IMG/VR virus record: IMGVR_UViG_3300029267_004155
Source: a virus
Lineage: Duplodnaviria > Caudoviricetes
Length of the DNA stretch: 64,000 nucleotides
Reading direction: 5' to 3' (one strand)
Positions 1-64,000 of this stretch are shown here, one piece after another (within the stretch, counting starts at the first letter, position 1; every line of letters starts with the position of its first letter). The notes under the pieces were generated by a model. That model was not told where the DNA came from. It saw only the letters and a list, made by a program, of their open reading frames with translations, and did no database searches. Position numbers and translations under genes: made by a program.

Positions 1-31
1 GTCGGAGGTTCGATTCCTCCTGGGCCGACCA
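1..31 (+). tRNA. 3' part of a tRNA (cut by window edge)
   Basis: T-arm GGAGG-TTCGATT-CCTCC, acceptor strand and CCA; anticodon lies outside the window. Confidence 0.8.
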
Positions 32-45
32 ACAATTGAATATGT

Positions 46-120
46 GTCCCCATCGTCTAGCGGCCAGGATGCGAGGCCCTCAACCTCGTGACGCCGGTTC
101 GAGTCCGGCTGGGGATGCCA
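46..120 (+). tRNA. tRNA-Glu(CTC)
   Basis: Cloverleaf; anticodon arm CGAGG-CCCTCAA-CCTCG (C at position 33); CCA. Confidence 0.9.
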
Positions 121-232
121 GGATTGAGGGCTGCAATATGGCCGGAAAGCAAGTCGCGGGCTTTGCCGAGTTCCAAGACGCGCAGAAGCGGGTAGACGGC
201 AGTCCTGGGGGAGCGGCAAACTCCCCCGAACT

Positions 233-309
233 CGGGATGTGGCTCAGTCTGGTAGAGCGTCCGGCTGGGGGCCGGAAGGTCGCAGGTTCGATTCCTGCCA
301 TCCCGACCA
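233..309 (+). tRNA. tRNA-Pro(GGG)
   Basis: TCCGG-CTGGGGG-CCGGA; CGGGATG acceptor; CCA. Confidence 0.95.
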
Positions 310-319
310 TAGACTTGAG

Positions 320-398
320 AGCGGGGTGAATGTCGATTTGGTAAGACGCCAGGCTCATAACCTGGAGCATGTGGGTTCAACTCCCACCCCCGCCACCA
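320..398 (+). tRNA. tRNA-Met(CAT), possibly initiator-like
   Basis: CCAGG-CTCATAA-CCTGG; A1:C72 mismatch; CCA. Confidence 0.85.
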
Positions 399-463
399 AT
401 ATCGGGACGTGACGAGCGGTTTGACTCCGTCGCCTGAAGCGTGAATGGGCAAGCGTCCCACTT

Positions 464-538
464 GGCCCCATCGTCTAGTGGCAAGGACGTCGGGTTTTCA
501 TCCCGGAGACGGGGGTTCGATTCCCCCTGGGGCTACCA
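464..538 (+). tRNA. tRNA-Glu(TTC)
   Basis: TCGGG-TTTTCAT-CCCGG; CCA. Confidence 0.93.
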
Positions 539-546
539 GTTTTAGA

Positions 547-618
547 TGGCCCGTAGCTCAGCGGTAGAGCATGCGACTCATAATTGCGGGGTCCTCGGTT
601 CAATCCCGAGCGGGCCAA
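547..618 (+). tRNA. tRNA(CAT), probably Ile2 (lysidine type)
   Basis: TGCGA-CTCATAA-TTGCG resembles bacterial tRNA-Ile2; no encoded CCA. Confidence 0.8.
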
Positions 619-627
619 CTAGTTTTT

Positions 628-780
628 TGTTGCGATGATGGCCGGTACCGGCGAGGGAAAGTCATCAGATGGGCGCCAACCGGGTATTGCTCGGAAGAAG
701 GCACTGTCGGAAATCGGTGGTGGGGTGACGTCCGAAGCCGCCGTTCGCCGACGCCCGTTCCGTCTGGCGGCGGCCGCGAC
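628..780 (+). ncRNA. putative structured RNA, family unknown
   Basis: Nested complementary blocks GTTGC/GCGAC, GGCCG/CGGCC, CAGATGG/CCGTCTG between two tRNAs. Confidence 0.35.
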
Positions 781-787
781 ATCTTAT

Positions 788-864
788 CGGGATGTGGCTC
801 AGTCTGGTAGAGCGCCTCGTTCGGGGCGAGGAAGCCGGAGGTTCAAATCCTCTCATCCCGACCA
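788..864 (+). tRNA. tRNA-Pro(CGG)
   Basis: CCTCG-TTCGGGG-CGAGG; CCA. Confidence 0.95.
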
Positions 865-869
865 GTTTT

Positions 870-946
870 CGGGCGGTGGCGCAGTTTGGAAGCGCGCGGC
901 GTTTGGGGCGCTGAGGTCGCCGGTTCGAGCCCGGCCCGCCCGACCA
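870..946 (+). tRNA. tRNA-Pro(TGG)
   Basis: CGGCG-TTTGGGG-CGCTG; CCA. Confidence 0.95.
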
Positions 947-1126
947 GTCTCGGGATGTGTCCAGACGTGGAGAAACTGGACCGCAAAAACAAAAAACTCT
1001 CGCAGTAACGAGACCCGAAAGGGATAGGAAGTGAGGAAACTGCGTCAACAACACTCGGCCTCCGTAGCTCTGGGCGCTTACACCTACGGACCTTTTCGCA
1101 GGCAGGAAGATGGAGGAAGACGATTG

Positions 1127-2014
1127 ATGGACCTGATAGTGGAAACCGACATCGGGCACGATCCCGACGACTACTTCACGCTGTGCCACCTGCACGCCGC
1201 GGGTGTCAGGATCAGGGCGATCCTCGTCTCTCCCGGACACCGGTACCAGGTCGCCATCGCGAGGGCCTTCTGCGCGGAGGTCGGCCTGGATGTCCCTGTC
1301 GGGATCGCGAAGGAGACGAGCGTCGTCAAGACCGGAGGGACGTCGTTCCACATGGCGCTCCTGAGGAAGATGGGACATCCGACCGAGGCGGACCCCGACG
1401 GCTTCGGCCACGAGCTTCTGGGCGGGGTTCTCGAGGACCATCCGGACAGCGACGTCTTCATCTGCGGGCCGGTGAAGAACGTGGGCCGCTACATGATCGA
1501 GCATCCGGAGAGGGAGTTCGGGCGGGTCACGATGCAGGGTGGCTTTCTGGGATACGACCTTCATGGCCATGACGTCGAGAGGCTTCCCAAGTTCAAGGGC
1601 AAGGTGGCCGTGCCTACCTTCAACTTGAACGGGTCGAAGGACGAGGGCTTGTTCCTGGCGTCGCGGGCGAAGGTCGGGGACCTGAGGTTCGTCGGCAAGA
1701 ACGTCTGTCACACGATCCTGTACGACAGGGCGAGGCACGAGTGGATGAGGCGCAGGAAGCCTTCCTGCCGGGCGATGGAGCTGTTCATGGAAGGCATGGA
1801 CCTCTATCTCTACGGGAAGAGGCACCGGGAGAAGAAGTTCCACGACCCGACCGCTGCCGTGTGCCATCTGCATCCCGAGATCGGGACCTGGGTTGGCGGA
1901 AGGTTGTACCGGGAGGGAGGCTGGTGGGGGACGAAGGTCGAGGAGGGGACGAACACCAGGGTCTTGGCCGATGTTGACCGGGAGGGGCTTTGGGACTTTA
2001 TCAGAGGGTGTTAG
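1127..2014 (+). CDS. inosine/uridine-preferring nucleoside hydrolase family protein
   Basis: ETDIGHDPDD Asp cluster, CGPVKN, TFN and FHDP motifs; GGAGG RBS before ATG 1127. Confidence 0.8.
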   Translation: MDLIVETDIGHDPDDYFTLCHLHAAGVRIRAILVSPGHRYQVAIARAFCAEVGLDVPVGIAKETSVVKTGGTSFHMALLRKMGHPTEADPDGFGHELLGGVLEDHPDSDVFICGPVKNVGRYMIEHPEREFGRVTMQGGFLGYDLHGHDVERLPKFKGKVAVPTFNLNGSKDEGLFLASRAKVGDLRFVGKNVCHTILYDRARHEWMRRRKPSCRAMELFMEGMDLYLYGKRHREKKFHDPTAAVCHLHPEIGTWVGGRLYREGGWWGTKVEEGTNTRVLADVDREGLWDFIRGC

Positions 2015-2033
2015 GGCCCGTCCGGCCATGGAT

Positions 2034-2107
2034 TGCCCCGTGGTGTAATGGCAGCACAAGTGTCTTTGGAGCACTCGGTTCTGGTTCGAGTCCAGGCGGG
2101 GCAGCCA
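2034..2107 (+). tRNA. tRNA-Gln(TTG)
   Basis: AGTGT-CTTTGGA-GCACT; CCA. Confidence 0.93.
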
Positions 2108-2169
2108 TCTCCTGGGCGCGGGCAGGCCGGGGCCGGCCTCGATCCCCGTCGGAAAAACCGAGAGGTCGC

Positions 2170-2198
2170 TTGGCAAATTCGGGCGAGCGGCGTATAAT
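2170..2198 (+). promoter_or_regulatory. sigma70-like promoter of the attenuated tRNA operon
   Basis: TTGGCA-N17-TATAAT; -10 belongs to the GGCGTATAAT class. Confidence 0.75.
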
Positions 2199-2222
2199 AA
2201 GGCAACGAAAGGCAACTACGTC

Positions 2223-2306
2223 ATGCTGACGGGAACCACAACGAAAGACAATACCTGGGGCGGCAAGCCCGCCCACGGGGGTCTTTCGCTTGGAGTTCAA
2301 GCGTAG
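2223..2306 (+). CDS. putative attenuator leader peptide MLTGTTTKDNTWGGKPAHGGLSLGVQA (27 aa)
   Basis: GAAAGG RBS-like at 2207-2212; ORF overlaps mutually exclusive helices and ends upstream of a terminator. Confidence 0.65.
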   Translation: MLTGTTTKDNTWGGKPAHGGLSLGVQA

Positions 2307-2327
2307 ACGGTGGCGAGCGCGCTGTGA

Positions 2328-2363
2328 GACCCCCGGCCCGAAAGGGCGCGGGGGTTTTTCTTT
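2328..2363 (+). terminator. intrinsic terminator (attenuator) abutting tRNA-Gly
   Basis: GACCCCCGGCCC-GAAA-GGGCGCGGGGGTT followed by TTTCTTT. Confidence 0.85.
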
Positions 2364-2439
2364 GCGGCAGTAGCTCAGTCGGAAGAGCACCTGCTTGCCA
2401 AGCAGGAGGCCACGGGTTCGAGCCCCGTCTGTCGCACCA
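2364..2439 (+). tRNA. tRNA-Gly(GCC)
   Basis: CCTGC-TTGCCAA-GCAGG; CCA. Confidence 0.95.
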
Positions 2440-2450
2440 GGTTTCATGAT

Positions 2451-2527
2451 AGGTCCGTAGCTCAATCGGCTAGAGCACCGGTCTCCAAAACCGGCGGTTC
2501 TCGGTTCGACCCCGAGCGGGCCTGCCA
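2451..2527 (+). tRNA. tRNA-Trp(CCA)
   Basis: CCGGT-CTCCAAA-ACCGG; CCA. Confidence 0.95.
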
Positions 2528-2531
2528 AGAA

Positions 2532-2607
2532 CGGCTCGTAGCTCAGTTGGTAGAGCATCCGCCTTTTAAGCGGAACGCCGAGGGTTCGAGTCCCTCCGAG
2601 CCGACCA
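2532..2607 (+). tRNA. tRNA-Lys(TTT)
   Basis: TCCGC-CTTTTAA-GCGGA; CCA. Confidence 0.95.
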
Positions 2608-2621
2608 GAAATTCGGAGCGA

Positions 2622-2658
2622 GTGGAAAACCTTGCTCGTTCGGCAATGTAGGGTGGAG
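2622..2658 (+). promoter_or_regulatory. repeated bipartite motif, copy 1 (putative phage promoter)
   Basis: GTGGAAAA-N12-GGCAATGTAGGGTGGAG. Confidence 0.7.
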
Positions 2659-2688
2659 ACGAGGTTCAACAGAAGGAGATGTGATCGA

Positions 2689-2762
2689 GGTTCCGTAGCT
2701 TAGAGGTAGAGCGGGCGGCTCGGACCGCGTGGCCGCAGGTTCGAGCCCTGCCGGGACCTCCA
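2689..2762 (+). tRNA. atypical tRNA-like gene (6-nt anticodon loop)
   Basis: Intact acceptor, D and T arms plus CCA; anticodon arm GCGG-CTCGGA-CCGC. Confidence 0.65.
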
Positions 2763-2783
2763 ACTCGACAGGAGAGTCTATTC

Positions 2784-2860
2784 GCACCCGTAGCTCAGTT
2801 GGCTAGAGCGGCTGACTCTTAATCAGCAGGTTCTCGGTTCGAACCCGAGCGGGTGTGCCA
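2784..2860 (+). tRNA. tRNA-Lys(CTT)
   Basis: GCTGA-CTCTTAA-TCAGC; CCA. Confidence 0.95.
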
Positions 2861-2871
2861 ACAATTCAGAT

Positions 2872-2967
2872 GCCGATGTGGTGTAATGGTAGCACACCGG
2901 GTAAACCGGAGGTTTTCCTCGATCAGCGCGCGTAGTCGAGGCGGTTCAAGTCCAGACATCGGCTCCA
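2872..2967 (+). tRNA. atypical Thr-like tRNA (shrunken anticodon loop, inserted hairpin)
   Basis: GCCGATG/CATCGGC acceptor plus TCCA; CCGG-GTAAA-CCGG; extra CCTCGA...TCGAGG hairpin before the T loop. Confidence 0.6.
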
Positions 2968-3085
2968 ACAACTTAGGCGACACCTGCCTGTCCGAAGAAG
3001 GTCCGGCGACGAGCGGGGACGAACCCGTGGACGACCAGGCTGGAGGAGAAGTGGTGTGACTCGGGTGAGAGCAGGCCCGCATTAA

Positions 3086-3162
3086 GCCCGGATAGCTCAG
3101 TGGCTAAGAGCAGCCGATTCGTAATCGGCAGGTCGAGGGTTCGAGTCCCTCTCTGGGCTCCA
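3086..3162 (+). tRNA. tRNA-Thr(CGT)
   Basis: GCCGA-TTCGTAA-TCGGC; CCA. Confidence 0.95.
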
Positions 3163-3165
3163 GAC

Positions 3166-3239
3166 TCCCCCATGGTGTAATGGTAGCACGTAGGACTGTT
3201 AATCCTTTGGTCCTGGTTCGAGTCCAGGTGGGGGAACCA
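3166..3239 (+). tRNA. tRNA-Asn(GTT)
   Basis: AGGA-CTGTTAA-TCCT; CCA. Confidence 0.93.
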
Positions 3240-3289
3240 ACTCAAGCCGGGTCGACGAGATCGGCCGTCAGGGAAAAGGAGGCAGGGAC

Positions 3290-4732
3290 ATGAAGAGGGA
3301 AGAGACGATTCGGAAGCTGTACGAGTGCGTTCAGACGCGTCCGCGTCCGGAGGATGTTGCCGAGGTCGTGCTGGAGGCATTGCTTCCGCGGCTGTCGCTG
3401 GCCCAGAGGAACGTCTTGAAGCAGGCGACCAGGATCTCGACGAGGAGCCACCTCCTGGGCTACTCGTCCATGGCCGCGGACTTCCATCGCCCGACGGGCA
3501 TGGAGAAGCCGGTCAAGGTGGCGTCCGAGCTCTTCTCCGTTCCGATGCTGTCGGTGGAGGAGTGCCTCGACCCGGAGAGGGTGGAGGTCTTCGTCCAGGG
3601 CGTGTCGTCGGCCATCGGCAAGAGCTACGGGCAGTCCGACTTCCTGAAGCACCGGATGAACCGGGAGCAGCGGGCGCAGGCGGGCCTCGACATGGGGCAC
3701 CGCGCCTACAACAAGCGCTTCAGGCTCCTGGGCCGGATGGAGTCCAAGCTCCTGAGGATGGTCCGCGAGCGGAAGAAGTACGTCCTGACCCGGATCGGCA
3801 AGAGCGGCTTCGCCGTGGAGATCGACTTCGACGACTTCTCCGCCGACCTGGGCACGGCCTGCTTCGTGGCGTACATGAGCGCGAGGATGAGCCTTCGGAG
3901 CACCTTCACGAACGACTCCCAGGTTCGGGCCTTCGACGTGGTGGCCAAGATGCTGTACGACCGCCTGACCAAGTCCAACACGGCCAGGTGGGACGTCGTG
4001 GCCGCCGTCTATCCGGTGGACAGGGTCCTGAGGCTCCTGACGGACTACCAGAAGGGCGCCATGCTCGCGAGGGCGTGGGGTCTCCTGGAGGACGCGTGCG
4101 ACCTTCTCACGGAGGTCTGGGAGGGTTCCGGCGGCGGCATCGACCTGGAGAGGATGGTGGTGCGGCGCGGGTGCGACTCGTCGACGTGGAACCAGTCGGC
4201 CGGCGGGTGGAACAAGGCCCGGGACCACTGGGTGTCGATGCTTCACGCCATGGGCATGGGCTCCATGCTTGAGGCCCTGTGCCCGGGCAAGGTCATGAGG
4301 CTGATGGCGGCGGACGTGGTCCGTTGGCACCTGGCCTCGGGCGGCGACGTCCATCCGGGGACCAAGGTGTGGGCTGAGCTTCCGTACCCGTGGGACGTCG
4401 TCGCGGGCAAGGAGCGGTGCACGAAGGAGATGGTGGTGGCCGCGTGCGAGAGGCACGGCGTCGAGCCGGCGTCCTGGGTCGGGCCGAGGAGGCGTGCCCG
4501 GGCCGTGGAGTTCACGCCGACCCCCGAGCTGGTGCACGGCGTCGCCGTGTCGAGCCCGGGACTGGCTCTCGCCCTGCGGAGGGCCGGGGTCTTCTCGGCC
4601 AAGGCCCTCAGGGCCGAGCATCTCCCGGCCGGCGGCTTCCATGTCGACAGGGACGGCGACGGCTTCGCGCTCGGGGCGACCGACGCGAATTCTCACGGGT
4701 CGGGCCGGAAGGTCCGGGCCGCGGGCGTATAG
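3290..4732 (+). CDS. hypothetical protein (480 aa)
   Basis: AGGAGG RBS, GC3-biased codon use. Confidence 0.85.
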   Translation: MKREETIRKLYECVQTRPRPEDVAEVVLEALLPRLSLAQRNVLKQATRISTRSHLLGYSSMAADFHRPTGMEKPVKVASELFSVPMLSVEECLDPERVEVFVQGVSSAIGKSYGQSDFLKHRMNREQRAQAGLDMGHRAYNKRFRLLGRMESKLLRMVRERKKYVLTRIGKSGFAVEIDFDDFSADLGTACFVAYMSARMSLRSTFTNDSQVRAFDVVAKMLYDRLTKSNTARWDVVAAVYPVDRVLRLLTDYQKGAMLARAWGLLEDACDLLTEVWEGSGGGIDLERMVVRRGCDSSTWNQSAGGWNKARDHWVSMLHAMGMGSMLEALCPGKVMRLMAADVVRWHLASGGDVHPGTKVWAELPYPWDVVAGKERCTKEMVVAACERHGVEPASWVGPRRRARAVEFTPTPELVHGVAVSSPGLALALRRAGVFSAKALRAEHLPAGGFHVDRDGDGFALGATDANSHGSGRKVRAAGV

Positions 4733-4745
4733 TAGGAGTGGATGC

Positions 4746-4822
4746 AGGTGTGTAGCTCAGTGGTAGAGCGTCCCGGCTCTTTTTCCGGGAGGACGCAGGT
4801 TCGAGCCCTGCCTCACCTGCCA
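4746..4822 (+). tRNA. atypical tRNA-like gene, copy A (8-nt pyrimidine anticodon loop)
   Basis: Normal D/T arms and CCA; TCCCGG-CTCTTTTT-CCGGGA. Confidence 0.7.
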
Positions 4823-4829
4823 ATCTTGT

Positions 4830-4907
4830 CTCGACGTAGCTCAGTGGTAGAGCGTCCCGGCTCTTTTTCCGGGAGGACGCAGGTTCGAGCCCTGTCGTTC
4901 GAGGCCA
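4830..4907 (+). tRNA. atypical tRNA-like gene, copy B
   Basis: 59-bp core identical to copy A (4752-4810 = 4836-4894); different, bulged acceptor stem; CCA. Confidence 0.65.
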
Positions 4908-5015
4908 TTTGGTTTTCGACCCCTGTCGGTTCGACTCCGACGTCCGGCTCCTATACTAGTTGCACGGGAGGCGGCCACACCGGTTGGAAGGGTGGGCCCG
5001 GGGGTCTTTCTTGAC

Positions 5016-5085
5016 GTCCCCGGCTCAATGGAGAGCTGGGCACTTGTGGCGCCCAGACGCCAGTTCGATTCTGGCAGGGGCTCCA
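5016..5085 (+). pseudogene. degenerate tRNA, possibly Thr(TGT)-like
   Basis: GCTC/GAGC D arm, GCCAG-TTCGATT-CTGGC T arm, TCCA end; imperfect acceptor and anticodon stems. Confidence 0.5.
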
Positions 5086-5258
5086 TCCTCCGTTCCGCGT
5101 CCCTGGTCCGAGCCCGAGGGCAGGCCGCGTCTTTCTTCTCCTCCTTGGCGGCGTATAATCCCATGACGAATCATGGAGGGCGCTGACGACGTAGAATGGG
5201 ATGGAGAGCTTTGCGGACTGGTGGCGGTAGCCAGAGAGCGAGAACAAGGAGATGCGAG

Positions 5259-5474
5259 ATGATCTATCGGGGCAAATGGTTCACGGTGAGGGTCGAGGAG
5301 CTGGCGGAGGTTGGCGTCTCGACGTCGCAGGGGAACAAGGGTGAGGTCGTGCGCGGGCTGCACGTGACGCACAGGTCGGGGACGCAGAACCGGACGTCTT
5401 ACGCCGACGAGGCGGAGCTCATGAGGGACTACGAGGGGCTCGCCGCGGCCATGGAGAAGGTGGACGACAAGTAG
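5259..5474 (+). CDS. hypothetical protein
   Basis: AAGGAG RBS. Confidence 0.65.
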   Translation: MIYRGKWFTVRVEELAEVGVSTSQGNKGEVVRGLHVTHRSGTQNRTSYADEAELMRDYEGLAAAMEKVDDK

Positions 5475-5486
5475 GAGGGGAGAGCC

Positions 5487-6125
5487 ATGTTCGACGGAGT
5501 CAAGCTGTCGAAGAAGTTCCTGTCCAGGCGAGACACGTTCTTCGTGTCGCCGTCCTGGTTCGGCTGTGGGCACTGGGCGGTCCGGAGGGAGATGCTTCTT
5601 TCCCCGGACCTTTCCGGCCTGGGAGCTGGCGGGGTGGAGCTGACGACGGGCGAGATTGCCACGAAGCTCGGCCTCGAGCCTTACAGGGCGCAGTGGCATT
5701 GGAGGGAGGACGACATGTTCGAGGCCATGCTCTGCCCGGAGCCGGACGGTGCCGAGAGGTTCCGCCGGCAGGAGTGGGTGAAGGTGGGCTGCGACTCGGG
5801 TCGGAATGTCGACTCGGTCCTGTTCCAGGGGGATGACTCGGGGACCCCGTGCTTCATCGACAGGGACTTCGTCCAGACGTTCGACGTCGACGAGCTCGTG
5901 ATGGGCGCCGGCGGGAAGGTCGCGATGCACGATCCGGAAAGGCGCGTCGTCATCGCCAGGAGGGTCGGGGACCTTCCGCGCGTGATGGTGACGAAGGATC
6001 GGGTCATCCGGGAGGAGGACCTGATGGCGGCGGTCCGGGACGCGTGCGCCGAAGCGAAGCTCGATCCGGGTGTCGGTGGCCAGCTCTCGTATGCGATCGG
6101 CAGGAGGATAGGGGTGGCGGTGTGA
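5487..6125 (+). CDS. hypothetical protein
   Basis: GGAGG RBS, codon bias. Confidence 0.8.
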   Translation: MFDGVKLSKKFLSRRDTFFVSPSWFGCGHWAVRREMLLSPDLSGLGAGGVELTTGEIATKLGLEPYRAQWHWREDDMFEAMLCPEPDGAERFRRQEWVKVGCDSGRNVDSVLFQGDDSGTPCFIDRDFVQTFDVDELVMGAGGKVAMHDPERRVVIARRVGDLPRVMVTKDRVIREEDLMAAVRDACAEAKLDPGVGGQLSYAIGRRIGVAV

Positions 6126-6237
6126 CATGGCCTGGCTGTGTGTTCGAATATGCAGTCTCGTGCGTGATTTGGACCGCCGTCGGGCGCCGGCTGGCACCGA
6201 GGCTTGATTTTTCTGTGAGATCGAGTATAATATTGAC

Positions 6238-6388
6238 AAGAGAGGCTACCCGCGGGTCCTTAGGGGCCCGGGCTGGGGCAGTTGCCGACGACACCCCGGG
6301 ATTGTGCGCCGGGATGGCAGAGGACGCGGTGTCGGTCGGGAAGCCGATCTCCAAGTTGGCCCGCCGAGAGGCGGGCCTTCCTCTTTTT
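6238..6388 (+). ncRNA. putative stand-alone small RNA
   Basis: TTGATT-N16-TATAAT (6204-6231); internal helices; terminator GGCCCGCC-GAGA-GGCGGGCC plus T-tract. Confidence 0.5.
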
Positions 6389-6429
6389 GGGGATGGCCCG
6401 ATGCCGGGGTGGCTCGTCGACGCGGGCGC

Positions 6430-7170
6430 TCATCCCCACGGCGGATCGTCGGGATAGCCGAAGGCGTCGAAGTCGGCGGAGAAGATTCTCCTGACGGCCC
6501 GCAGGAGCCGGTCGTCGTAGAAGTGTCGGTACGGGGGCACGCCGGCGCTGGTCGGGTAGAAGCGCGTGTCCGGGTCGCACCTCATCGCCGGGACGACCGT
6601 CTGGTGGTGGGAGGGGGTCGGGAGGCCGTCGAAGGAGTAGTCCGTCCCGTGGAGCCGGTTGAACTCGGAGAGCCCGCTGGCGGCGTCCTCGATCCTGACG
6701 ACGTGGTAGCGGTTCGGGAAGGTCCTGTCGTGCAGGCTCAGCTGGGAGCCGACGTGAGGGTTGAAGGTCTCCAGGTCGAGGCGTTCGAGCTCGGAGACGA
6801 ACTCTCGGAAGGTCATGCCGGCGAACCTGCGGGGCCATTCGAGGTGAGGCCCCGCGGTCCTGGCCATGACGACGGCGTGGAAGTAGCTGCTGACGGTCCT
6901 CGCGTATGGGTTCCTGGACGTCCGGATGCCTGGGACTGACGGGTCGGAGAGGGCGTCGAGGGTGGCCGGGTGCGCGGCGTGGTGGGGGCCGATCCGGTAG
7001 ACGTGCACCCACGGGTCGTGCCGGAGGGCCTCGTCCAGGAGGCCGATCGATCTGAGGACGGCCTGGACCAGCATGGTGCAGCCGGCCTTGTGGTTCAGGC
7101 GAGCCAGGACGCCCCGAGACGGGTCCAGCATGAGGTAGAACTTGAGATAGTGGTCGAGGTGGTTGTCCAT
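6430..7170 (-). CDS. sulfotransferase family 2 protein
   Basis: HKAGCT (5'-PAPS loop), RNPYARTVSSY and DFDAFGY motifs; AAGGAG RBS. Confidence 0.8.
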   Translation of the reverse strand: MDNHLDHYLKFYLMLDPSRGVLARLNHKAGCTMLVQAVLRSIGLLDEALRHDPWVHVYRIGPHHAAHPATLDALSDPSVPGIRTSRNPYARTVSSYFHAVVMARTAGPHLEWPRRFAGMTFREFVSELERLDLETFNPHVGSQLSLHDRTFPNRYHVVRIEDAASGLSEFNRLHGTDYSFDGLPTPSHHQTVVPAMRCDPDTRFYPTSAGVPPYRHFYDDRLLRAVRRIFSADFDAFGYPDDPPWG

Positions 7171-7227
7171 CGGTGCTCCTTTTGACGTATAGTAGGCCGT
7201 AAGGAGATTGTCTGCAAGGAGGTCGCG

Positions 7228-7521
7228 ATGAGAGATGGGCTCGGGGTGCTGCTCGTCGAGGGCGGCGACGGAAAGGTCGCGGTGCAGCTGTTCGAGAGGC
7301 CGGAGGTGATGGCCGAGAGCCTTGGGCATCTGAAGGGGCGCGTGTCCGACGACCCGTCCAGGGTGACGGGCCTGACGGTGAGGTGGCCGGAGGGCGGTGG
7401 CGTCTCGGTGGAGGCCGTGGCGGTCGACTTGCCGGAGCCGCCGGAGACGCCCTGGGGCTGGAGGGTCGGCGAGGGTCCGATGAACGATCCGCAAGAAGGA
7501 GGCGACGCCGATGTTTCTTGA
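7228..7521 (+). CDS. hypothetical protein
   Basis: AGGAGG RBS. Confidence 0.7.
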   Translation: MRDGLGVLLVEGGDGKVAVQLFERPEVMAESLGHLKGRVSDDPSRVTGLTVRWPEGGGVSVEAVAVDLPEPPETPWGWRVGEGPMNDPQEGGDADVS

Positions 7522-7942
7522 ACTGGAGATATCCGACAAGGTCGACAAGGACTGGGCGATCGGGATGCTGGAGACGCTCGACTTCGTGGCCGGGGCGGCC
7601 GAGACGACGGTGAAGGGGGAGGTCTGCGAGGCCTGGGGGAAGCTCCTGGCCGAGGTGGGCGCGGAGCTCTACCAGCTGGAGGACGGGAGCGATCCCAACT
7701 GTCCGCTGAACGCCTTGCGCGGGGAGATCGAGGACGCGATCGGGACCAGCTGCTCGAAGGGGCACAAGGACTGGTCCCGGGTCATGAGGGTCGGCGCCGT
7801 GTCGGCTTCGGTCCCGGCCCCGGCCCCGGAGCCGAAGGAAGAGGGTCCGGACGTCGGCGTCTGGACCGACGGGAGCGATCCGAAGGGCCTGATTGACCTG
7901 ATCGGCCATGTTGAGATCGTGGACAGGGTCGAGGAACTCTGA
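7511..7942 (+). CDS. hypothetical protein
   Basis: AGGAGG RBS. Confidence 0.75.
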   Translation: MFLELEISDKVDKDWAIGMLETLDFVAGAAETTVKGEVCEAWGKLLAEVGAELYQLEDGSDPNCPLNALRGEIEDAIGTSCSKGHKDWSRVMRVGAVSASVPAPAPEPKEEGPDVGVWTDGSDPKGLIDLIGHVEIVDRVEEL

Positions 7943-7970
7943 CTTTTTTTCAGGAAAACGCACGCGACGC

Positions 7971-8008
7971 GTGGAAAATCGGCCTCTTTTGGCAATATGG
8001 GGGTGGAG
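7971..8008 (+). promoter_or_regulatory. repeated bipartite motif, copy 2
   Basis: GTGGAAAA-N12-GGCAATATGGGGGTGGAG, followed by RBS and ATG. Confidence 0.8.
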
Positions 8009-8030
8009 TTCAAGCCAAGGAGGAACCTAG

Positions 8031-10172
8031 ATGCCAGTTGGATACTACAGCAAGGAACAGGCGCAGGACGCGGTGGTCGCTGCCGGGCTCGGCGCGGCCG
8101 GACTTGACGGTGTCAGGGTTGTTTGGCACGACGAGAAGATCGTTCCCAACGCCGATCCCGACAAGGGCGTCGTCAACCTTCCCCGCCTCGCTTGCGCCGA
8201 GGGGTTCACCCAGGAGGAGCTGACCGTCCTCCGGGGCAACACCGACCACGAGATCGGCCACTGCAAGGAGTCCGTCGGGGTTTCCAGGCGCCAGTGGCCC
8301 AAGGGTCCCCTCTTCGGAATTTGGAACGCGATCGAGGATCGCCGCATGGAGCGCGCCTTCTCGAAGGAGTGGCCCGGCATCCGGTCCACCTTCCGCGACG
8401 CCCTCGGCATCGCCAACAGGAAGATCGGCGGCAACATCCTCGACGGCAAGGAGTATCCTCCACTGTGGGAGGCGCTCGCGGCCATGAGCTTCCAGTCCGA
8501 GGGCGAGGCTCCGACGTGGAAGCTCACCGACAAGGCCGACCACTACTACCAGGCCGGATATGCCACCTTCTCCGAGTGGCGCGAGTGCGAGACGGCCAGG
8601 GACGCCCTGGACCTCGCCAAGCGCCTCCACGCCGTTCTCAATCAGGCCAACAAGGACTGGCAGGAGAAGCAGGACGACGGTCAGGGCCAGGGCTCTGGCG
8701 ACGGCGAGGACGAACGGGACGGGCAGGACGGGCAGCCGGGCGAGAAGAAGTCCGACGACAGCGACGGCGAGGGCGGCCAGGATGCCGGTGGCCAGGATGC
8801 AGGGGAGCCTGCTGGAGAGTCCGACGAGGAAGGTGACAAGGACGCCGGCGACGGTTCTGGTGCTGGCGGCTCGAAAGAGCTTGATGACGATGGTGACGAC
8901 TCCGGCGACTCCGAAGACGGGCAGTCTGGCGGGGGAGGTTCGGACGATGGTGACGACTCCGGCGACTCCGAAGACGGGCAGTCTGGCGGGGGAGGTTCGG
9001 ACGATGACGGTGACGGACAGGGCGATGGAGCCTCCGGGGGCGGCGAGCCGGACGAGGGCGGCGAGCCGGACCGGCACGACGGGGCCGAGGGTCATGGTGG
9101 CGGCGGCCGGGGGCCCGGTGGTGGCCACAGGGACGAACTGCCGGACGACGAGGACGTCGACAGGGGCTTGACGCCCGAGGACGTCGAGAGGGCCATTGCC
9201 GAGGACATGGACGGGGACAACCCCATCGACCTCGTCAAGGGCGAGATCGTCGTGGAGGCGATGGAGCGAGTCGAGAGGGACGCGTGGAGCTCGGGCGCCA
9301 GTCCGTACACGGCCCTCAGGCACACTGATGAGCACACGGTCCCGGCTGGCGACAGGGACGAGTTCATGGCTCTCAGGAAGAGTATCCAGACTTCCGTCTT
9401 CGCGCTGACCCGGATGCTGGAGCAGGCCCTCAGGGCCATGGCCAGCTGTCGCAGGTTGCGAGGCAAGCGGTCGGGCCGGCTGGACGCCACCCGGCTGGTC
9501 CACGTGGCCAAGAGCCTCTCCAGGGACGTCTTCGAGCGCAAGCGCCTCGGGTCCAAGCTGGACACGGCGGTCGTCCTGGTCATCGACGAGAGCGGCTCCA
9601 TGTGGGCCTGCAGGGAGATAGGCAAGGTCGTGGCGGCCATGGGCGAGGCCATGTCGGCCTGCAACATCCCCTTCGAGATAGTGGGGGCGACCACCAAGTA
9701 CAGTGGCGGGGCCAGGAGGTGTCCGTGCCTGGACGGCTTCACCCGGACCAACCCCGTGGTCTACATGCACTACAAGAGCTTCGGCGAGCGGTGGGCCGGC
9801 GTGGCTCACAGGATTGTCGAGATAGCGGCCCGCAAGCACCACATCGACGGCGAGGTCGTGGAGCACGGGGCTGCCCGGCTGCTGGGGCGCCGGGAGTCCC
9901 GCAAGGTCGTCATCAGCCTCTCGGACGGCGACCCCTGCGGCGGGCAGGGCAACGACCGGGAGCTGGCGAGCAACCTGGTCCGCGTCTGCAAGCGGGCCCG
10001 GGAGGCGGGCGTCGAGGTCTACAGCCTGAGCATCGACACGACGACTCCGGCTCGCTACTACGGCAAAGAGAACAGCGTGGTCATGAAGAAGGGCGACGAC
10101 TTCGGCAAGGAGTTCGCCAGGAACTTCGTCAAGATACTCACCGACGGGCGGTTGAAGGTCGCCGGGGTCTAA
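8031..10172 (+). CDS. CobT/NorD-like VWA-domain protein
   Basis: DHEIGH...AIEDRRME N-domain, acidic Gly/Asp linker, MIDAS DESGS and SDG motifs. Confidence 0.85.
8886..9006 (+). repeat. 57-bp in-frame tandem duplication in the acidic linker
   Basis: Unit GACGATGGTGACGAC...GGAGGTTCG twice, plus a partial third copy. Confidence 0.9.
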
Positions 10173-10184
10173 GGAGGGACGACG

Positions 10185-10736
10185 ATGCAAAAGAGAGCGA
10201 TATGGCAGAAGGTCGGGCACTGCGTCAAAGGCTCGAGCGACAAGCTGTACGTCGTGGTTGTGATCGAGGGGCCGACGTTGGGCGAGTTCGAGGTCGTGGC
10301 CAGGTGGGGCAAGCGGCGGCTGACCGGTCCCCAGCAGAGCAAGACGTACCACGAGTGTGGCTCTCTCACCGGGGCCTTGTGCGAGGCCGAGAAGCTGTGG
10401 AAGAAGAAGGTCGATAAGGGGTATGTGGACATCGACGCGCCGGGGTACGACGGCCCGATCTACTGGGACTGGCTGCGCGGGACCGACTGGTACACCGCAG
10501 GGGCCGAGGGCGCCCGGATCATGCGGGGCAGCCAGCCGGCCATGCCGGCCGCCAAGTTGAAGGAGAGGACCTTCGTCGTGGTCTGCGTCAACGCGGGCGG
10601 CGTGGAGGACAGGTTCGTCGAGGGTGAGCAGTACGCGGCCGAGGGGCATTCCGACTCCGAGATGCTGTGGGTCACCGACATGAGGGGCAAGAGGGACGAG
10701 TGGTTCATGGAGCGTTTCGAGCGCCTGTCCGTCTGA
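10185..10736 (+). CDS. WGR-domain protein with C-terminal SH3-like module
   Basis: SDKLY...VVARWGKR...KKVDKGY. Confidence 0.7.
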   Translation: MQKRAIWQKVGHCVKGSSDKLYVVVVIEGPTLGEFEVVARWGKRRLTGPQQSKTYHECGSLTGALCEAEKLWKKKVDKGYVDIDAPGYDGPIYWDWLRGTDWYTAGAEGARIMRGSQPAMPAAKLKERTFVVVCVNAGGVEDRFVEGEQYAAEGHSDSEMLWVTDMRGKRDEWFMERFERLSV

Positions 10737-10747
10737 GGAGGTTCGAT

Positions 10748-11410
10748 ATGATGTTCGTCAAGTATGTCGGCTCTGGACGGGAGGGGGCGGTCCTGAGGAA
10801 GGGGCGCGTGTACCTGGGGCGCCCGGCGCTGGAGGACCATGCCGCGGTGGACGTGGACAAGGTGGTGGTCGTCGGCGACGACGGCTCCGAGGTGTCGTTC
10901 CGGCCGGCCGACTCGGAGGGCTCTTTCGAGTTCCTGGACTTCGTCTACGCGGTGGTTCTCCGGGACTGCGGCGTGGGGGCTGCCGGGGACGTCGTGAGGT
11001 TGGAGGGGGCGGACGACGACGGCTACTACCTGGTGGCGGGGAAGGGGCATCACAACGCGGCCTTCTTCGAGATCATGGACGAGTCGAACCTGGCCCCGGG
11101 CTTCTGGGTCCTGGACCTGTCCGACGGCCGCTGGCGGCAGATCACGCGCGTCGCGGCGTGCGGGTGGGTGGCGATCGAGGGCCTGTCGTCGATGCGGCCG
11201 TTGACTGACTTCGCCTTTCCGGTCGGGGGCGGAGGCGTCCTGGCAGAGCCGGTGGCGCGCTGTGTGGACGTGGCCGGCGAGCCTGGGCTGGAGGAGGGCC
11301 GGGTCTACCGGATGACGGGGTGGGACAGGGTCGGAGGCATCGTGGAGATCGTGGTCGACGATGTCGAGAGGTCCTTCATGGAATCCAGGTTCGAGATAGG
11401 GGACGTTTGA
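10748..11410 (+). CDS. hypothetical protein with SH3-like modules
   Basis: GGAGG RBS; shares the C-x-D...LEEG..Y...FM..RF module. Confidence 0.75.
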   Translation: MMFVKYVGSGREGAVLRKGRVYLGRPALEDHAAVDVDKVVVVGDDGSEVSFRPADSEGSFEFLDFVYAVVLRDCGVGAAGDVVRLEGADDDGYYLVAGKGHHNAAFFEIMDESNLAPGFWVLDLSDGRWRQITRVAACGWVAIEGLSSMRPLTDFAFPVGGGGVLAEPVARCVDVAGEPGLEEGRVYRMTGWDRVGGIVEIVVDDVERSFMESRFEIGDV

Positions 11411-11437
11411 CTTTTTTCAGGAAAACGCGCGCGACGC

Positions 11438-11475
11438 GTGGAAAATCGGCCTCTTTTGGCAATATGGGGGTGGAG
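11438..11475 (+). promoter_or_regulatory. repeated bipartite motif, copy 3
   Basis: About 67 bp near-identical to 7941-8008. Confidence 0.8.
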
Positions 11476-11501
11476 ACACGGCCAACCAAGGAGGAACCGA
11501 G

Positions 11502-12716
11502 ATGGCAACGAAGGCGAACGAGAAGCAAGTGGCGGACAAGGTCGAGCAGCTGCTCGGCACCGAGGTCCGCATCGAGGTCAAGGCGGACGATCCTTCCGTC
11601 GTGGACATCGCCAAGGACCTGCGCCTGGCGCGGGTGCTCCTGGCGTTGACGACCAGGGGCATCGCGATCGAGCGGGCCGGCAACGTCATGACCATCTTCC
11701 GCATCGGGGCCGCGCGGCCGGCCCAGGCGGGGCCGCCCAAGGGTGTCGTGGTGCCCGATCCTGACAGGCCGGAGGCCACCGCCACCCCGAAGGTGGACCG
11801 GAGCCGTCACAGCTCCCGCCCGTACGCCAAGGAGAAGGACGTGCTCGACGTGGTCACGGACGACGCGAGCCACGTCCTCATGTTCGTCGGGCCCGCGGGC
11901 TGCGGCAAGACCTTCGAGGCTCGCCGCATCGCCGAGCTGACGGGACGCAAGTTCTACCGCCTCCAGTGCCATGGCGACATGACCTCCGCCGACCTCTTCG
12001 GCGAGAAGACCGTCGAGGTCGACGAGAAGACCGGCCAGTCGGTCGTCGTCTACAAGCCGGGCACCGTGGTCCAGGCCTGGCAGGAGGGGCTCGACGAGGA
12101 CGGCAACGAGACCGGCCAGGCGGCGCTTCTCCTGATCGACGAGTGGGCGGCCATGCCGACCCACCTGTTCATCGCTCTCAACGCCTCCCTGGAGTCGGAC
12201 GACCCCCGGCGCAGGCTGGTGGTCGAGGCTGACGGCGGCAGGCTCATCCGGAGCCACAGCGGCCTCCGCATCATCCTCACGAGCAACCTGGCGGGGCGCG
12301 GGGCCTCGACCATGGGCGAGGCCCTTCACACGGCCCAGGCGGACGCTCAGGACATCTCGGGCATCAACCGGGTGGCTGCCACTTTCCGCTTCGGCTATGA
12401 CAGGAAGCTGGAGAAGGGCATTCTCATGGAGAAGGTGGGCGACGACAGGGTGGTCCGGGACATCCTGCGCCTCCGCGACCAGATCAGGGCCCAAATCAAG
12501 ACCGAGCGCCTGCGGGAGCCTTTCGGCACCCGGCACTTGATCGCCATAGCGAACCTCTATCGCATCTGGGGCGACCTCGGGAAGGCGCTCTACCTGTCCA
12601 TCATGACGGGCATGGCGCCCGATGAGCGGGCGGTCGTCAACGAGACCGCCAAGAACGTCCTCGACCGCGACCTCATGAAGGAGATCGAGGACGACGAGGA
12701 CATCGACTACATGTGA
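11502..12716 (+). CDS. CobS/CbbQ-like MoxR AAA+ ATPase
   Basis: Walker A GPAGCGKT, Walker B LLIDE, sensor TSN. Confidence 0.88.
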   Translation: MATKANEKQVADKVEQLLGTEVRIEVKADDPSVVDIAKDLRLARVLLALTTRGIAIERAGNVMTIFRIGAARPAQAGPPKGVVVPDPDRPEATATPKVDRSRHSSRPYAKEKDVLDVVTDDASHVLMFVGPAGCGKTFEARRIAELTGRKFYRLQCHGDMTSADLFGEKTVEVDEKTGQSVVVYKPGTVVQAWQEGLDEDGNETGQAALLLIDEWAAMPTHLFIALNASLESDDPRRRLVVEADGGRLIRSHSGLRIILTSNLAGRGASTMGEALHTAQADAQDISGINRVAATFRFGYDRKLEKGILMEKVGDDRVVRDILRLRDQIRAQIKTERLREPFGTRHLIAIANLYRIWGDLGKALYLSIMTGMAPDERAVVNETAKNVLDRDLMKEIEDDEDIDYM

Positions 12717-12741
12717 CCTCGGCGGCTGGCCGTGCCGCTCC

Positions 12742-12772
12742 GGGCCGGGACATCAAGGTCCCGGCCCTTTTT
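12742..12772 (+). terminator. intrinsic terminator
   Basis: GGGCCGGGAC-ATCAAG-GTCCCGGCCC-TTTTT. Confidence 0.85.
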
Positions 12773-12841
12773 CTTTGTCCGGATCGCTTGCTTTCGGGGT
12801 TGTCCTGCGCTATTTGTTAGTCAACCGGAGGTGGCCCGCGT

Positions 12842-13249
12842 ATGGATGGAAACGACAGGTACCTGATCTACCGGATGCTCGGTCGGCGAGTCGACATGAC
12901 CCCGCCGAGAAGAAGCCGTCGCGCGTGCCACGTGGTGGGCGTCGTGGAGAAGGTGGTCCGGAACATCTTCGACAACGTCGTGGAGCTGACGGTGGCCGGC
13001 CGGATGTTCTCCTTCGACGAGCCGAGCGCGATATTGGCGCAGGAGGATGACGTCGTCTTCGTCTACGGCGGCAGGATCGCCGCGGCCGACGACGAGGTCT
13101 TCCGGCAGGTTGGTGAGAAGGCCCACTCCGGCGAGAACATCTATGACGTGATGAGGCGCACCGAGGGCCGCTCGGAGAGGCTGCTCCGTTTCCGCCTGGG
13201 GCCTTCTGAGAAGGTCCGGCGCGTCCGGCGACGCCCGGCCATGGTCTGA
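12842..13249 (+). CDS. hypothetical protein
   Basis: GGAGG RBS. Confidence 0.75.
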   Translation: MDGNDRYLIYRMLGRRVDMTPPRRSRRACHVVGVVEKVVRNIFDNVVELTVAGRMFSFDEPSAILAQEDDVVFVYGGRIAAADDEVFRQVGEKAHSGENIYDVMRRTEGRSERLLRFRLGPSEKVRRVRRRPAMV

Positions 13250-13290
13250 TCCTTTCTTTTGATCTTTCCTGACTTTTTTTGCTCCTCCGC

Positions 13291-13328
13291 GTGGAAAACC
13301 TGCCTCTTTTGGCAATATGGGGGTAGAG
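13291..13328 (+). promoter_or_regulatory. repeated bipartite motif, copy 4
   Basis: GTGGAAAA-N12-GGCAATATGGGGGTAGAG. Confidence 0.8.
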
Positions 13329-13366
13329 CGTGCGATGAGAACGGCCAACCAAGGAGGACCGACAAG

Positions 13367-14503
13367 ATGACAGAGACCATCAACGAAGGCACGGGCGCGG
13401 GGCTGGGGGTCAACGTCTGGTACACGGTGCCGCAGGGCATCGTCATTCCGGCGGAGGATGCCCAGGCTGCCGCGGTGAGAAACGGCTTCCAGGAATGCGA
13501 CTTCCCGGTGCCGAGCCCGCGGACCGAGGTGTCCCGCGCGGCGCACTCCCTGCAGGATCGCCGGCACAAGAGCAACCGGCGCGTGACCGAGAAGACCAAG
13601 GACAACGACCGCTACGTGGTCTATGGCATCCTCGACCAGACCCGCAAGGGCGACGAGGAGGTCGCGTTCGAGCAGGGCACGACGGTCCGCTTCGACAAGG
13701 AGACCGGACGGGTGGACGCGGAAGGCCCGCTTGCCGAGGACTTCCAGAAGCGCTACAACAAGGTCAAGGGCGCGGTCACGGATGACGACGTCCGCATCTT
13801 CCTGCGCCGGGTGGTCGGCATGTGCTTCGGGGTTCCGAAGCGCCCGACGGGCGGCATCTGGTTCGTCCCCGGCCACGTGGCGACCATCGTCGAGAACGCG
13901 CAGGCCGTACTGGACGAGCTGAAGACTGGGGCCAAGCTCTACCTCGAAGGCGTCGTGAACGGCGTCAGGGAGCGGGAGAACGTCTGGGAGTCGGTCGAGG
14001 GCGAGATCGAGAAGAGGATCGAGGAGACCCTCCGGGCGGTCGAGCGCATCGGCAAGCGGGCGGCCGGCCTCGTTGACCACGAGGCGACGATCGCCGGGCT
14101 TGACGAGCTCATGAAGGTGTACTCCAACATCCTGGGCGAGGAGGCCCGGCACGAGGCGCTCGCGGAGAAGCTGTCGGACGCGGCGCAGACGGTCGCGGCC
14201 AAGATGGCTGCCATGCAGGCCACTCGGATGGTCCGCAAGGCCAAGGGTCGCAAGAAGGGCGGTTCGACCGCGTCGGGCGGATACGGGACTCAGGTCGTCG
14301 AGGCCGTCAAGGGGGTCCTGGGGGCGGCTGGCGTCCCGCTCCACTATCGGGACATCGCCGACAAGGCGTTCGAGGCGGGCCTGGCCAAGCGTGGCCGCGA
14401 CCCCCACAAGACCGTGGCGTCGTGGATCGCCGAGGCTGGCCGGGACGGGGCCGACAGCCCCTTCGTCCGGGCGGGGCGCGGGACCTACACCCTCGCCTCC
14501 TGA
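13367..14503 (+). CDS. protein with C-terminal HARE-HTH winged helix
   Basis: VLGAAGVPLHYRDIAD...PHKTVAS...FVRAGRGTYTL. Confidence 0.75.
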   Translation: MTETINEGTGAGLGVNVWYTVPQGIVIPAEDAQAAAVRNGFQECDFPVPSPRTEVSRAAHSLQDRRHKSNRRVTEKTKDNDRYVVYGILDQTRKGDEEVAFEQGTTVRFDKETGRVDAEGPLAEDFQKRYNKVKGAVTDDDVRIFLRRVVGMCFGVPKRPTGGIWFVPGHVATIVENAQAVLDELKTGAKLYLEGVVNGVRERENVWESVEGEIEKRIEETLRAVERIGKRAAGLVDHEATIAGLDELMKVYSNILGEEARHEALAEKLSDAAQTVAAKMAAMQATRMVRKAKGRKKGGSTASGGYGTQVVEAVKGVLGAAGVPLHYRDIADKAFEAGLAKRGRDPHKTVASWIAEAGRDGADSPFVRAGRGTYTLAS

Positions 14504-14514
14504 AGGTGTCACGG

Positions 14515-14543
14515 GAAAGCCGGAGGGTGTCCTCCGGCTTTTC
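14515..14543 (+). terminator. intrinsic terminator
   Basis: AAAGCCGGAGG-GTGT-CCTCCGGCTTTT. Confidence 0.8.
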
Positions 14544-14583
14544 TGTTCAAGGCGTATAATGGGAAAAGAAGGAGGATCATGAC

Positions 14584-16503
14584 ATGGGCGTCAACGAACG
14601 GATAAGAGAGCTCGAAGGGCTCGTGCGGTACCACTCCGACATCTACTTCAACGAGGCGAAGCAGGAGATCACGGACGCCGAGTACGACGAGCTGGTGGCC
14701 GAGCTGACGGAGCTCGACCCGGAGTCCCCGGCGCTGGTGGAGGTCGGCTCGGTGCCGTCCTACGGGCGCAAGGTGAAGCACAGCTCGACCATGGGCTCGC
14801 TGAAGAAGGCGACGACCGTGGACGAGGTGATGGCGTGGCACGAGGCCTGCGGGGGTGGCGACATCGTCCTGATGCCGAAGATGGACGGCCTGGCCATAAG
14901 GCTGAACTACAGGAGCGGGCGGTTCGTCCAGGCCGCGACACGGGGCGACGGGGAGATCGGCCAGGACGTGACCGACAACGCCAGGGGCGTCGACGGGGTG
15001 CGCGAGGAGATCGAGGACAAGGGGCCCGTCGAGATGCGGGGCGAGGTCTACATGCCGAAGGACGTCTTCCGGGGTTTCCAGGAGACCGGCTCCATCGACT
15101 TCGCCAACCCGAGGAACGCGGCGGCCGGCAGCCTGTGCGCCAAGGACCCGAAGGTGACGGCGAGCCGCGGGCTCTGCTTCCGGTGCTACGAGATCACGGG
15201 AGTCCACGGCCTGGAGTCGGAGACGGCCCGGCACGTCTACGCGAAGAACGAGCTCGGCGTGCCGTACGTGTCCATGAAGAGGTTCCATGACGGGCCGAAC
15301 CTGAGGGCCGAGCTGGAGGCCGAGCTTCACGACTGCGAGTTCTCCAAGCGCCAGAAGATGAACTTCGAGATCGACGGCATGGTGCTGGCGATCGGAGACC
15401 TGGAGACGCAGGAGGAGCTCGGGTGGTCGGGGCGGCGCCCCAATGGGAAGATAGCCTACAAGTTCCGCCCCGAGCAGAAGGTCGCCGTCGTGCGCAGCGT
15501 GGATTGGCAGGTGGGCAGGACCGGGCGCATGACGCCCATGGCGAGGATCGAGCCCACGGCCCTGTCCGGGAGCGTGGTCAAGAACGTGACGCTCCACAAC
15601 CAGAAGTTCCTGGAGGAGCTGGGGCTCTGCGCCGGCTGCCGGGTGCTGGTCCAGAAGGCCGGCGACATCATCCCGCAGGTGGTGCGGAAGACGGACGGGC
15701 CGGAGGGCGCCGCGATTCCGAGGCCGGGGGTCTGCCCGTCCTGCGGGAGCAAGCTGAGGTTCGACGACGTGAACCTCTGGTGCGACTCCGTCTCGTGCCC
15801 GGCGAAGCTGGAGGAGAGGGTGCTCCACTACCTGAGGCGCATGGACGTCCTCGGGGTGGGGCCGGCGCTCGTCTCGGCTCTCTGTCGGAAAGGCCTCGTC
15901 AAGAGGCTGCCGGACTTGTACTCCATCCCCTTCTCGGGGCTTCAGGAGGCGGCCGGGGGGACGCAGGCGGCGAGGAACGCCATGGAGGCGATCCTGGGCC
16001 GGAACGAGGTCCCGCTGCACCAGTTCCTTTCCGCTCTCGGGGTTGGCGGGCTCGGGCGCACGACGTCCAGGGCGGTGGCGAAGGAGTACCGGTCCCTCTC
16101 CAAGATCGTGGCGTGTCCGGACCTTCCCCTCATGGTTGGCCGGCTGGTCGGGCTGGACGGGATCGGGGAGACGACGGCCGGCTCCATCGCGCTCGGGCTG
16201 GCGGAGATCGCGAAGGAGGTCGAGGAGCTGGCCGGGATCATAGAGGTGCAGGACGTGGCCGAGGCCGAGGGGCCTCTGGTCGGACGGAGCTTCTGTCTGA
16301 CCGGCGCCATGAGTCGGCCGAGGAAGGCGATAGCCGCGGACATCGAGGCCGCGGGCGGCGAGGTGAGGTCGAGTGTCGGGAAGGGATTGGACTTCCTGGT
16401 TCAGGCTGACGCGTCCAGCACGTCAGGCAAGACGAAGAAGGCAGTGGCCAACGGGACCGCCATCATCGGCGAGGACGAGCTGGTCGAGATGATGCGGGGC
16501 TGA
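14584..16503 (+). CDS. ligA: NAD-dependent DNA ligase
   Basis: KMDG adenylation motif, TRGDG, RGE, ANPRNAAAGS, OB fold, Zn finger, HhH, BRCT. Confidence 0.97.
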   Translation: MGVNERIRELEGLVRYHSDIYFNEAKQEITDAEYDELVAELTELDPESPALVEVGSVPSYGRKVKHSSTMGSLKKATTVDEVMAWHEACGGGDIVLMPKMDGLAIRLNYRSGRFVQAATRGDGEIGQDVTDNARGVDGVREEIEDKGPVEMRGEVYMPKDVFRGFQETGSIDFANPRNAAAGSLCAKDPKVTASRGLCFRCYEITGVHGLESETARHVYAKNELGVPYVSMKRFHDGPNLRAELEAELHDCEFSKRQKMNFEIDGMVLAIGDLETQEELGWSGRRPNGKIAYKFRPEQKVAVVRSVDWQVGRTGRMTPMARIEPTALSGSVVKNVTLHNQKFLEELGLCAGCRVLVQKAGDIIPQVVRKTDGPEGAAIPRPGVCPSCGSKLRFDDVNLWCDSVSCPAKLEERVLHYLRRMDVLGVGPALVSALCRKGLVKRLPDLYSIPFSGLQEAAGGTQAARNAMEAILGRNEVPLHQFLSALGVGGLGRTTSRAVAKEYRSLSKIVACPDLPLMVGRLVGLDGIGETTAGSIALGLAEIAKEVEELAGIIEVQDVAEAEGPLVGRSFCLTGAMSRPRKAIAADIEAAGGEVRSSVGKGLDFLVQADASSTSGKTKKAVANGTAIIGEDELVEMMRG

Positions 16504-16599
16504 GAGACGGCCCATGGAAGCGGAGATGTGGAAAGGGCCTTGGCGGGTCGGCCATGACCGAGCGGGCCGAACGGATCGAGGCCGAGCTGAAAGTGATAG

Positions 16600-16878
16600 G
16601 TGGTGGATGACATGGATGTGCCGAGCATGCCGGGGGAGAGGGCGCACGGCTTGTTCGTCGCCGCGGAGAGGATGGGGCTGGACGGCCCCACCCACGACAT
16701 GATCTCGATGGCGATTCAGGATGCCGAGTTCGACACCTTGAACTTCCCCGACGTGATCGCGCAGAGGCATGGGCACGGGTGGGACGGCAAGGGCATGATG
16801 GTGCGCGTGGACAATCCGGAGTCCGATGCCGACATGATCGCGGACGAGGTGATAGCGGAGCTGGAGTACATGGAATGA
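16600..16878 (+). CDS. hypothetical protein
   Basis: Codon bias, ATGA coupling to next gene. Confidence 0.65.
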   Translation: MVDDMDVPSMPGERAHGLFVAAERMGLDGPTHDMISMAIQDAEFDTLNFPDVIAQRHGHGWDGKGMMVRVDNPESDADMIADEVIAELEYME

Positions 16879-17420
16879 GCGAGATGCACTTGGCCCAGGT
16901 GACGGTGGTCTTCTACGATGTCGGCGACGCCGTTCCGTGGGACGACGAGTTCGCCGTCATGCGGAAGCGGGCCGACGAGACGTCCGAGGAGCGGACCGGG
17001 AAGACGGCCCTCGGCCAGGAGCTCGAGCCGTGGCACGTCTTCACGGAGCCGAACGCCGGCATGAACGTGACCTTCGTCGGCTCGTGGAGCGACGGGTCTG
17101 CCGGTTGCCTGCTGGAGCACGAGGTCCAGGAGATGGGCCTCTCCCACGTCATCGAGGGTTTGGAGGAGGCCTTGTTCGCCATTGCCGAGAGGAGGATGGC
17201 TGCCGAGCAGAGGAGGATGGACGGGTTGCCGTTGCCTCCAGCGTGCCTGATGTCGTATGACGTCACGCATCCGAAGTTGCGGGCCATTTCGTTCGTGGCG
17301 GCTTTCGAGGCCAAGACGTGGAGGCGCGCGGACGACGATTGGGGCGTGGACGCGGTGTTGCTCGGCGTGGTGGACCTGGACAGGATCAAGGAGGTAGTCG
17401 AGCATGAGGACGCCGAGTGA
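16875..17420 (+). CDS. hypothetical protein
   Basis: ATGA overlap. Confidence 0.7.
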   Translation: MSEMHLAQVTVVFYDVGDAVPWDDEFAVMRKRADETSEERTGKTALGQELEPWHVFTEPNAGMNVTFVGSWSDGSAGCLLEHEVQEMGLSHVIEGLEEALFAIAERRMAAEQRRMDGLPLPPACLMSYDVTHPKLRAISFVAAFEAKTWRRADDDWGVDAVLLGVVDLDRIKEVVEHEDAE

Positions 17421-17600
17421 GCTTTATCTCGCCCTGGGGCGCTATCTGGTGGTGAAAAGGGCGGAAGGTGGAGAAGTCCGGACTTTCAAGCGCCCCGACG
17501 GGCGTATAATGGCAGTGAGGTGGTGTCCGGACCCGAAGGCGGGCGACCGACCCACCCTGGGGCAGTTTTGCCAGGCCTACGGGCTGGAGCGGGAGAGGTG

Positions 17601-18071
17601 ATGGTGGACAGGCAGCGACAGATGGAGGATGCGATGGGGCGCTGGTGCCAGGAGGGCTACCAGTGCATGGTCGCCGTCATGGACGACGGTGACGACAGGG
17701 CCCTGACCCGGTGCCTGTCCACGCTGCCGCAGCCGATCGTCGTGGACCTCTGCCTCAGGCTCTCCAGGGTCATGGCCGCGATGCCGCCCTGGTGGGCCGG
17801 CGCGAAAGGGGGCGCTCTCGCCGTCAAGGGCGGCGGGGGGACCGACGAGATGGCGAGGGAGGTGGGCGAGGCTCTGGGCGGCGACGTCGTCATGGCGGTC
17901 GGCGTGGCCACGGGCCACCAGTCGGTCTACATCCGGGGGTCCGTCATGGAGGTGGTCTACCTGGCAATGCGGACGGTTATCTCGATGGAGCGCAGCATGG
18001 CCGAGGCGAGGAGGGGCGGGGAAGGCCCGCCGACGGGCCCGGGGCCGATAGGCCACTACAGCTTGAACTGA
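17601..18071 (+). CDS. hypothetical protein
   Basis: GAGG RBS, coupled. Confidence 0.65.
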   Translation: MVDRQRQMEDAMGRWCQEGYQCMVAVMDDGDDRALTRCLSTLPQPIVVDLCLRLSRVMAAMPPWWAGAKGGALAVKGGGGTDEMAREVGEALGGDVVMAVGVATGHQSVYIRGSVMEVVYLAMRTVISMERSMAEARRGGEGPPTGPGPIGHYSLN

Positions 18072-18081
18072 GGAGTCGACC

Positions 18082-18711
18082 ATGGACGTGGAAAGCGAGA
18101 CGGCGAGGCGGAGGGCGGACCTGGACCGGAGGCTGGCTGAGAACGCGTTGCTGGAGCGCCAGGCCAGCGAGGCCGATGACAGGATGATCGAGGTCGTCTC
18201 CAGCCTGGAGGTGGGGCAGCAGGCCCTGGTCTTCCTGGAGCGTGTGGCCAACGCCAGGCGCGGGGCCATGAAGGGCAAGATCGAGACGGTCGTGACGGAG
18301 GCGCTGAGGCTCATCTACGGGCCGGACTACTCCGTCGAGCTGACCTACTGCATGAAGAACAATCGTTCCAACCTGGACGTGGAGCTCGTCAGGAAGACCG
18401 CGGTCGGCGAGGTCAGGCGCGGCCTTGGCGGCTTCGGGGGAGGCGTGGCTGACACGATCAGCGTCCCCATGCGCCTCATGGTCCTGATCGGCTCCAGGCA
18501 GACGGACCGGGTGTGCGCGCTGGACGAGTGCTGGAAGCACATAGACCCCGACAGGGTCGAGCTCGTGGCCCAGTTCCTGAGGGCGCTGTCGGACAGGCTC
18601 GGGGTGCAGCTCCTCATTAGCTCGCATCACGAGAGGATGGTGGACGTGGCCGACCGGGCCTACCACGTGACGGAGGAAGATGGTCGTTCGATAGTTGGCA
18701 GGGTAACGTGA
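18082..18711 (+). CDS. SbcC/Rad50-like ABC ATPase, C-terminal half
   Basis: Coiled coil, FGGG signature, Walker B ALDE, H-loop ISSH; no Walker A. Confidence 0.75.
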   Translation: MDVESETARRRADLDRRLAENALLERQASEADDRMIEVVSSLEVGQQALVFLERVANARRGAMKGKIETVVTEALRLIYGPDYSVELTYCMKNNRSNLDVELVRKTAVGEVRRGLGGFGGGVADTISVPMRLMVLIGSRQTDRVCALDECWKHIDPDRVELVAQFLRALSDRLGVQLLISSHHERMVDVADRAYHVTEEDGRSIVGRVT

Positions 18712-18726
18712 GAAGGAGACGGGAAG

Positions 18727-19248
18727 ATGGCTAGGCAGATAGAGGCGTCGGAGGCGCTCGTGGCGGTCGCGGACGAGGCTGCGCGGGTGAACAACAGGCT
18801 GACCGAGCTGACGGCCCAGGACAAGGGCTACAAGCTCAAGATCGTCGAGGGCGTCAAGGGGATGTTCGAGAAGGGGGAGAAGTCCGTCGTCGTCCGGGGG
18901 ACGGAGGCCGACGTGATGGTGACCGCCTCCGACAAGGTGACGATCCTGGTCGGCGAGCCGGTCTTCGAGGAGCTTGTCAGGCCGGCCATCGACTCGGGCC
19001 TCCTGGACCTGGTCGACGCGAAGAGGAGGCTCGTCGTGGCCCCGGGGGACGTGCAGAGGGCCGCGGACGCCCTGGAGGCTGCCGGCATCGGGGCGAGCAT
19101 CGAGGTGGCCTACTCCGCCAAGGCGGCGGACCTGGACGGCCCGGGGTCCAGGACCGGCGAGGTGGAGCATGACAAGGCTGCCGAGGCGCTGGACAGGGTG
19201 GTGAGGACGAGCCGGGACTACAGGGTCTCGTTCAAGTGGAGGGGCTGA
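18727..19248 (+). CDS. hypothetical protein
   Basis: AAGGAG RBS. Confidence 0.75.
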   Translation: MARQIEASEALVAVADEAARVNNRLTELTAQDKGYKLKIVEGVKGMFEKGEKSVVVRGTEADVMVTASDKVTILVGEPVFEELVRPAIDSGLLDLVDAKRRLVVAPGDVQRAADALEAAGIGASIEVAYSAKAADLDGPGSRTGEVEHDKAAEALDRVVRTSRDYRVSFKWRG

Positions 19249-19249
19249 C

Positions 19250-21826
19250 ATGGGGAAAGACAAAGATCAAGAGCAGGACCTCTCGTACGAGGGCTGCTAC
19301 GGGCCGAAGCTGAGCTACTCCGAGCTCGACGACTTCCTGGCCGAGTCGTTCAGCCTGAACTACGAGATCAAGAACGATCGGGACCGGTTCTCCACCTGCG
19401 TGTGGGGTCATTCCGGTGTCGGAAAGTGCATTGCTGGGGAGTCTCTCGTCGTGACTGACGACGGGATGGTGGAGATAGCCGAGTGCTGTGACGGCCTGGG
19501 GGACGACTCCACAAGGGGGGTTGTCGACCTTAGGGTTCACACTCCGAACCGAAGCGACCCGATGCAGCAGGTAGCTTTTGTGTATCATGCCGGTTTGAAG
19601 GATGCCATCGGGATCAGGACGAGCAATGGGAGGGAGATCGTTGGCAGCCTGGAGCATCCGGTGAAGGTGCTGACGGAATCGGGGTTCAAATGGAAGAACC
19701 TGCCCGAACTGGAGATCGGCGATTTTGTCGTTGTCGATTTTGTCAGGGTCGATGCGCCCGACATGGGGCTTCCTTCCCTTGGCGACCTCGGGAGATATTG
19801 CATCCGTGATTTTGTGGTGCCATCGAGGATGACGCCCGACTTGGCCTTCGTGCTCGGGGCTCTCGTTGGGGAGGGGGCACAGGGCTCTCGTTATGTGGTC
19901 AAGTTCTCGCAGCATGAGTCTCGTCCGCTCGGGGACGCCTACTGTCTGAGATTTGAAAAAGTGTTTGGGCTCCGGCCTGTTCGATCTTCCCACAAGGGGG
20001 ATGGCAATTTCGACTACTCTGTGAACAGGACGGCGATCAGGAGGTGGCTGGCCGAGATAGGTCTTGACTATGCGGGAAGCGACGATGTGCGCGTTCCCTA
20101 TTCCGTCATGCGGTCCTCGAAACGTAGCCAGTTGGGGTTTCTGAAGGCGCTCGTGGAGGCCGGGGGCTCCAACGAGTTGCATGGAATCTCGATAGGGTCG
20201 AACTCGAAGAGGATGCTGGAGCAGGTGCAGTTCATGCTTCTGCGTTTCGGCGTGATGGCCTCTCTCAGAAGGAAGACGAAGAAGGCGTGGAGGCTGAACG
20301 TTACCGGAGAGGACGCGAGGGCCTTCAATGAGGTTGTCGGCTTCTCCAGGGCCGCGGGTGAATGGCTTGATCGTTCATCCAATCCGAACAAGGATGGTGT
20401 CCCCTCCTGTTGGGCGTGGGGGTTCCTTCGGGCCATGAAGGATTCGCACCTGGCGAATGGTGGCCATGTCGGGAAGAAGGCCGTCCACTCCTGTCCGCTG
20501 AACAGCATCTATGGCGAGGGCCTCAAGAAGAGGCGAAAGGTGTGGAGCAGGGAGAAGGTTGAGAGGATTGCTGCCGTCCTGGATGCCGCCGACGAGTCGT
20601 ACAGGACGCTTCTGGACTATGTGATGGCTTATAGGTACGAGACAGTGGAGGAGACCTGGGATGCTGGTCGCATTCCCCTCTTCGATCTGTGCGTGCCGAA
20701 TGGTCATGAGTTCGTGGCTAATGGGATCGTGGTTCACAATTCTGGTAAGATCGACCAGTTCCGGAAGGTGCCGGTCAAGTGGGAGGGCGACGACTACGAG
20801 GGCTACGACGTCAGGCATGTCCCCATCGCGCAGTTCGAGGAGATGGGCGACCTGCACGGGCTCCCCGACAAGCACGTCCTGATTCGCAGGAATCACGGCA
20901 GGAACGATGAGCTGTGGGTGCCGATGGAAGTGGCCAAGGGCTACGTCAACGACGGGTGGGACGTCGATCACACGGCGGGCGTCAGGACAATGTACGCGCC
21001 TCCGGACTGGGTGCCTCACCGGCCGGGGCCGTCGATCCTCCACCTGGAGGACTGGAACCGGGCGAGCGGCCGCATCGTCAAGGGGATCATGCAGCTGATG
21101 CAGACCTACGGGATGATGAGCTGGAGGCTGCCGCCTGGCTGCAACATAGTGATGTCGGCCAACCCGGACGAGCAGGAGTACCTCGTGACGACCATCGACA
21201 AGGCGATCCTGACCAGGTTCCGCAGCGCGACCCTGAGGCACGACGCCAAGGAGTGGGCGGTCTGGGCCGACGCCCAGGGGCTCGACCCACGGGGGATCAA
21301 CTACGTCCTGTCCTACCCCGAGATGATGGTCGGGGGCGAGAGGACGATGCCGCGGACGCTGTCGGACTTCTTCCGGTACTCAAAGAGGGTGCCGAGCCTG
21401 AAGGGCAAGGAGTCGGTCGCGCGTCTCAGGAGGATGGCCCAGGCGCTCCTGGACGACGTCACGGTCCATTCCATCCTGACCTTCTTCCAGAGGGACGTGG
21501 AGATGGCCGTCGAGCCGGAGCGGATACTGCTCGGGGACGAGTCGGCCTTCAAGCACGTCAAGGACCTCATGACCAGGAGGGAGAAGAGGATCGACGTGGT
21601 CGGGGTCATCTCCAGCCGGCTCTTCGCCAGGCTGGCCAACCCCGAGTGCGAGCAGACGGCGTCGGCAGTTGCCAACGTCCAGCGCTTCCTGACGCTGCCG
21701 TGCCTGGAGGAGGACATGAGGCATGCCCTCTGCCTCCGCATCAACAGGGTCCGTGACGAGGGGCGCATGGTGCAGTGGATACTCGGGAACGACGAGCTCA
21801 AGGACCTCATCATGAAGGTGGTGTGA
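19250..21826 (+). CDS. MoxR-type AAA+ ATPase containing an intein
   Basis: WGHSGVGK|S Walker A interrupted; LHLED Walker B; SANP; TRF Arg finger. Confidence 0.88.
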   Translation: MGKDKDQEQDLSYEGCYGPKLSYSELDDFLAESFSLNYEIKNDRDRFSTCVWGHSGVGKCIAGESLVVTDDGMVEIAECCDGLGDDSTRGVVDLRVHTPNRSDPMQQVAFVYHAGLKDAIGIRTSNGREIVGSLEHPVKVLTESGFKWKNLPELEIGDFVVVDFVRVDAPDMGLPSLGDLGRYCIRDFVVPSRMTPDLAFVLGALVGEGAQGSRYVVKFSQHESRPLGDAYCLRFEKVFGLRPVRSSHKGDGNFDYSVNRTAIRRWLAEIGLDYAGSDDVRVPYSVMRSSKRSQLGFLKALVEAGGSNELHGISIGSNSKRMLEQVQFMLLRFGVMASLRRKTKKAWRLNVTGEDARAFNEVVGFSRAAGEWLDRSSNPNKDGVPSCWAWGFLRAMKDSHLANGGHVGKKAVHSCPLNSIYGEGLKKRRKVWSREKVERIAAVLDAADESYRTLLDYVMAYRYETVEETWDAGRIPLFDLCVPNGHEFVANGIVVHNSGKIDQFRKVPVKWEGDDYEGYDVRHVPIAQFEEMGDLHGLPDKHVLIRRNHGRNDELWVPMEVAKGYVNDGWDVDHTAGVRTMYAPPDWVPHRPGPSILHLEDWNRASGRIVKGIMQLMQTYGMMSWRLPPGCNIVMSANPDEQEYLVTTIDKAILTRFRSATLRHDAKEWAVWADAQGLDPRGINYVLSYPEMMVGGERTMPRTLSDFFRYSKRVPSLKGKESVARLRRMAQALLDDVTVHSILTFFQRDVEMAVEPERILLGDESAFKHVKDLMTRREKRIDVVGVISSRLFARLANPECEQTASAVANVQRFLTLPCLEEDMRHALCLRINRVRDEGRMVQWILGNDELKDLIMKVV
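19427..20740 (+). mobile_element. intein with LAGLIDADG homing endonuclease (438 aa)
   Basis: Starts CIAGESLV, block B SLEHP, LGALVGEG and LKALVEAGG motifs, ends IVVHN with +1 Ser; lower GC3 than the exteins. Confidence 0.93.
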
Positions 21827-22167
21827 TGGCTAGGCTTGTGGTCATGGCTCAGAGGATGCCCGGGGTCGGGCGCATGTTCGTGCGCGGGACCTTCACCCAG
21901 AAGAAGAACGCGTGGGACTCCATGGTCGGCCTCGTGCCGGACCTGGAGTCCTCCATGGTGGCCTACGACGACGTCGTGGCGACCGAGTCGCCGCTCACCT
22001 ACCGAAGGGTCTGCGACTTGCTGCGGAGGAACGGGAGGGCCGTCGTCGGGCGACCGGGGGGCGACAAGGAGTTCCTGCTGCTGGAGGGCGAGGCGAACGA
22101 GGTGAGGTCCTGGGACGTGAGCGACGGAGGGGCTCCTGTGCCGAACCCGGCGAGGGGGTCGGGGTGA
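21826..22167 (+). CDS. hypothetical protein
   Basis: TGATG coupling. Confidence 0.7.
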   Translation: MARLVVMAQRMPGVGRMFVRGTFTQKKNAWDSMVGLVPDLESSMVAYDDVVATESPLTYRRVCDLLRRNGRAVVGRPGGDKEFLLLEGEANEVRSWDVSDGGAPVPNPARGSG

Positions 22168-22553
22168 GACGGGGCGGCCGCAAGTTGAAGAGGGCCTACG
22201 ACTACGAGACGGGAGAGCTCCTGAGGGATGGCGACAGCTCGTGGCCCGGACGCATCATGTCGATGCGGAGGCATCCGGATCGGCCCATGGTCTACTTCCT
22301 TTGCAGGAACGACCGCGACGAGTGGACCATGATGGTCTCTCTCGCCGACGCGGTCTGCGAGCCGTGGCTGGCTCGCCAGGTTCCCGCTTCCGTCATGGAG
22401 GAGATGCTGTACGACGCCTTCGTCGGCTATGTCCTTCCCACGCCGGTGACGCCCGAGCGGTTCGCCAGGCGGTCGTCCGCGAGGCCGCAGGTGAAGCCGC
22501 AGGCGGTCGCCGTCTCCGAGTCCCTCTGGCTGCCGGCCGTTGACCTCCCTTGA
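22164..22553 (+). CDS. hypothetical protein
   Basis: GTGA coupling; start uncertain. Confidence 0.6.
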   Translation: MRRGGRKLKRAYDYETGELLRDGDSSWPGRIMSMRRHPDRPMVYFLCRNDRDEWTMMVSLADAVCEPWLARQVPASVMEEMLYDAFVGYVLPTPVTPERFARRSSARPQVKPQAVAVSESLWLPAVDLP

Positions 22554-22570
22554 CTTTTTTCGCTGTCCGC

Positions 22571-22607
22571 GTGGAAAATCGCCCTCTTTCGGCAATATGG
22601 GGTGGAG
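22571..22607 (+). promoter_or_regulatory. repeated bipartite motif, copy 5
   Basis: GTGGAAAA-N12-GGCAATATGGGGTGGAG. Confidence 0.8.
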
Positions 22608-22642
22608 CGTGTGACGAGAACGGCCAACACAAGGAGGACGAC

Positions 22643-23107
22643 ATGAGCGACCTGACGCTTGAGGACCTGATCCCCGGGACCATGGCGGCGAGGCTCGATG
22701 GCAAGCTGGCGATCGTGCTGGAGCAGAAGCCTGGCAATCCGAGCAACCCCGTCATTTTCCAGATGGCCGGCAAGGCGCTCGGCGCCCGGTACAAGGGGCC
22801 GGTGGCGGACTTCACGGCCGTCGTGGGGCTCGTCGACATGGATGCGCTGAGGGAGGCCGCGACGACGATGCCGGGTGGCCCTCCGCGGTCCGGCCATGCC
22901 GGGGTCGACGACGACTTCCTGGTTCCCGACAGCCTCAAGGGCATCAAGGTCGGGGACCAGATCAGGATCAGGGGGCGACGCGGGGACGAGGTCGTCACGT
23001 ACGAAGGGTACAACCACCGGCGTCCGAGGTACCCGGTCAGCTTCACGACGGTGTCGGGCCGTCAGATGAAGGGCGGCGTGAGCATCGTTCTCGGGAAGGC
23101 GGGCTGA
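22643..23107 (+). CDS. hypothetical protein
   Basis: AAGGAGG RBS. Confidence 0.75.
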   Translation: MSDLTLEDLIPGTMAARLDGKLAIVLEQKPGNPSNPVIFQMAGKALGARYKGPVADFTAVVGLVDMDALREAATTMPGGPPRSGHAGVDDDFLVPDSLKGIKVGDQIRIRGRRGDEVVTYEGYNHRRPRYPVSFTTVSGRQMKGGVSIVLGKAG

Positions 23108-23511
23108 TGGACGTCATGTCCATGGAGAAGCGGAGCGCGCTCATGTCCCGCATCAAGGGGGTGGACACCAAGCCGGAGAAGGCGGTCCGCTCCCTCCTTC
23201 ACTCCCTCGGGTACAGGTTCCGGCTGCATCGCAGGGACCTTCCGGGGACGCCGGACGTGGTGCTTCCGAGGCATCGGGCGGTGGTGATGGTGAACGGGTG
23301 CTTCTGGCACCGGCACGAGTGCGGGGCGGGCTCCAGGACGCCCAGGTCCAATGTCGAGTTCTGGGAGTCCAAGTTCGAGCGGAACGTGGAGCGCGACGCC
23401 AGGGTGGCGGCCGAGCTCCGGGGGCTCGGGTGGAAGGTGGTGACGGTCTGGGAGTGCGAGTGCCGGGACGTAGAGGCGCTCGCGGCGAGGCTGGAGGGCG
23501 AGATCGGATGA
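23107..23511 (+). CDS. vsr: very short patch repair endonuclease
   Basis: RSALMSRIKGVDTKPE, LPGTPD, GCFWHRH, NVERD and VWEC motifs. Confidence 0.95.
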   Translation: MDVMSMEKRSALMSRIKGVDTKPEKAVRSLLHSLGYRFRLHRRDLPGTPDVVLPRHRAVVMVNGCFWHRHECGAGSRTPRSNVEFWESKFERNVERDARVAAELRGLGWKVVTVWECECRDVEALAARLEGEIG

Positions 23512-24470
23512 TAGGCGGCAGCTCCTACGAGATGGACCTGAGGCGCATGGCGGCCATGCACATGGCGCCGTTGCCCGACATGGTCTTCTTCGAGCCCTCG
23601 GGGGTGTTCGTCGACTGGCTCGTGAGGCTGGCCGGGCGCCGGGAGGTCGTCGACTGCGGCTGCGGCACGGGCGAGCTCGTGAGGCGCGTGGTCGAGGCTG
23701 GCGGGAAGGCCATCGGCCTGGACGTAGCCGACAGGGAGGGTCAGGTGGTGGACGTCGTGCCGATCGACGCGACGGCCTTCCCCTTCACGAGCCGGCACGT
23801 GGCCGTGTTGGCGAGGCCATCCCGCGGGGAGTGGATCAGGGAGGTGATCGAGAAGGCGCACGAGGCGGGGGCCGACGTGGTCTACGTCGGGTTGCCGAAG
23901 CACCATGCCGAGGATGTCGGCGACCTTGAAGGCGTAGAGTGTGTGATGACGGACGCGGGCCGCGACGGCGAGAGCGTCTACCTGCTGAGAGGAGGTCGGG
24001 AGATGGGCAAGACAAGGTTCGTGCTTCTGAAGTGGATGAAGGGCTTCTGCGGTCCGGGCACCTTCATGGGGCCCTGCTGGTTCGAGGACGGCGTTTCTCG
24101 GTGGGTCAACCATTCGGGGGGTGGCTTCGAGAAGAGTCCGGACAAGGAGGAGATTGTTGACGAGTGCCATGCTGAGGACATCTTTGAGCTCGACTGGACC
24201 AGGACGACCTACAACCGGCCGGACTCCGAGATCGGCTGGCTCGCCCCGGACGGCAGGTGGCACGGCTGCGGCAGCCAGGACCACGACTTCGTGGCGGAGA
24301 TGATCCTCAAGATGCCGACGCGGGAGGCCGAGAAGACCCATGTCCGTGTCGACGGGCCGCGTTGTGTGGAGATGGGCGGGCCTGGCTGGAGGTTCCAGGG
24401 CCGTCGGCTGACGGCCGAGCAGAGGAACTGGCTCTCCCTCAGGGGCTACAAGGTGGAGGACTTCGACTGA
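23508..24470 (+). CDS. SAM-methyltransferase-like domain fused to an unknown domain
   Basis: VVDCGCGTG motif I; internal GGAGG plus ATG at 24003. Confidence 0.65.
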   Translation: MIGGSSYEMDLRRMAAMHMAPLPDMVFFEPSGVFVDWLVRLAGRREVVDCGCGTGELVRRVVEAGGKAIGLDVADREGQVVDVVPIDATAFPFTSRHVAVLARPSRGEWIREVIEKAHEAGADVVYVGLPKHHAEDVGDLEGVECVMTDAGRDGESVYLLRGGREMGKTRFVLLKWMKGFCGPGTFMGPCWFEDGVSRWVNHSGGGFEKSPDKEEIVDECHAEDIFELDWTRTTYNRPDSEIGWLAPDGRWHGCGSQDHDFVAEMILKMPTREAEKTHVRVDGPRCVEMGGPGWRFQGRRLTAEQRNWLSLRGYKVEDFD

Positions 24471-24651
24471 TGGAGAGGGAACGGATAGAGGCTCAGGTGC
24501 GGGAGTTCCTGAATGGCCACTACAACGATGCCACGGCTCCGGCACAGGATGCGTTCGAGGACGAGCTGCTCGATATCGCTGACGAGGCGGAAGAGCTAGG
24601 TTCGTTTGAGGCGTGGAGGCAGAAGTATGGTCAACAGCAGGCGGTGAGGCT

Positions 24652-25155
24652 ATGACGAGGCGCAGTCCGACGCTGGGGTTCGGAAGGTATGGCAGCCAGA
24701 CCTGGGGTTGCGTGCCGGTGAGCTACCTTCGGTGGATGGTGTCGGTGGGCCACGAGAAGGCCGAGCACGCCAAGGAGGAGCTGGACAGGCGAGGCACGGT
24801 GATCCCGGAGGTGGAGGTGTCGGGCCATGCGATCGACAGGGCCTCGCAGAGGTGTCTGGACGTGTGGCGCGGCGACTTGGCCAACCCGAACGAGGGGTTG
24901 CACGCGTGGCTCTCCAGGGTTGCCAAGGAGGCCCTGGACAGGAACCAGGTCGACGCGAAGGGCCGCTTCTACCACAAGGGCTGCTGGTGGGCGATCGACA
25001 CGGGCTTGGCGATCCCGGTGCTCAAGAGCGTCGTGAGGCGGTCGAAGGGCCAGGGCCCGGGCTGCGCCGGCGCCCGGTCGCCGGCGTCCTGCCGGCACGA
25101 CCGGCGCGAGGGGCATGTGACCGAGGCTGATCGACAGACATGGATGAGGTTGTGA
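24652..25155 (+). CDS. hypothetical protein (FGRY...VPVSYLRW motif)
   Basis: ATGA coupling. Confidence 0.65.
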   Translation: MTRRSPTLGFGRYGSQTWGCVPVSYLRWMVSVGHEKAEHAKEELDRRGTVIPEVEVSGHAIDRASQRCLDVWRGDLANPNEGLHAWLSRVAKEALDRNQVDAKGRFYHKGCWWAIDTGLAIPVLKSVVRRSKGQGPGCAGARSPASCRHDRREGHVTEADRQTWMRL

Positions 25156-25156
25156 C

Positions 25157-25444
25157 ATGAAGTTCAAGGTGGGCGACAAGGTGAGGCTGCGGAGACCAAT
25201 GAGGCCGTACTACTCCGGCTATTCCGGCAACCCGGACGTGACGGTCGAAGTCGAGCGGGTCGGCGTCGTGGCCTCCGTCGACGTGCCGGCGGTCCATCCG
25301 ACGAGAGATGGCAGGACGAGGATGTTCAACTGCGTCGACTTCAGGATTCCCGGGGTCTTCCAGGGGGACCCGCGCCATGGCCATTGCGTCTGGCGCGTCG
25401 CGGCTGGGAACGGGGACCTGTGTCTGGTCCCTGGGGGAGGGTGA
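25157..25444 (+). CDS. hypothetical protein (KFKVGDKV, SH3/KOW-like)
   Basis: GAGG RBS. Confidence 0.7.
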   Translation: MKFKVGDKVRLRRPMRPYYSGYSGNPDVTVEVERVGVVASVDVPAVHPTRDGRTRMFNCVDFRIPGVFQGDPRHGHCVWRVAAGNGDLCLVPGGG

Positions 25445-25445
25445 C

Positions 25446-25907
25446 ATGCTTGCCATCGTGGAGTTTGGCGATTTCGGGGACGTGAAGAGGAGCAACCGCG
25501 TCCTCTTCCGGGATGTGGTTAACGACGCCGTCGTTGGGCCGTGGGTGATCGACTGGGTGCCCGATGCAGACCCTCCGCTCCGGGAGCACAGCATCACGGG
25601 GCTGCGGGAGTGGATGGCCTGCGTGGGCGACTACGACTCGGAGAAGCTGGAGGGGCCGCTGCTGCCATTCGACGAGCACCTGTGGAACTACGGGCTCCGG
25701 ATGCAGTTCTGGGTCCCGTCGCTGGCCGACCTGGAACTGCCGGCGAATGAGGGACGGGTGACTGCGACCTGCCTTGACGCGACTGGCCGGGACTGGCTGG
25801 AGGAGGGCAAGGAGTATCTCGTCCGGGGGATGAGGGACGGCATGGTGACGGTCCTGGTATCCGGGGATGAGCGCGAGTGCATGGCGGATAGGTTTCGGAT
25901 AGCGTGA
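25446..25907 (+). CDS. hypothetical protein with C-terminal SH3-like module
   Basis: GGAGG RBS; shared module. Confidence 0.75.
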   Translation: MLAIVEFGDFGDVKRSNRVLFRDVVNDAVVGPWVIDWVPDADPPLREHSITGLREWMACVGDYDSEKLEGPLLPFDEHLWNYGLRMQFWVPSLADLELPANEGRVTATCLDATGRDWLEEGKEYLVRGMRDGMVTVLVSGDERECMADRFRIA

Positions 25908-25944
25908 GTGGAAAACGTCGCTCGTTTGGCAATATGGGGGTGGA
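25908..25944 (+). promoter_or_regulatory. repeated bipartite motif, copy 6
   Basis: GTGGAAAA-N12-GGCAATATGGGGGTGGA. Confidence 0.8.
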
Positions 25945-25962
25945 CGAGCAAGGAGATGGACG

Positions 25963-28900
25963 ATGAGCAAGTGGTGGGACAGTAGCGAGGGCCCGACGGA
26001 CAAGGGCAACCGCGTGGGGCGCTGGCCCGGCGGCTGGCTCAGGGGCGAGTGGAAGTGCCCGAGGTGCGGGACGATGATCGGGCGCAACCTTCGCGGGCAG
26101 GTGCCGTGGCTCCTGGTGGCGGAGCACGAGAAGGGGTGCAAGTGAGGACTCGGACGAGGAAGGCAGTGATGATGACGGGCATTTTGTGGCTCGTCGGCGT
26201 GGTCTTCTACCTGACGATTGGGGTGGCAGTGAGTCTGTTCCTGCATCACGTCTTCGGAATAGGTGGCTTGGCCCAGTTCGCGGAGCTCGCCGAGATATAC
26301 CTTCGATCATGGACGAACTTCTGCGCGGGGTTCTTGTTCTGTCTGGTGTGGAGGTCCTGGTGAAGAGGCTGACGAAACTTCAGGAGATGGCTGCCGAGGT
26401 TCTCTGGCAGGGGACTGGCTGGGGGCGCTACCATTTCAGCCTCTCCACCTACAAGCTCACCGAGTGCCTCTACGGGGAGGGGCGATCCCAGAGGGACGCT
26501 CCCAACCGATGGGACAAGAACCCCAGGGGGCGCGCCTTCCTGATGGGCAACGTCCAGCGGAGCATGGCCAGGCGCCCGGACGTGTTCGTGGTCTTCGTGG
26601 CGCATGGAAGCGGAAGCACGATGGCCTCTCTGACGAAAGAGGCGGTGGCGACGAGGAAGGGGGTTTGACCATGGCGAGGATGCGGATAGTCAGGTTCAGC
26701 GAGCTCAACGCGAACGGGAGCTTTCGCGCCAGGGACTACACGGGTCCGAGCGCTCAGGACGTGGAGCGGCAGGAGGCCGTTGTTCGCGGGCGTGAGGGCA
26801 GGCTGGCGGCGGCCAGGCGCAAGCTGGACGACATCAAGGCCGAGCGGGACCGTTTCGCCGGCATGGCCAGGGAGATTTGACATGGACGCGCAGGAGATCG
26901 TGGACAGGTTGGAGGCCGAGCCGGAGAGGACCATCGGGGAGATGCTGACCGCCGACGAGATCAGGCTGCTCCGGACGACGGTCGGGGTTCCGTGGGTCAG
27001 CGTGGCCATGGAGCGTCCGAGCAACGTCGGGCGGGGCATGGTCCGGACGGACCTCGAGGACGTGAGCCGGGAGCGCATGCGCCTGAAGGTGGCGCGGCTC
27101 CGCATGGAGGGATGGAGGGTGGCATGACGGAGATCAGGTCAGGCATGGTGAGGTGCGTGGACGCCACGGGGCGGCCGGGGCTCCGGGAGGGGTCCTTCTA
27201 CCAGCTCGTCGAGGTGGGCGGCAAGCGCGGCGAGTTGATCGTCGTCATGGTCGACGGGAAGGGGGAGGGCTTCATGACGGAGCGGTTCGGGGTTCCGTCC
27301 ATGGCGCAGCTGCGGGCCGTCGAGCTTCTCCATGGCGGATACTACCAGACGAGCAACAAGTTCAGGAGCGTGGCGTGCCTTCCGAGGGGCGCCGACCCCG
27401 TCGAGCTGCTGGGGAGCGTCTCCGGCCGGCCGGAGTGGGCCGAGTTGCTCGGGCCGGCGTCGTGCACGGACCAGTATCTCCGGAGATATGGGACGGCCGC
27501 GTGCCCGGCGTGGGCGACGCTCGACCCGCCGGGGGCGAACCCGAGGAAGTTCGCCGTGGTGCCCGACGACGTCTTCAGGGAGTTCAGGAAGATGGGTGGC
27601 GGCCCGGTGGCCGGCTTCCTGAGAGGGGACAAGTGGGTGATGGAGACAACGCCATGACTGACGAGGACAGGGACATCCTGGAGAGGCACGGGTGGACGGT
27701 CGAGTGCGAGTCGCCCTGCGAGGTCTCGCACGAGGACGGATCGTTCGCGAGAGGCAGGCGGCCCGTCGACGCCCTGGTCTGGTTCCTGAAGGACGAGGAG
27801 AAGGACGAGAGCGACTACGACCGGGGCTATCACGACGGGGAGCAGGGAAATTATGGAGGACGACGATGACGACGACGGTTGGCCAGGTGGAGACGCCCGA
27901 GCTTGACAAGATGCTGAAGGTCAAGGACAGGAGCCGGGCCATCGGCGAGTTCCTGGAGTGGCTCCGGGAGGAGAAGGGCTACTCCGTCATGCGGTGGTCG
28001 AAGAGGCGGGACTGGGCCGAGTTCGACGAGGACGACCCCAAGGGGGACGAGCTGAGCGACTTGGGCGGCGTGCATGTTCGGGAGTCGACGGAGAAGCTGC
28101 TGGCCGAGTTCTTCGACATCGACCTGGGTAGGGTGGAGCAGGAGCGCCGGGCGCTTCTGGAGGCGATAAGGAGTAAAGGATGAGCGAGCATCTGACAAGG
28201 ATGATTGCCGAGGACGCGATTCTCACATTCGCCGAGCCGCATCCGACCGGTGGCGACGCGGTCGTCACCATCACGGCCAGGAAGGCTGTTGCCTTCCAGA
28301 TGAGGGGGCGCGACTACGAGTCGGACGAGGCGGCCCTGGACGACTTCATGGTCGTCAACTGGGCGACGGAGGCGCCGGCGAAGAGGCGCTTGGAGAGTTC
28401 TGGTGTCTACGTGCCGCCCACGCTCTCCCAGGTGGCCGCGGAGTATGTCGAGAAGGAGCCGGAGGAGCCAGAGGAGTCGCATTGCGACCAGTGCGACATG
28501 CAGGCTCATTGCCAGGCCGTGTTCGAGAACGGGAAGACCTGTCCGGTGTTTGGGAAAGGCCTCGTTTACAAGCGCAATGTGAAGGAGTAGGCGACATGAC
28601 CATGAACCAGGCGATCGTGTTGTTTGACGTGCGACGTGGCTTCAATAAGAGCCGTCACGCGGGGACGGTGAAGGACGACCTGAGGGTCTTGGAGGAGGCC
28701 GGGTTCATCAAGAGGGGGAAAGCGCTCGGGGTGAGCTTCGAGTGGGTGCTTACTCAGGACGGTGAGAACCTGTGCAAGGACACCTTGGCCGATCTGGACT
28801 ACGCCTTGAGGGAGGCCCAGGAATGACTTGGGCGAAACGTATGAAGCTGAGGCTGGCCATCTGGCTCCTGGGGCCGTCGGAGGACCTGGAGAAGCTCGTG

Positions 28901-29394
28901 GGCGAGACCTATGAGGCGATCTGGCCTAAGCATCACTTCTACAAGGACGCCACGATGGAGATGCTCGGAAAGGCTCTGCATCTGGCGAGGGCGATAGGGG
29001 GGCATGCCGGCATCCTTGTCGCGGTCGGTTTCGGGTGCGCCCTGATGGGGGTGGCGACTGGGAGCTTCAGATGACCAAGCCAGAGATCATGCAGTTCGGG
29101 AACGGCTACCGCTGCTACCGGTTCGTCTTCCACCTGGGTCGCGACTACCGCATTCCCAGATGGAGGGGAGGCGAGAAGACCTGGAGGGTCGTCAGGTTCG
29201 TCAAGGTGACCAGGAAGGGCTTCAACCTCCTGGACCTGGAGACGAGCAAGTGCCTGTTCCCGCGGACCAAGCTGTACGACCGGAAGTGGTCTGGGAAGGA
29301 CATCCCGCCGGAGCAGAAGCGGTTCGAGGTCCAGATGCCCGCGTACTTCCCGGTGCCCGAGCCGGTGGCCTCGGAGGAGGAGAAGTCGTCGTGA
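25963..29394 (+). other. run of translationally coupled small hypothetical CDSs: 25963-26145, 26142-26363 (hydrophobic), 26360-26668, 26671-26880, 26882-27127, 27124-27657, 27654-27869, 27866-28183, 28180-28590, 28596-28826, 28823-29074, 29071-29394
   Basis: ATGA/GTGA overlaps and RBSs. Confidence 0.7.
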
Positions 29395-29397
29395 CGG

Positions 29398-29435
29398 GTG
29401 GAAAACCTTGCTTGTTCGGCAATGTAGGGGTGGAG
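29398..29435 (+). promoter_or_regulatory. repeated bipartite motif, copy 7
   Basis: GTGGAAAA-N12-GGCAATGTAGGGGTGGAG. Confidence 0.8.
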
Positions 29436-29456
29436 GCTGAACGAAAGGAGACAGCG

Positions 29457-29678
29457 ATGACGGCACTTGAGGCACTTGAGAGGGCGAGGCAGCTGGCGAG
29501 GCGGGACATCCAGCTGCTCGACGAGGTGATCGAGAGGAAGCAGGGCGACGGTTCCGTGGAGCCGCGGCACTATGCCGACCTGGCGTGCCTGGTCTCGGAG
29601 CGTCGCGGGCTTGTCCGTGGCATGAGCAGCATAGGCATCGTGGCGGAGGTCGTGAATAGCCAGGAGGGAAAGTCATGA
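29457..29678 (+). CDS. hypothetical protein
   Basis: AAGGAG RBS. Confidence 0.7.
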   Translation: MTALEALERARQLARRDIQLLDEVIERKQGDGSVEPRHYADLACLVSERRGLVRGMSSIGIVAEVVNSQEGKS

Positions 29679-29995
29679 TCGTGAATGGAACGACCTACAA
29701 CAGCGAGACGCCGCAGAAGGTGGTCGACGTCCTGGAGCGGGCACGGGCCCGGGGGACGCGGCTGCGCCTGGTGCTGGGCGACGCGGAGACGGGCGAGTCG
29801 TGGCATGCCACGCACATGGTCACGGGGACGGTCGGGCGCTCTATGGGGCCGATGAAGGTCCCGCTGATGATCGCGAGCCCCCGCAGCCTGGGCGGCCCGG
29901 CGATCCTCGACCACTGCGTGATCGGGGTCCGTCATGCGAACCGGAAGAACGGGGGCTGGCTCTACCGGCATCCGAAGTACAAGGGGAACGAGTGA
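29675..29995 (+). CDS. hypothetical protein
   Basis: ATGA coupling. Confidence 0.75.
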   Translation: MIVNGTTYNSETPQKVVDVLERARARGTRLRLVLGDAETGESWHATHMVTGTVGRSMGPMKVPLMIASPRSLGGPAILDHCVIGVRHANRKNGGWLYRHPKYKGNE

Positions 29996-30098
29996 TACAA
30001 TTCTTTGATAACCGGGCCAAGGTAGGAACGTCCTTAGTCCGGCGTGTGTCTTCCGGTTTTGGGTGTCGGGACGCGACACCGGATGAAAGGAGGAGGCG

Positions 30099-30266
30099 AT
30101 GAAGAGGCTCTTGGAGTTCTTCAGGTATGTTTTTGGCTTTCCGCGTCTGTGTGACGCGCCGCCGGATGTCAGGGAGCGTGGTCGGCGCCACACCCTGCCA
30201 GCTGTCGCGGGCGTCAGCGGACGCAGGGAGCCGCAGCCGAAAGAGCGTGAGGTGAAAGATGATTAG
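30099..30266 (+). CDS. small hypothetical protein (55 aa, absent from ORF track)
   Basis: AAGGAGGAGG RBS; overlaps next start. Confidence 0.5.
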   Translation: MKRLLEFFRYVFGFPRLCDAPPDVRERGRRHTLPAVAGVSGRREPQPKEREVKDD

Positions 30267-30861
30267 GATGCGTTTCGTCTTGTCGTGGGATGGTCGAGAG
30301 GCTGTTATTCGTCCATGGTCGTTCTGGCGCGGGCGCGTCGCCGCCGGGGGTGAGGATTTCAACATCTCGCCAGGGGCCATGATCGTCCTGTCGACCGACG
30401 TCAACGCCGAGAGGGAAAAGGGATGGAAGGGCAAGCTGTCCAGCATCATCAAGACGCTCTACAACCGCATGATGAAGAGCTGGCTGACGAAGGACGTCAT
30501 GGACCCGATGTTCGAGAAGCGAGGGATGGACTCTGGATGGTCGATCGGGAACCTGTTCCGTGGTCGGTACTTCGACCAGAAGACGGGCAAGGTGTACAAT
30601 GAGAAGTCGTTCGCCATTGACGTGCGGGGCGTCGAGCTTGACTTCATGGAGGACGTGGCCGGGCAGCTGGGGAAGAAGTTCAAGCAGAGGTCGGTGCTGC
30701 TGATCGACAACTCGACCGGTCGCGGGAAGTTCGTCGAAACCGGCTACGGGGGCAAGGAGGAGAAGAGCGTCAGCGCGGCGTTGGCCGACGAGGACATGTC
30801 CGGCGTGGGGATGGCGAGGGAGCTGCTCGTGCTGGCGCGGGAACTGGTTGGGACGATCTGA
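30259..30861 (+). CDS. hypothetical protein with C-terminal ARELLxLARELVG helix
   Basis: GAGG RBS. Confidence 0.75.
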   Translation: MIRMRFVLSWDGREAVIRPWSFWRGRVAAGGEDFNISPGAMIVLSTDVNAEREKGWKGKLSSIIKTLYNRMMKSWLTKDVMDPMFEKRGMDSGWSIGNLFRGRYFDQKTGKVYNEKSFAIDVRGVELDFMEDVAGQLGKKFKQRSVLLIDNSTGRGKFVETGYGGKEEKSVSAALADEDMSGVGMARELLVLARELVGTI

Positions 30862-30887
30862 CGACGGATGCTACAGGAGTTGACGAC

Positions 30888-31412
30888 ATGAGAGAAGGCT
30901 ACTGGATAAACTATCGGACCGGGAAGGAGTTCCTGGTAGACGAGCACGAGCGCTGGCTCCGGGAGCCGGACAACGCCAGGAGGCTCGGGCTGTCGAGCAA
31001 GGTGGCTGACGCCATTCCCGGCTTCGAGCCTGTCGAGGACAGGGAGAAGATGATCCTGTTCGTCATGCAGCACGCTCCGGTCATGCGGGTTCGCGGGCAT
31101 GGGAACTACGCCACCTTCGAGTACGCGTCCAGGGCCAGGCGCGACCCCATCGAGGCGATCTGGATGTGGGGCCTGCGCAAGGCCGGCGACTACACCGGGA
31201 TGTACATCGTCAACTTCGCCACGGGCGAGAAGACGAGCACCTACTGGAAGGACTTCAAGCAGGCCATGGAGATCGGTGGCGCATCCGAGGTGATGAGGGT
31301 GGCGACCTCCGAGCCGGCGCCTCTCCGGGAGATCGTGGCCAAGGAGCTCCTGGACCTGTCCAGGGAACTGATCGGCGAGCCGTCGGTGCCTCGCTGGGAT
31401 GTCGTCGAGTAG
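30888..31412 (+). CDS. hypothetical protein with C-terminal AKELLxLSRELIG helix
   Basis: AGGAG RBS. Confidence 0.75.
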   Translation: MREGYWINYRTGKEFLVDEHERWLREPDNARRLGLSSKVADAIPGFEPVEDREKMILFVMQHAPVMRVRGHGNYATFEYASRARRDPIEAIWMWGLRKAGDYTGMYIVNFATGEKTSTYWKDFKQAMEIGGASEVMRVATSEPAPLREIVAKELLDLSRELIGEPSVPRWDVVE

Positions 31413-31433
31413 GGTTGCCGACGAGGGAAGACC

Positions 31434-31465
31434 AGGGCGGGACTTCAGGGTCCCGCTCTTTTTTT
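31434..31465 (+). terminator. intrinsic terminator
   Basis: AGGGCGGGAC-TTCAGG-GTCCCGCTCT plus T-tract. Confidence 0.8.
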
Positions 31466-31474
31466 GCCCTCCGC

Positions 31475-31511
31475 GTGGAAAACCTTGCTTGTTCGGAAAT
31501 ATGGGGGGTGA
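31475..31511 (+). promoter_or_regulatory. repeated bipartite motif, copy 8
   Basis: GTGGAAAA-N12-GGAAATATGGGGGGTGA. Confidence 0.75.
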
Positions 31512-31562
31512 CGACGGCAAGAGTGAAGGAGAATGATGGCGGCGTATAATTAGGAGATTGCC

Positions 31563-33125
31563 ATGAAAGAGACGCTGGAGCAATTCACCGAGCGGATGGG
31601 CGCTGTCGAGAAGGAGGAGGAGTTCTGGGTCAACGAGCGCCGGGGCCACTCTCGGGCGGTTTTCAAGTTCGAGGGTATGTACTGTTGTCTGGAATCCACG
31701 GGCTACGTGACACCTCCGAGCGGGATGTCCCCGGGCGCCAGGCTCTCCCTGATCCTGCGTCACGAGCCCACGGACTACTGGTGGACGGACTTCGAGGAGT
31801 TCGGAGAGTCACGCTCCCGGCGTATCGCCAGGCACTACGGGGGTCGGGCCGAGGAGACTCCGTATGGCGAGGACGGGTGGTACTACTTTCATTTCGACGA
31901 GTTCGAGAACCTGTGCAAGCTGCTCTACGATAGGAAAACTGGGGTGTTCGACGAGATGTGGAAGGAGGCGGTGGCATGAAGAGGAAGCCGGACATCGGGG
32001 AGCTGATGGCGATGACGGGCTGCAAGAGCGGCTCCGTCGTCTCGCGGACGTTTGCGATGATGGAGATCGCGGAGGAGGAGATCGACAAGGCGGAGAGGGC
32101 CGATCCGGAGAACGCCGAGGCCATCCACGACGTCTTCCGGCTCTGCTGTCCGACGGCCGTCCTCCGGGACGCGCCGGACAACTGCTACCGGGCGCACGTC
32201 CGGAACATTTGCGAGCGTGCGGCGAAGGGTGAGGACATGAGGCCGGCGACCGACGGCGAGCTGATGGCGTGTCTCTGCTTCACGAGCATGGGCGCGCCGT
32301 TGGACCGCGTTCACTCGCTGCTCTACTACCGGCTGGCCAAGGCCAACCTTGACTTCGACATGCCGGAGTGGGACGACGGCCTGTGGCAGGAGTCGTGGCC
32401 GGGCGAGTGCGACGAGGTCGAGAAGGACATGCGGAGGCGGCTCCGGGACGACGGGAGGAAGGCGGCGTGAAAGTCAAGGTCGACGGAAAGAACGTGGACG
32501 TGTGCCACAAGGACTGCCCGAGCCAGGAGTGCTTCCATCTCGGGCAGGACAAGGGGACGTTCGTCCAGGGGCGCGGCTACACGTCCTACCACGACAAGCC
32601 ACGGTGGGTTTGCTGGACGAGGCATCTTCACGGGTGCCCGGATGGATGGCTCTGTCCCGCGCCTTGCAACACGGTCATGGCGCCTCCGGTCGAGAAGTGC
32701 CGGTGGTGCGGGAAGACCCGGGAGGAGGCTGGGGCATGACCTGGTACGACTGCTTGAGGGAGAGTGGCTGCGCGTGCGCGATGGTGAGGGCGAAGGGCTA
32801 CTTCTTTCACCAGGGGCGACTCTGGGAGGTCGTGGCGGACGCCGGGACGCCGTACCACGTGACGGACGCGCTCAGGAACAGGGACAGGGCCAGGTTCGAG
32901 GACTTGGACTGGGGCGACATCGAATGGGAGTCCATGAAGGGTGTCAAGACGAAGCCCCGTTCCGAGATCATGAGGTTGGCGGCGCTCGACCGTCAAAGGA
33001 CGGGGCCGTCCTCGTTGTACGACCTGGGGAGGCTGAAGCGGAAGCTGATCGCCGACAGGCGGTACGAGGACGCGGCCATGGTGGTCGCCGTCGAGATGAT
33101 GGCCGAACAGGAGGGGATGCTATGA
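31563..33125 (+). other. coupled hypothetical CDSs: 31563-31979, 31976-32470, 32467-32739 (Cys-rich), 32736-33125
   Basis: ATGA/GTGA overlaps and RBSs. Confidence 0.7.
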
Positions 33126-33556
33126 ACTGGGTGCTATTCCTTGCCGCATTGATCCTGGCCGAGAGTGACGGCGACCCGAACGCGGTCGGCGACACGCATC
33201 TCCGGAACCGGGCGTACGGCCTGTGCCAGATCAGGCAGCCGTACCTGGACGACGTCAACCGGATCGCGGGGACGAGCCACTCCATGGCCGACGTCCGGGC
33301 GTCCGCGACGCTGTCCCGGTGGTGCGTGGTGACCTACGTCCGGCACTACGGCGCCAGGTACGAGAGAGAGACCGGGAACGCCTTGGGCATGGAGGTCGCG
33401 TACCGCATCCACAACGGCGGGCCGGACGGTTGGAGAAGGCGGTCGACGGTGCCCGCGCTCATGCGTTTCCTGAGAAGGCGCGACCTCCTGGTGGAAAACT
33501 CTGCTTCTTTGGCAATATGGGGGTGGAGACGAAACCGGACAGGAGGATCGAGATGA
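33122..33556 (+). CDS. lysozyme-like muralytic enzyme (i-type/destabilase-like)
   Basis: ILAES catalytic Glu, AYGLCQIRQPYLDD and RIHNGGP motifs. Confidence 0.75.
   Translation: MNWVLFLAALILAESDGDPNAVGDTHLRNRAYGLCQIRQPYLDDVNRIAGTSHSMADVRASATLSRWCVVTYVRHYGARYERETGNALGMEVAYRIHNGGPDGWRRRSTVPALMRFLRRRDLLVENSASLAIWGWRRNRTGGSR
33491..33528 (+). promoter_or_regulatory. repeated bipartite motif, copy 9
   Basis: GTGGAAAA-N12-GGCAATATGGGGGTGGAG inside the 3' end of the lysozyme ORF. Confidence 0.8.
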
Positions 33557-34684
33557 GTCTGACCGAGAAAGCTTGCGAGATCGGTGGCGAGGCCGTGGCG
33601 GCGGCCCGGGAGTCCGGGGCCCGCCGCGGTCGCGCGGTCAACGTGGACCAGTATGCCATCGGGTGGCTGTCGTCCCGGTGCGCGCGGCTGGAGCGGGAGC
33701 TCGCCGCGTCCAGGGCCTACGCCCGAGGCTTGGCGAAGGAGGTGTCGGCATGAGCGGCAAGACGTGTCATGATTGCGGGGCGAAGCCGGGAGAGATGCAC
33801 GAGCGGGGATGCGACGTGGAGAGGTGTCCCCTCTGTGGCGGCCAGGCCATCGGGTGCGATTGCATTTACGAGGAGCTGGCGGAGGAGTACGGCTGGGAGC
33901 ACAAGCCGATGCTGTATGTGAGGACCGGCGACCCGGTTCCGGACGGCTATGTCTTGGAGGCGGCGTGCAGGGACGGGAGGTCCGTGTGCTGCTTTCCAAA
34001 CAATGGACTTCCGGAGGACATCTACTGTGGCGGTCCGACCGAGGAGATGCGGGAGAAGTTCGAGGAGATCGTCGAGGCGGCCGGTGGCCGCTTGCCGTGG
34101 ACGGGAGACTGGCCCGGGGTTGCGGAATGCGAGAAGTTCGGCTTCTACTGCCACATGACTCCGAAGGGGCGGGTTTCCTGTGACAAGGATCGTTCGGGTG
34201 CGAGCCACGACCTGAACCGGATTTACAAGGATTGCGTCTGGGACCGGCAGAAGAGAGAGTTCGTTCTCAAGGAGAAGACATGAGGCCGCTCATCATAGAC
34301 GGGGAAGCCTTGGTCGCCATCGCGAAGGTGATCGAGCACGCCGAGGCCAACGTGGTCACGAGGCGCAGGCTCCTGGCGGCCGTCGAGGGTCTGGGGTCTC
34401 CTGTTGGCGACGAGGAAGGGCATGTCTGTTACCTCCGGGACGGCTACCGGGTGGCTTTCTCCGTCGAGGATCAGATCGTCGGTATGGCCCGACACATCTC
34501 AGTGTCGGTCCCGGAAGGGAAGGACTATCCCAATCCAAGGGCGGTCTCCTTCATCATGCAGCAGTTTGGCTTCAGGGAAACGGACTTGACGAGGAAGCTG
34601 AGTGGCCTCATCACGGTCTGGTTGGAGGAAGAGGTGCGAGCTGTCAATGTGGTTGAGCTCATAAGCAAGGAGGCCGGGAAATGA
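33553..34684 (+). other. coupled hypothetical CDSs: 33553-33753, 33750-34283 (Cys/His Zn-binding), 34280-34684
   Basis: ATGA overlaps and RBSs. Confidence 0.7.
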
Positions 34685-36078
34685 GGACGAGATGGTTGGT
34701 GGCACTGATGATGATGGTTCTCGGGGTCGCGGCGACGGCGCAGATGAGGCCCAGGAAGCACGACGCGAAACGTCCGGGAGTCGATCGCCATGGCTTCCTG
34801 CCGGTCAGGAGGGATCATTTCAAGCGCGACGGGAGGCTGATCTTCGTGGAGAACGACAAGGCACGGGAGGTGAGGAAGGAATGGCTGAAGAAGCCCCATG
34901 AAGAGAGGGCCCAGATTCTCATCGACGCCGGCATGGTGAGGGTGCAGCCTCTCGCTCTCGACGGCATCAAGGGCGCGCAGCGCCTGGGGATGAAACGCCG
35001 CCAAGGCCACTTTTATCAGTTCTTTGAGGTCGAGGGCGTGACCTGGCACGAGGCCAAGGCGAAGTGCGAGGAGATGGGCGGCCACCTCGCCACGATTGAC
35101 AGCAGGGAGGAGAACAGGGCCATCAGCGGCACCTTGTCTCAGATGACCAACCGTGCCTGGATCGGCGCCTCCAACACCAAGAGCACGGGCAGGTGGGCAT
35201 GGGTCAAGAGCAGCGAGATGTGGCGCTACCGGTATTGGGTCAGCGGCAGGAAGATCGGCAAGAACGACGTCAAGCGCATCCTCAGGGCCAGGGCGGTGAG
35301 GAGGAAGCTGCTTGGGAGGGCGGCGGAGAAGCGCGCCGAGCTTGTCGTCGAGGCCGAGGGGAAGGCGGCGAAATACCTGGCTGGGGCCAAGAAGTCCAAT
35401 AACGTCACCAGGAACGTCATGAAGGCCGTGGTGATGGGCGCCAAGCTGATCGACAAGGCGAACGAGAGGGCAGACCTCATCGAGCTCGACGCCCGCGAGC
35501 ATGGGGCGCGAGTGCTGATCGAGGCTCACAAGCTGAAGTACCGGGAGGCTCTGAACCAGAAGCGGGAGGACAAGGTCGCGGCGATGGAGGCCTTGATTGC
35601 CACGAGCGACAAGGCCTATCTGAACAACAGGGTCGGCAACTACATGTACATGATCCGAGGCGGCCGCTGGAACGCCAGGTTCGCGGACGGCGGCTGGCTT
35701 GAGAAGGGCGACACGGACGGCAATTCCATCAACGGCTTCGTGTGCGAGTGGGACGACGAGAAGGACATCAGGTGGGCGCATGGCGAAAGGGTGGGAGAGA
35801 AGGCCGGTCCCGAGGTCAGAGTCTATGTCGAGGGTGCGCGGGGGAGGTCGGCGAGGCGCAAGTTCCGTATCGAGGTCGTGCGGGATAAGACGGCCAACGG
35901 TGTTCCGATCAAGAACGCCAAGGCAACGAGGCGGGCGAGTGGGACGAAGAGAAGGACGTCAGGTGGGCGGCCGGCGAAAGGCCGGCCGAGAGGGTCGCGG
36001 TCCACATCGAGGTCGTGCGGAAGAGGTCGGCGAGGCGCGAGGCCTGGAGGGTCGAGCGGGACAAGAGGGCCCAGGTGA
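34681..36078 (+). CDS. secreted C-type lectin domain protein
   Basis: Signal peptide; TWHEAKAKCEEMGGHLATIDSREEN, AWIG, GRWN and GFVCEW motifs. Confidence 0.8.
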   Translation: MRTRWLVALMMMVLGVAATAQMRPRKHDAKRPGVDRHGFLPVRRDHFKRDGRLIFVENDKAREVRKEWLKKPHEERAQILIDAGMVRVQPLALDGIKGAQRLGMKRRQGHFYQFFEVEGVTWHEAKAKCEEMGGHLATIDSREENRAISGTLSQMTNRAWIGASNTKSTGRWAWVKSSEMWRYRYWVSGRKIGKNDVKRILRARAVRRKLLGRAAEKRAELVVEAEGKAAKYLAGAKKSNNVTRNVMKAVVMGAKLIDKANERADLIELDAREHGARVLIEAHKLKYREALNQKREDKVAAMEALIATSDKAYLNNRVGNYMYMIRGGRWNARFADGGWLEKGDTDGNSINGFVCEWDDEKDIRWAHGERVGEKAGPEVRVYVEGARGRSARRKFRIEVVRDKTANGVPIKNAKATRRASGTKRRTSGGRPAKGRPRGSRSTSRSCGRGRRGARPGGSSGTRGPR

Positions 36079-36181
36079 GTTCGAGTGCTTTTGCCGAGTG
36101 ATTCCGGGCGCCCTCTGGAAACCGGCCGGTCGGGGCGTATAATGGGGGGAGGTCGAATAACGGCCTCCTCCGATTTGCGTC

Positions 36182-37630
36182 ATGAAGAGAGTAGGCATAT
36201 CCATACTGACGAACGGTGAGCGGCTAGACTACCTGAGAAGGTGCGTCGAGTCGCTTCTTGCTCGCACCTCCTATCGTCCGCTCGTCGTCGCGATCTACGA
36301 CAACGCCTCGACTGACGGGACGGCCATCTACATTGACAGGCTGAAGGAGTCCAGGGAGCTCGGTGTGGAGTGGCGCTCCGGGAGGGCGGTCGTCGACCAG
36401 GGGGTCAGCGTCGGCATCAACAGGGCCATGGCCATGGTGGCCGACTGCGAGTGGGCCATCCACGTCGAGTCCGACTTCGAGCTGATCGACCCGGATGCCT
36501 CCGGCCATGGGCGCGACTGGCTCGAGAAGGCTGTCGAGTGGGCCGAGGGGGCCGGGTGCGACTACCTCTACTTGCGCCGCATCCTGGACGAGCGGGAGGT
36601 GATGGCGCACTGGTGGTGGAGGTGGCCCGGGAGGATCGCTCCGTCGGCCGAGCCTTTCCAGATGCTGCCGGGGTTCTGGTGGAGCAACAACCCGGCGCTC
36701 AGGAGGAACCCGGCTCTGGCGGCCGCGGGGGTCCTTCCGCTGCCGGAGAGGCCGAGGGAGAGCAAGGACCGCCCCTACTGGTCCAAGTCCGAGATGGAGG
36801 CCGTTCGTCCGCCGAACGCTGCGATAATGCCCCATGGGGTGTTCGCCCACGAGTGGAGCGAGCCCAGGCTGCTCGGCTGCGACCGCTTCGAGCGCCACGG
36901 GATGAGCACCTGCAAGTACGGCTTCTTTCAGGACCCAGGGTCCATGTGGTGCAGGGTGTGCGACCCGATGGCGCCGTGGAACTGCCTGGCGGAGCATTAC
37001 GACGCCTACCAGGCCCTCCTGAAGGGCGACGTTGACGCGTCGGTCGCGACGGTGTGGGTCCGTGCCGGCGTGCTTCACGACATACTTGCCAGGAGCCTGA
37101 GCGGCTGCCGGGTCGAGAGGCTGCTGACGAGGGGCCGTCCGGAGACGTGCCTGGCGACCGAGTACAACAGGATGCTTGGCGACGCGACGTCGGACGTCGT
37201 GGTTTTCTGCGAGCCGGACGCCGAGTTCTCCCACGACGGCCTCCAGAACGTCGTGGAGGCCGTCCAGAGGCCCGACGTCGGCGCGGCTGGGCTTGTGGGC
37301 GCCCGGAGGCCGGATGGCGAGATATGGTCCCGGGACGCGTCCGTGGAGCAGGACGTCGAGACGCTCGACGCCTGCGTGATGGGGGTTGACCGGACGAAGG
37401 GGTTCAAGTTCGACGACGGGACGTTCACCGGGCTGCACCTGCACGTGGAGGACTACTGCTGCCAGGTGAGGGCGGCCGGGCTGAGGTGTCTCGTCGTTCC
37501 GTCCAGGAGGTTCGAGCACCACTCGACGACCTGGAGCGAGCGGGGTCCGGACTGGGGCGACTACGGGAAGTGGAAGAGGACGCTGCTCGACAAGTGGCGG
37601 GGCCGGCTCGGGGAGGTGAGGACGACATGA
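36182..37630 (+). CDS. two-domain glycosyltransferase (GT2-like)
   Basis: IYDNASTDGT, HVESD; second domain CEPD, TLDAC, HVEDYC. Confidence 0.8.
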   Translation: MKRVGISILTNGERLDYLRRCVESLLARTSYRPLVVAIYDNASTDGTAIYIDRLKESRELGVEWRSGRAVVDQGVSVGINRAMAMVADCEWAIHVESDFELIDPDASGHGRDWLEKAVEWAEGAGCDYLYLRRILDEREVMAHWWWRWPGRIAPSAEPFQMLPGFWWSNNPALRRNPALAAAGVLPLPERPRESKDRPYWSKSEMEAVRPPNAAIMPHGVFAHEWSEPRLLGCDRFERHGMSTCKYGFFQDPGSMWCRVCDPMAPWNCLAEHYDAYQALLKGDVDASVATVWVRAGVLHDILARSLSGCRVERLLTRGRPETCLATEYNRMLGDATSDVVVFCEPDAEFSHDGLQNVVEAVQRPDVGAAGLVGARRPDGEIWSRDASVEQDVETLDACVMGVDRTKGFKFDDGTFTGLHLHVEDYCCQVRAAGLRCLVVPSRRFEHHSTTWSERGPDWGDYGKWKRTLLDKWRGRLGEVRTT

Positions 37631-39447
37631 GGGTCAAGGCGGTCATCCTGCATCACAACAATCCCCGAGGGGCCGAGATGCTCTGGTGCGGGCTCGATAC
37701 GGTCTTCGACGACGTGGAGGTCTATGACAGCGGGTCCGACGACGGCAAGCATCCTCGCTGCCAGAGCACGACGTTGCCTAACATCTACTGGACGGGCGCC
37801 TGGAACAAGATCATGGCGGAGGCGTCCGACTACGACGCCGTCTGGATGCCGGGCGCGGACATCGAGCTTCTTTGCCATGTCGAGGACTACCGGGAGGCCA
37901 TCGAGGCGTCGTTGCCGTTCGGGTGTTGGAGCCCTGCCATTCATGGGCGCGCCCATCCCTTCATGCAGAAGGTGAACTATGCGCACGGGATGGCGATGTC
38001 GGTGAGGAACGTCGAGGGCATGGCCATGGCTTGCTCGGGCGAGCTGATGAGGGAGGTTGGGGAGCTGGTCCCTGGAAGCCCCATGGGTTTCGGACAGGAC
38101 TTCTGGCTCTGCCACCGGGCGAGACAGATGGGTCTGAGGAACGTGATCGACGGGAGGGTGGATGTCTATCATCCTCCGGGGACGGGATATGACGAGAAGC
38201 TGGCCCATTCTCAGATGGAGGATGCTTTTGCGGGCCTTTGCGGGCCGGATTTCCGGCGAAGGGTGTTCGAGTACAGCGAGTCATACGAGGGGAACCTCGT
38301 AGAGGAGATCAGCAAGGAGGACGGGAGCATGTTCAAGATCGTCACCATCGACAACGGGTGGGGCGTGCCGGAGTTCTGTCGGATCGTCAGGCAGATCGAG
38401 GGTGCCACGAGCAAGGTGGTCATGAGGATCGGCATCAGCCGGCTGGAGGTGGAGCCGGGGGTGGAGATTGTCGACTTCGACGACACGCTGGCGGCGGTGC
38501 TGGATGCCGACGCGGCCCTCTTCACGAGGGTCGGGGCTGCCAACCGGGACTATTTCAAGAGGGTTCTGGATGCCGGCGTGCCGTGCGTGGTCAACTCGGC
38601 CTTTCACCAGGGCGCCATCAGGCATGAGGAGAACGGCTTCATCTACGGCGTCGACAACTGGGCCGTTCATTGGCTCAGCGCCCTGGAGGGTTCCAATGAG
38701 CTGAGGCGCAAGGTGTCGAACGCGGCCAAGGGAGTGGGTGGCGCGGCCGAGGTCCCGATCGAGATGAAGGCCGAGCTGCCGAAGGCCCCGATTCGGGCGT
38801 CGGTCCCGGCTCCGGCCCGGGGTCCGTCCAGGCGGCCGGGGGCTCCGACTGTCACGGTCGTGACCCCGACCTGGAAGCGGCATCCGGACGTCGTGAGGCG
38901 CAGCATCGACTGCCTGACGCTCCAGACGTTCAAGGACTGGCGCCAGCTCGTCTGCTCGGACGGCCCGGAGGAGCCGGTGGTGCGGGAGCTCGTGGAGGCG
39001 ATGGGCGATCCCAGGGTGGAGTACCACTGCACCGGGGAGAGGACGGCCCCGGGCGACTTCGGGAACAGCGTCAGGAAGTCGATGCTCGAAAGGGCCACCG
39101 GGGACTACGTCCTGTTCTACGACGACGACAACGTGATTCTGCCGCGGTACCTGGAGGTCATGATCGACGCCGTGCGCGGGTCGGGCCGGGAATTCGCCGT
39201 CTGCAAGATCATGCACTTCGGGCCGCTCAACGAGGCGATACTGGGAAGGCCGCCGGTCGTCCTGGACGGCGATCCGGTGAAGCTCTACCATGTCGACCCG
39301 CTCCAGGTGCTCGTGAAGAGGGAGGCCATGCAGGCCATCGGGTGGGACGTCCGGCACGGGTACGTGGCAGACGGCCACACGCTGGAGGCCCTAGGCGCAA
39401 GGTTCGAGCATGTCCGTGTCGACGAGGTGCTCGGGGTTCACATGTGA
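37627..39447 (+). CDS. multi-domain glycosyltransferase (GT2-like)
   Basis: YDSGSD, GQDFW; C-terminal VVTPTW, CSDG, FYDDDN. Confidence 0.8.
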   Translation: MRVKAVILHHNNPRGAEMLWCGLDTVFDDVEVYDSGSDDGKHPRCQSTTLPNIYWTGAWNKIMAEASDYDAVWMPGADIELLCHVEDYREAIEASLPFGCWSPAIHGRAHPFMQKVNYAHGMAMSVRNVEGMAMACSGELMREVGELVPGSPMGFGQDFWLCHRARQMGLRNVIDGRVDVYHPPGTGYDEKLAHSQMEDAFAGLCGPDFRRRVFEYSESYEGNLVEEISKEDGSMFKIVTIDNGWGVPEFCRIVRQIEGATSKVVMRIGISRLEVEPGVEIVDFDDTLAAVLDADAALFTRVGAANRDYFKRVLDAGVPCVVNSAFHQGAIRHEENGFIYGVDNWAVHWLSALEGSNELRRKVSNAAKGVGGAAEVPIEMKAELPKAPIRASVPAPARGPSRRPGAPTVTVVTPTWKRHPDVVRRSIDCLTLQTFKDWRQLVCSDGPEEPVVRELVEAMGDPRVEYHCTGERTAPGDFGNSVRKSMLERATGDYVLFYDDDNVILPRYLEVMIDAVRGSGREFAVCKIMHFGPLNEAILGRPPVVLDGDPVKLYHVDPLQVLVKREAMQAIGWDVRHGYVADGHTLEALGARFEHVRVDEVLGVHM

Positions 39448-39875
39448 TGGCTGTCTACGTCGATCAGCTCCGGGACGCCATGTGGAGGTACGGCAGGGCG
39501 TGCCACTTGTACGCCGATACGCTGGAGGAGCTTCATGTCTTCGCCGACCGGATCGGCATGAAGAGGACATGGTTCCAGGACAGGCCGGGCTTTCCTCACT
39601 ACGATTTGACGGAGGGGCGTCGCCGGGCGGCGGTCCTCTGGGGCGTGACGGAGCACGGCATGTGCCAGATGGTTGAGTTCGCAAGGAAACGAAGGGAGAA
39701 GGGAAACGATGAAACGGACATTGAAGCTGGGGACGTATCCCGACACGAGCGGGAAGGTCAGATGGCGCGTGGTGGCCGGCAACGGCAAGGTGCTGGCGAA
39801 GTCTCCGGGGGGCTATCCCGAGGGCGACGCCCGGCTGGCCAGCGACATCGGGTTCATTACGGGTTCCGAGCATGA
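39447..39875 (+). CDS. DUF4031-like protein
   Basis: MAVYVD...CHLYADTLEELHVFA...WFQ...HYDLT; 3' end overlaps the next gene. Confidence 0.75.
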   Translation: MAVYVDQLRDAMWRYGRACHLYADTLEELHVFADRIGMKRTWFQDRPGFPHYDLTEGRRRAAVLWGVTEHGMCQMVEFARKRREKGNDETDIEAGDVSRHEREGQMARGGRQRQGAGEVSGGLSRGRRPAGQRHRVHYGFRA

Positions 39876-40026
39876 CGCCGAGCTTTACAGGGACAGGCGC
39901 GGGGAATGGCGCTGGCGTCTCAGGCGCGACGGCAAGAGGATCGTGGCCGTCAGCTCCGAGGGCTACGTGAACCGCGGAGACTGCGAGAGGGCGTCCGACC
40001 TCTTCCTCGACGCGACGCCGGCCTGA
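39709..40026 (+). CDS. YegP/DUF1508-like two-repeat protein
   Basis: YxD..G..RWR motif twice; SSEGY. Confidence 0.75.
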   Translation: MKRTLKLGTYPDTSGKVRWRVVAGNGKVLAKSPGGYPEGDARLASDIGFITGSEHDAELYRDRRGEWRWRLRRDGKRIVAVSSEGYVNRGDCERASDLFLDATPA

Positions 40027-40619
40027 TGCGTATCATGAAGAAGCTGCTGATTGTCGGGTGCGGGAGGTCTGGGACTCGCTACGCCTCCAAGGTCCTGGGG
40101 CTGGCCGGCCTGGATGTCGGGCACGAGAAGGATGGGAGACATGGGCGCGTTGACTGGAGATGCGTTCATGACCCCTCGGCGCGTGGCCGTTATGACGTCG
40201 TTCTTCACCAGGTCCGTCATCCGCTCCGGGTCATTGAGTCGTTCCATACCGCGGGCAAGGTTTCGTGGCGTCTGGTCTCGAAGGCCGATCCGGCCATCGT
40301 GGGAGGTCCGCTCCTGCGAGATTGCGCGCGGTACTGGGTCCGCTGGAACCTGGCTGCCGAGGAGATGGCTTCCATGACGTACCGGGTCGAGGACATGGGG
40401 TTCGTTCTCCCGTCGATCTTCGAGTCCTGCGGGATCGACCTGCGAGCCGACTGGCGAAGCTCTCTTGCCGTCGGGACGGCCGACCACACCAGGAGGGGGT
40501 CTCGCAGGCACGGGAGGAAGATTCCGTCCCTCACCATGGCCGTCTTGCGAGAGAGCTTCCCGAGCGAGGCGCAGGAGGTTTCCGAGCTTGCTTCTCGCTA
40601 CGGCTACGACCTTTCATAA
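40026..40619 (+). CDS. sulfotransferase-like protein
   Basis: IVGCGRSGT, QVRHP and YRVED motifs. Confidence 0.7.
   Translation: MRIMKKLLIVGCGRSGTRYASKVLGLAGLDVGHEKDGRHGRVDWRCVHDPSARGRYDVVLHQVRHPLRVIESFHTAGKVSWRLVSKADPAIVGGPLLRDCARYWVRWNLAAEEMASMTYRVEDMGFVLPSIFESCGIDLRADWRSSLAVGTADHTRRGSRRHGRKIPSLTMAVLRESFPSEAQEVSELASRYGYDLS
40279..40305 (+). repeat. 27-bp direct repeat, copy 1
   Basis: CGAAGGCCGATCCGGCCATCGTGGGAG, identical to 46194-46220. Confidence 0.9.
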
Positions 40620-40682
40620 TCTCTTTATATCTTGTCTTCATGTGAAGTCCCTTTACGTCAAGGAACACCGAGGGGTCCGCGC

Positions 40683-43600
40683 ATGAAGGCTTATGTTGCC
40701 CTGAAACGACAGTTTGCTTCGCCCTTGAGGCGGTATATTCCGGTCGGCGCCCATGTCTGCCGTTGGGAGAACCTGGCCAAGATTGTCGTGAACGACGCTC
40801 CCGAGTCGGAGGACTTGCTCGTCGTCCTCGTGAACGGGGAGGAGATAGACAATCCGGAGCAGGTGACCTGGTTCTGGGGTGTCGAGCCGGTGGCGCCCGC
40901 CACCGAGAACGAGTGGTTCCGCCTTATCGGGGAGCTGCCGGAGGACCGTTGTGGCAACGTCGGGATCGGAACCCAGGGCATGCAGGGATACATGGGAGGC
41001 CAGGGGCCGCTGGGAAGCGGTGGCATTACGGGTCCCCAGGGCAACGAGGGCGTTCAGGGACCTCCGGGTGGTCCGCAGGGATGGCAGGGTCCGGTGGGCC
41101 ATCAGGGAGCTCAGGGCGTTCAGGGAGCACAGGGGGCGGATGGGGCCCAGGGGGACGTCGGGCCCCAGGGCCATCAGGGAACGGGCGTTCAGGGCTCTCG
41201 GGGTCCGTCCGGTTGGCAGGGCTGGCAGGGAGCGGGAGTTCAGGGCGCTCAGGGAGTGGAAGGCGTCCAGGGCGTTCAGGGAACGGGTCCACAGGGTGCC
41301 TTGGGAGCACAGGGCCCGCTTGGCCCTCGGGGGCTGGTCGGCGCTCAGGGTGCGCAGGGATTGGCGGGGCCGCAGGGTCTTCGGGGATTCCAGGGCTGGC
41401 GGGGCTGGCAGGGAGTTAGAGGTTTTCAGGGCTTTCGGGGCAACCAGGGCAACCAGGGTCTCCGTGGTTTCCAGGGCAGCCAGGGCAATCAGGGATGGCA
41501 GGGCGATGATGGCACGCAGGGCTTCCAGGGCTGGCAGGGGGAGGTGGGCCCGCTTGGAGGTTTCGGTCCGCAGGGCGTTCAGGGCTGGCAGGGCGACGAC
41601 GGCACGCAGGGTCCGGGTGGTCAAGGAACGCAGGGCTCTCAGGGTGGCGAAGGTCCGCAGGGCAACCAGGGTTCGGGTGGTCAGGGGGCACAGGGTCCGC
41701 AGGGTTTCGACGGCGCAGGTTTCCAGGGCGTTCAGGGGGACGCGGGCGTTCAGGGGGCTCAGGGCGAGGATGGTTCTCAGGGGTCGGTTGGTTTTCAGGG
41801 GCCGGTTGGTTCCGGGACGCAGGGCGTTCAGGGAGTTCAGGGGTCGGATGGCGGCGCTGGGGCTCAGGGTGCTGCTGGAAGCGACGGGCCACAGGGTTCG
41901 CAGGGTCTTGTCGGTTTCCAGGGTTCCCTCGGCCAGCAGGGGGTTCAGGGGTCGGATGGGGGAGTTGGAGCTCAGGGCTCGCAGGGAGACGTGGGTGGTC
42001 AGGGTGTTCAGGGTTCCCAGGGCTCTGTCGGTTCCCAGGGCGCAGTTGGTTACCAGGGGTCTGTCGGCTCTCAGGGCGTAGTTGGTTCTCAGGGGTTGGT
42101 CGGTTTCCAGGGCGCAGTTGGTTTCCAGGGCGCAGTTGGTTTCCAGGGCCCGCAGGGGGCTGATGGTCAGGATGGAGCTCAGGGATCGGTTGGCTTTCAG
42201 GGAGTTGCCGGGCTCGGCGCCCAAGGTTCCCAAGGTGTCCAGGGAGACGTGGGCGGCCAGGGTGTCCAGGGCGCGGCTGGCCAGGATGGCACTCAGGGAC
42301 CGCAGGGGGCCGCAGGAGACGCAGGGGCGACCGGGGCTGGGTTCCAGGGTCCGCAGGGTTCCGAGGGCCAGGATGGCGTCCAGGGGGTGCCTGGGACGCA
42401 GGGCGCCGTCGGTGCGGGCGTTCAGGGCCTCCAGGGCGACGAGGGTCCGCAGGGGCCTGGCGGCGCCGGTGCCCAGGGTCCGCAGGGGTTGCAGGGGTTG
42501 GGCGCGGCTGGCGCTCAGGGTCCGCAGGGCTTCCAGGGCAACCAGGGCTTCCAGGGCAACCAGGGAGTCCGTGGTTTTCAGGGCTTTCAGGGAGCCCAAG
42601 GATTCCAGGGTTTTCAGGGTAATCAGGGTTTCCAGGGCAACCAGGGAGTCCGTGGTTTTCAGGGCTTCCAGGGAGCCCAAGGCTTCCAGGGTTTCCAGGG
42701 TAATCAGGGTTTCCAGGGCAACCAGGGAGTCCGTGGTTGGCAGGGTTTTCAGGGTCCTCGGGGCGTCCAGGGCTGGCAGGGAGTTCAGGGTCCGCAGGGC
42801 CTTCGGGGCTTCCAGGGCTTTCAGGGCCTTCGGGGCTTCCAGGGCTGGCAGGGTCCTCAGGGTTCCCAGGGCAACCAAGGTGCCATTGGCATTACGGGGG
42901 TGACAAGATTCTACGGTCTTCCTGAGACTGTGTTGCTGCTCCATATGGATGGGATAGACGAATCAACAGACTTCCCTGACTCTGCCCTCGGGGGGAATGC
43001 GCCTCACACGGTGACCGCAGTGGGGGATGCCCAGGTAGATACCGCCTTGAAGGAGTATGGGTCGGGATCGGCACTGTTTGATGGCAATGACTATTTGTCC
43101 GTGCCGGATAGTGACGACTGGGACTTTGGCACAGGCGACCTGACGATGGAGGCTTGGGTCTACCTGGAGGATGACATTGCCAATAACAATGAACAGCCTG
43201 TTCTGGGCATATACGTAGACAGCAGCAACTATTGGGGCCTTTGGCACGATGGCACCACCAATGGGTGGATCTTCAAGATAAAAGTGGAGGGTGCGTACCT
43301 ACTGAATGAGCTCCTCAAGCAGGGAGGGTCAACCATAACCAAGCAAACCTGGACCCACGTAGCTGTTGTTCGAGATGGCAATGATTGGTATATCTATGAA
43401 GATGGCACCCAGGTTGCCTCCACCACTGGCGACATAACTTTTCCAGATTTCTCCACGACCGACCTGTACATAGGAAGGTTTGATCGGAATAACAACACCC
43501 ATATCAAGGGCAACATCGATGAGCTGAGAGTCACGAAGGGTGTTGCTGAGTACACCGGAGCTTTTACACCTGTCGGGCCATTCTCTCCATACCTCCAGGG

Positions 43601-44789
43601 CACGCAGGGTTTTCAGGGCTTCCAGGGCAGCCAGGGCTTCCAGGGTTGGCAGGGAGCCCAAGGCTTCCAGGGTTGGCAGGGTCCTCAGGGCTTTCGTGGC
43701 TTCCAGGGTGTTCAGGGCAACCAGGGCGTCCAGGGTCCTCAGGGCTTCCGTGGCTTCCAGGGTGTTCAGGGAAACCAGGGCAACCAGGGCTGGCAGGGTC
43801 CGCAAGGCCTCCGTGGCTTCCAGGGTGTCCAGGGAAACCAGGGCTGGCAGGGCTTCCAGGGTTCGCAAGGCCTCCGTGGTTTCCAGGGCGTTCAGGGTAA
43901 TCAGGGTTGGCAGGGGAATCAGGGCAACCAGGGTGTCCGAGGCTTCCAGGGTCCTCAAGGCTGGCAGGGCTTCCAGGGCTTTCAGGGCGTCCAGGGTCCG
44001 CAAGGCCTCCGAGGTTTCCAGGGAGTTCAGGGCAACCAGGGCAACCAGGGTGTTCAGGGTCCGCAAGGCCTCCGTGGCTTCCAGGGAGTTCAGGGCTTCC
44101 AGGGTGTCCAGGGCTGGCAGGGTCTTCAGGGTCCGCAAGGTCTTCGAGGTTTCCAGGGTGTCCAGGGCAACCAGGGCTTTCAGGGTCTTCAGGGTCCGCA
44201 AGGTCTTCGAGGTTTCCAGGGTGTCCAGGGAGTCCGTGGCTTCCAGGGCTGGCAGGGCGTCCAGGGTCCGCAAGGCCTCCGTGGTCTTCAGGGATTCCAG
44301 GGCAACCAGGGATTCCAGGGTTTCCAGGGTTTCCAGGGCAACCAGGGCTGGCAGGGCTGGCAGGGCACGAATCCGGGTGTCCAGGGCCCTCAGGGTTTCC
44401 AGGGCGTAGTGACATGGTCTTGGGGCATGGCGCTGTACCAGTCGGATACTGCTTGTGCCGTTGCTGATGGCAAGATAGGATTTGTTGTCCCGGCAAGCAT
44501 GAACGGGATGGATTTGTCGGCTCTTGTCGCGAGCTGCACGGGCGCGGTGGGGACAACTGGGACCATGGATGTGCAGGTGCGTCGGCTACGTGCCGGCGCG
44601 GAAGTCAATATGTTGAGTGTGGCCTTGACCATCGATAGTGGAGAGTGGACGAATTTGACCGCTGAAACTGGATATACCATCGATACTGACAATGACGACC
44701 TTGCAACTGGAGACGTGATCTTCTTCGACGTCGATGGTGTGCATACTACTCCGGCTGAGGGTTTGACCATTACTGCGACCGCAGCGTAA
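40683..44789 (+). CDS. collagen-like fibre protein with central LamG domain
   Basis: Gly-X-Gln repeats at about 40968-42899 and 43598-44405; LamG motifs [23 protein letters not shown]. Confidence 0.9.
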
Positions 44790-44847
44790 GGGCCGGGGGA
44801 GTTCGGGATGCGGTTGGCGTAATTAGACCAACTTTGATTTGGGTGTT

Positions 44848-46164
44848 ATGATGATAGAGCCACTAACCAGATTGAGCCATCGGGACGGCCAGCATGTTAT
44901 ATGCCGGTCGGGAGGGAATTTCAAGTTTTACCAGGATTCCACCGGCGCGTTCCATGACGTGGATATCGGGCATGTCGCAGAAGAGTCGCTTCTAAGCCTG
45001 CGCGCTGTGGACATGCGTCGCCGGAATGTCGTGTCGGTGGGGCTGGATGGTGAGTTTTCCGCGGAGAAGTTCGTGGGGTTTCGGCCTGACAACTGTCAGG
45101 ACGGGACTGTGCAGCTCGAGCTGGATGCGACAAGGTTCGAGCTGGATGGGCATCAACAACCTTTGGTGTTGGGGAAAAGCGTCAAGATCGACGACGTGAC
45201 GCGACGGATGGGCAATTTGTATGTTCAAAGCACGAGGCAGCGAACGAGGCTTCTGGTTCCGATAGCGAAATCGTGCAGCGAGTTCGTCATCCAGTTCCGA
45301 GTGCGGCGCACCGGATGGGACATGGTGCGTAAATTGGGGGAGTTTTGGATGATGCGGCAGGATGGAGGGGGTCTGTTGGGACGGTTTGTCCAGCCGCATC
45401 TGTTTCCCGCGGGAGACCTCCATTCGCCGCTCTATAGCGCAGGGTCTCCGTACGTTGAGCATGTGGCCGTTGAGGAGAGCGATGACACGTGGATTTACGA
45501 GAAGAGGTCAACCGAGGCGTTCGCCAAGGCGGTGACGGATGGCGCGCTCAAATTCCCGCTGTGGGTGGACGGGGACATCTACTACTCGTCGACCAATGAC
45601 GGTCGGATATTTAAGACCGGCGCGGTCGGCGGAAATTGGGCAGACGCGTGGTCGGCAACAAGCGGGACTTTGCGACCGAGTGACACCAGAACGAACGGGG
45701 GTCTCTCTGGCTATTACTATTCGCCTACGGATCAATTCGGCGTCCAGCGGACCGTATGGTTCCCGGACACGACCGCCGTCGTGAGCCCGGTGAGCGCAAC
45801 GCACCATGTGCATGGGTATGGCGACAACGAGCTCAGTTATTGCGTGTTATGTGCGTTCACGGGATCAAACCCGTTTATCGCAAACGACTTCAACAACTGG
45901 GGATCAGCCAGTTATGGACTCACGACGGCAGTGTGGGACAAAGACGGCTGGAACGTGTTCGTGATGAATCAGGATGGGTTGGCGTACATAAACAGAGATG
46001 GCACGACTCAGTTGGGCGCCCGCGAGTACGAGCACGATTTTCTCAATGTTGAGCCGGATGGATTGAGCACCCACGGGCAGTATTTCACTGAATGGACAGG
46101 TACTGACCATGATCCGTATCTCGACGTCGTCGAGTACGTCCCGCAGATTTTCGTTGTCTGTTGA
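44848..46164 (+). CDS. hypothetical protein, probably virion/fibre-associated
   Basis: Follows the fibre gene; beta-rich C-terminal half; start uncertain. Confidence 0.6.
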   Translation: MMIEPLTRLSHRDGQHVICRSGGNFKFYQDSTGAFHDVDIGHVAEESLLSLRAVDMRRRNVVSVGLDGEFSAEKFVGFRPDNCQDGTVQLELDATRFELDGHQQPLVLGKSVKIDDVTRRMGNLYVQSTRQRTRLLVPIAKSCSEFVIQFRVRRTGWDMVRKLGEFWMMRQDGGGLLGRFVQPHLFPAGDLHSPLYSAGSPYVEHVAVEESDDTWIYEKRSTEAFAKAVTDGALKFPLWVDGDIYYSSTNDGRIFKTGAVGGNWADAWSATSGTLRPSDTRTNGGLSGYYYSPTDQFGVQRTVWFPDTTAVVSPVSATHHVHGYGDNELSYCVLCAFTGSNPFIANDFNNWGSASYGLTTAVWDKDGWNVFVMNQDGLAYINRDGTTQLGAREYEHDFLNVEPDGLSTHGQYFTEWTGTDHDPYLDVVEYVPQIFVVC

Positions 46165-46193
46165 GGACAAGGGGTCAAAAAGATCTGATGCCG

Positions 46194-46220
46194 CGAAGGC
46201 CGATCCGGCCATCGTGGGAG
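46194..46220 (+). repeat. 27-bp direct repeat, copy 2
   Basis: Identical to 40279-40305; intergenic. Confidence 0.9.
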
Positions 46221-46271
46221 TAGATGGGCGAACCGCCGTTATGAGGCGGGCAATATGAGAAGGAGAGCGAG

Positions 46272-47342
46272 ATGATCGTGGTGACAGGATGTCCGAGGTC
46301 CGGGACGAGTCTGATGATGTTCACCCTCCGAGGGGCGTTGGGGGAGGACCGCATCATGGGGGCGGAGTTCCCCCAGGACGAGGGGCTCAAGCGCTTCTTG
46401 GAGAAGCATGAGGACGAGACCGACAGCGAGTACGACGCCAGAATGTACGTCCGGGAGCAGAGGGTGGACCTGGGGCGGGAGGAGGAGGACAGGAGGCTCA
46501 TCCGGGAGATGAACCCGAACGGCTTCTGGGAATGCCGGTATTCCGTCCAGGGGGTCGACTGGCATCTCGGGATCGAGGAGGAGTGTCTGCCTGACAAGGT
46601 GTGCAAGATCGTGAGTCAGGGTCTCGCCAGGACCGATCCGCAGTTCGTTGACAAGGTGATCTTCATGGCGAGGAGCCCGAGGCAGGTGGCCAAGTCGCAG
46701 GAGAACCTGAGGCACATGCCGGTCGGGACGATTCAGGAGCAGAGGGACATGAAGATCCACACTCCGCTGATGTTCTGCAACGTGACGGCGGCCGTGGCCA
46801 TGTGGCTGAAGGCCTATCCGGACGTCCCGGTCCACATGGTCGTGTTCGACGATTTCATAGAGAGGCCGGACGAGGTCCTGGAAGGGGTTCGCGAGTTTCT
46901 CGGCGAGGGTGACTTCTCGGGCCATCCGGTCAATCCGAAGCTGAGGCGCAGCTACCCCGAGGACATCGAGCACTACCTCTGGCCCTACGCCGACCACATG
47001 TACGAGTTGCTTCTCCGCAAGGACTGGGCGGCCATTGTCGAGTATTTCCAGGAGAACGCGCGCGACATTCATAAGAAGGAGACGTCGGTCTATTGCGCCA
47101 GGAGGGCCACGCCGGCGCCCTATGGGGAGTGCGTGCTCTGCCGCGGCGACAAGCTGACCAGGGACAACTTCCGCCGGCAGGCGGAGTCGTCCGGGATCGA
47201 CTGGCGCACGGAGCCCTGCATGTTCGAGTGTTTGAGCCCTTCCTGCGAGGGGCACGTCTCGATGGCCGAGAGCGTCGAGAGGAACTTCTGGGTCGAGGAG
47301 GTTCCGGCCAGGGCCGAGGGCGACAAGGCTCTGTTGGTTTGA
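46272..47342 (+). CDS. sulfotransferase-like P-loop protein
   Basis: VTGCPRSGTSLMM, NPNGFWE and FMARSP motifs. Confidence 0.75.
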   Translation: MIVVTGCPRSGTSLMMFTLRGALGEDRIMGAEFPQDEGLKRFLEKHEDETDSEYDARMYVREQRVDLGREEEDRRLIREMNPNGFWECRYSVQGVDWHLGIEEECLPDKVCKIVSQGLARTDPQFVDKVIFMARSPRQVAKSQENLRHMPVGTIQEQRDMKIHTPLMFCNVTAAVAMWLKAYPDVPVHMVVFDDFIERPDEVLEGVREFLGEGDFSGHPVNPKLRRSYPEDIEHYLWPYADHMYELLLRKDWAAIVEYFQENARDIHKKETSVYCARRATPAPYGECVLCRGDKLTRDNFRRQAESSGIDWRTEPCMFECLSPSCEGHVSMAESVERNFWVEEVPARAEGDKALLV

Positions 47343-47447
47343 GGTTCGGGTGTTGCCCCGCGACCATCTGAGCGGGGAGCAGGAACGCGAACAGGCCGCT
47401 GCCGGACGATGGTCTGGCGAGGCCGTGCGGGAACTAGGAGGTCGATT

Positions 47448-47645
47448 ATGCTGGCGTGGTTCTACGACGTGGCGAAGAGGCAGAAGGTGCAGCGGCCGGT
47501 GATCGGCAAGCTGGTTGTGATGGGCAAGGACAAGAATCCCAGGTTCTCGATGGTCGGCAAGACCGTGGACGGCCGGCGCCTGGTTCTCATGGTGAGCAAG
47601 AAGGCCTACAAGCAGTCCGATGTCCCGAGGCTGAAGAGGAGGTGA
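47448..47645 (+). CDS. small basic hypothetical protein
   Basis: AGGAGG RBS. Confidence 0.6.
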   Translation: MLAWFYDVAKRQKVQRPVIGKLVVMGKDKNPRFSMVGKTVDGRRLVLMVSKKAYKQSDVPRLKRR

Positions 47646-47663
47646 CTTCCGGCTCCCCTTTCG

Positions 47664-47694
47664 GGCCCGCTCGAACGACGAGCGGGCCTTTTTT
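47664..47694 (+). terminator. intrinsic terminator
   Basis: GGCCCGCTCG-AACGA-CGAGCGGGCC-TTTTTT. Confidence 0.88.
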
Positions 47695-47748
47695 GTCGAA
47701 AGTCCGACCTGGAGGTGTATAATAGGGCGTGACAGGCAGGAGGTGGAT

Positions 47749-48957
47749 ATGGCGGACATGAGGAATGTGCTTATTCGCGGCGTGGTCGAGCTGACGCGCA
47801 GCAAGGAGTTCTACGGCCATGTCGTCCAGCAGTTTGAGAAGGTTTACCTGGAGGGGGACTCCGGAATGGCCAGGAAGGTGCAGACGGCCGCTGTCGGCCG
47901 CGTTCCGGGCGACCGCTTCGTCAAGCTGTACCTGAACAAGGACTACTTCGGGTCGATCTACGACGACCATGGCGCCGACAAGGGGTGGGAGTACGTCCTC
48001 GGGGCCATGGAGCACGAGACGTTGCACGTGGTCCTGGACCATCTCTTCCTGGAGTTCGAGGACGAGGTGAGGGGAGGGGTCGCCGTCGACTGCGTGGTCA
48101 ACCAGCTGATTCCGAAAAGCAGGGTCATGGACGCGTGGGCGCACCCCATCAAGTACGGCCTGCCGGAAGGCAAGTCGTCGATCTGGTACTACAAGAACCT
48201 GGCCGGCAATTCCGAGTTCCAGAAGCAGCTGGCGTCGGGGGCGTTCGGGCCCGGAGGCGTCATGGAGTGGCTGAGGAGCTCGCATGGCCTGTGGGGCGAC
48301 GTGGGGAAGGACGAGCTGGCCCACGAGATCATGAAGGACATAATCCGGAAGGCGAGGGACATGTGCGACGGGAACTACGGGGACATCCCCGGGTGCGTCG
48401 CCGAGAGTATCGAGGAGCTCCTGAGGCGAAAACCTCCGAGGATTTGCTGGGGGAGGGTCCTGAGGATGTTCTGCGCTTCCGCGATAGAGAGCGTCCTGGA
48501 CTACACGATGAAGAGGGTCAGCAGGAGGTTCGGCACCCGGCCGGGGACGGTCCACGGCGACGTCCTGGACGTGGCGGTCATCGTTGACACGTCGATGTCG
48601 ATCGACAAGTGGCAGGTGGCGGCCTTCTTCAACGAGATCGAGTGGATACGCCGGAACGGGGCGGTCGTGACCGTCTACGAGGCGGACGCGAGCCTGAAGA
48701 GGACCTACCGCTACACCGGCAGGTTCGACGGCGAGGTTCATGGGCGTGGCGGGACGTGCCTGGACCCGGCCCTGGAGGAGGCGGAGAGGAGGCGCCACGA
48801 CGCGGCGATCTACTTCACCGACTTCGAGGCGCCGGCGCTGAAGAGGAGATACGGGCTCCCCGTGCTGTGGGTCCTGACGAGGGACATGGCCAAGGAGGAG
48901 CGGCCCTGTGACTGGGGCACGGTTATCGTGCTGGACGAGCCGAGAAGGGTGGCGTGA
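47749..48957 (+). CDS. DUF2201-like metallopeptidase/VWA protein
   Basis: HETLH, VDTSMS, GRGGT and YFTD motifs. Confidence 0.85.
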   Translation: MADMRNVLIRGVVELTRSKEFYGHVVQQFEKVYLEGDSGMARKVQTAAVGRVPGDRFVKLYLNKDYFGSIYDDHGADKGWEYVLGAMEHETLHVVLDHLFLEFEDEVRGGVAVDCVVNQLIPKSRVMDAWAHPIKYGLPEGKSSIWYYKNLAGNSEFQKQLASGAFGPGGVMEWLRSSHGLWGDVGKDELAHEIMKDIIRKARDMCDGNYGDIPGCVAESIEELLRRKPPRICWGRVLRMFCASAIESVLDYTMKRVSRRFGTRPGTVHGDVLDVAVIVDTSMSIDKWQVAAFFNEIEWIRRNGAVVTVYEADASLKRTYRYTGRFDGEVHGRGGTCLDPALEEAERRRHDAAIYFTDFEAPALKRRYGLPVLWVLTRDMAKEERPCDWGTVIVLDEPRRVA

Positions 48958-48974
48958 GGCATTGGGAGCATGAC

Positions 48975-49355
48975 ATGAAGACTTTGTTCGTGTGCGCGAC
49001 GAGGAACATCGACAGGCACGTCGGCGAGGAGTACGACGACATCCTGGAGGTGGAGGACCAGCCGACGACCGAGACGATCAAGCTGTGGGCCGACCGCGTG
49101 ATGGACCACATCAGGAAGGTGCACGCCATGGACGCGGGGTCCGACGACCGCGGCGTCTCCGTCCATCTGGACGCGGCGAGCCCTTTCAACGCGATGCTCG
49201 TCAACCTGCAGATCAGGATGGGCCAGGACGAGGGTGTCAAGATTGACCTGCCGTACCTTGACTCCGCGATCCGGACGACGAGCGATCCGGAGGCGTTGGC
49301 GGCGATAGGGAAGCTGGAGGCAAGGGAAAGGAGAAAGCGAGATGGCGAGGAATAG
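48975..49355 (+). CDS. hypothetical protein
   Basis: GGAG RBS. Confidence 0.7.
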   Translation: MKTLFVCATRNIDRHVGEEYDDILEVEDQPTTETIKLWADRVMDHIRKVHAMDAGSDDRGVSVHLDAASPFNAMLVNLQIRMGQDEGVKIDLPYLDSAIRTTSDPEALAAIGKLEARERRKRDGEE

Positions 49356-49947
49356 CGACTGGACTCAGAGCGTCGAGGTCCAGAACATCATGGAGGAGTT
49401 CGTTGACAAGTTCCCCCAGGTGTTCGAGACCTTCGATCCGCAGGGCCTTCATGTGATCCACACCCAGAAGAAGAAGAGGGGGCCGGTCGTCACGCTGCGC
49501 AGCGTGACCTATCCGAACGAGGTCTTCGTTGGGAAGCCGTACATCGTCGAGGTGCTGGAGGAGAGGTGGAAGGGTCTCGACAAGAAGAGGAAGCGCCTGT
49601 GGGTCTTTCGGACCATGTGCTCGATCCCGCTCGGCGGCTTCGACCAGGAGAGCAAGTTCTACGCCAAGAAGTGCAAGCCGGACATCCAGATGTTCAGCCT
49701 GGAGTTCGCCGCGTGCGGAGGGGTTCCGAACTGGATGGAGAATCCCGCGGCGACCGATCCGCTGGAGGTGTCGCAGGAGGAGATGACGGAGCGGGCGAAG
49801 GCGCTGGCTGCCGGCGCGGAGGCCATTCCGCCGCTGGAGGACGCGGGGGACGACGTTGTCCCGGAAGAGGGTTCCGACGGCGTCACTAGGGTTCCGATGA
49901 CCGTGGGTGACATCGTCGACGAGCCGCGGCAGAGGAAGACGGGGTGA
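49342..49947 (+). CDS. hypothetical protein
   Basis: AAGGAG RBS. Confidence 0.75.
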   Translation: MARNSDWTQSVEVQNIMEEFVDKFPQVFETFDPQGLHVIHTQKKKRGPVVTLRSVTYPNEVFVGKPYIVEVLEERWKGLDKKRKRLWVFRTMCSIPLGGFDQESKFYAKKCKPDIQMFSLEFAACGGVPNWMENPAATDPLEVSQEEMTERAKALAAGAEAIPPLEDAGDDVVPEEGSDGVTRVPMTVGDIVDEPRQRKTG

Positions 49948-50573
49948 GCAGCAAGCGAGACCTGAAGCTGGACGACCTTCGGCGCATGTCCGACATGGAG
50001 GTTCGGAACTTGAACCTCGGGCGTCGCAGGCGTCGTCGCGGGCGCTACAAGAGGCATCCGCGGGAGAAGATGTCCAGGAAGGAGCTGATTGCCTATCTCC
50101 GGAAGACGGGGATCACGACCCAGAGCGGTCTCCGGGCCAGTCGCGGGGAGGGTGATCCGACGGACTACGACTACCAGGTCGAGTTCGGGAGCTGGACGAG
50201 GGCCCGGGAGATCGCTTTCGGGATTGACCTGAGGCTGCCGGTGGACCAGGTCGACGTTGCCGAGAGCATTGTCCGCTTCAAGCTCTGGAGCAGGGAGGGG
50301 TATCTGCGCTTCAGGAATGCCCACATGTCGCTTCCGTCGTATCACGCGATCCGGAAGAAGTGGGGTTCCTGGAGCAATCTGGTGCACGTGGCCAGGAGGG
50401 TGGCCGTGTCGGCGGCGCTTGAGAAGTACATGAGCCTGATGAGGCGTTTCGGCCGGCTGCCGACGGAGGAGGAGTGCAGGGATGCCGGGCTCTCCATGGC
50501 AGATGCCGTTGAGTTTTTCGGAAGCAAGGCCGAGATGGACGAGTACGTCTCCGGCCTCAAGGGGGTCGTATGA
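49944..50573 (+). CDS. protein with homing-endonuclease-associated-like repeats
   Basis: PT...FGSW and PS...WGSW repeats. Confidence 0.65.
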   Translation: MSSKRDLKLDDLRRMSDMEVRNLNLGRRRRRRGRYKRHPREKMSRKELIAYLRKTGITTQSGLRASRGEGDPTDYDYQVEFGSWTRAREIAFGIDLRLPVDQVDVAESIVRFKLWSREGYLRFRNAHMSLPSYHAIRKKWGSWSNLVHVARRVAVSAALEKYMSLMRRFGRLPTEEECRDAGLSMADAVEFFGSKAEMDEYVSGLKGVV

Positions 50574-51019
50574 GAACGGAAGAGGAAGTCCTGGCGCGGT
50601 TCGACGACCTGCGGTCCAGGAGGCTCAAGGCCAGGAAGGCCAGGTACCTCTCGAGAGAGCCTATCAACTGCCGGTGGAACAGGCGCCTGCGGGTGAAGGG
50701 TGACGGGAAGGTGGGCTTCTGCGCGCATCCCATCGTCATGTCCAGGGCTGGGGACAAGGGCATCTCCGTCTGCAACGAGGACCGCGTCGCCAAGAAATGC
50801 AGGCTGTTCGACTGCGCCCATGTGCCGGAGTCCGTCGAGAATAGTTTCGAGGAGGTGTTGCGGTCACCTTCGAGGTGCGGCAACGAATATCCGAAGCTGG
50901 CGATCCTGATTTGGTTCCTCCAGAACCAGAGGCGCCCGTCGAGAGGCGCTCGTCTGAAGGGGGCGGTGATGGACGTTGGGAGATCGCTGTGGCGCGCGGT
51001 CACGTTTGGATGGTGGTGA
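50570..51019 (+). CDS. Cys-rich hypothetical protein
   Basis: ATGA coupling. Confidence 0.7.
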   Translation: MRTEEEVLARFDDLRSRRLKARKARYLSREPINCRWNRRLRVKGDGKVGFCAHPIVMSRAGDKGISVCNEDRVAKKCRLFDCAHVPESVENSFEEVLRSPSRCGNEYPKLAILIWFLQNQRRPSRGARLKGAVMDVGRSLWRAVTFGWW

Positions 51020-51020
51020 C

Positions 51021-51629
51021 GTGGATGGGTGGGTCTGTCTGGTCGTAGGCGGCAGTGACCATGACAGGATGGTTGCCGAGGTCACGAGGATTTTTGGCGA
51101 CGACCTGGTCGAGGTCAGGGTTGTTACGCCCCTGGACGATTCCTCCGAGTCGTATTGCCTTGTTAGGTGCCGGGACTACCTTCCGCATGTCGGCGAGCTT
51201 ATGTCGTCGTCGGTGGTCCGAGCCGCGCTTCCCTCCTATGAGCGCCCCCAGCCCCTGACCGACGAAGAGGTGGAGGAGTTCTGTCTGTCGATGGAGCCGA
51301 AGGCGTCGAAGCGTCCTTGCAGGGGGGACCTCGTGAGGGTGCTGGACGGCTACCTCTCCGGCCTTTTCGGGATCGTCGCGGGGCCGGGGAAGGGGGATGG
51401 CTGGAGGGTCTTGTTCAGGTTCCACGTCAAGGATTTCGAGGAGGAGCTGATGCCGCTCCAGCTGGAAATCCTGGACAATGTGTTTCGGAGCTTGAAAATG
51501 CCCGTAACGTCTGATACGGTAGATGAAAGAGGGATGAGGGTGATGGCGCAGGCGATGGGGGAAAAGCTCTTCATGGAATACATGGTGGAGCGTCGTGGCA
51601 TCAATAAAGTACGTGGGAAGGAAAGTTGA
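51021..51629 (+). CDS. NusG-like transcription factor
   Basis: NGN-like N-domain, PQPLTDEEV linker, KOW motif GDLVRVLDGYLSGLFGIV. Confidence 0.7.
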   Translation: MDGWVCLVVGGSDHDRMVAEVTRIFGDDLVEVRVVTPLDDSSESYCLVRCRDYLPHVGELMSSSVVRAALPSYERPQPLTDEEVEEFCLSMEPKASKRPCRGDLVRVLDGYLSGLFGIVAGPGKGDGWRVLFRFHVKDFEEELMPLQLEILDNVFRSLKMPVTSDTVDERGMRVMAQAMGEKLFMEYMVERRGINKVRGKES

Positions 51630-52188
51630 GGAGCTCGGGGCAGGCGTCCGCTTCGAGGGTGCCGTAGCCGCGCCGGGGTTCTCCGTTGAGCAGGTCCGGA
51701 CGTTCAGGCCGATCATGAGCTTCCTGAACGAGAAGGACCGCGACATCCTGCATCTGATCTTCGTCGCCGGCAAGAAGCAGAAGGAGGTGCAGCGCATCCT
51801 CGGGCGCTCTCAGCCGTCGCTCTGCTACGACATCAAGCGCATCCGGCGCAGGCTCAAGTTCGTCTTCTACCTCCATTCCGTCTTCGACATCTTCGTCGAG
51901 TTCCTGACCAGGTCCAGGGAGGACGACTCCTTCGAGCTGGAGGAGCTTGACGTTCTCACCATGATGTTCTACACGACCTCGTTCACCCTGGCGGCCAGGG
52001 TGCTTGGAATGTCCCAGGTCCGCGTCCGTTATCTCTACGACAGGTGCCTCCGGCGCATGCGGGAGGAGGAGCTCTGGGACGTCTATGAGATATTCGTGGT
52101 GGTGAGGTCGAACCTGAACATCGTCCGAAGGCTCTATTGCCACGAGGAGCCCGGCGTCGACCTTCGGCACGCGTTTATCCCTTATTAG
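51595..52188 (+). CDS. sigma-factor-like protein (two region-4-like HTHs)
   Basis: LNEKDRDIL...QKEVQRILGRSQPS and AARVLGMSQ; start uncertain. Confidence 0.6.
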   Translation: MASIKYVGRKVEELGAGVRFEGAVAAPGFSVEQVRTFRPIMSFLNEKDRDILHLIFVAGKKQKEVQRILGRSQPSLCYDIKRIRRRLKFVFYLHSVFDIFVEFLTRSREDDSFELEELDVLTMMFYTTSFTLAARVLGMSQVRVRYLYDRCLRRMREEELWDVYEIFVVVRSNLNIVRRLYCHEEPGVDLRHAFIPY

Positions 52189-52203
52189 GGCGCATGTGCT
52201 CAT

Positions 52204-52226
52204 TTCCTTTTATATTCGCGGCCTTG
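52204..52226 (+). promoter_or_regulatory. putative late promoter
   Basis: TTCCTTTTATATT-N5-CCTTG, same as 63827-63849. Confidence 0.65.
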
Positions 52227-52243
52227 ATAGGAGGACGTGTGCA

Positions 52244-52507
52244 ATGAATGACATCTTCAAAGATTTCGTCTGGCATAGCGCCATCGGCATCGACATGGAC
52301 CTCGACGGGAACAAGAAGTTCGTCACCAGGGTGGCGAACACCAAGGAGGCAAGGAGGATGTTCGTCGCTTCCGGCGACAGTCTGCTGATCCACAAGACGA
52401 CCAAGGCCCTCTGGAAGTTCTCGGAGGACAACAAGTGCATAGAGCCCGTGTTCAGCGCCGACGTCCTGACGGAGGACGAGGTGCGGGAGGCCATGGAGGA
52501 GAGTTGA
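52244..52507 (+). CDS. hypothetical protein
   Basis: AGGAGG RBS. Confidence 0.75.
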   Translation: MNDIFKDFVWHSAIGIDMDLDGNKKFVTRVANTKEARRMFVASGDSLLIHKTTKALWKFSEDNKCIEPVFSADVLTEDEVREAMEES

Positions 52508-52508
52508 G

Positions 52509-53612
52509 ATGAACCTGACTGAGATCTTGAAGGACGCCTCGCTCCAGAATCACTCGTGGATGGCCGACGGCCTCACGAGGCCCGGCGAGTTCACGTTCGA
52601 CCCGGAGGCGCATGACGTCAAGAACCCCAACAACACCAAGCCCGAGCTGGAGATGGAATGGGGGTATGGCGGCATGGAGCCGATATTCATGGAGGACCCG
52701 TCCGCCGGAGAGGTGCGGAGAAACCTGCCGCCCGACGCCGTCGAGGATGCCGGGGAGGTCATCCGCTTCGCCCGTGACATGATGAATCGCGGACACTCCA
52801 GGGAGTTCGTGGCGAAGGCGATCACGTCCTCGTTCCCGATGAGGACCCTGGCGCGGGCGACTGACGAGCTCAGAAGCCTTTTCTCGCTTGACGGCATCGT
52901 GGGAAGGATCGCCGTGGACGCCCGAGGCTACGACAGCTGCAAGGACGCCCTGAAGGCGGCGGCCAGGTCGCCCTACAAGCGCTTCATCAAGTACGTGATC
53001 GGCTGCGACTGCGGCGACCCCCAGATGATCCACGACCATCGCGACGGAGGCCTGGTGGCCTCGGATGATGTGGGGTTTGACGGTTTTCTGAAGGAGGACG
53101 AGAGGCGTCCGTACGAGGCGAGTCTCCGGCCGCATTGCCGGTCGACCATGCTCCCGATCCTGGCCGGGATGGGGGACCTTGACGAGTCCGAGATGGACAG
53201 CACGCTCATTGATCTCATGAACCTGACGAACCTTCCGGAGTCGATCGTGGAGGAGGATGCCGGGAGGACGCCGCTGGCGAGGGTCCGTGACGCCTTCAGG
53301 GCCATCGACAGGATGGCGGCGAAGGCGCGGGCTGCCGCCTACGACGAGCAGCCGGACGCGTCGGAGTTCGTGGTCCGGATGGCTGACAACGAGGTCGAGA
53401 TCGACGCGCCGGCGCGGCCCCCCATCGAGCTGGATGACACGAGGGCGGCGAAGGTGGAGCTGGACGTGATCGAGTTCGAGGGCATCGACGTCGACATGGC
53501 GCAGGGGATGCCCGGCATCTTCGCCGGCGTGGACGAGATCAGCCTTGATGACGTCGTGGAGCCGGTTTCGGCGCTCGACGTCGACACGAGGTACCAGATG
53601 GTGGTGGAATGA
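52509..53612 (+). CDS. hypothetical acidic protein (head operon)
   Basis: GGAGGAG RBS. Confidence 0.75.
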   Translation: MNLTEILKDASLQNHSWMADGLTRPGEFTFDPEAHDVKNPNNTKPELEMEWGYGGMEPIFMEDPSAGEVRRNLPPDAVEDAGEVIRFARDMMNRGHSREFVAKAITSSFPMRTLARATDELRSLFSLDGIVGRIAVDARGYDSCKDALKAAARSPYKRFIKYVIGCDCGDPQMIHDHRDGGLVASDDVGFDGFLKEDERRPYEASLRPHCRSTMLPILAGMGDLDESEMDSTLIDLMNLTNLPESIVEEDAGRTPLARVRDAFRAIDRMAAKARAAAYDEQPDASEFVVRMADNEVEIDAPARPPIELDDTRAAKVELDVIEFEGIDVDMAQGMPGIFAGVDEISLDDVVEPVSALDVDTRYQMVVE

Positions 53613-54187
53613 GCGACTTCGACGACATGGACGCCCAGGCAGCCGTCATGACGTCTCCAGCGCGCCAGCCGGGGACGTCGGTGCAGGGTGGCGTGAGCGA
53701 GTTCCGGGCCGATCTGGTCAGGAGCTACCACGGCGGCCAGCCGTCGCTCGTCGGGCGCCTGGAGAAGGATGGCCGGAACGACGTGATGTCCATGGCGGTG
53801 GAGCTCCTGAGGGAGATGGTCCAGGAGACGGACCACCTTCTGGGCAACGAGCTGGTGGCGACGCAGAACGGCGACCTGCGGGACTCGTCGGTCATCTCCT
53901 ACAAGAGGGCCGAGGTCCTGGAGAAGGCCATCAAGGCGGCGCACGCCAGGATGAGGTTCGAGAGGGAGACCAGCGGCTTCGACCTGGACTCCCCGGCGAT
54001 GATAGTGGTCTTCAGGTTCTTCATGGGCAAGGTCCGGGACGTCTTCGAGCGCATAGGCGTGGACGCGGAGATGTCCGACATCTTCTTCCGGCAGCTGGGG
54101 GAGGAGATGGAGAACTGGAAGAAGGAGCTGCGAGAGCAGGTCGAGGCGGCCGGCGGCGCTACCGTGGCGCCCGCGAGAGGGGCCTAG
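53609..54187 (+). CDS. possible terminase small subunit
   Basis: Helical 192-aa protein directly before TerL; assignment is positional only. Confidence 0.4.
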   Translation: MSDFDDMDAQAAVMTSPARQPGTSVQGGVSEFRADLVRSYHGGQPSLVGRLEKDGRNDVMSMAVELLREMVQETDHLLGNELVATQNGDLRDSSVISYKRAEVLEKAIKAAHARMRFERETSGFDLDSPAMIVVFRFFMGKVRDVFERIGVDAEMSDIFFRQLGEEMENWKKELREQVEAAGGATVAPARGA

Positions 54188-56053
54188 ATGCCGAACAACC
54201 TCATAGCCCAGATCGCCAACGAGTTCGTCTCGGGGCCGACCGAGGATGTCGTCGACATCGTCACCTTCGCGGAGGCGCCCTGGGGGCTGGGGCTCTCCCT
54301 GTACCCGGTTCAGAAGTTCATCTTGCGGTGCCTGTACGGGATGGCGCTGGATGGAAGCTCCAAGACTATCAAGATCAACGACGTGGTCAACGAGCACCTT
54401 CTCTACACCTTCACCGAGAAGCAGTTCCTGAAGTGGCTCTACGAGGAGGGGCGCTGCAACACGGACGAGGTCGAGGGCAAGATATTCCAGGAGCTCGTGC
54501 TGGTGCTCGGGCGCCGCGGGACAAAATCCAGCCTGGCCTCGGTCCTCTCCAACTACGAGCTCTACAAGCTGGTTCGGAGGGGTGACCCGTCCGAGTTTTA
54601 TGGCTTCCCGCGTCAGACGGAGATCGCGATCTTGAACGTCGCGCCGACCGACGAGCAGTCCGGGATCGTCTTCAACATGATCCAGGCGATGGCGATGCAG
54701 TGCCCCTACCTGAGGGACCGCTCGCTCAACCAGACGATGACCTACTTCAACCTTCAGACCGACGCCGACATGAAGGCGCACGGCAAGCCGAAGGCGAGCC
54801 TGGTCTCCATCGCGGGCGGCTGCTCGTCGAATTCCCTCCGCGGCAGGAACGGGCTGACGGTCATCATGGACGAGATGGCGTTCTTCATCGACAACGGGGG
54901 ACGCTTCTCCGGCGACGAGGTGTACAAGGCCCTGACGCCGTCCATCGCCGACTTCAGGCGCGACGGGAAGGTCCTCTGCCTGTCGAGTCCGTATGCCAAG
55001 TTCGGAAGGTTCTACGAGCGCTTCGACGAGTCCTTCCAGGAGCCGGACTACACGCTGATGTTCAAGATGTGGAGCTCGATGGTCAACCCGTCGATCCCGT
55101 CTGAGATTCTGAAGGCCGCGAGAAGGCGCGACAGGGTCTCGTTCATGTGCGAGTACGGCGGGGAGTTCTCCGACCGGGTGACGGCCTGGATCGACGACGA
55201 GCACGAGTTCAGGAGGTGCGTGAGCAAGAGGCCGGCCCAGTCCAGGGGGACCGGGGACGTGGAATACTTCTACGGCGTCGATCTCGGCTTCCGGAACGAC
55301 GGGACGGCCATCGCGATCGTCCATCGGGAAGGGCAGAGGATCGTCCTGGACTACGCCGACGTCTGGTTCTCGGGCTCCTCCGACGTGTGGGAGTTCGACA
55401 ACTCGATCTACTCCGGGTGCAACAAGTACGCCAAGCACGAGCTTCTCAGGATGGCCGACATCGTCGAGGAGCTCAAGTGCCTGGCCAGGTGGTTCCCGCC
55501 GAAGGCCGGGGTCTTCGACCAGTCCAACGGCTACGGCCTCGCCGAGCTGCTCGGGAAGGCGAAGCTGACGAGCCTGGAGATGAAGCATTTCACGGACGCC
55601 CTGAACGACGAGGTGTACCGGCTCGTGAAGCACCTCTACGCCGGGAGGCTCGTGGAGATGTTCGACCATCCGGTTCTGATCCCCGAGATGCTGGCGCTGG
55701 AGGCGGAGAGGAAGAGCGGCCTCAACAACAGGATGGTTGCCGGGTCCGAGGTGAGGGGCAAGGTGATGGTCCAGGCTCCGAACAGGAGGGGCGCGCACGA
55801 CGACATTTCGGATGCCTACGTGAGGGCGGTGTGGTCTTGCCACAACCACACCCACGGGAAGCCGCAGAACGTGGCGGTTGGGGCTGGCGGGCGTCTTGGG
55901 GCGCACGGGGATGTCAGGATTCCCGGGCAGCCGTTCGCCAGGCAGGAGAGCCAGGCTTCCTTCATGATGCGCAAGGTCAAGATGCACGGCGCCCATCCGA
56001 GAGGACTTCACAAGATCAAGAGGCAGCGTGGGCCAGTCCGGAACATGAGGTGA
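54188..56053 (+). CDS. terL: terminase large subunit
   Basis: GRRGTKS Walker A, VIMDE Walker B, LSSP motif III, YGVDLG and HDD nuclease residues. Confidence 0.9.
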   Translation: MPNNLIAQIANEFVSGPTEDVVDIVTFAEAPWGLGLSLYPVQKFILRCLYGMALDGSSKTIKINDVVNEHLLYTFTEKQFLKWLYEEGRCNTDEVEGKIFQELVLVLGRRGTKSSLASVLSNYELYKLVRRGDPSEFYGFPRQTEIAILNVAPTDEQSGIVFNMIQAMAMQCPYLRDRSLNQTMTYFNLQTDADMKAHGKPKASLVSIAGGCSSNSLRGRNGLTVIMDEMAFFIDNGGRFSGDEVYKALTPSIADFRRDGKVLCLSSPYAKFGRFYERFDESFQEPDYTLMFKMWSSMVNPSIPSEILKAARRRDRVSFMCEYGGEFSDRVTAWIDDEHEFRRCVSKRPAQSRGTGDVEYFYGVDLGFRNDGTAIAIVHREGQRIVLDYADVWFSGSSDVWEFDNSIYSGCNKYAKHELLRMADIVEELKCLARWFPPKAGVFDQSNGYGLAELLGKAKLTSLEMKHFTDALNDEVYRLVKHLYAGRLVEMFDHPVLIPEMLALEAERKSGLNNRMVAGSEVRGKVMVQAPNRRGAHDDISDAYVRAVWSCHNHTHGKPQNVAVGAGGRLGAHGDVRIPGQPFARQESQASFMMRKVKMHGAHPRGLHKIKRQRGPVRNMR

Positions 56054-56054
56054 C

Positions 56055-57152
56055 GTGTTGCCGAAGCCGATGACCAAGGAAGAGCAGACGCGTCGCCGGA
56101 AGAAGACCGACTCGGTCAGGAGGCTGGCCCAGAAGATATTGGGTCTCCGCCAGAAGGTGACGAGGGACCTGAAGTCTGACGACGAGAAGACTCGCCTGAC
56201 GGCTCTCGCCGTGGCGCTCATGGACAAGACGGCCGAGAGGGTCGGGAACGAGGCGTCGGCCAGGGACGGCCACGTCGGCGTCACCGGGTTCAAGAAGAGC
56301 CATGTCGAGGTCGACGGCAACACGGTCAGCCTGAAGTACACGGGAAAGTCGGGCGTGAAGCAGGAGAAGCAGTTCTCGGACGAGGCCGTGGCGAAGGTCG
56401 TCAAGGAGTGCCTGAGGAACTGCAAGGGCGACTCGCCGATCCTCGTGACGTCGGACGGCTTCAAGGTGAGGGCCGACAAGGTCAACCGGTACCTCAAGGA
56501 GTTCGAGGTCACGGCGAAGGACATCCGGGGCCACGCGGCCAACGACCTGGTCGTGAGGCTCCTGAGGGGCTCCATGGTCCCGTCGGACCCGGACGAGCGG
56601 AAGAAGAAGTTCCGCGAGGTGATGAAGACGGTGGCCGAGAAGGTCGGGCATCAGCAGGCGACGCTGAAGAGGCACTACTTGCTGCCGGGCTTCGAGGAGC
56701 AGTATGTCGGGAAGGGCACCGTGCCCTCCGTGAAGGAGGCGTCGGTGTCCCAGGTGGTGCTCGAGAGGCTTTTGTCCGTCAGGGTGGCGCGGGGTCTCCT
56801 GCGGGGGCGGATGGAGGAGATGGTTGCCGACCTGGTCGGCGAAATATCCGGCAAGGTCGACAGGGCGTGCAGGGAGGTGGTCGGGCGCGAGTCCGAGATG
56901 CCGGACGAGATCGACGTCGAGATCGACGGGGTGCCGACAGGCAAGGTAGCCCAGTTCGTGCCGCCGGGCTCGGGACCCGCGGTGCTGCGGGTGAGCTCGA
57001 AGCTGTTCGACGAGCCCGGCAAGGTCAGGATAGCCGTGACGCACGAGCTCTGTCACGCGGCGCTCGGGCATGAGAGGAACGCGGGCTCGCATGACGAGGA
57101 GTTCCAGAAGCTGGCGCGGGCAATGGGCGTGCCGGAGAGGATGAGGGACTGA
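56055..57152 (+). CDS. type IB topoisomerase catalytic domain fused to SprT-like HExxH domain
   Basis: ERVGNE, YTGKSG, TAKDIR, GH...HY; then THELCH...HDEEF. Confidence 0.8.
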   Translation: MLPKPMTKEEQTRRRKKTDSVRRLAQKILGLRQKVTRDLKSDDEKTRLTALAVALMDKTAERVGNEASARDGHVGVTGFKKSHVEVDGNTVSLKYTGKSGVKQEKQFSDEAVAKVVKECLRNCKGDSPILVTSDGFKVRADKVNRYLKEFEVTAKDIRGHAANDLVVRLLRGSMVPSDPDERKKKFREVMKTVAEKVGHQQATLKRHYLLPGFEEQYVGKGTVPSVKEASVSQVVLERLLSVRVARGLLRGRMEEMVADLVGEISGKVDRACREVVGRESEMPDEIDVEIDGVPTGKVAQFVPPGSGPAVLRVSSKLFDEPGKVRIAVTHELCHAALGHERNAGSHDEEFQKLARAMGVPERMRD

Positions 57153-57153
57153 C

Positions 57154-57768
57154 GTGGGCGACCAGGTATACAAGCTGAAGGATGGCGAGGAGGTTCCTGT
57201 CGAGCCGGCTGACAGCCTTGTCGCCACTGGCTGGCTTCAGGGCACGTGGGTCCGGTACGCGTCCGGCGCCCCGACCTTCTCGCCAGGCGTCATCGGCGTG
57301 GTGGAGAGGTCCGACGGCGAGGGTGTCATGTGCGGGTTCCTGATCCGGGGCCCGCAGCACGTGACGCCGATGCAGCGGCTCAGCGACATGTGGGACGCGG
57401 ACATCCTCCAGCGCCCGGGCGGCGACAGCGTCTCGGACTGGACGGCCCACGATCCGGGAGGGCCGCTCCACTTCGACAACGAGAAGCAGCTCCAGAGGCT
57501 GGGCAGCCGGGTGGTGACGATGTACGTGCCCCCGACCGGCTATTTCAGATGGTACACGTTCGAGACCGAGGACCTGGCGGAGAGGACGACCCCGGGCACC
57601 GGGGCGCCGCTGGTCTATGTGCCGAACGACAAGCTGTACGTGAGCGACCAGGGCCTTCTGACGAACGAGCAGGAGGGCGTGGCGCATGCGTGGACGGGAT
57701 ACGTGGTGGCCAGGGCGACCTCCGACCAGGAGGGCAGCTTCCTGGTTGTCACGGCGGCTGTCGGATGA
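57154..57768 (+). CDS. hypothetical protein, probably virion
   Basis: Lies within the head operon. Confidence 0.7.
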   Translation: MGDQVYKLKDGEEVPVEPADSLVATGWLQGTWVRYASGAPTFSPGVIGVVERSDGEGVMCGFLIRGPQHVTPMQRLSDMWDADILQRPGGDSVSDWTAHDPGGPLHFDNEKQLQRLGSRVVTMYVPPTGYFRWYTFETEDLAERTTPGTGAPLVYVPNDKLYVSDQGLLTNEQEGVAHAWTGYVVARATSDQEGSFLVVTAAVG

Positions 57769-57798
57769 TGGTCGTTGCAACCCAGAAGGGTTGAGATT

Positions 57799-58329
57799 AT
57801 GGATGCGAGTTTGCTTGAGAGCGCGAGGGCGGCCGAGGAGTCGCTGAGGAGGCGGGAGATCGAGGGCGTCGTCGAGGGCGTGCCGGAGGACCACCCGCTG
57901 AAGGATGCGATGCGGAAGAACCGGCTCCGGGCGCAGGACCTTGAGGGACTGCCGGAGGGCCATCCGCTCCTGGCTGCCTTGGCGGCGGCCAAGGAGCGTC
58001 ACGATCTCGGCGAGGCCATGGGGCGGGAGCAGGTTCGGACGTCCGAGGTCCATAAGGCGAGGAAGATAGAGCGTCGCGAGGCCAGGGAGCGTGAGAGGGC
58101 GACCGAGCGAGAGGGCAGAAGGACGGCGGCCGACGCGGCCGAGGTGGTGAATCGGAGCCTGGACAGGGTGACGGAGGCAGTCAAGGTCCTGGTGGGGGCC
58201 TTGGAGGAAGGAGCGGGACCGTTGTCGGCCATGCCGGAGTCTAGGGTCAAGATCAGGCGACTGGAGAGGTTGGCGAACGCCGCATTGTCGGCGTTCGCCT
58301 CTTCCCGCGTCAGGGTTAGGAGGACTTGA
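57799..58329 (+). CDS. hypothetical protein
   Basis: LPEGHPL-like repeat twice; coiled coil. Confidence 0.7.
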   Translation: MDASLLESARAAEESLRRREIEGVVEGVPEDHPLKDAMRKNRLRAQDLEGLPEGHPLLAALAAAKERHDLGEAMGREQVRTSEVHKARKIERREARERERATEREGRRTAADAAEVVNRSLDRVTEAVKVLVGALEEGAGPLSAMPESRVKIRRLERLANAALSAFASSRVRVRRT

Positions 58330-58331
58330 CC

Positions 58332-60296
58332 ATGGCCCGTGGGCAGATAGTGAGAACTCCGGTGAGGGACGCGGATATCAGAAGCCTGTCCGGGAACGGG
58401 TTCAGGGGCGGCGTGAGGCGCCCGGCCGTGACCACCGGGAAGGCTGATCCGATGAAGGCGAGGATGGCGAAGGTGGCCACGGGCACGGCCATGGGCGGCA
58501 GCATGTTCAGGAACGCCGGGATGCTGGTGGACTTGACGCCGAACAGGCCGTACACGTCCGGGTACGCCCTGGAGGCCTACCGGACGTCCTACGCCAACGG
58601 CCTCTCGGACATGTCGGGGACCTTCGACGTCCCGACCTACTTCGTTCAGATGAACGAGCAGAACGGCGGGATGATCTACTGGCCCGTGACCCTTAGGGAG
58701 AAGTACCAGTGGTATAGATACTGGACTAGGAGCGATGCCTACGTGGGCCGCGCGCTGGAGATGCTCGCGGACCTTCCGATGAGCAAGCTCACGCTGAACA
58801 TCCCCAAGCACGTCCCTGAGGACCGGCGCGAGGAGATGAAGGACTTCTTCACCTACCAGCTGGAGGTGGTCAGGGGCTTCGAGCTCTGCCAGAGCATCCT
58901 GTGGGAGCTCAACATGATCGGGAACTGCCATCTCTTCCACGAATGGAACGATGTCAGGAAGATGTGGAAGAAGGTGGTCATGCTGCCGCCCGAGGAGGTC
59001 TACGTCTTCCAGTACCCGTTTTCCGACACGAAGCGGGTCGAGTACAGGCCGGAGAGGCTCATCTCGCTGATCGAGGGGGAGCGCGGCCATGGCGGCGTCT
59101 CGGCCTCCTCGCTTCCGGGCTCGTCGTCGAAGTGCGACAACGCGGACCTGGACCAGAAGATCGTCGAGAACATCCCCGAGGAGATCGTCGAGATGGTCAA
59201 GAACGAGGGGTGCATCGTCATGGACAGCGATCCCATGACCGGCTCCTTCGTCCACACGATCTCCCGGCGCCGCTCGCCGTACCTCGATCTCGGGTCGTCC
59301 GTCCTGGAGCGCGTGCTGGTGCCGATGCTCCAGAAGGAGCACTTCCGGTACACCCAGCTCAGCCTGGCGAGCCGGAACATGACGCCGAAGAACCTCATCA
59401 CCGCCCCGGGCCTGACGCCGGAGCAGGTCGACGAGCTCAGGACGCAGGTCGACCTGTCCTTCATGGACCCGGAGTACAGCATCATAACCAACTACGACGT
59501 GACGTGGGAGCAGATCGGCGCCCAGGACCGGCTGCTGGACCTGGACAGGGAGTACGAGAGGATCGAGAACCAGGTCTTCGCGGCGCTCGGGGTGACGAGG
59601 GAGCTCCTGACGGGGGAGACCACGTTCTCGGGGAGCAAGATCACGGTCGAGATCCTGAACAGCATGTTCCTGCTGACGCGGGAGATACTGACCGACTACA
59701 TCGAGCGGCAGCTGTTCGTGCCGATCTGCGAGAGGCGGGGATGGTTCACGGAGGACAAGAACGGGGTGAAGAAGTATTGGCACCCGCGCGTGGGCTTCAA
59801 CCGTCTCACGATCCGGGACAACGCCGAGGTCTTCGACAGCCTGTTCCAGCTCTACCAGAAGGGCAGCCTCGACGTCGATGTCATCCTGGAGCTGTTCAAC
59901 ATCGACAGCGAGGAGCAGGCGGTGAAGCTCAAGGGGCAGTTGTTCACGGTCAAGGACGCCAACTTCAACAGGCTCGTCGAGGAGGTGTCCAGCGAGGTCG
60001 GGCGCAATCTCGTGGAGAACAGCAACGTGGCCGAGAAGATCGCCACGTACCTGGGGCTGGAGTTCGACGGGCCGGCGGAGGACGAGGGTGGTTTCGGCGG
60101 CGGTTTCGGGGGAGACGACCAGCAGTCGTTCGGCGAGTCCGGCGGTGCCGGAGGGGCCGAGGCTGACGCGCAGCCGGCGGAGGAGCCGGGCGGGGAGGGC
60201 GGCAGGTCGACCGACGACATGGCCGTGGCCATAGCGGACGCGTTGCCGGAAGGCGTGGACGAGGAAGATGTCAGGAGCGTCGTGGAGGCGCTTTGA
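58332..60296 (+). CDS. probable portal protein
   Basis: Size, position after TerL, YVGRALEMLADLP and VFAALGV helices, acidic tail. Confidence 0.7.
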   Translation: MARGQIVRTPVRDADIRSLSGNGFRGGVRRPAVTTGKADPMKARMAKVATGTAMGGSMFRNAGMLVDLTPNRPYTSGYALEAYRTSYANGLSDMSGTFDVPTYFVQMNEQNGGMIYWPVTLREKYQWYRYWTRSDAYVGRALEMLADLPMSKLTLNIPKHVPEDRREEMKDFFTYQLEVVRGFELCQSILWELNMIGNCHLFHEWNDVRKMWKKVVMLPPEEVYVFQYPFSDTKRVEYRPERLISLIEGERGHGGVSASSLPGSSSKCDNADLDQKIVENIPEEIVEMVKNEGCIVMDSDPMTGSFVHTISRRRSPYLDLGSSVLERVLVPMLQKEHFRYTQLSLASRNMTPKNLITAPGLTPEQVDELRTQVDLSFMDPEYSIITNYDVTWEQIGAQDRLLDLDREYERIENQVFAALGVTRELLTGETTFSGSKITVEILNSMFLLTREILTDYIERQLFVPICERRGWFTEDKNGVKKYWHPRVGFNRLTIRDNAEVFDSLFQLYQKGSLDVDVILELFNIDSEEQAVKLKGQLFTVKDANFNRLVEEVSSEVGRNLVENSNVAEKIATYLGLEFDGPAEDEGGFGGGFGGDDQQSFGESGGAGGAEADAQPAEEPGGEGGRSTDDMAVAIADALPEGVDEEDVRSVVEAL

Positions 60297-60308
60297 CGGG
60301 AGACGGAA

Positions 60309-63300
60309 ATGGATTTCGAGGTGGTCAGGAACAGCGTGGCGAGAGGTTTCGGGGTGGTCCTTCGCGTGGCGAAGGATTTCAAGACCCAGAACGCCTTGGA
60401 CGAGTACCTGAAGAGCCATCCTGGCGCCAAGAGGACCGACCACGGGGTGGTCTCCCCCGCCGAGCGCGACTTCCAGAAGAAGGAGCAGCGCGAGCGCGAG
60501 CAGGACGACCGCGCCTCCGCCGGCGCCGAGACGAGGAAGGATGACGAGAAGAAGCAGGAAGGTGGCGCCCCGGCAGGGGAGCGGGGCGACGCCGAGCCGC
60601 GGCAGCCGCAGCGGGGCGACCCGTCGCAGCCGGAGGACGTCGGGGAAGGGATGATAGTCCTTCTGGACCAGGAGCCGGGCTCGAAGGAGGCTCGCGTGGC
60701 GGAAGCCTTCTTGGCGTCCGCGAGGATGGCGGCGCAGTGGGAGCCCGTGCGTGGCAACCCGAACCGTCAGCGCAGGCGCAAGCCTGGTGGCGGATACGCC
60801 TATCGTGACAAGCCGGCCGACGACCAGGGGAAGGCCAGGGACGAGACGGGTCCGGCCAAGGGCCCGGCCAAGGACGGGGCTCCGGCGCCCGCCAAGGGCG
60901 CGCCGATGGAGGTGAGGCTGAAGCAGGTCCTGGGCGAGGACCCGGGCGACGGGTGGGGGCAGCATCCCATCGCCGAGCATCAGTTGACGCACGGGGTCCA
61001 GGTCAGGTTTCCGGACGGGAGCTCCAAGAAGTACGGGGAGCTGTCCGACGACGAGAAGGCCAGGGTCCAGAAGGCCCTGGCAGACGGCAATGCGGCGACC
61101 AGGGGGATGAACGACTACTCCAAGGTGGACGTCGAGACCCTGAAGGCCAACATGGCCCGGAACCTGGGCTTCTACGACTCGGGCTCGGAGGAGAAGGCCA
61201 ACTCGGACGCGTCGCCTGTGACGAAGGAGAACGCGAAGCAGGTGGCGGACTCCATCAGGGAGAACGCCAAGAGCGTGCTGGAGAAGTATTCGAAGGCCAT
61301 GTCGAGCGTGTCGAGGCCGATGGCCGAGGCCTATGTCGACGACATGGCCTCCGCCGTGGAGGAGGCGGCCAGGGACGGTTCGTTGGGCGACGTGTCCCAG
61401 GCCGACGTCGACGCGTTGGTTCGCGAGGACGTGAGGAGGATGCTGCACCAGGAGGTCGAGACCAGGCGCCGGTCGCTCGGGGACCACGGCATCCGGCACG
61501 CGACGACCAACGCGGCGAACACGGAGGCGATGCTGGGGGAGCTCCAGAAGGCCGGGCTGCCGGTCACGGGCAAGGACAAGCTGATGGCCATGACGATCCA
61601 GGCCAACCACGACGTCGGGTACACGGTCGGCGACCCGGCCACAGGCTTCAAGGGGAGCCACAAGGACAACTCCGAGGAGCTCTTCAACCAGGAGAGGGGC
61701 AGGTTCGACAAGGTCTTCGGGGCCGATTCCATGGACGACATGGCGAAGATCATCAAGACGCACGACGCGAACGACGTGGACTGGGACAAGGACCCGGTCG
61801 GGTCGGCGGTCAGGCTCTCCGACTCGACGGCTCTCTTCGGGCAGGAGAAGGTCCAGGAGCTGTTCGTCCGGCAGCCGAGGACCATGGAGCTGGCCTGCAA
61901 GCTGAGGCTGGCGGCGGAGGCGGACCCGGGGAACGACCAGCTGATCGAGTCGATCAAGAAGCAGATGCACCAGGCCGTGGAGGACGGCGACTTCGACGAG
62001 GTCGACAAGAAGCTCCTGAACGACCAGGTGAGCGAGATGGGGGAGAAGGGGTTCAGCGCCTCGAAGGACATCCTGTCGAGGTTCAGCGGCCGCATCGACG
62101 ACTTCAGCTTCGACAAGGATCGGAAGGTCATGACGGTGGGGATGAGATACTCGCCGGAGGGCCAGACCGTCGACATGCTGTTCGGGGACAAGCTGGCGGC
62201 AAAGAAGTTCAACAGCTTCATCGAGGACATGGGCGGCAAGCCGGTGGAGGGGCAGGCCCGTGGCGAGATGGAGTTCGAGAGCAACGGCAAGCCGGCCTTC
62301 AGGCTGGAGATGCGCGGCTTCGACGACGATCCGGCGGAGACCGCCCATACCGAGGCCATGAAGGGGTTCGTGGAAAAGACGGCCAGGGCCGGGTTCAACT
62401 CGGCGAAGAGGAGCATCATCCCGCCTCCGGGCATGGTCGAGGACGACGTGGACAAGGCCTTCGAGTACGTGAAGAAGGAGAGGGGCAAGTTCAACGACGC
62501 GGAATGGGCCTCCATGGAGAAGCTGTTCAAGGATGGGCGAGGAAACCCCGCGTCCATCGTCGAGGCGCTTGGTAAGTGGCCCCTGCTGGAGTCGGAGAAG
62601 GCGTATCTCGGGACGTCCGGGGCCGCGCCGTCCGGAGGTGCTGGCGACGTGTCTGGAAAGGCCGACGACCTGATGGGCAGGATCAAGGAGTTCGAGGGAG
62701 AGGACAAGGACCGGGTCGTCAAGCTGGTCGAGCGGCTCGAAGCTGTGAAGGACAAAATGATGGGCAAGGCGGCGTCGATTCCGAGACATGCGGCCCGGAT
62801 GCTCCTGGCGTCCGTGGCGACCAAGGGCGTCTTCAGGCGGCTGGCGCAGCTCTCCGACGAGGAGAAGGCGGAGGTCGTCAAGAAGGTGATGGAGAAGATT
62901 CAGGGTGGCGGGCAGGAGGCAGAGGGAGATGCGCCGGCGGATGCCGGAGACGCCAAGGGGCTCGACGCCATGGAGAAGGAGGTCGAGGCCCTGGAGCAGG
63001 AGGCCGCTGCGGACGTGGCGCCTCCGGAGGGCGGCGACGAGGCACCGGAGGCAGACGCGCCAGGGCCAGAGGAAGATGTCCCGGAGGCAGATGCTCCGGC
63101 CATGTCCGACGACGACGGGGAGGGTGGCCTCCTGAAGGTCGTCGAGGACCTGGCTGCCGAGGTTGAGCAGATCAGGTCCGACGGCAGGGTCGATCCCTCC
63201 GAGGTGCTCGGCCTGTTCGACAACATGATGCAGATGGTGACGTTCCTGGTTGACACGAAGGCGCCGGCCAAGAGGCGGCGCAGGCGCAAGTCGTCGCTCG

Positions 63301-63548
63301 GCGTCGTCGACTTCGAGATGATGGTGGGTCGGGTGGCCGCGTCGTTCGCGGCGACCAGGGGCTTGCAGGTCCGCCGGAAGGACAAGGACACGATGGCGGA
63401 CACGGGCGGCGTCTCCAAGGGCCGCGAGCGGGAGCCGGAGTTGAAGCCCCCGCGCGAGGACGGCAAGAAGACGCACCGGACCAAGGACAAGCCTGCCGGC
63501 GAGCGGGACCGGGATACTGACAGCGATCCCGATATTCGGAAGGATTGA
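60309..63548 (+). CDS. large low-complexity head-operon protein with HD domain
   Basis: DHGIRH...NHDVGY...SH...KTHD...RLSD. Confidence 0.65.
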   Translation: MDFEVVRNSVARGFGVVLRVAKDFKTQNALDEYLKSHPGAKRTDHGVVSPAERDFQKKEQREREQDDRASAGAETRKDDEKKQEGGAPAGERGDAEPRQPQRGDPSQPEDVGEGMIVLLDQEPGSKEARVAEAFLASARMAAQWEPVRGNPNRQRRRKPGGGYAYRDKPADDQGKARDETGPAKGPAKDGAPAPAKGAPMEVRLKQVLGEDPGDGWGQHPIAEHQLTHGVQVRFPDGSSKKYGELSDDEKARVQKALADGNAATRGMNDYSKVDVETLKANMARNLGFYDSGSEEKANSDASPVTKENAKQVADSIRENAKSVLEKYSKAMSSVSRPMAEAYVDDMASAVEEAARDGSLGDVSQADVDALVREDVRRMLHQEVETRRRSLGDHGIRHATTNAANTEAMLGELQKAGLPVTGKDKLMAMTIQANHDVGYTVGDPATGFKGSHKDNSEELFNQERGRFDKVFGADSMDDMAKIIKTHDANDVDWDKDPVGSAVRLSDSTALFGQEKVQELFVRQPRTMELACKLRLAAEADPGNDQLIESIKKQMHQAVEDGDFDEVDKKLLNDQVSEMGEKGFSASKDILSRFSGRIDDFSFDKDRKVMTVGMRYSPEGQTVDMLFGDKLAAKKFNSFIEDMGGKPVEGQARGEMEFESNGKPAFRLEMRGFDDDPAETAHTEAMKGFVEKTARAGFNSAKRSIIPPPGMVEDDVDKAFEYVKKERGKFNDAEWASMEKLFKDGRGNPASIVEALGKWPLLESEKAYLGTSGAAPSGGAGDVSGKADDLMGRIKEFEGEDKDRVVKLVERLEAVKDKMMGKAASIPRHAARMLLASVATKGVFRRLAQLSDEEKAEVVKKVMEKIQGGGQEAEGDAPADAGDAKGLDAMEKEVEALEQEAAADVAPPEGGDEAPEADAPGPEEDVPEADAPAMSDDDGEGGLLKVVEDLAAEVEQIRSDGRVDPSEVLGLFDNMMQMVTFLVDTKAPAKRRRRRKSSLGVVDFEMMVGRVAASFAATRGLQVRRKDKDTMADTGGVSKGREREPELKPPREDGKKTHRTKDKPAGERDRDTDSDPDIRKD

Positions 63549-63550
63549 AG

Positions 63551-63823
63551 ATGGACAGGGAGAGGATCGCAGCCATGGCTATGAATGTCGCGAGAAGCGT
63601 GTCCGCGGTGGATGGCGAAGACGAGAAGGCGCTCGCGAACGTGGACGGGGCTGTCGACGCCATGATCGCGGGGATACAGACCATCGAGGAGAACCTTCCC
63701 GGCGTCCGGGCGGACACCGTCCCGGAGAAGGCGGCCAAGGAGGCCATCCAGGAGCTTTTGGACGAGGCCATAAAGCCGTACCTCGCCGACCTGGTGAAGG
63801 CGCTGGAGTCGTTCGGCGGTTGA
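63551..63823 (+). CDS. hypothetical protein
   Basis: AAGGA RBS. Confidence 0.7.
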   Translation: MDRERIAAMAMNVARSVSAVDGEDEKALANVDGAVDAMIAGIQTIEENLPGVRADTVPEKAAKEAIQELLDEAIKPYLADLVKALESFGG

Positions 63824-63826
63824 CGA

Positions 63827-63849
63827 TTCCTTTTATATTTCGTCCCTTG
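63827..63849 (+). promoter_or_regulatory. putative late promoter
   Basis: TTCCTTTTATATT-N5-CCTTG. Confidence 0.65.
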
Positions 63850-63869
63850 GTAAAGAAAAGGAGGACGTT

Positions 63870-64000
63870 ATGGCTATCAACGAACGCGTCCAGTGGGACA
63901 TCAACGACATACCCTATGGCCAGCTCGCGCCCTCTCAGGCTGGCAGGACGGACTTCACGCCGGGCACGGCATCGGCTCGGCCTCTCGACATGAACTGGCC
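63870..64000 (+). CDS. 5' part of a CDS (runs off the window)
   Basis: AAGGAGG RBS, open frame MAINERVQWD... Confidence 0.7.
   Translation, partial: MAINERVQWDINDIPYGQLAPSQAGRTDFTPGTASARPLDMNW

Follow-up and report, generated by a model that had tools for sequence, protein, structure and literature searches.

The closest described counterparts of the locus considered here are the leader-peptide attenuators of amino-acid operons. In the enterobacterial trpL, hisL, leuL, thrL, pheL and ilvGMEDA leaders, a promoter is followed by a short leader with regulatory codons, by mutually exclusive helices (1:2, 2:3 and 3:4) and by a terminator that precedes the regulated genes. Termination is the default outcome, and a stalled ribosome frees the antiterminator. 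The regulatory codons typically form a run for one or a few amino acids; the ilvGMEDA leader, with its Ile, Val and Leu codons, is multivalent. The pheM leader of Escherichia coli pheST, the phenylalanyl-tRNA synthetase operon, places part of the translation apparatus under leader-peptide attenuation and senses the supply of charged tRNA. T-box riboswitches also use an antiterminator helix to make readthrough of a leader terminator depend on the state of tRNA, but they recognize uncharged tRNA by direct binding, with a specifier codon and the T-box sequence as contacts, and involve no translation. In lambda PR'-tR' with its Q antitermination (6S RNA), and in HK022 put, a terminator lies within ~200 nt of a strong promoter, with a long transcription unit beyond it, and readthrough needs a protein or a polymerase-modifying RNA.

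The window, namely the entire 64,000-nt stretch of DNA that was analysed, comes from a high-GC jumbo phage of ~298 kb (65% GC) encountered in sediment and seawater metagenomes. Positions 2170-2363 are likely to form a transcription attenuator of the ribosome-mediated, leader-peptide kind, which would control the tRNA block at 2364-3239 and act as feedback on the phage tRNA supply. The phage probably makes the tRNAs of this block only in response to a shortage of them at the ribosome. An attenuator of the trp/his type had been put forward in the first-pass annotation, and the geometry, the codon statistics and the recurrence of the design all support that reading in silico. The leader would be multivalent, as is that of ilvGMEDA. 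It differs from the leaders of amino-acid operons in three respects: the regulated genes are tRNAs instead of biosynthetic enzymes, and since the product would itself relieve the stall, the feedback would be direct; the codon list is mixed, with up to ~13 codon families in the phage leaders; and the element is viral, with several retuned cassettes in one genome. Compared with pheM, which controls a synthetase in response to a single amino acid (Phe) in a cellular genome, the phage unit would govern tRNA genes in a virus. It departs from the T-box in relying on a many-codon ORF, and no match to the T-box family (RF00230) was obtained when positions 1-6000 were searched by cmscan at E <= 1. The same search detected only tRNAs and weak chance matches, and none of the Rfam leader families (Thr, Trp, His, Leu and others) in 2170-2363. 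Lambda Q and HK022 put share the overall layout, but have neither a codon relation to the downstream genes nor a 2:3 alternative helix. Searches of the published literature found no description of such control of tRNA genes in any organism, in agreement with the earlier statement that it had not been described for a phage tRNA array.

All the principal parts named in the first-pass annotation are present, each on the + strand. The promoter consists of TTGGCA (2170-2175), a 17-nt spacer and TATAAT (2193-2198); it is of the strong sigma-70 type, with 11 of 12 consensus matches, and is the sole promoter-like site within 6 kb in a consensus scan. A second promoter-like motif had been proposed at 2622 and falls below the threshold of that scan. 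The promoter carries the phage's recurrent GGCGTATAAT -10 box, and the + strand of the window has seven copies of GGCGTATRRT, where 0.33 would be expected. A Shine-Dalgarno-like GAAAGG (2207-2212) lies at the claimed distance of 10 nt from the ATG at 2223, the first AUG on the predicted transcript. It is weaker than the AGGAG(G), spaced 5-8 nt, that precedes real phage genes behind the same promoter motif. This AUG opens the predicted leader ORF of 27 codons, MLTGTTTKDNTWGGKPAHGGLSLGVQA (2223-2306), whose stop codon at 2304-2306 is separated by 21 nt from the terminator stem.

The intrinsic terminator has a GC stem (2330-2339/2344-2354, -25 kcal/mol), which a simple terminator scan missed because of a one-base bulge, and continues into the U-tract TTTTTCTTT, which ends at 2363; tRNA-Gly(GCC) begins at 2364, so that tract and gene touch as had been claimed. 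Its 5' arm, segment 3 (2326-2339), is common to the antiterminator and the terminator, and its 3' arm (GGGCGCGGGGG) and the U-tract make up segment 4 (2344-2363). The downstream block, identified by ARAGORN and by Rfam tRNA matches, contains in order, as called by ARAGORN, Gly-GCC, Trp-CCA, Lys-TTT, an unusual tRNA whose anticodon loop has 6 nt (2689-2762), Lys-CTT, an aberrant tRNA-like 'Ser-GGA' gene of 96 nt (2872-2967), Thr-CGT and Asn-GTT. Upstream of the promoter, at 46-2107 on the + strand, lies the distal part of another tRNA block (Glu-CTC to Pro-TGG, then Gln-TTG), inside which a nucleoside-hydrolase-like gene is found at 1031-2014.

The leader can adopt alternative helices, and as a whole it folds more stably than shuffled sequences (z = -4.1). 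Helix 1:2, which had been placed at 2242-2249/2281-2288, is real and constitutes the core (2239-2249/2281-2292) of a longer hairpin spanning 2219-2309 (-43.9 kcal/mol), with an apical GC hairpin at 2254-2263/2269-2279. Segment 2, the antiterminator strand CGGGGGTCT(T) at 2276-2285 on the + strand, is a copy of the terminator 3' arm, and a pattern search with that arm also matches it. The claimed perfect helix 2:3 is likewise present: CGGGGGTCT (2276-2284) pairs over 9 bp with AGACCCCCG (2327-2335), and the duplex energy is -25.0 kcal/mol, where dinucleotide shuffles give -18.5 +/- 2.7 (p = 0.018).

When folding was followed along the growing transcript, the 1:2 hairpin was the first to form; it sequesters segment 2, is seen at transcript ends from 2290 to 2330 and is also found in the minimum-energy fold of the leader. 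Folding with 2229-2260 masked agreed with the first-pass model: helix 2:3 forms as long as segment 4 is still unmade; in the full-length leader the terminator prevails and is not flipped by the mask. In a masking simulation, segment 3 was paired upstream with a probability of 0.85-0.92 when the ribosome stalled at codons 3-14, and of 0.48-0.66 when it stood at codons 16-25. A ribosome on the stop codon leaves segment 2 uncovered, and termination must therefore depend on re-formation of helix 1:2. A thermodynamic switch was considered and dropped: the equilibrium fold of the masked full leader keeps the terminator, with a probability of at least 0.5, and the switch therefore has to be kinetic.

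From this arrangement we infer that the ORF is translated, that ribosomes may stall on it and that the stall throws the switch. Transcription would start near 2205, and a ribosome would load at the AUG at 2223 while RNA polymerase is still within the leader. If the codons ACG (Thr), AAA/AAG (Lys), AAT (Asn), UGG (Trp) and GGC (Gly) are decoded fast, the ribosome would reach the stop codon, segment 2 would be covered or re-paired with segment 1, and the 3:4 terminator would form; a transcript of ~160 nt would then be released and no tRNAs made. If any one of these sensor codons is read slowly, as is proposed to happen because its charged cognate tRNA is scarce, the ribosome would stall on codons 3-14 and mask segment 1. 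Before segment 4 has been transcribed, segment 2 (2276-2285) would then pair with segment 3 (2326-2335); no terminator would form and polymerase would enter the tRNA genes. RNase P would remove the leader at 2363/2364. Once charged phage tRNAs have built up, stalling would end and termination would return, which amounts to negative feedback on tRNA transcription.

Codons 3-15 of the leader (2229-2267) read ACG GGA ACC ACA ACG AAA GAC AAT ACC TGG GGC GGC AAG and, in keeping with the earlier count, 12 of these 13 encode Thr, Gly, Lys, Asn or Trp; none of 200,000 random gene windows equals this. At the stricter level of codon and anticodon, eight of the 13 are cognate to a tRNA of the block (ACG twice, AAA, AAT, TGG, GGC twice and AAG), the codons without a cognate tRNA including GGA and three of the five Thr codons (ACC, ACA, ACC). 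All six canonical tRNAs of the block have codons in the leader. Within the structurally defined sensor (codons 2-14) the count is 7/13 (p = 0.0035), compared with 2/13 in the remainder of the ORF and 3/26 and 4/26 in the other two frames. Taken alone and at the strict codon level, the unit is only moderately enriched, with p = 0.03-0.04 for the whole-ORF count and p = 0.07 for coverage; these and the other p-values are optimistic, because the pattern was noticed first and the tests were run afterwards.

The 2170-2363 unit is one of three paralogous cassettes in this phage, each composed of a promoter, a short ORF and a terminator and each preceding a different tRNA block. Counting it as unit 3, unit 2 (L002 5836-6018) lies ~700-880 nt upstream of the window start and heads the block whose distal part enters the window; unit 1 occupies L002 2154-2399. 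The same form of promoter stands before all three, and the Shine-Dalgarno site is weak in unit 3 and weak or oddly spaced in units 1 and 2. The three terminators share the exact 13-mer CGGGGGTTTTTCT, which within 21 kb occurs only at these sites, is found once in the 64 kb window and appears nowhere else in 70 kb. Stop codon and terminator stand 18-21 nt apart in each of the units. The ORFs differ, and the leader bodies vary in step with the tRNA blocks, as though each cassette had been retuned to its own block. The antiterminator duplex of unit 2 is exceptionally stable (-35.7 against -15.2 +/- 2.7 kcal/mol, reached by none of 1000 shuffles); by the same duplex-energy test that of unit 1 does not surpass its shuffles.

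Own-block cognate codons amount to 18/28, 14/25 and 9/26 over the whole ORFs of units 1, 2 and 3, where 8.7, 11.3 and 4.6 would be expected, and to 13/19, 10/14 and 7/13 in the sensor regions (Fisher combined p = 2e-5). Outside the sensor region and in the two other frames, all three units are at background, and a contingency test of leader by block gives p = 0.0026. At least one cognate leader codon is available for 13 of 13 tRNAs in unit 1, for 13 of 15 in unit 2 and for 6 of 7 in unit 3; the complete coverage of unit 1 was reached in none of 300,000 random windows. The enrichment is confined to the reading frame of the ORF, to codons of the unit's own block and to the stretch where a stall would free the antiterminator strand.

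The same design recurs in other lineages, in phages whose leaders have no sequence similarity to those described above. The uncultured jumbo phage L015 is unrelated and AT-rich. Here a promoter is followed by a predicted leaderless ORF, MKIFFQQPQPQQPRNITWRGLLLK, with a run of nine consecutive codons (CAA CAG CCG CAA CCA CAA CAA CCC AGG; p about 6e-10) that are cognate to all six tRNAs behind its terminator, and the antiterminator duplex is supported at p = 0.001. Single tRNAs of L015 sit directly after coding genes and have no leaders. Among the phiCbK-like Caulobacter phages, codon-matched units are found in three genera. In phiCbK itself, gp335 contains 23 cognate codons out of 44 (p = 4e-5) and covers 10/10 tRNAs, and a Phe/Val/Ile/Gln unit covers 9/9; the Glu/Asp unit has only 3/19 cognate codons, which is not significant. 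A possible class-II tRNA-Tyr-like element after a phiCbK terminator is called by neither ARAGORN nor Rfam. The leader peptide of the Phe/Val/Ile/Gln unit is shared by phiCbK, CcrBL10 and BL47, its codons differing by synonymous changes, and Arg and Asn tRNAs there fit its R and N codons. The mRNA of the unit at 2170-2363 would have a 5' untranslated region, whereas those of L015 and phiCbK appear leaderless.

No close relative with the same array was recovered from viral_contigs with a 480-aa protein, a glycosyltransferase, a CobT-like protein or the promoter string as query, and in L005-L008, which encode relatives of the 480-aa protein that are 56-63% identical to it, no tRNA array lies upstream. 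A promoter-gap-terminator pattern search returned three chance matches, none with tRNAs. Homologues of the hydrolase at 54 loci in viral_contigs and metagenome_contigs yielded one positive, L015; at two others, L030 and L048, tRNA arrays are present without leaders, and the design is therefore not universal. Copies of the array in three samples are identical, and across the contigs of four runs the sole variant is T>C at 2323, which leaves the ORF and the helices unchanged.

Other readings of the locus have to be weighed against these observations. The terminator might be conditional and yet respond to something other than a ribosome, with the ORF incidental: a phage or host factor, such as a Q-, N- or put-like antiterminator or an RNA-binding protein that stabilizes helix 2:3. 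The layout corresponds to lambda PR'-tR', a strong promoter and a strong terminator lie within ~160 nt of each other three times over with shared sequences, the leader hairpins are highly structured and the Shine-Dalgarno sites are weak. We nevertheless consider this unlikely, as it leaves unexplained why cognate codons are enriched by frame, block and position, why the leader bodies differ in step with the tRNA blocks, and why the same codon checklist is found in unrelated phages with unrelated leaders.

It is quite unlikely that the unit is a stand-alone small gene, encoding an sRNA of ~160 nt or a 27-residue peptide and closed by a constitutive terminator, with the tRNAs supplied by leaky readthrough or by transcription from upstream. 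Promoter and terminator do delimit a compact RNA of predicted stability, and attenuator-derived sRNAs acting in trans are known, as for rnTrpL of Sinorhizobium (PMC6614838). Moreover, no further promoter motif was found within the tRNA blocks, so some readthrough must happen in any case. If the terminator were constitutive, however, the sole promoter nearby would serve no purpose, being separated by it from the eight tRNA genes, and neither the complementarity of segment 2 to the terminator arm nor the codon match to the downstream tRNAs would have a role. Such a function could also hold in addition to attenuation.

Chance is a very improbable explanation. In its favour, GC-rich DNA readily yields long frames and stable helices: at 65% GC an open frame of 26-29 codons is nothing unusual, and GC-rich arms find good pairing partners even in shuffled sequence, as unit 1 illustrates. 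The codon match is post hoc and, in unit 3 alone, modest at the strict level. Chance is already disfavoured by the combined Fisher value and random-window counts given above for unit 1 coverage and unit 3 residues, by the frame and block controls, by threefold repetition in one phage and by recurrence in unrelated phages, including a perfect run of nine codons.

With attenuation by a translated leader as the favoured reading, the nature of the signal can be considered. An anti-defence trigger, in which anticodon nucleases such as PrrC, RloC or PARIS induce the array, is unsupported. The three units jointly cover almost all amino acids, and general feedback on tRNA supply therefore fits better than a response to Lys-tRNA nucleases. 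More broadly, the evidence leans towards a previously undescribed class of 'tRNA checklist' leader-peptide attenuators, spread across very different phage lineages, that list the codons of the downstream tRNAs ahead of a switchable terminator. Translation speed on those codons would set tRNA transcription, and the array would be turned on when host tRNAs are depleted, be it through host shut-off, codon-usage mismatch or anticodon nucleases. In the phage examined here, duplication of the cassette and threefold retuning would have given rise to the present units.

Several answers have been proposed to the question why tRNA arrays are carried by phages and how they are used, among them compensation of codon usage, host shut-off and escape from tRNA-cleaving defences. 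If attenuation is confirmed, classical control of amino-acid biosynthesis would extend to the decoding machinery, and tRNA genes would acquire a feedback control that was not found described for any organism. A rule would become available for annotating the small ORFs and 'orphan' terminators that occur in tRNA arrays, and the units may provide compact, tunable sensors for individual tRNA pools. For the phage, the consequence would be that it measures the very shortage it corrects, through the speed of decoding on the codons that its downstream tRNAs serve.

All the leader elements that the first-pass annotation had listed ahead of the third tRNA block (2364–3239) are present, apart from a second promoter at 2622, which a promoter scan did not support. 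The promoter of this unit 3, TTGGCA-N17-TATAAT (2170–2198), matches the consensus at 11 of 12 positions and is the sole such site within 6 kb. The predicted transcript has its first AUG at 2223, where a leader ORF of 27 codons opens (2223–2306). A long leader hairpin (2219–2309; −43.9 kcal/mol) includes helix 1:2 and is followed downstream by the terminator, a GC hairpin of −25 kcal/mol whose U-tract ends one base before tRNA-Gly. The leader folds far more stably than its shuffles (z = −4.1). The antiterminator helix 2:3 is indeed a perfect 9-bp pairing of 2276–2284 with 2327–2335, and its duplex energy beats 98% of dinucleotide shuffles. The only leader variation in public runs is T>C at 2323, between stop codon and terminator, on a single contig of low depth from a sediment run of 2023.

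In folds of the growing transcript, helix 1:2 is present by 2290 and retained to 2330. With 2229–2260 masked, 2:3 forms before segment 4 exists. The full-length fold strongly favours the terminator (−75.8 kcal/mol). As the terminator prevails even under the mask, the decision must be kinetic, as it is in the trp attenuator. For a ribosome stalled at codons 3–14, segment 3 is predicted to be paired with upstream sequence with a probability of 0.85–0.92, against 0.48–0.66 for one at codons 16–25. Because a terminating ribosome leaves segment 2 uncovered, unit 3 requires 1:2 to form again, and termination would proceed via this re-formed helix.

Two cassettes with the same layout precede tRNA blocks 1 and 2 in L002, the locus that prolongs the window upstream by 6.7 kb (L002 coordinate = window + 6711). 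Unit 1 comprises a promoter at 2154–2183, an ORF at 2252–2341 and a terminator extending to ~2399; unit 2 has its −10 box at 5855–5864, its ORF at 5880–5960 and a terminator extending to ~6018 (all L002). Common to the three units are the promoter form TTGGCAA...GGC/TGTATAAT and an exact terminator 13-mer, CGGGGGTTTTTCT, which is absent elsewhere in L002 and occurs once in the 64-kb window. The 3′-arm core CGGGG(G/A)T is copied within every ORF, and 18–21 nt separate stop codon and terminator stem in all three; the ORF bodies are otherwise unrelated. Judged by sequence, the three cassettes of this high-GC phage are paralogous, each retuned. The unit 2 antiterminator has 13 bp (−35.7 kcal/mol versus −15.2 ± 2.7 for shuffles), and in silico a ribosome positioned close to the stop codon blocks it, which is textbook behaviour; that of unit 1 (GCGUCCGGG with CCCGGACGC) is no better than shuffles.

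The GGCGTATAAT box, also written GGCGTATA(A/G)T, occurs seven times on the + strand of the window (2189, 4724, 5150, 14551, 17501, 31541 and 36134) versus 0.33 expected, and is a general promoter-like motif of this phage, often with no recognisable −35. Before real genes it lies 24–39 nt from the start codon and is accompanied by AGGAG(G) ribosome sites, compared with which those of the leader units are weak. The box at 4724 lies 12 nt ahead of a tRNA-like pair, without a leader, and that at 17501 ahead of a structured GC-rich stretch with no obvious gene.

The leaders were compared with the codons that each block can decode under standard wobble rules, using random windows from 42 high-GC3 genes of the window as the null; these tests are post hoc, their p-values having been computed after the pattern was noticed. 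Own-block cognate codons number 18/28, 14/25 and 9/26 in units 1, 2 and 3 (expected 8.7, 11.3 and 4.6), cross-block counts are 4–7, and a leader-by-block contingency test gives p = 0.0026. In the sensor region, defined as the codons at which stalling would leave segment 2 outside the ribosome footprint (A-site minus 15 to plus 12 nt), the counts are 13/19, 10/14 and 7/13 (p = 9e-4, 0.044 and 0.0035; Fisher 2e-5). Codons outside it (5/9, 4/11 and 2/13) and the two other frames stand at background level. In the unit 1 leader each of the 13 downstream tRNAs has one or more cognate codons, which none of 300,000 random windows equals; coverage is 13/15 in unit 2 and 6/7 in unit 3, where the exception is an aberrant 96-nt 'Ser-GGA' (2872–2967) whose Rfam score only just passes the threshold (30.8 bits). 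As the annotation had pointed out, 12 of 13 consecutive unit 3 residues are T, G, K, N or W (background 0.22), a run matched by none of 200,000 windows. Unit 3 is the most extreme leader at the amino-acid level and more modest at the strict codon level, because ACC, ACA and GGA lack a cognate tRNA in the block.

The window (62–68% GC, GC skew steadily positive) carries genes for collagen-like tail fibres, an NAD-dependent ligase and a CobT-like protein. It sits on a 298,395-bp metagenomic contig with near-identical copies from several sediment and seawater samples, and so belongs to an uncultured jumbo phage; BLAST found no cultured close relative, with matches at the tRNA level only. L002 carries 38 tRNA or tRNA-like genes in a 9-kb array, with a glycosyltransferase family 2 gene (L002 4159–4824) and an HNH endonuclease gene (5179–5802) inserted inside block 1. 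A tRNA-like gene of block 3 (2689–2762) has an aberrant 6-nt anticodon loop (CTCGGA), and its alignment to Thr-CGT resembles deletion of one anticodon base. An inosine-uridine nucleoside-hydrolase-like gene (window 1031–2014; L015 10001–10855; L048 10001–10870; Pfam match below threshold, E = 2e-6) lies inside or beside tRNA arrays of jumbo phages of very different GC (65% and 34%). L048, a 469-kb AT-rich viral-like contig, has 17 tRNAs near its homologue and a tmRNA gene (398–807, − strand; ARAGORN). A 480-aa protein of no known family, with tRNA-like genes (window 3290–4907; L005 7291–8805; L006 10001–11743; L008 5434–7033), has over 1000 phage and bacterial homologues. The tRNA-like genes directly 3′ of it have 8-nt anticodon loops ('cttt' twice in the window; cgat, cttc and cttg in relatives), and in relatives RNA ligase, Thg1, NADAR and an RF-1 domain protein are among its neighbours. 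The protein and the tRNA-like genes together look like a conserved module that may serve RNA repair or decoding.

Homologues of the hydrolase-like gene led to L015, a 424-kb viral contig of 34% GC. Ahead of its six-tRNA cluster stand a promoter (TTTACA-17-TATATT) and an apparently leaderless leader ORF, MKIFFQQPQPQQPRNITWRGLLLK, whose codons 6–14 are exact cognates of Gln-TTG, Gln-CTG, Pro-CGG, Pro-TGG, Pro-GGG and Arg-CCT (run p ~6e-10). This leader has a 1:2 hairpin (fold z-score −5.0), an antiterminator that copies the terminator 3′ arm (p = 0.001) and a terminator 17 nt upstream of the first tRNA. In phage phiCbK, annotated terminators immediately precede tRNA blocks; of the 44 codons of gp335, 23 are own-block (p = 4e-5), and its coverage is 10/10 tRNAs; the Phe/Val/Ile/Gln unit covers 9/9. 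The leader MSK(T/S)YRQFV(R)QIQ... is kept with synonymous changes in three genera (phiCbK, CcrBL10 and BL47), and the relatives have Arg and Asn tRNAs matching its R and N codons. A conserved tRNA-like element that ends in CCA is situated between the leader terminator and the first annotated tRNA (phiCbK ~13750–13835; L067 ~1770–1855; L068 ~2760–2845). It shows an acceptor stem of 7 bp, a T arm, a long variable arm and the anticodon loop CTGTAAA (Tyr-GTA). ARAGORN and Rfam make no tRNA call there, the 2012 genome paper states that a Tyr tRNA is absent (PMC3556154), and leader position 5 is a Tyr codon. Codon-matched leaders are absent before the tRNA clusters of L048 and L030, and the design is not universal.

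Ribosome-mediated attenuation is the best explanation of unit 3, and a probable one. It is favoured jointly by the architecture (the only nearby promoter, then a strong terminator, then tRNA genes), an alternative helix to the terminator arm and a codon match that recurs in unrelated phages and shows specificity for frame, block and position. Antitermination by a factor is unlikely, as it leaves the codon pattern unexplained; a stand-alone small gene fails on the same point and is marginally less probable. Chance is very improbable, being hard to square with the recurrence.

Nowhere in the full-text literature searched are tRNA genes, of phages or of other organisms, described as controlled by leader-peptide attenuation, which is not proof of absence; terminators and tRNAs are predicted in the phiCbK genome paper, which leaves attenuation unmentioned (PMC3556154). 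The kind of mechanism is shared with known leader-peptide attenuation; new would be that tRNA genes are regulated, that the product feeds back directly, that the leaders are highly multivalent 'checklists' and that the setting is viral. Anticodon nucleases, among the triggers first suggested, are a possible physiological cue. The three units jointly span almost all amino acids, which rather suggests that tRNA supply is under general feedback control.

Follow-up and report, generated by a model that had tools for sequence, protein, structure and literature searches.

Genes and features at the locus

The window analysed here is the whole stretch of 64,000 nucleotides taken from a virus of the class Caudoviricetes (IMG/VR record IMGVR_UViG_3300029267_004155). 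Two tRNA-shaped genes in tandem, X1 and X2, lie behind a gene for a protein of a family that bears no known name, and a probable third member of the same RNA family is found further upstream (Table 1). The original prediction had recognized X1 and X2 as tRNA mimics, a view which is upheld below, but it overlooked both the adjoining protein gene and the probable third copy.

Table 1. Features of the locus and their positions in the 64,000-nucleotide window
Feature	Position	Strand	Description
Probable third family member, "CUC..GGA" type	2689..2762	+	Loop CUCGGA, stem base CGG/CCG, family T arm, UCCA end
Partner protein gene	3290..4732	+	Intact ORF, 480 aa, pI 9.4, nearly all-helical; family without known name
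Promoter-like motif GGCGTATAGT	4724..4733	+	13 nt upstream of X1; overlaps stop codon of the upstream ORF
X1	4746..4822	+	tRNA-shaped RNA, loop CUCUUUUU, 6-bp anticodon stem, GCCA end
X2	4829..4907	+	Second copy, core as in X1, other acceptor stem (1-nt bulge), GCCA end

Structure of the tandem RNAs

ARAGORN calls X1 and X2 as tRNA-??? with a 4-base anticodon (cttt), and they score 52.9 and 39.9 bits, respectively, with the Rfam tRNA model (RF00005; threshold 29). A covariance model built for the family (R1) gives 79.5 bits for X1 and 70.1 bits for X2, and the cloverleaf is the minimum free energy (MFE) fold of X1. The cores of the two RNAs (4752-4810 in X1 and 4836-4894 in X2) are 100% identical over 59 nt. 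In each, the anticodon arm reads UCCCGG / CUCUUUUU / CCGGGA, a 6-bp stem closing an 8-nt all-pyrimidine loop, and the 3' end is G followed by CCA. The description of two CCA-ending cloverleaves with a common core, a long anticodon stem and an 8-nt pyrimidine loop is therefore confirmed by ARAGORN, Rfam, the MFE fold and the alignment. Equally borne out are the presence of both Lys anticodons (CUU and UUU) in the loop and the lack of a purine at position 37, as a U follows any triplet read from position 34. The sixth pair of the anticodon stem is an extra U26a:A44, which is almost unique to this phage in the family alignment. Compared with canonical tRNAs, both RNAs have the cloverleaf with the conserved D-loop and T-loop nucleotides (Rfam, ARAGORN, MFE fold); they lack the canonical combination of a 5-bp anticodon stem, a 7-nt loop, U33 and purine 37.

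The acceptor stems of X1 and X2 show no relation to each other, as had been stated. That of X1 (AGGUGUG/CUCACCU) contains a single U.U mismatch at 6-67, and that of X2 (CUCGACG/CGU(U)CGAG) pairs only with a 1-nt bulge. The claim that each copy has a self-complementary acceptor thus holds in that both stems pair, but the pairing is imperfect. Together with the near-unique U26a:A44 pair, the mismatch and the bulge could mean that X1 and X2 are drifting. An origin of the core from the tRNA-Lys of the phage was considered and found no support: the core is identical to the two tRNA-Lys at 45/58 and 44/58 positions, to tRNA-Pro at 46/58 and to tRNA-Thr at 44/58, and is thus no nearer to tRNA-Lys than to the other two. 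Both canonical tRNA-Lys genes are already encoded by the phage (ARAGORN).

A third tRNA-like gene and a promoter-like motif

In a tRNA array that precedes the protein gene by approximately 530 nt, ARAGORN calls a further tRNA-??? gene, here with a 2-base anticodon and a 6-nt loop. Its T arm is common to X1 and X2 (repeat family D2), and the same 6-nt loop, CTCGGA, also adjoins the protein gene in another locus (L089). Based on its loop and stem signature this gene probably belongs to the X1/X2 family; its R1 score is 67.2 bits, and R1 gives ordinary tRNAs nearly equal scores. All three phage copies end in NCCA, as do the real tRNAs of the phage, so that in this phage the three might undergo maturation, and even charging, in the manner of tRNAs.

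The sequence ahead of X1 had been described as a -10-like box. Its consensus, GCGTATART, occurs at seven sites in the window, all on the plus strand, against 0.02 expected, which makes a chance occurrence untenable. The seven aligned sites share the invariant core GGCGTATA(A/G)T and no conserved -35 element, and the remaining six lie directly upstream of genes or of a tRNA block. We infer that GGCGTATAGT acts as a phage promoter. The argument is built on this repeated motif of the phage itself; scanning positions 4500-5300 for generic sigma-70 promoters and terminators gave no match.

The partner protein

The protein ORF stops 14 nt before X1 on the same strand. Over 461 aa it shares 45% identity with an ORF which precedes tRNA-like genes with 8-nt loops in an unrelated phage contig of 37% GC. 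More than 1000 homologues were found at 45-69% identity, the closest at 57-69%, and the family comprises 578 clusters at 50% identity among 15 billion proteins. Its members are helical proteins of approximately 450 aa with a median pI of 9.3, they share 40-57% identity across phyla, and their invariant residues include acidic, His and Cys residues; the invariant stretches are DSSTWN, GK..MAADV..WH and PTPELVHGV, to which two Cys are added. The homologues on viral contigs came from an alignment-based search, a single-protein query of viral contigs having given none. None of the cultured phages in INPHARED encodes the protein, and no close phage relative of the locus DNA was found.

The protein matched nothing in Pfam, PHROG, NCBIfam, PADLOC or the PDB sequence profile search, and ten divergent homologues had no Pfam match either. 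Its AF2 model (pLDDT 86, pTM 0.80) finds its only structural homologues in the giant viruses Edafosvirus and Yasminevirus (E 4e-15 and 1e-11). Against the PDB, Foldseek returned a best E value of only 0.3, the wide VIA-align search a best Z of 6.2, to generic designed helical bundles, and the ESM Atlas structure search no usable match. No synthetase-like, known enzyme or nuclease fold was detected in these fold searches. Longer fused forms of the protein, whose lack is weak evidence, were not found.

Linkage of the protein gene and the RNAs

Using ARAGORN, one to three tRNA-shaped genes were found adjoining the protein gene on the same strand in 164/177 loci. They lie downstream in 151 of the 164 and upstream in 13, mostly in phages, and a tandem pair is the commonest state (104/164 loci). 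The covariance model recovers RNAs in 7 of the 13 ARAGORN-negative loci. Five of the other six have little or no space before the contig end, and one (L172) has space and gives no match. In bacteria the RNAs are situated 15-130 nt 3' of the stop codon of the protein gene, on the same strand, and a T-run often follows the last copy. An exact-pattern scan located CUCUUUUU after the homologous ORF in the 37% GC phage contig as well, and in a phage contig of 436 kb (L009) there are likewise two copies whose cores are identical but whose acceptor stems are not. An assembly duplication in the present phage is unlikely, because the acceptor stems of X1 and X2 differ and a tandem pair is normal for the family.

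Since R1 has no power to separate the family from ordinary tRNAs, a signature pattern was used for scanning genomes, and membership of the RNAs in the family is defined by this short signature plus position. X1 bears the signature (GUAGCUCAGUGGUAGAGC, CUC.. between CGG and CCG, GGAC, and GCAGGUUCGAGCCCUGC), and the X2 row of the alignment does likewise. Among 151 Streptomyces genomes, the signature was present in 8/9 protein-positive genomes and, as a bona fide match, in 0/142 protein-negative ones. In three large genomes it was found nowhere but at the locus of the module.

The protein family is found in at least 375 bacterial species and in many huge phages, and the module in hundreds of bacterial species across numerous phyla, on some large plasmids and in huge phages; most carriers are bacteria rather than phages. 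Its distribution within genera is patchy (1/81 and 9/151 genomes). Phage modules sit inside tRNA gene arrays, and the bacterial neighbours that were scanned encode unrelated, ordinary metabolic enzymes and do not form defence islands. An all-against-all BLAST of 934 neighbouring ORFs revealed no conserved neighbour gene, in line with a stand-alone module of protein gene and RNAs. Culturable carriers include Kordia algicida OT-1, Chryseobacterium species (e.g., C. jejuense DSM 19299), Ktedonobacter racemifer DSM 44963 and Streptomyces globisporus (on plasmids), which makes the module directly testable.

Conserved and variable parts of the RNA family

In an alignment of 147 distinct relatives, 98.7% of the stem cells are paired and 19/21 pairs show compensatory double changes, with a covariation of 0.689 vs. 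0.186 in shuffles. Near-invariant across phyla are the D arm, the UGGAC variable loop, the T arm, the last three pairs of the anticodon stem (CGG/CCG) and C32-U33-C34. No such constraint is seen for the sequence of the acceptor, for position 73, or for the anticodon loop in its length and its 3' half, all of which vary freely, and the acceptor stems covary. The covariation across the relatives argues against simple decay, as the original prediction had done on other grounds, and supports the view that X1 and X2 are tRNA mimics under selection.

The loop starts with CUC in 141/147 members. After CUC it differs even within one genus, and its length is 6, 7, 8 or 9 nt in 4, 75, 60 and 8 members, respectively; the loop of X1 and X2 is therefore not conserved among their relatives. 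About half of the family has fully tRNA-like 7-nt loops (CUCUUAA, CUCGGGA, CUCUCAC, CUCCAAA), with a purine at position 37 in 59/75 of the 7-nt loops, and real decoding could take place in some of these members. NCCA is encoded in 15/245 family members (6%), compared with 38/58 ordinary tRNAs at the same loci, and CCA is also absent from phage members whose own real tRNA genes encode it. Position 73 is random in the family. As NCCA is rare and position 73 is not conserved, the suggestion in the original prediction that the RNAs serve as non-ribosomal aminoacyl donors is weakened. A -1:73 pair is present in 78% of members vs. 40% in shuffles, and three or more extra acceptor pairs in 22% vs. 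5.5%. RNAs from one locus show no excess of kissing-loop pairing with each other (2.98 vs. 3.10 for shuffled partners).

Proposed function and alternative explanations

We consider it probable that X1 and X2 are dedicated RNA partners of the 480-aa protein and not codon readers, and that the locus holds the phage version of a conserved protein-plus-RNA module. Linkage is found nearly everywhere and the signature is missing where the protein is missing, which makes the RNAs likely ligands of the protein; from this co-occurrence and from the conservation of both parts we infer that protein and RNA are in contact. The self-contained module would consist of the protein gene, X1 and X2, and probably also the gene at 2689-2762. 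The RNAs would be transcribed from GGCGTATAGT, by read-through from the protein gene or both, and would take on an L-shape. Being basic and helical, the protein would then bind their invariant parts and leave the variable half of the loop exposed, with the RNAs acting as its cofactor, decoy or substrate. Gene conversion between the tandem copies has probably placed the identical 59-nt core on two acceptor stems.

The arena in which the module acts is most likely conflict or stress around tRNA and translation, although this is the weakest step of the argument. It is suggested by the position of phage modules in tRNA arrays, by the patchy, accessory nature of the module in bacteria and by the finding that the structural relatives of the protein occur only in giant viruses with large sets of translation genes. 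A generic decoy or sensor role in such a tRNA-centred conflict is possible. A more specific idea, which we put forward only tentatively, is a new RNP machine, unrelated to Ro60/Y RNA, which would work by tRNA mimicry and whose exposed, fast-evolving half loop would sense, bait or remodel the factors acting on anticodon loops. Such factors might be anticodon nucleases, enzymes that modify the loop, or the ribosomal A site. Such an RNP would be common to bacteria, plasmids and huge phages, with a diverged form in the giant viruses of eukaryotes.

A toxin-antitoxin-like or immune pair, in which the protein binds or cuts anticodon loops starting with CUC and the RNAs are non-cleavable mimics that restrain it or act as bait, seems rather unlikely. 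Such a pair would suit a module that is two-part, self-contained and patchy within genera, that is found on plasmids and in phages, and whose RNAs set a fast-evolving, exposed loop half beside an invariant one; invariant acidic, His and Cys residues in the protein point the same way. However, the PADLOC defence models give no match, the fold searches reveal no nuclease, ordinary metabolic genes adjoin the module in the bacterial loci inspected, and an identity of 40-57% across phyla is unusually high for a toxin or defence protein.

Slightly less credit is given to special decoding, in which X1 and X2 are +1 frameshift or quadruplet tRNAs (CUUU for AAAG) or odd Lys readers and the neighbouring protein is an enzyme dedicated to modifying or charging them. 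Classic frameshift suppressors are typified by an 8-nt loop with U33, X1 and X2 carry NCCA, phage modules lie in tRNA arrays, and C34 is present throughout, half of the loops being those of real C34 tRNAs. Against this, the loop after CUC varies in sequence and length, so that no 4-base anticodon is conserved among the 147 relatives; a U and not a purine follows the anticodon in X1 and X2, the discriminator is not conserved, 94% of members lack CCA, and the acceptor helices are often extended. A derivation of the core from the tRNA-Lys of the phage has no support either, and the fold of the protein resembles neither a synthetase nor a known enzyme. Frameshifting tRNAs would moreover harm the many bacteria which bear the module. 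The +1 frameshift tRNA of the original prediction is consequently poorly supported.

The same variation of the loop counts against its other proposal, free-standing decoys for tRNA-Lys anticodon nucleases of the PrrC/PARIS type which act independently of the neighbouring protein. The loop does include CUU and UUU, and phage tRNAs with loop changes that evade anticodon nucleases are known (PMC10264068), but relatives have non-Lys loops, the body is not Lys-like, the phage already has both canonical tRNA-Lys genes, the carriers are mostly bacteria, and the strict linkage to the protein gene would be left unexplained. We regard such decoys as highly improbable. There is just as little to favour cis-acting 3'-UTR elements that would process, stabilize or autoregulate the upstream mRNA through RNase P cleavage and an acceptor stem/U-run terminator. 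The bacterial copies do follow the stop codon closely on the same strand, often with a T-run after the last one. However, the RNAs precede the gene in 13 loci, in the present phage a probable copy lies approximately 530 nt upstream among tRNAs and a promoter motif of its own precedes X1, and neither RNase P nor termination would need C32-U33-C34 and the variable loop to be invariant. Decaying phage tRNA duplicates or an assembly artefact, for which the acceptor mismatch in X1, the bulge in X2 and the missing purine 37 might speak, can practically be set aside given the family-wide covariation, the recurrence of CUCUUUUU behind a homologous gene in the 37% GC phage, and differing acceptor stems, which exclude a collapsed or expanded repeat.

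Comparison with known systems

In the literature on natural tRNAs with 8-nt loops and on tRNA-like RNAs associated with a hypothetical protein, no account of this module was found, and it is apparently undescribed so far. If the preferred reading of dedicated RNA partners is true, a widespread protein family has its own tRNA-shaped RNAs, with neither part matching Pfam, NCBIfam, the PDB or a distinct Rfam family. It would also explain the recurrent "tRNA-undetermined" annotations with 6-, 8- and 9-nt loops, which would no longer count as natural quadruplet decoders. That the module sits in tRNA arrays of phages and that the protein has relatives in giant viruses would point to a new player in the contest over tRNA and translation.

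Several known tRNAs resemble X1 and X2 in part. The +1 frameshift suppressors sufD, SufB2 and sufJ and engineered quadruplet tRNAs have an 8-nt anticodon loop on a tRNA-like body; they arise by single-nucleotide insertions in a defined isoacceptor and keep its identity elements and the purine 3' of the anticodon (PMC4238358, PMC9094753). X1 and X2 share the 8-nt loop, but their body is not that of a defined isoacceptor, CUCUUUUU is more than one insertion away from CUCUUAA, and their family conserves neither the content nor the length of the loop and for the most part lacks CCA. The nuclease-evading phage tRNAs are decoding tRNAs with 7-nt loops that need no partner protein (PMC10264068). They are likewise phage-encoded, lie in a tRNA array, have an unusual loop and may play a role in tRNA-targeted conflict, whereas the X1/X2 family is mainly bacterial. 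Yeast mitochondrial tRNA-Thr1 is a natural, functional tRNA with an 8-nt loop and a fixed anticodon which is charged by a normal synthetase; in contrast to the family described here it is a single decoding tRNA, without a dedicated protein and without variation in loop length (PMC3113583).

The closest parallels in organization are two RNP systems. YrlA-type Y RNA (RF02553) with Ro60/Rsr also pairs a tRNA-mimic ncRNA with a single RNA-binding protein encoded beside it, is present in bacteria and phages and often comprises several tandem copies. Unlike YrlA, the RNAs at this locus form the full cloverleaf, anticodon arm included, in unpermuted order, and their RF02553 match reaches 23.4 bits against a threshold of 69. 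The partner protein lacks a TROVE/vWA domain and a Ro60-like fold, and no RtcB or RNA-repair gene travels with the module. The pairing of b7a-tRNA with a Band-7 protein, compared by partner domain and gene context, differs in that the protein at this locus lacks a Band-7/SPFH domain and an RtcB context is missing; neither Band_7 nor RtcB was found among the 10 ORFs scanned in the window or the scanned bacterial neighbours. After Ro60/Y RNA and the predicted Band-7/b7a-tRNA pair, the module would then represent a third natural class of tRNA-mimic RNP.

Tandem tRNA-Shaped Genes and Their Promoter-Like Motif

The window has a GC content of about 62-68% and positive GC skew throughout, and ARAGORN detected a tRNA gene array at its start. 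X1 and X2 had been described as tandem cloverleaves with an identical 59-nt core, a 6-bp anticodon stem, CCA ends and unrelated acceptor stems, all of which was borne out. The identical cores span 4752-4810 (X1) and 4836-4894 (X2), the anticodon stem carries an 8-nt loop (CUCUUUUU) in both, and both 3' ends read GCCA. The X1 acceptor stem contains one U.U mismatch, and that of X2 needs a one-base bulge for full pairing. The -10-like box reported upstream of X1 (the 'GGCGTATAGT box') is also real: it belongs to a set of seven GCGTATART sites, every one on the + strand, where chance would give 0.02 in the whole window. The aligned sites have only GGCGTATA(A/G)T in common, with no conserved -35, and all seven lie just 5' of genes or tRNA blocks. 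Its probable role is that of a promoter motif belonging to the phage itself. In several copies a start codon follows after only 0-25 nt, pointing to very short leaders. The X1/X2 features and the seven-site motif together confirm the original observation.

Features of the window, and the two family copies of locus L009
Feature	Coordinates	Remarks
tRNA-like gene	323-395	Loop CUCAUAA, weak D arm; Rfam 44.1 bits, R1 42.7 bits; missed by ARAGORN
Gene weakly similar to inosine-uridine nucleoside hydrolases	1031-2014	Within tRNA array; 28 bits, below Pfam cut-off
tRNA-??? gene	2689-2762	6-nt loop CUCGGA, CGG/CCG stem base, family T arm
Partner-protein gene	3290-4732 (+)	Ends 14 nt 5' of X1
X1, tRNA-???	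4746-4822	Four-base anticodon 'cttt' (ARAGORN); Rfam tRNA model 52.9 bits
X2, tRNA-???	4829-4907	Four-base anticodon 'cttt' (ARAGORN); Rfam tRNA model 39.9 bits
Orphan T arm and acceptor 3' strand	~4924-4951	3' of X2, in region 4908-5086
Irregular tRNA-like unit	5009-5086	9-nt loop; 30 bits with Rfam, covering model positions 9-63
CobT-like vWA protein	8031-10172	Few kb 3' of module
AAA_5 (MoxR/CobS-like) ATPase	11502-12716	Few kb 3' of module
HARE-HTH protein	13250-14503	After AAA_5 ATPase
NAD-dependent DNA ligase	14560-16503	After HARE-HTH protein
873-aa ORF	19205-21826	Intein bearing LAGLIDADG homing endonuclease domain
GGCGTATA(A/G)T sites, first four	2190-2198, 4725-4733, 5151-5159, 14552-14560 (+)	
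GGCGTATA(A/G)T sites, last three	17502-17510, 31542-31550, 36135-36143 (+)	
L009 family copies	L009:2310-2473	Upstream of protein gene; 9-nt loop CUCUUGGGA

Partner Protein

The original prediction overlooked the gene directly upstream of X1, whose 480-aa product is termed here the partner protein and is listed under a contig of 298,395 bp. IMG/VR was scanned for a pattern of D arm, loop CTCTTTTT and T arm, which matched a single contig (locus L001; 113 kb, 37% GC). On this contig a pair of tRNA-??? genes, their loops 8 nt long (CUCUUGGU and CUCUUUUU), lie directly 3' of a 456-aa ORF with 45% identity to the partner protein over 461 residues. Homologues number more than 1000 (45-69% identity) and form 578 clusters at 50% identity among ~15 billion proteins; judged from these sequences, the family is large and unusually conserved. 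It is also basic (median pI 9.3).

The partner protein had no match in Pfam, PHROGs, NCBIfam, PADLOC or PDB sequences. Its AlphaFold2 model is almost entirely helical (pLDDT 86, pTM 0.80) and resembled no solved fold by Foldseek (best E 0.3), while the best VIA-align hits were generic designed helical bundles (Z 6.2). The sole structural relatives of the model are uncharacterised proteins of Edafosvirus and Yasminevirus (E 4e-15 and 1e-11; TM ~0.6). These BFVD entries, A0A3G4ZSE3 and A0A5K0U9D9, respectively, have 17-18% identity to it. Both viruses infect eukaryotes and belong to the Klosneuvirinae, a giant-virus group with large translation gene sets.

Linkage and Distribution

The protein gene and the RNAs are physically linked. 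In total, 176 loci encoding the partner protein were collected, giving 177 with the window: 16 on viral contigs (L001, located by the pattern scan, and L002-L016, located by an alignment-based search with the protein; L005 and L001 are one contig), 80 from species genomes (375 species have a relative) and 80 from metagenomes. In 164 of them ARAGORN found same-strand tRNA-like genes, most commonly two, no more than a few hundred bases from the protein gene. They lie downstream in 151 and upstream in 13, the upstream cases speaking against the unlikely rival reading of the RNAs as cis-acting 3'-UTR elements. A covariance model added seven further loci, and five of the remaining six have little or no room between gene and contig end; L172 has room beside the gene, yet no covariance-model match. 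Comparison of locus neighbours revealed no third gene co-travelling with the protein-RNA pair, and the neighbours inspected were unrelated enzymes, with no sign of a link to RNA repair genes. Another rival, also unlikely, takes the two partners for a toxin-antitoxin-like pair.

The module, that is, the protein gene with its adjoining RNA genes, is found in Chryseobacterium, Tenacibaculum, Kordia, Streptomyces, Ktedonobacter, Minicystis, Planctomycetota, Acidobacteriota, Longimicrobium, Deinococcus and cyanobacteria, and on seven large plasmids; INPHARED held no cultured phage with it. It is patchy within genera (1/81 genomes in the genus of genome G003; 9/151 in Streptomyces, the genus of G005). 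The RNA is exclusive to the module: three large genomes had its signature at the module locus and nowhere else. Among the sampled Streptomyces, eight of nine protein-positive genomes carried the signature, seven of them next to the gene, and none of the 142 protein-negative genomes had a bona fide one. Five other Streptomyces pattern hits lacked tRNA context and were no commoner than reversed-pattern controls.

RNA Family

Aligning 147 distinct members separates invariant from free positions. GUAGCUCAGUGGUAGAGC, (U)GGAC and GCAGGUUCGAGCCCUGC are near-invariant, the anticodon-stem base CGG/CCG is invariant, and the loop starts with C-U-C in 141. The cloverleaf is under structural selection, with 98.7% of cells paired, compensatory changes at 19 of 21 pairs and a covariation score of 0.689 (0.186 for shuffles, at most 0.14 for slid partners). 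The family cloverleaf is strongly supported by this covariation, which counts against the rival of decaying tRNA copies.

Each acceptor pair occurs as four to six pair types, and position 73 is random. After CUC the loop varies in sequence, and its length too is variable: loops of 6, 7, 8 and 9 nt occur in 4, 75, 60 and 8 members, respectively. One recurrent form has a spacer of 0-3 nt and then a closing GGA. This variability counts against the rival of Lys-specific nuclease decoys. NCCA is encoded by 15/245 family members versus 38/58 ordinary tRNAs from these loci; where the real tRNAs of a phage contig encode CCA, the family tally is 0/2, 0/3 and 0/2. The acceptor helix often exceeds 7 bp. 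Taken together, these sequence features do not fit tRNAs of a decoding or charging type, and true quadruplet or frameshift decoding by RNAs like X1 and X2 is poorly compatible with the variable loop, random position 73, rare NCCA and long acceptor helix.

X1 (79.5 bits) and X2 (70.1 bits) are good family members by R1, the covariance model of the family. R1 scores do not separate the family from ordinary tRNAs, and assignment to it relies on position together with a short signature. Three peculiarities mark X1 and X2: a U insertion, almost without parallel in the alignment, whose pairing with A44 makes the stem 6 bp long; the encoded CCA; and slightly imperfect acceptors. The family probably has a third copy in the window, the gene at 2689-2762, whose loop is of the GGA-ending form. 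The orphan T-arm piece and the irregular unit 3' of X2, which both contain GACGTCC(C)CGGCTC, look like recombination remnants; an odd 'tRNA-Ala' occupies the equivalent position in L001.

In two-copy loci, loop lengths tend to agree (25 8/8, 25 7/7 and 26 mixed 7-/8-nt pairs, counted without regard to phylogeny), which could reflect a match between loop length and protein variant. Loop-loop pairing between the two RNAs of a locus was tested and rejected.

Identical Cores

X1 and X2 show no differences in the 59-nt core but about 12 in 14 acceptor positions. Duplication followed by drift is ruled out by this pattern, and core-confined gene conversion would account for it. Two family copies with an identical core and different acceptor stems were also found in L009 (IMGVR_UViG_3300028840_001395), a high-GC huge phage contig of 436 kb, which suggests that core-only gene conversion is recurrent. 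In other loci the copies have the acceptor stem in common, but not the anticodon arm.

Proposed Mechanism and Relation to Known Systems

We infer that the basic helical protein would bind the RNAs through the invariant elbow, the variable loop, the lower anticodon stem and C32-U33-C34, and that the RNAs may serve as its cofactor, decoy or substrate. A tRNA- or translation-centred conflict or stress is the favoured arena, because phage modules are located in tRNA arrays, the bacterial module is patchy, stand-alone and accessory, and the protein's sole structural relatives are in giant viruses.

Full-text literature searching found no description of the module, and neither a review from 2020 on natural tRNAs of non-canonical type (PMC7609411) nor a jumbo-phage survey (PMC7824862) mentions the family. 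YrlA-type Y RNAs with Ro60 are one of the two closest ideas; however, the X1/X2 region scores below threshold with the YrlA model and the partner protein lacks a TROVE domain. The other is the predicted b7a-tRNA with Band-7 proteins, set apart by the Band-7 domain that the partner protein lacks. Classic frameshift-suppressor tRNAs have only the 8-nt loop in common with X1 and X2. Phage tRNAs that evade anticodon nucleases are still decoders with 7-nt loops (PMC10264068), whereas the loops of X1 and X2 are of 8 nt.
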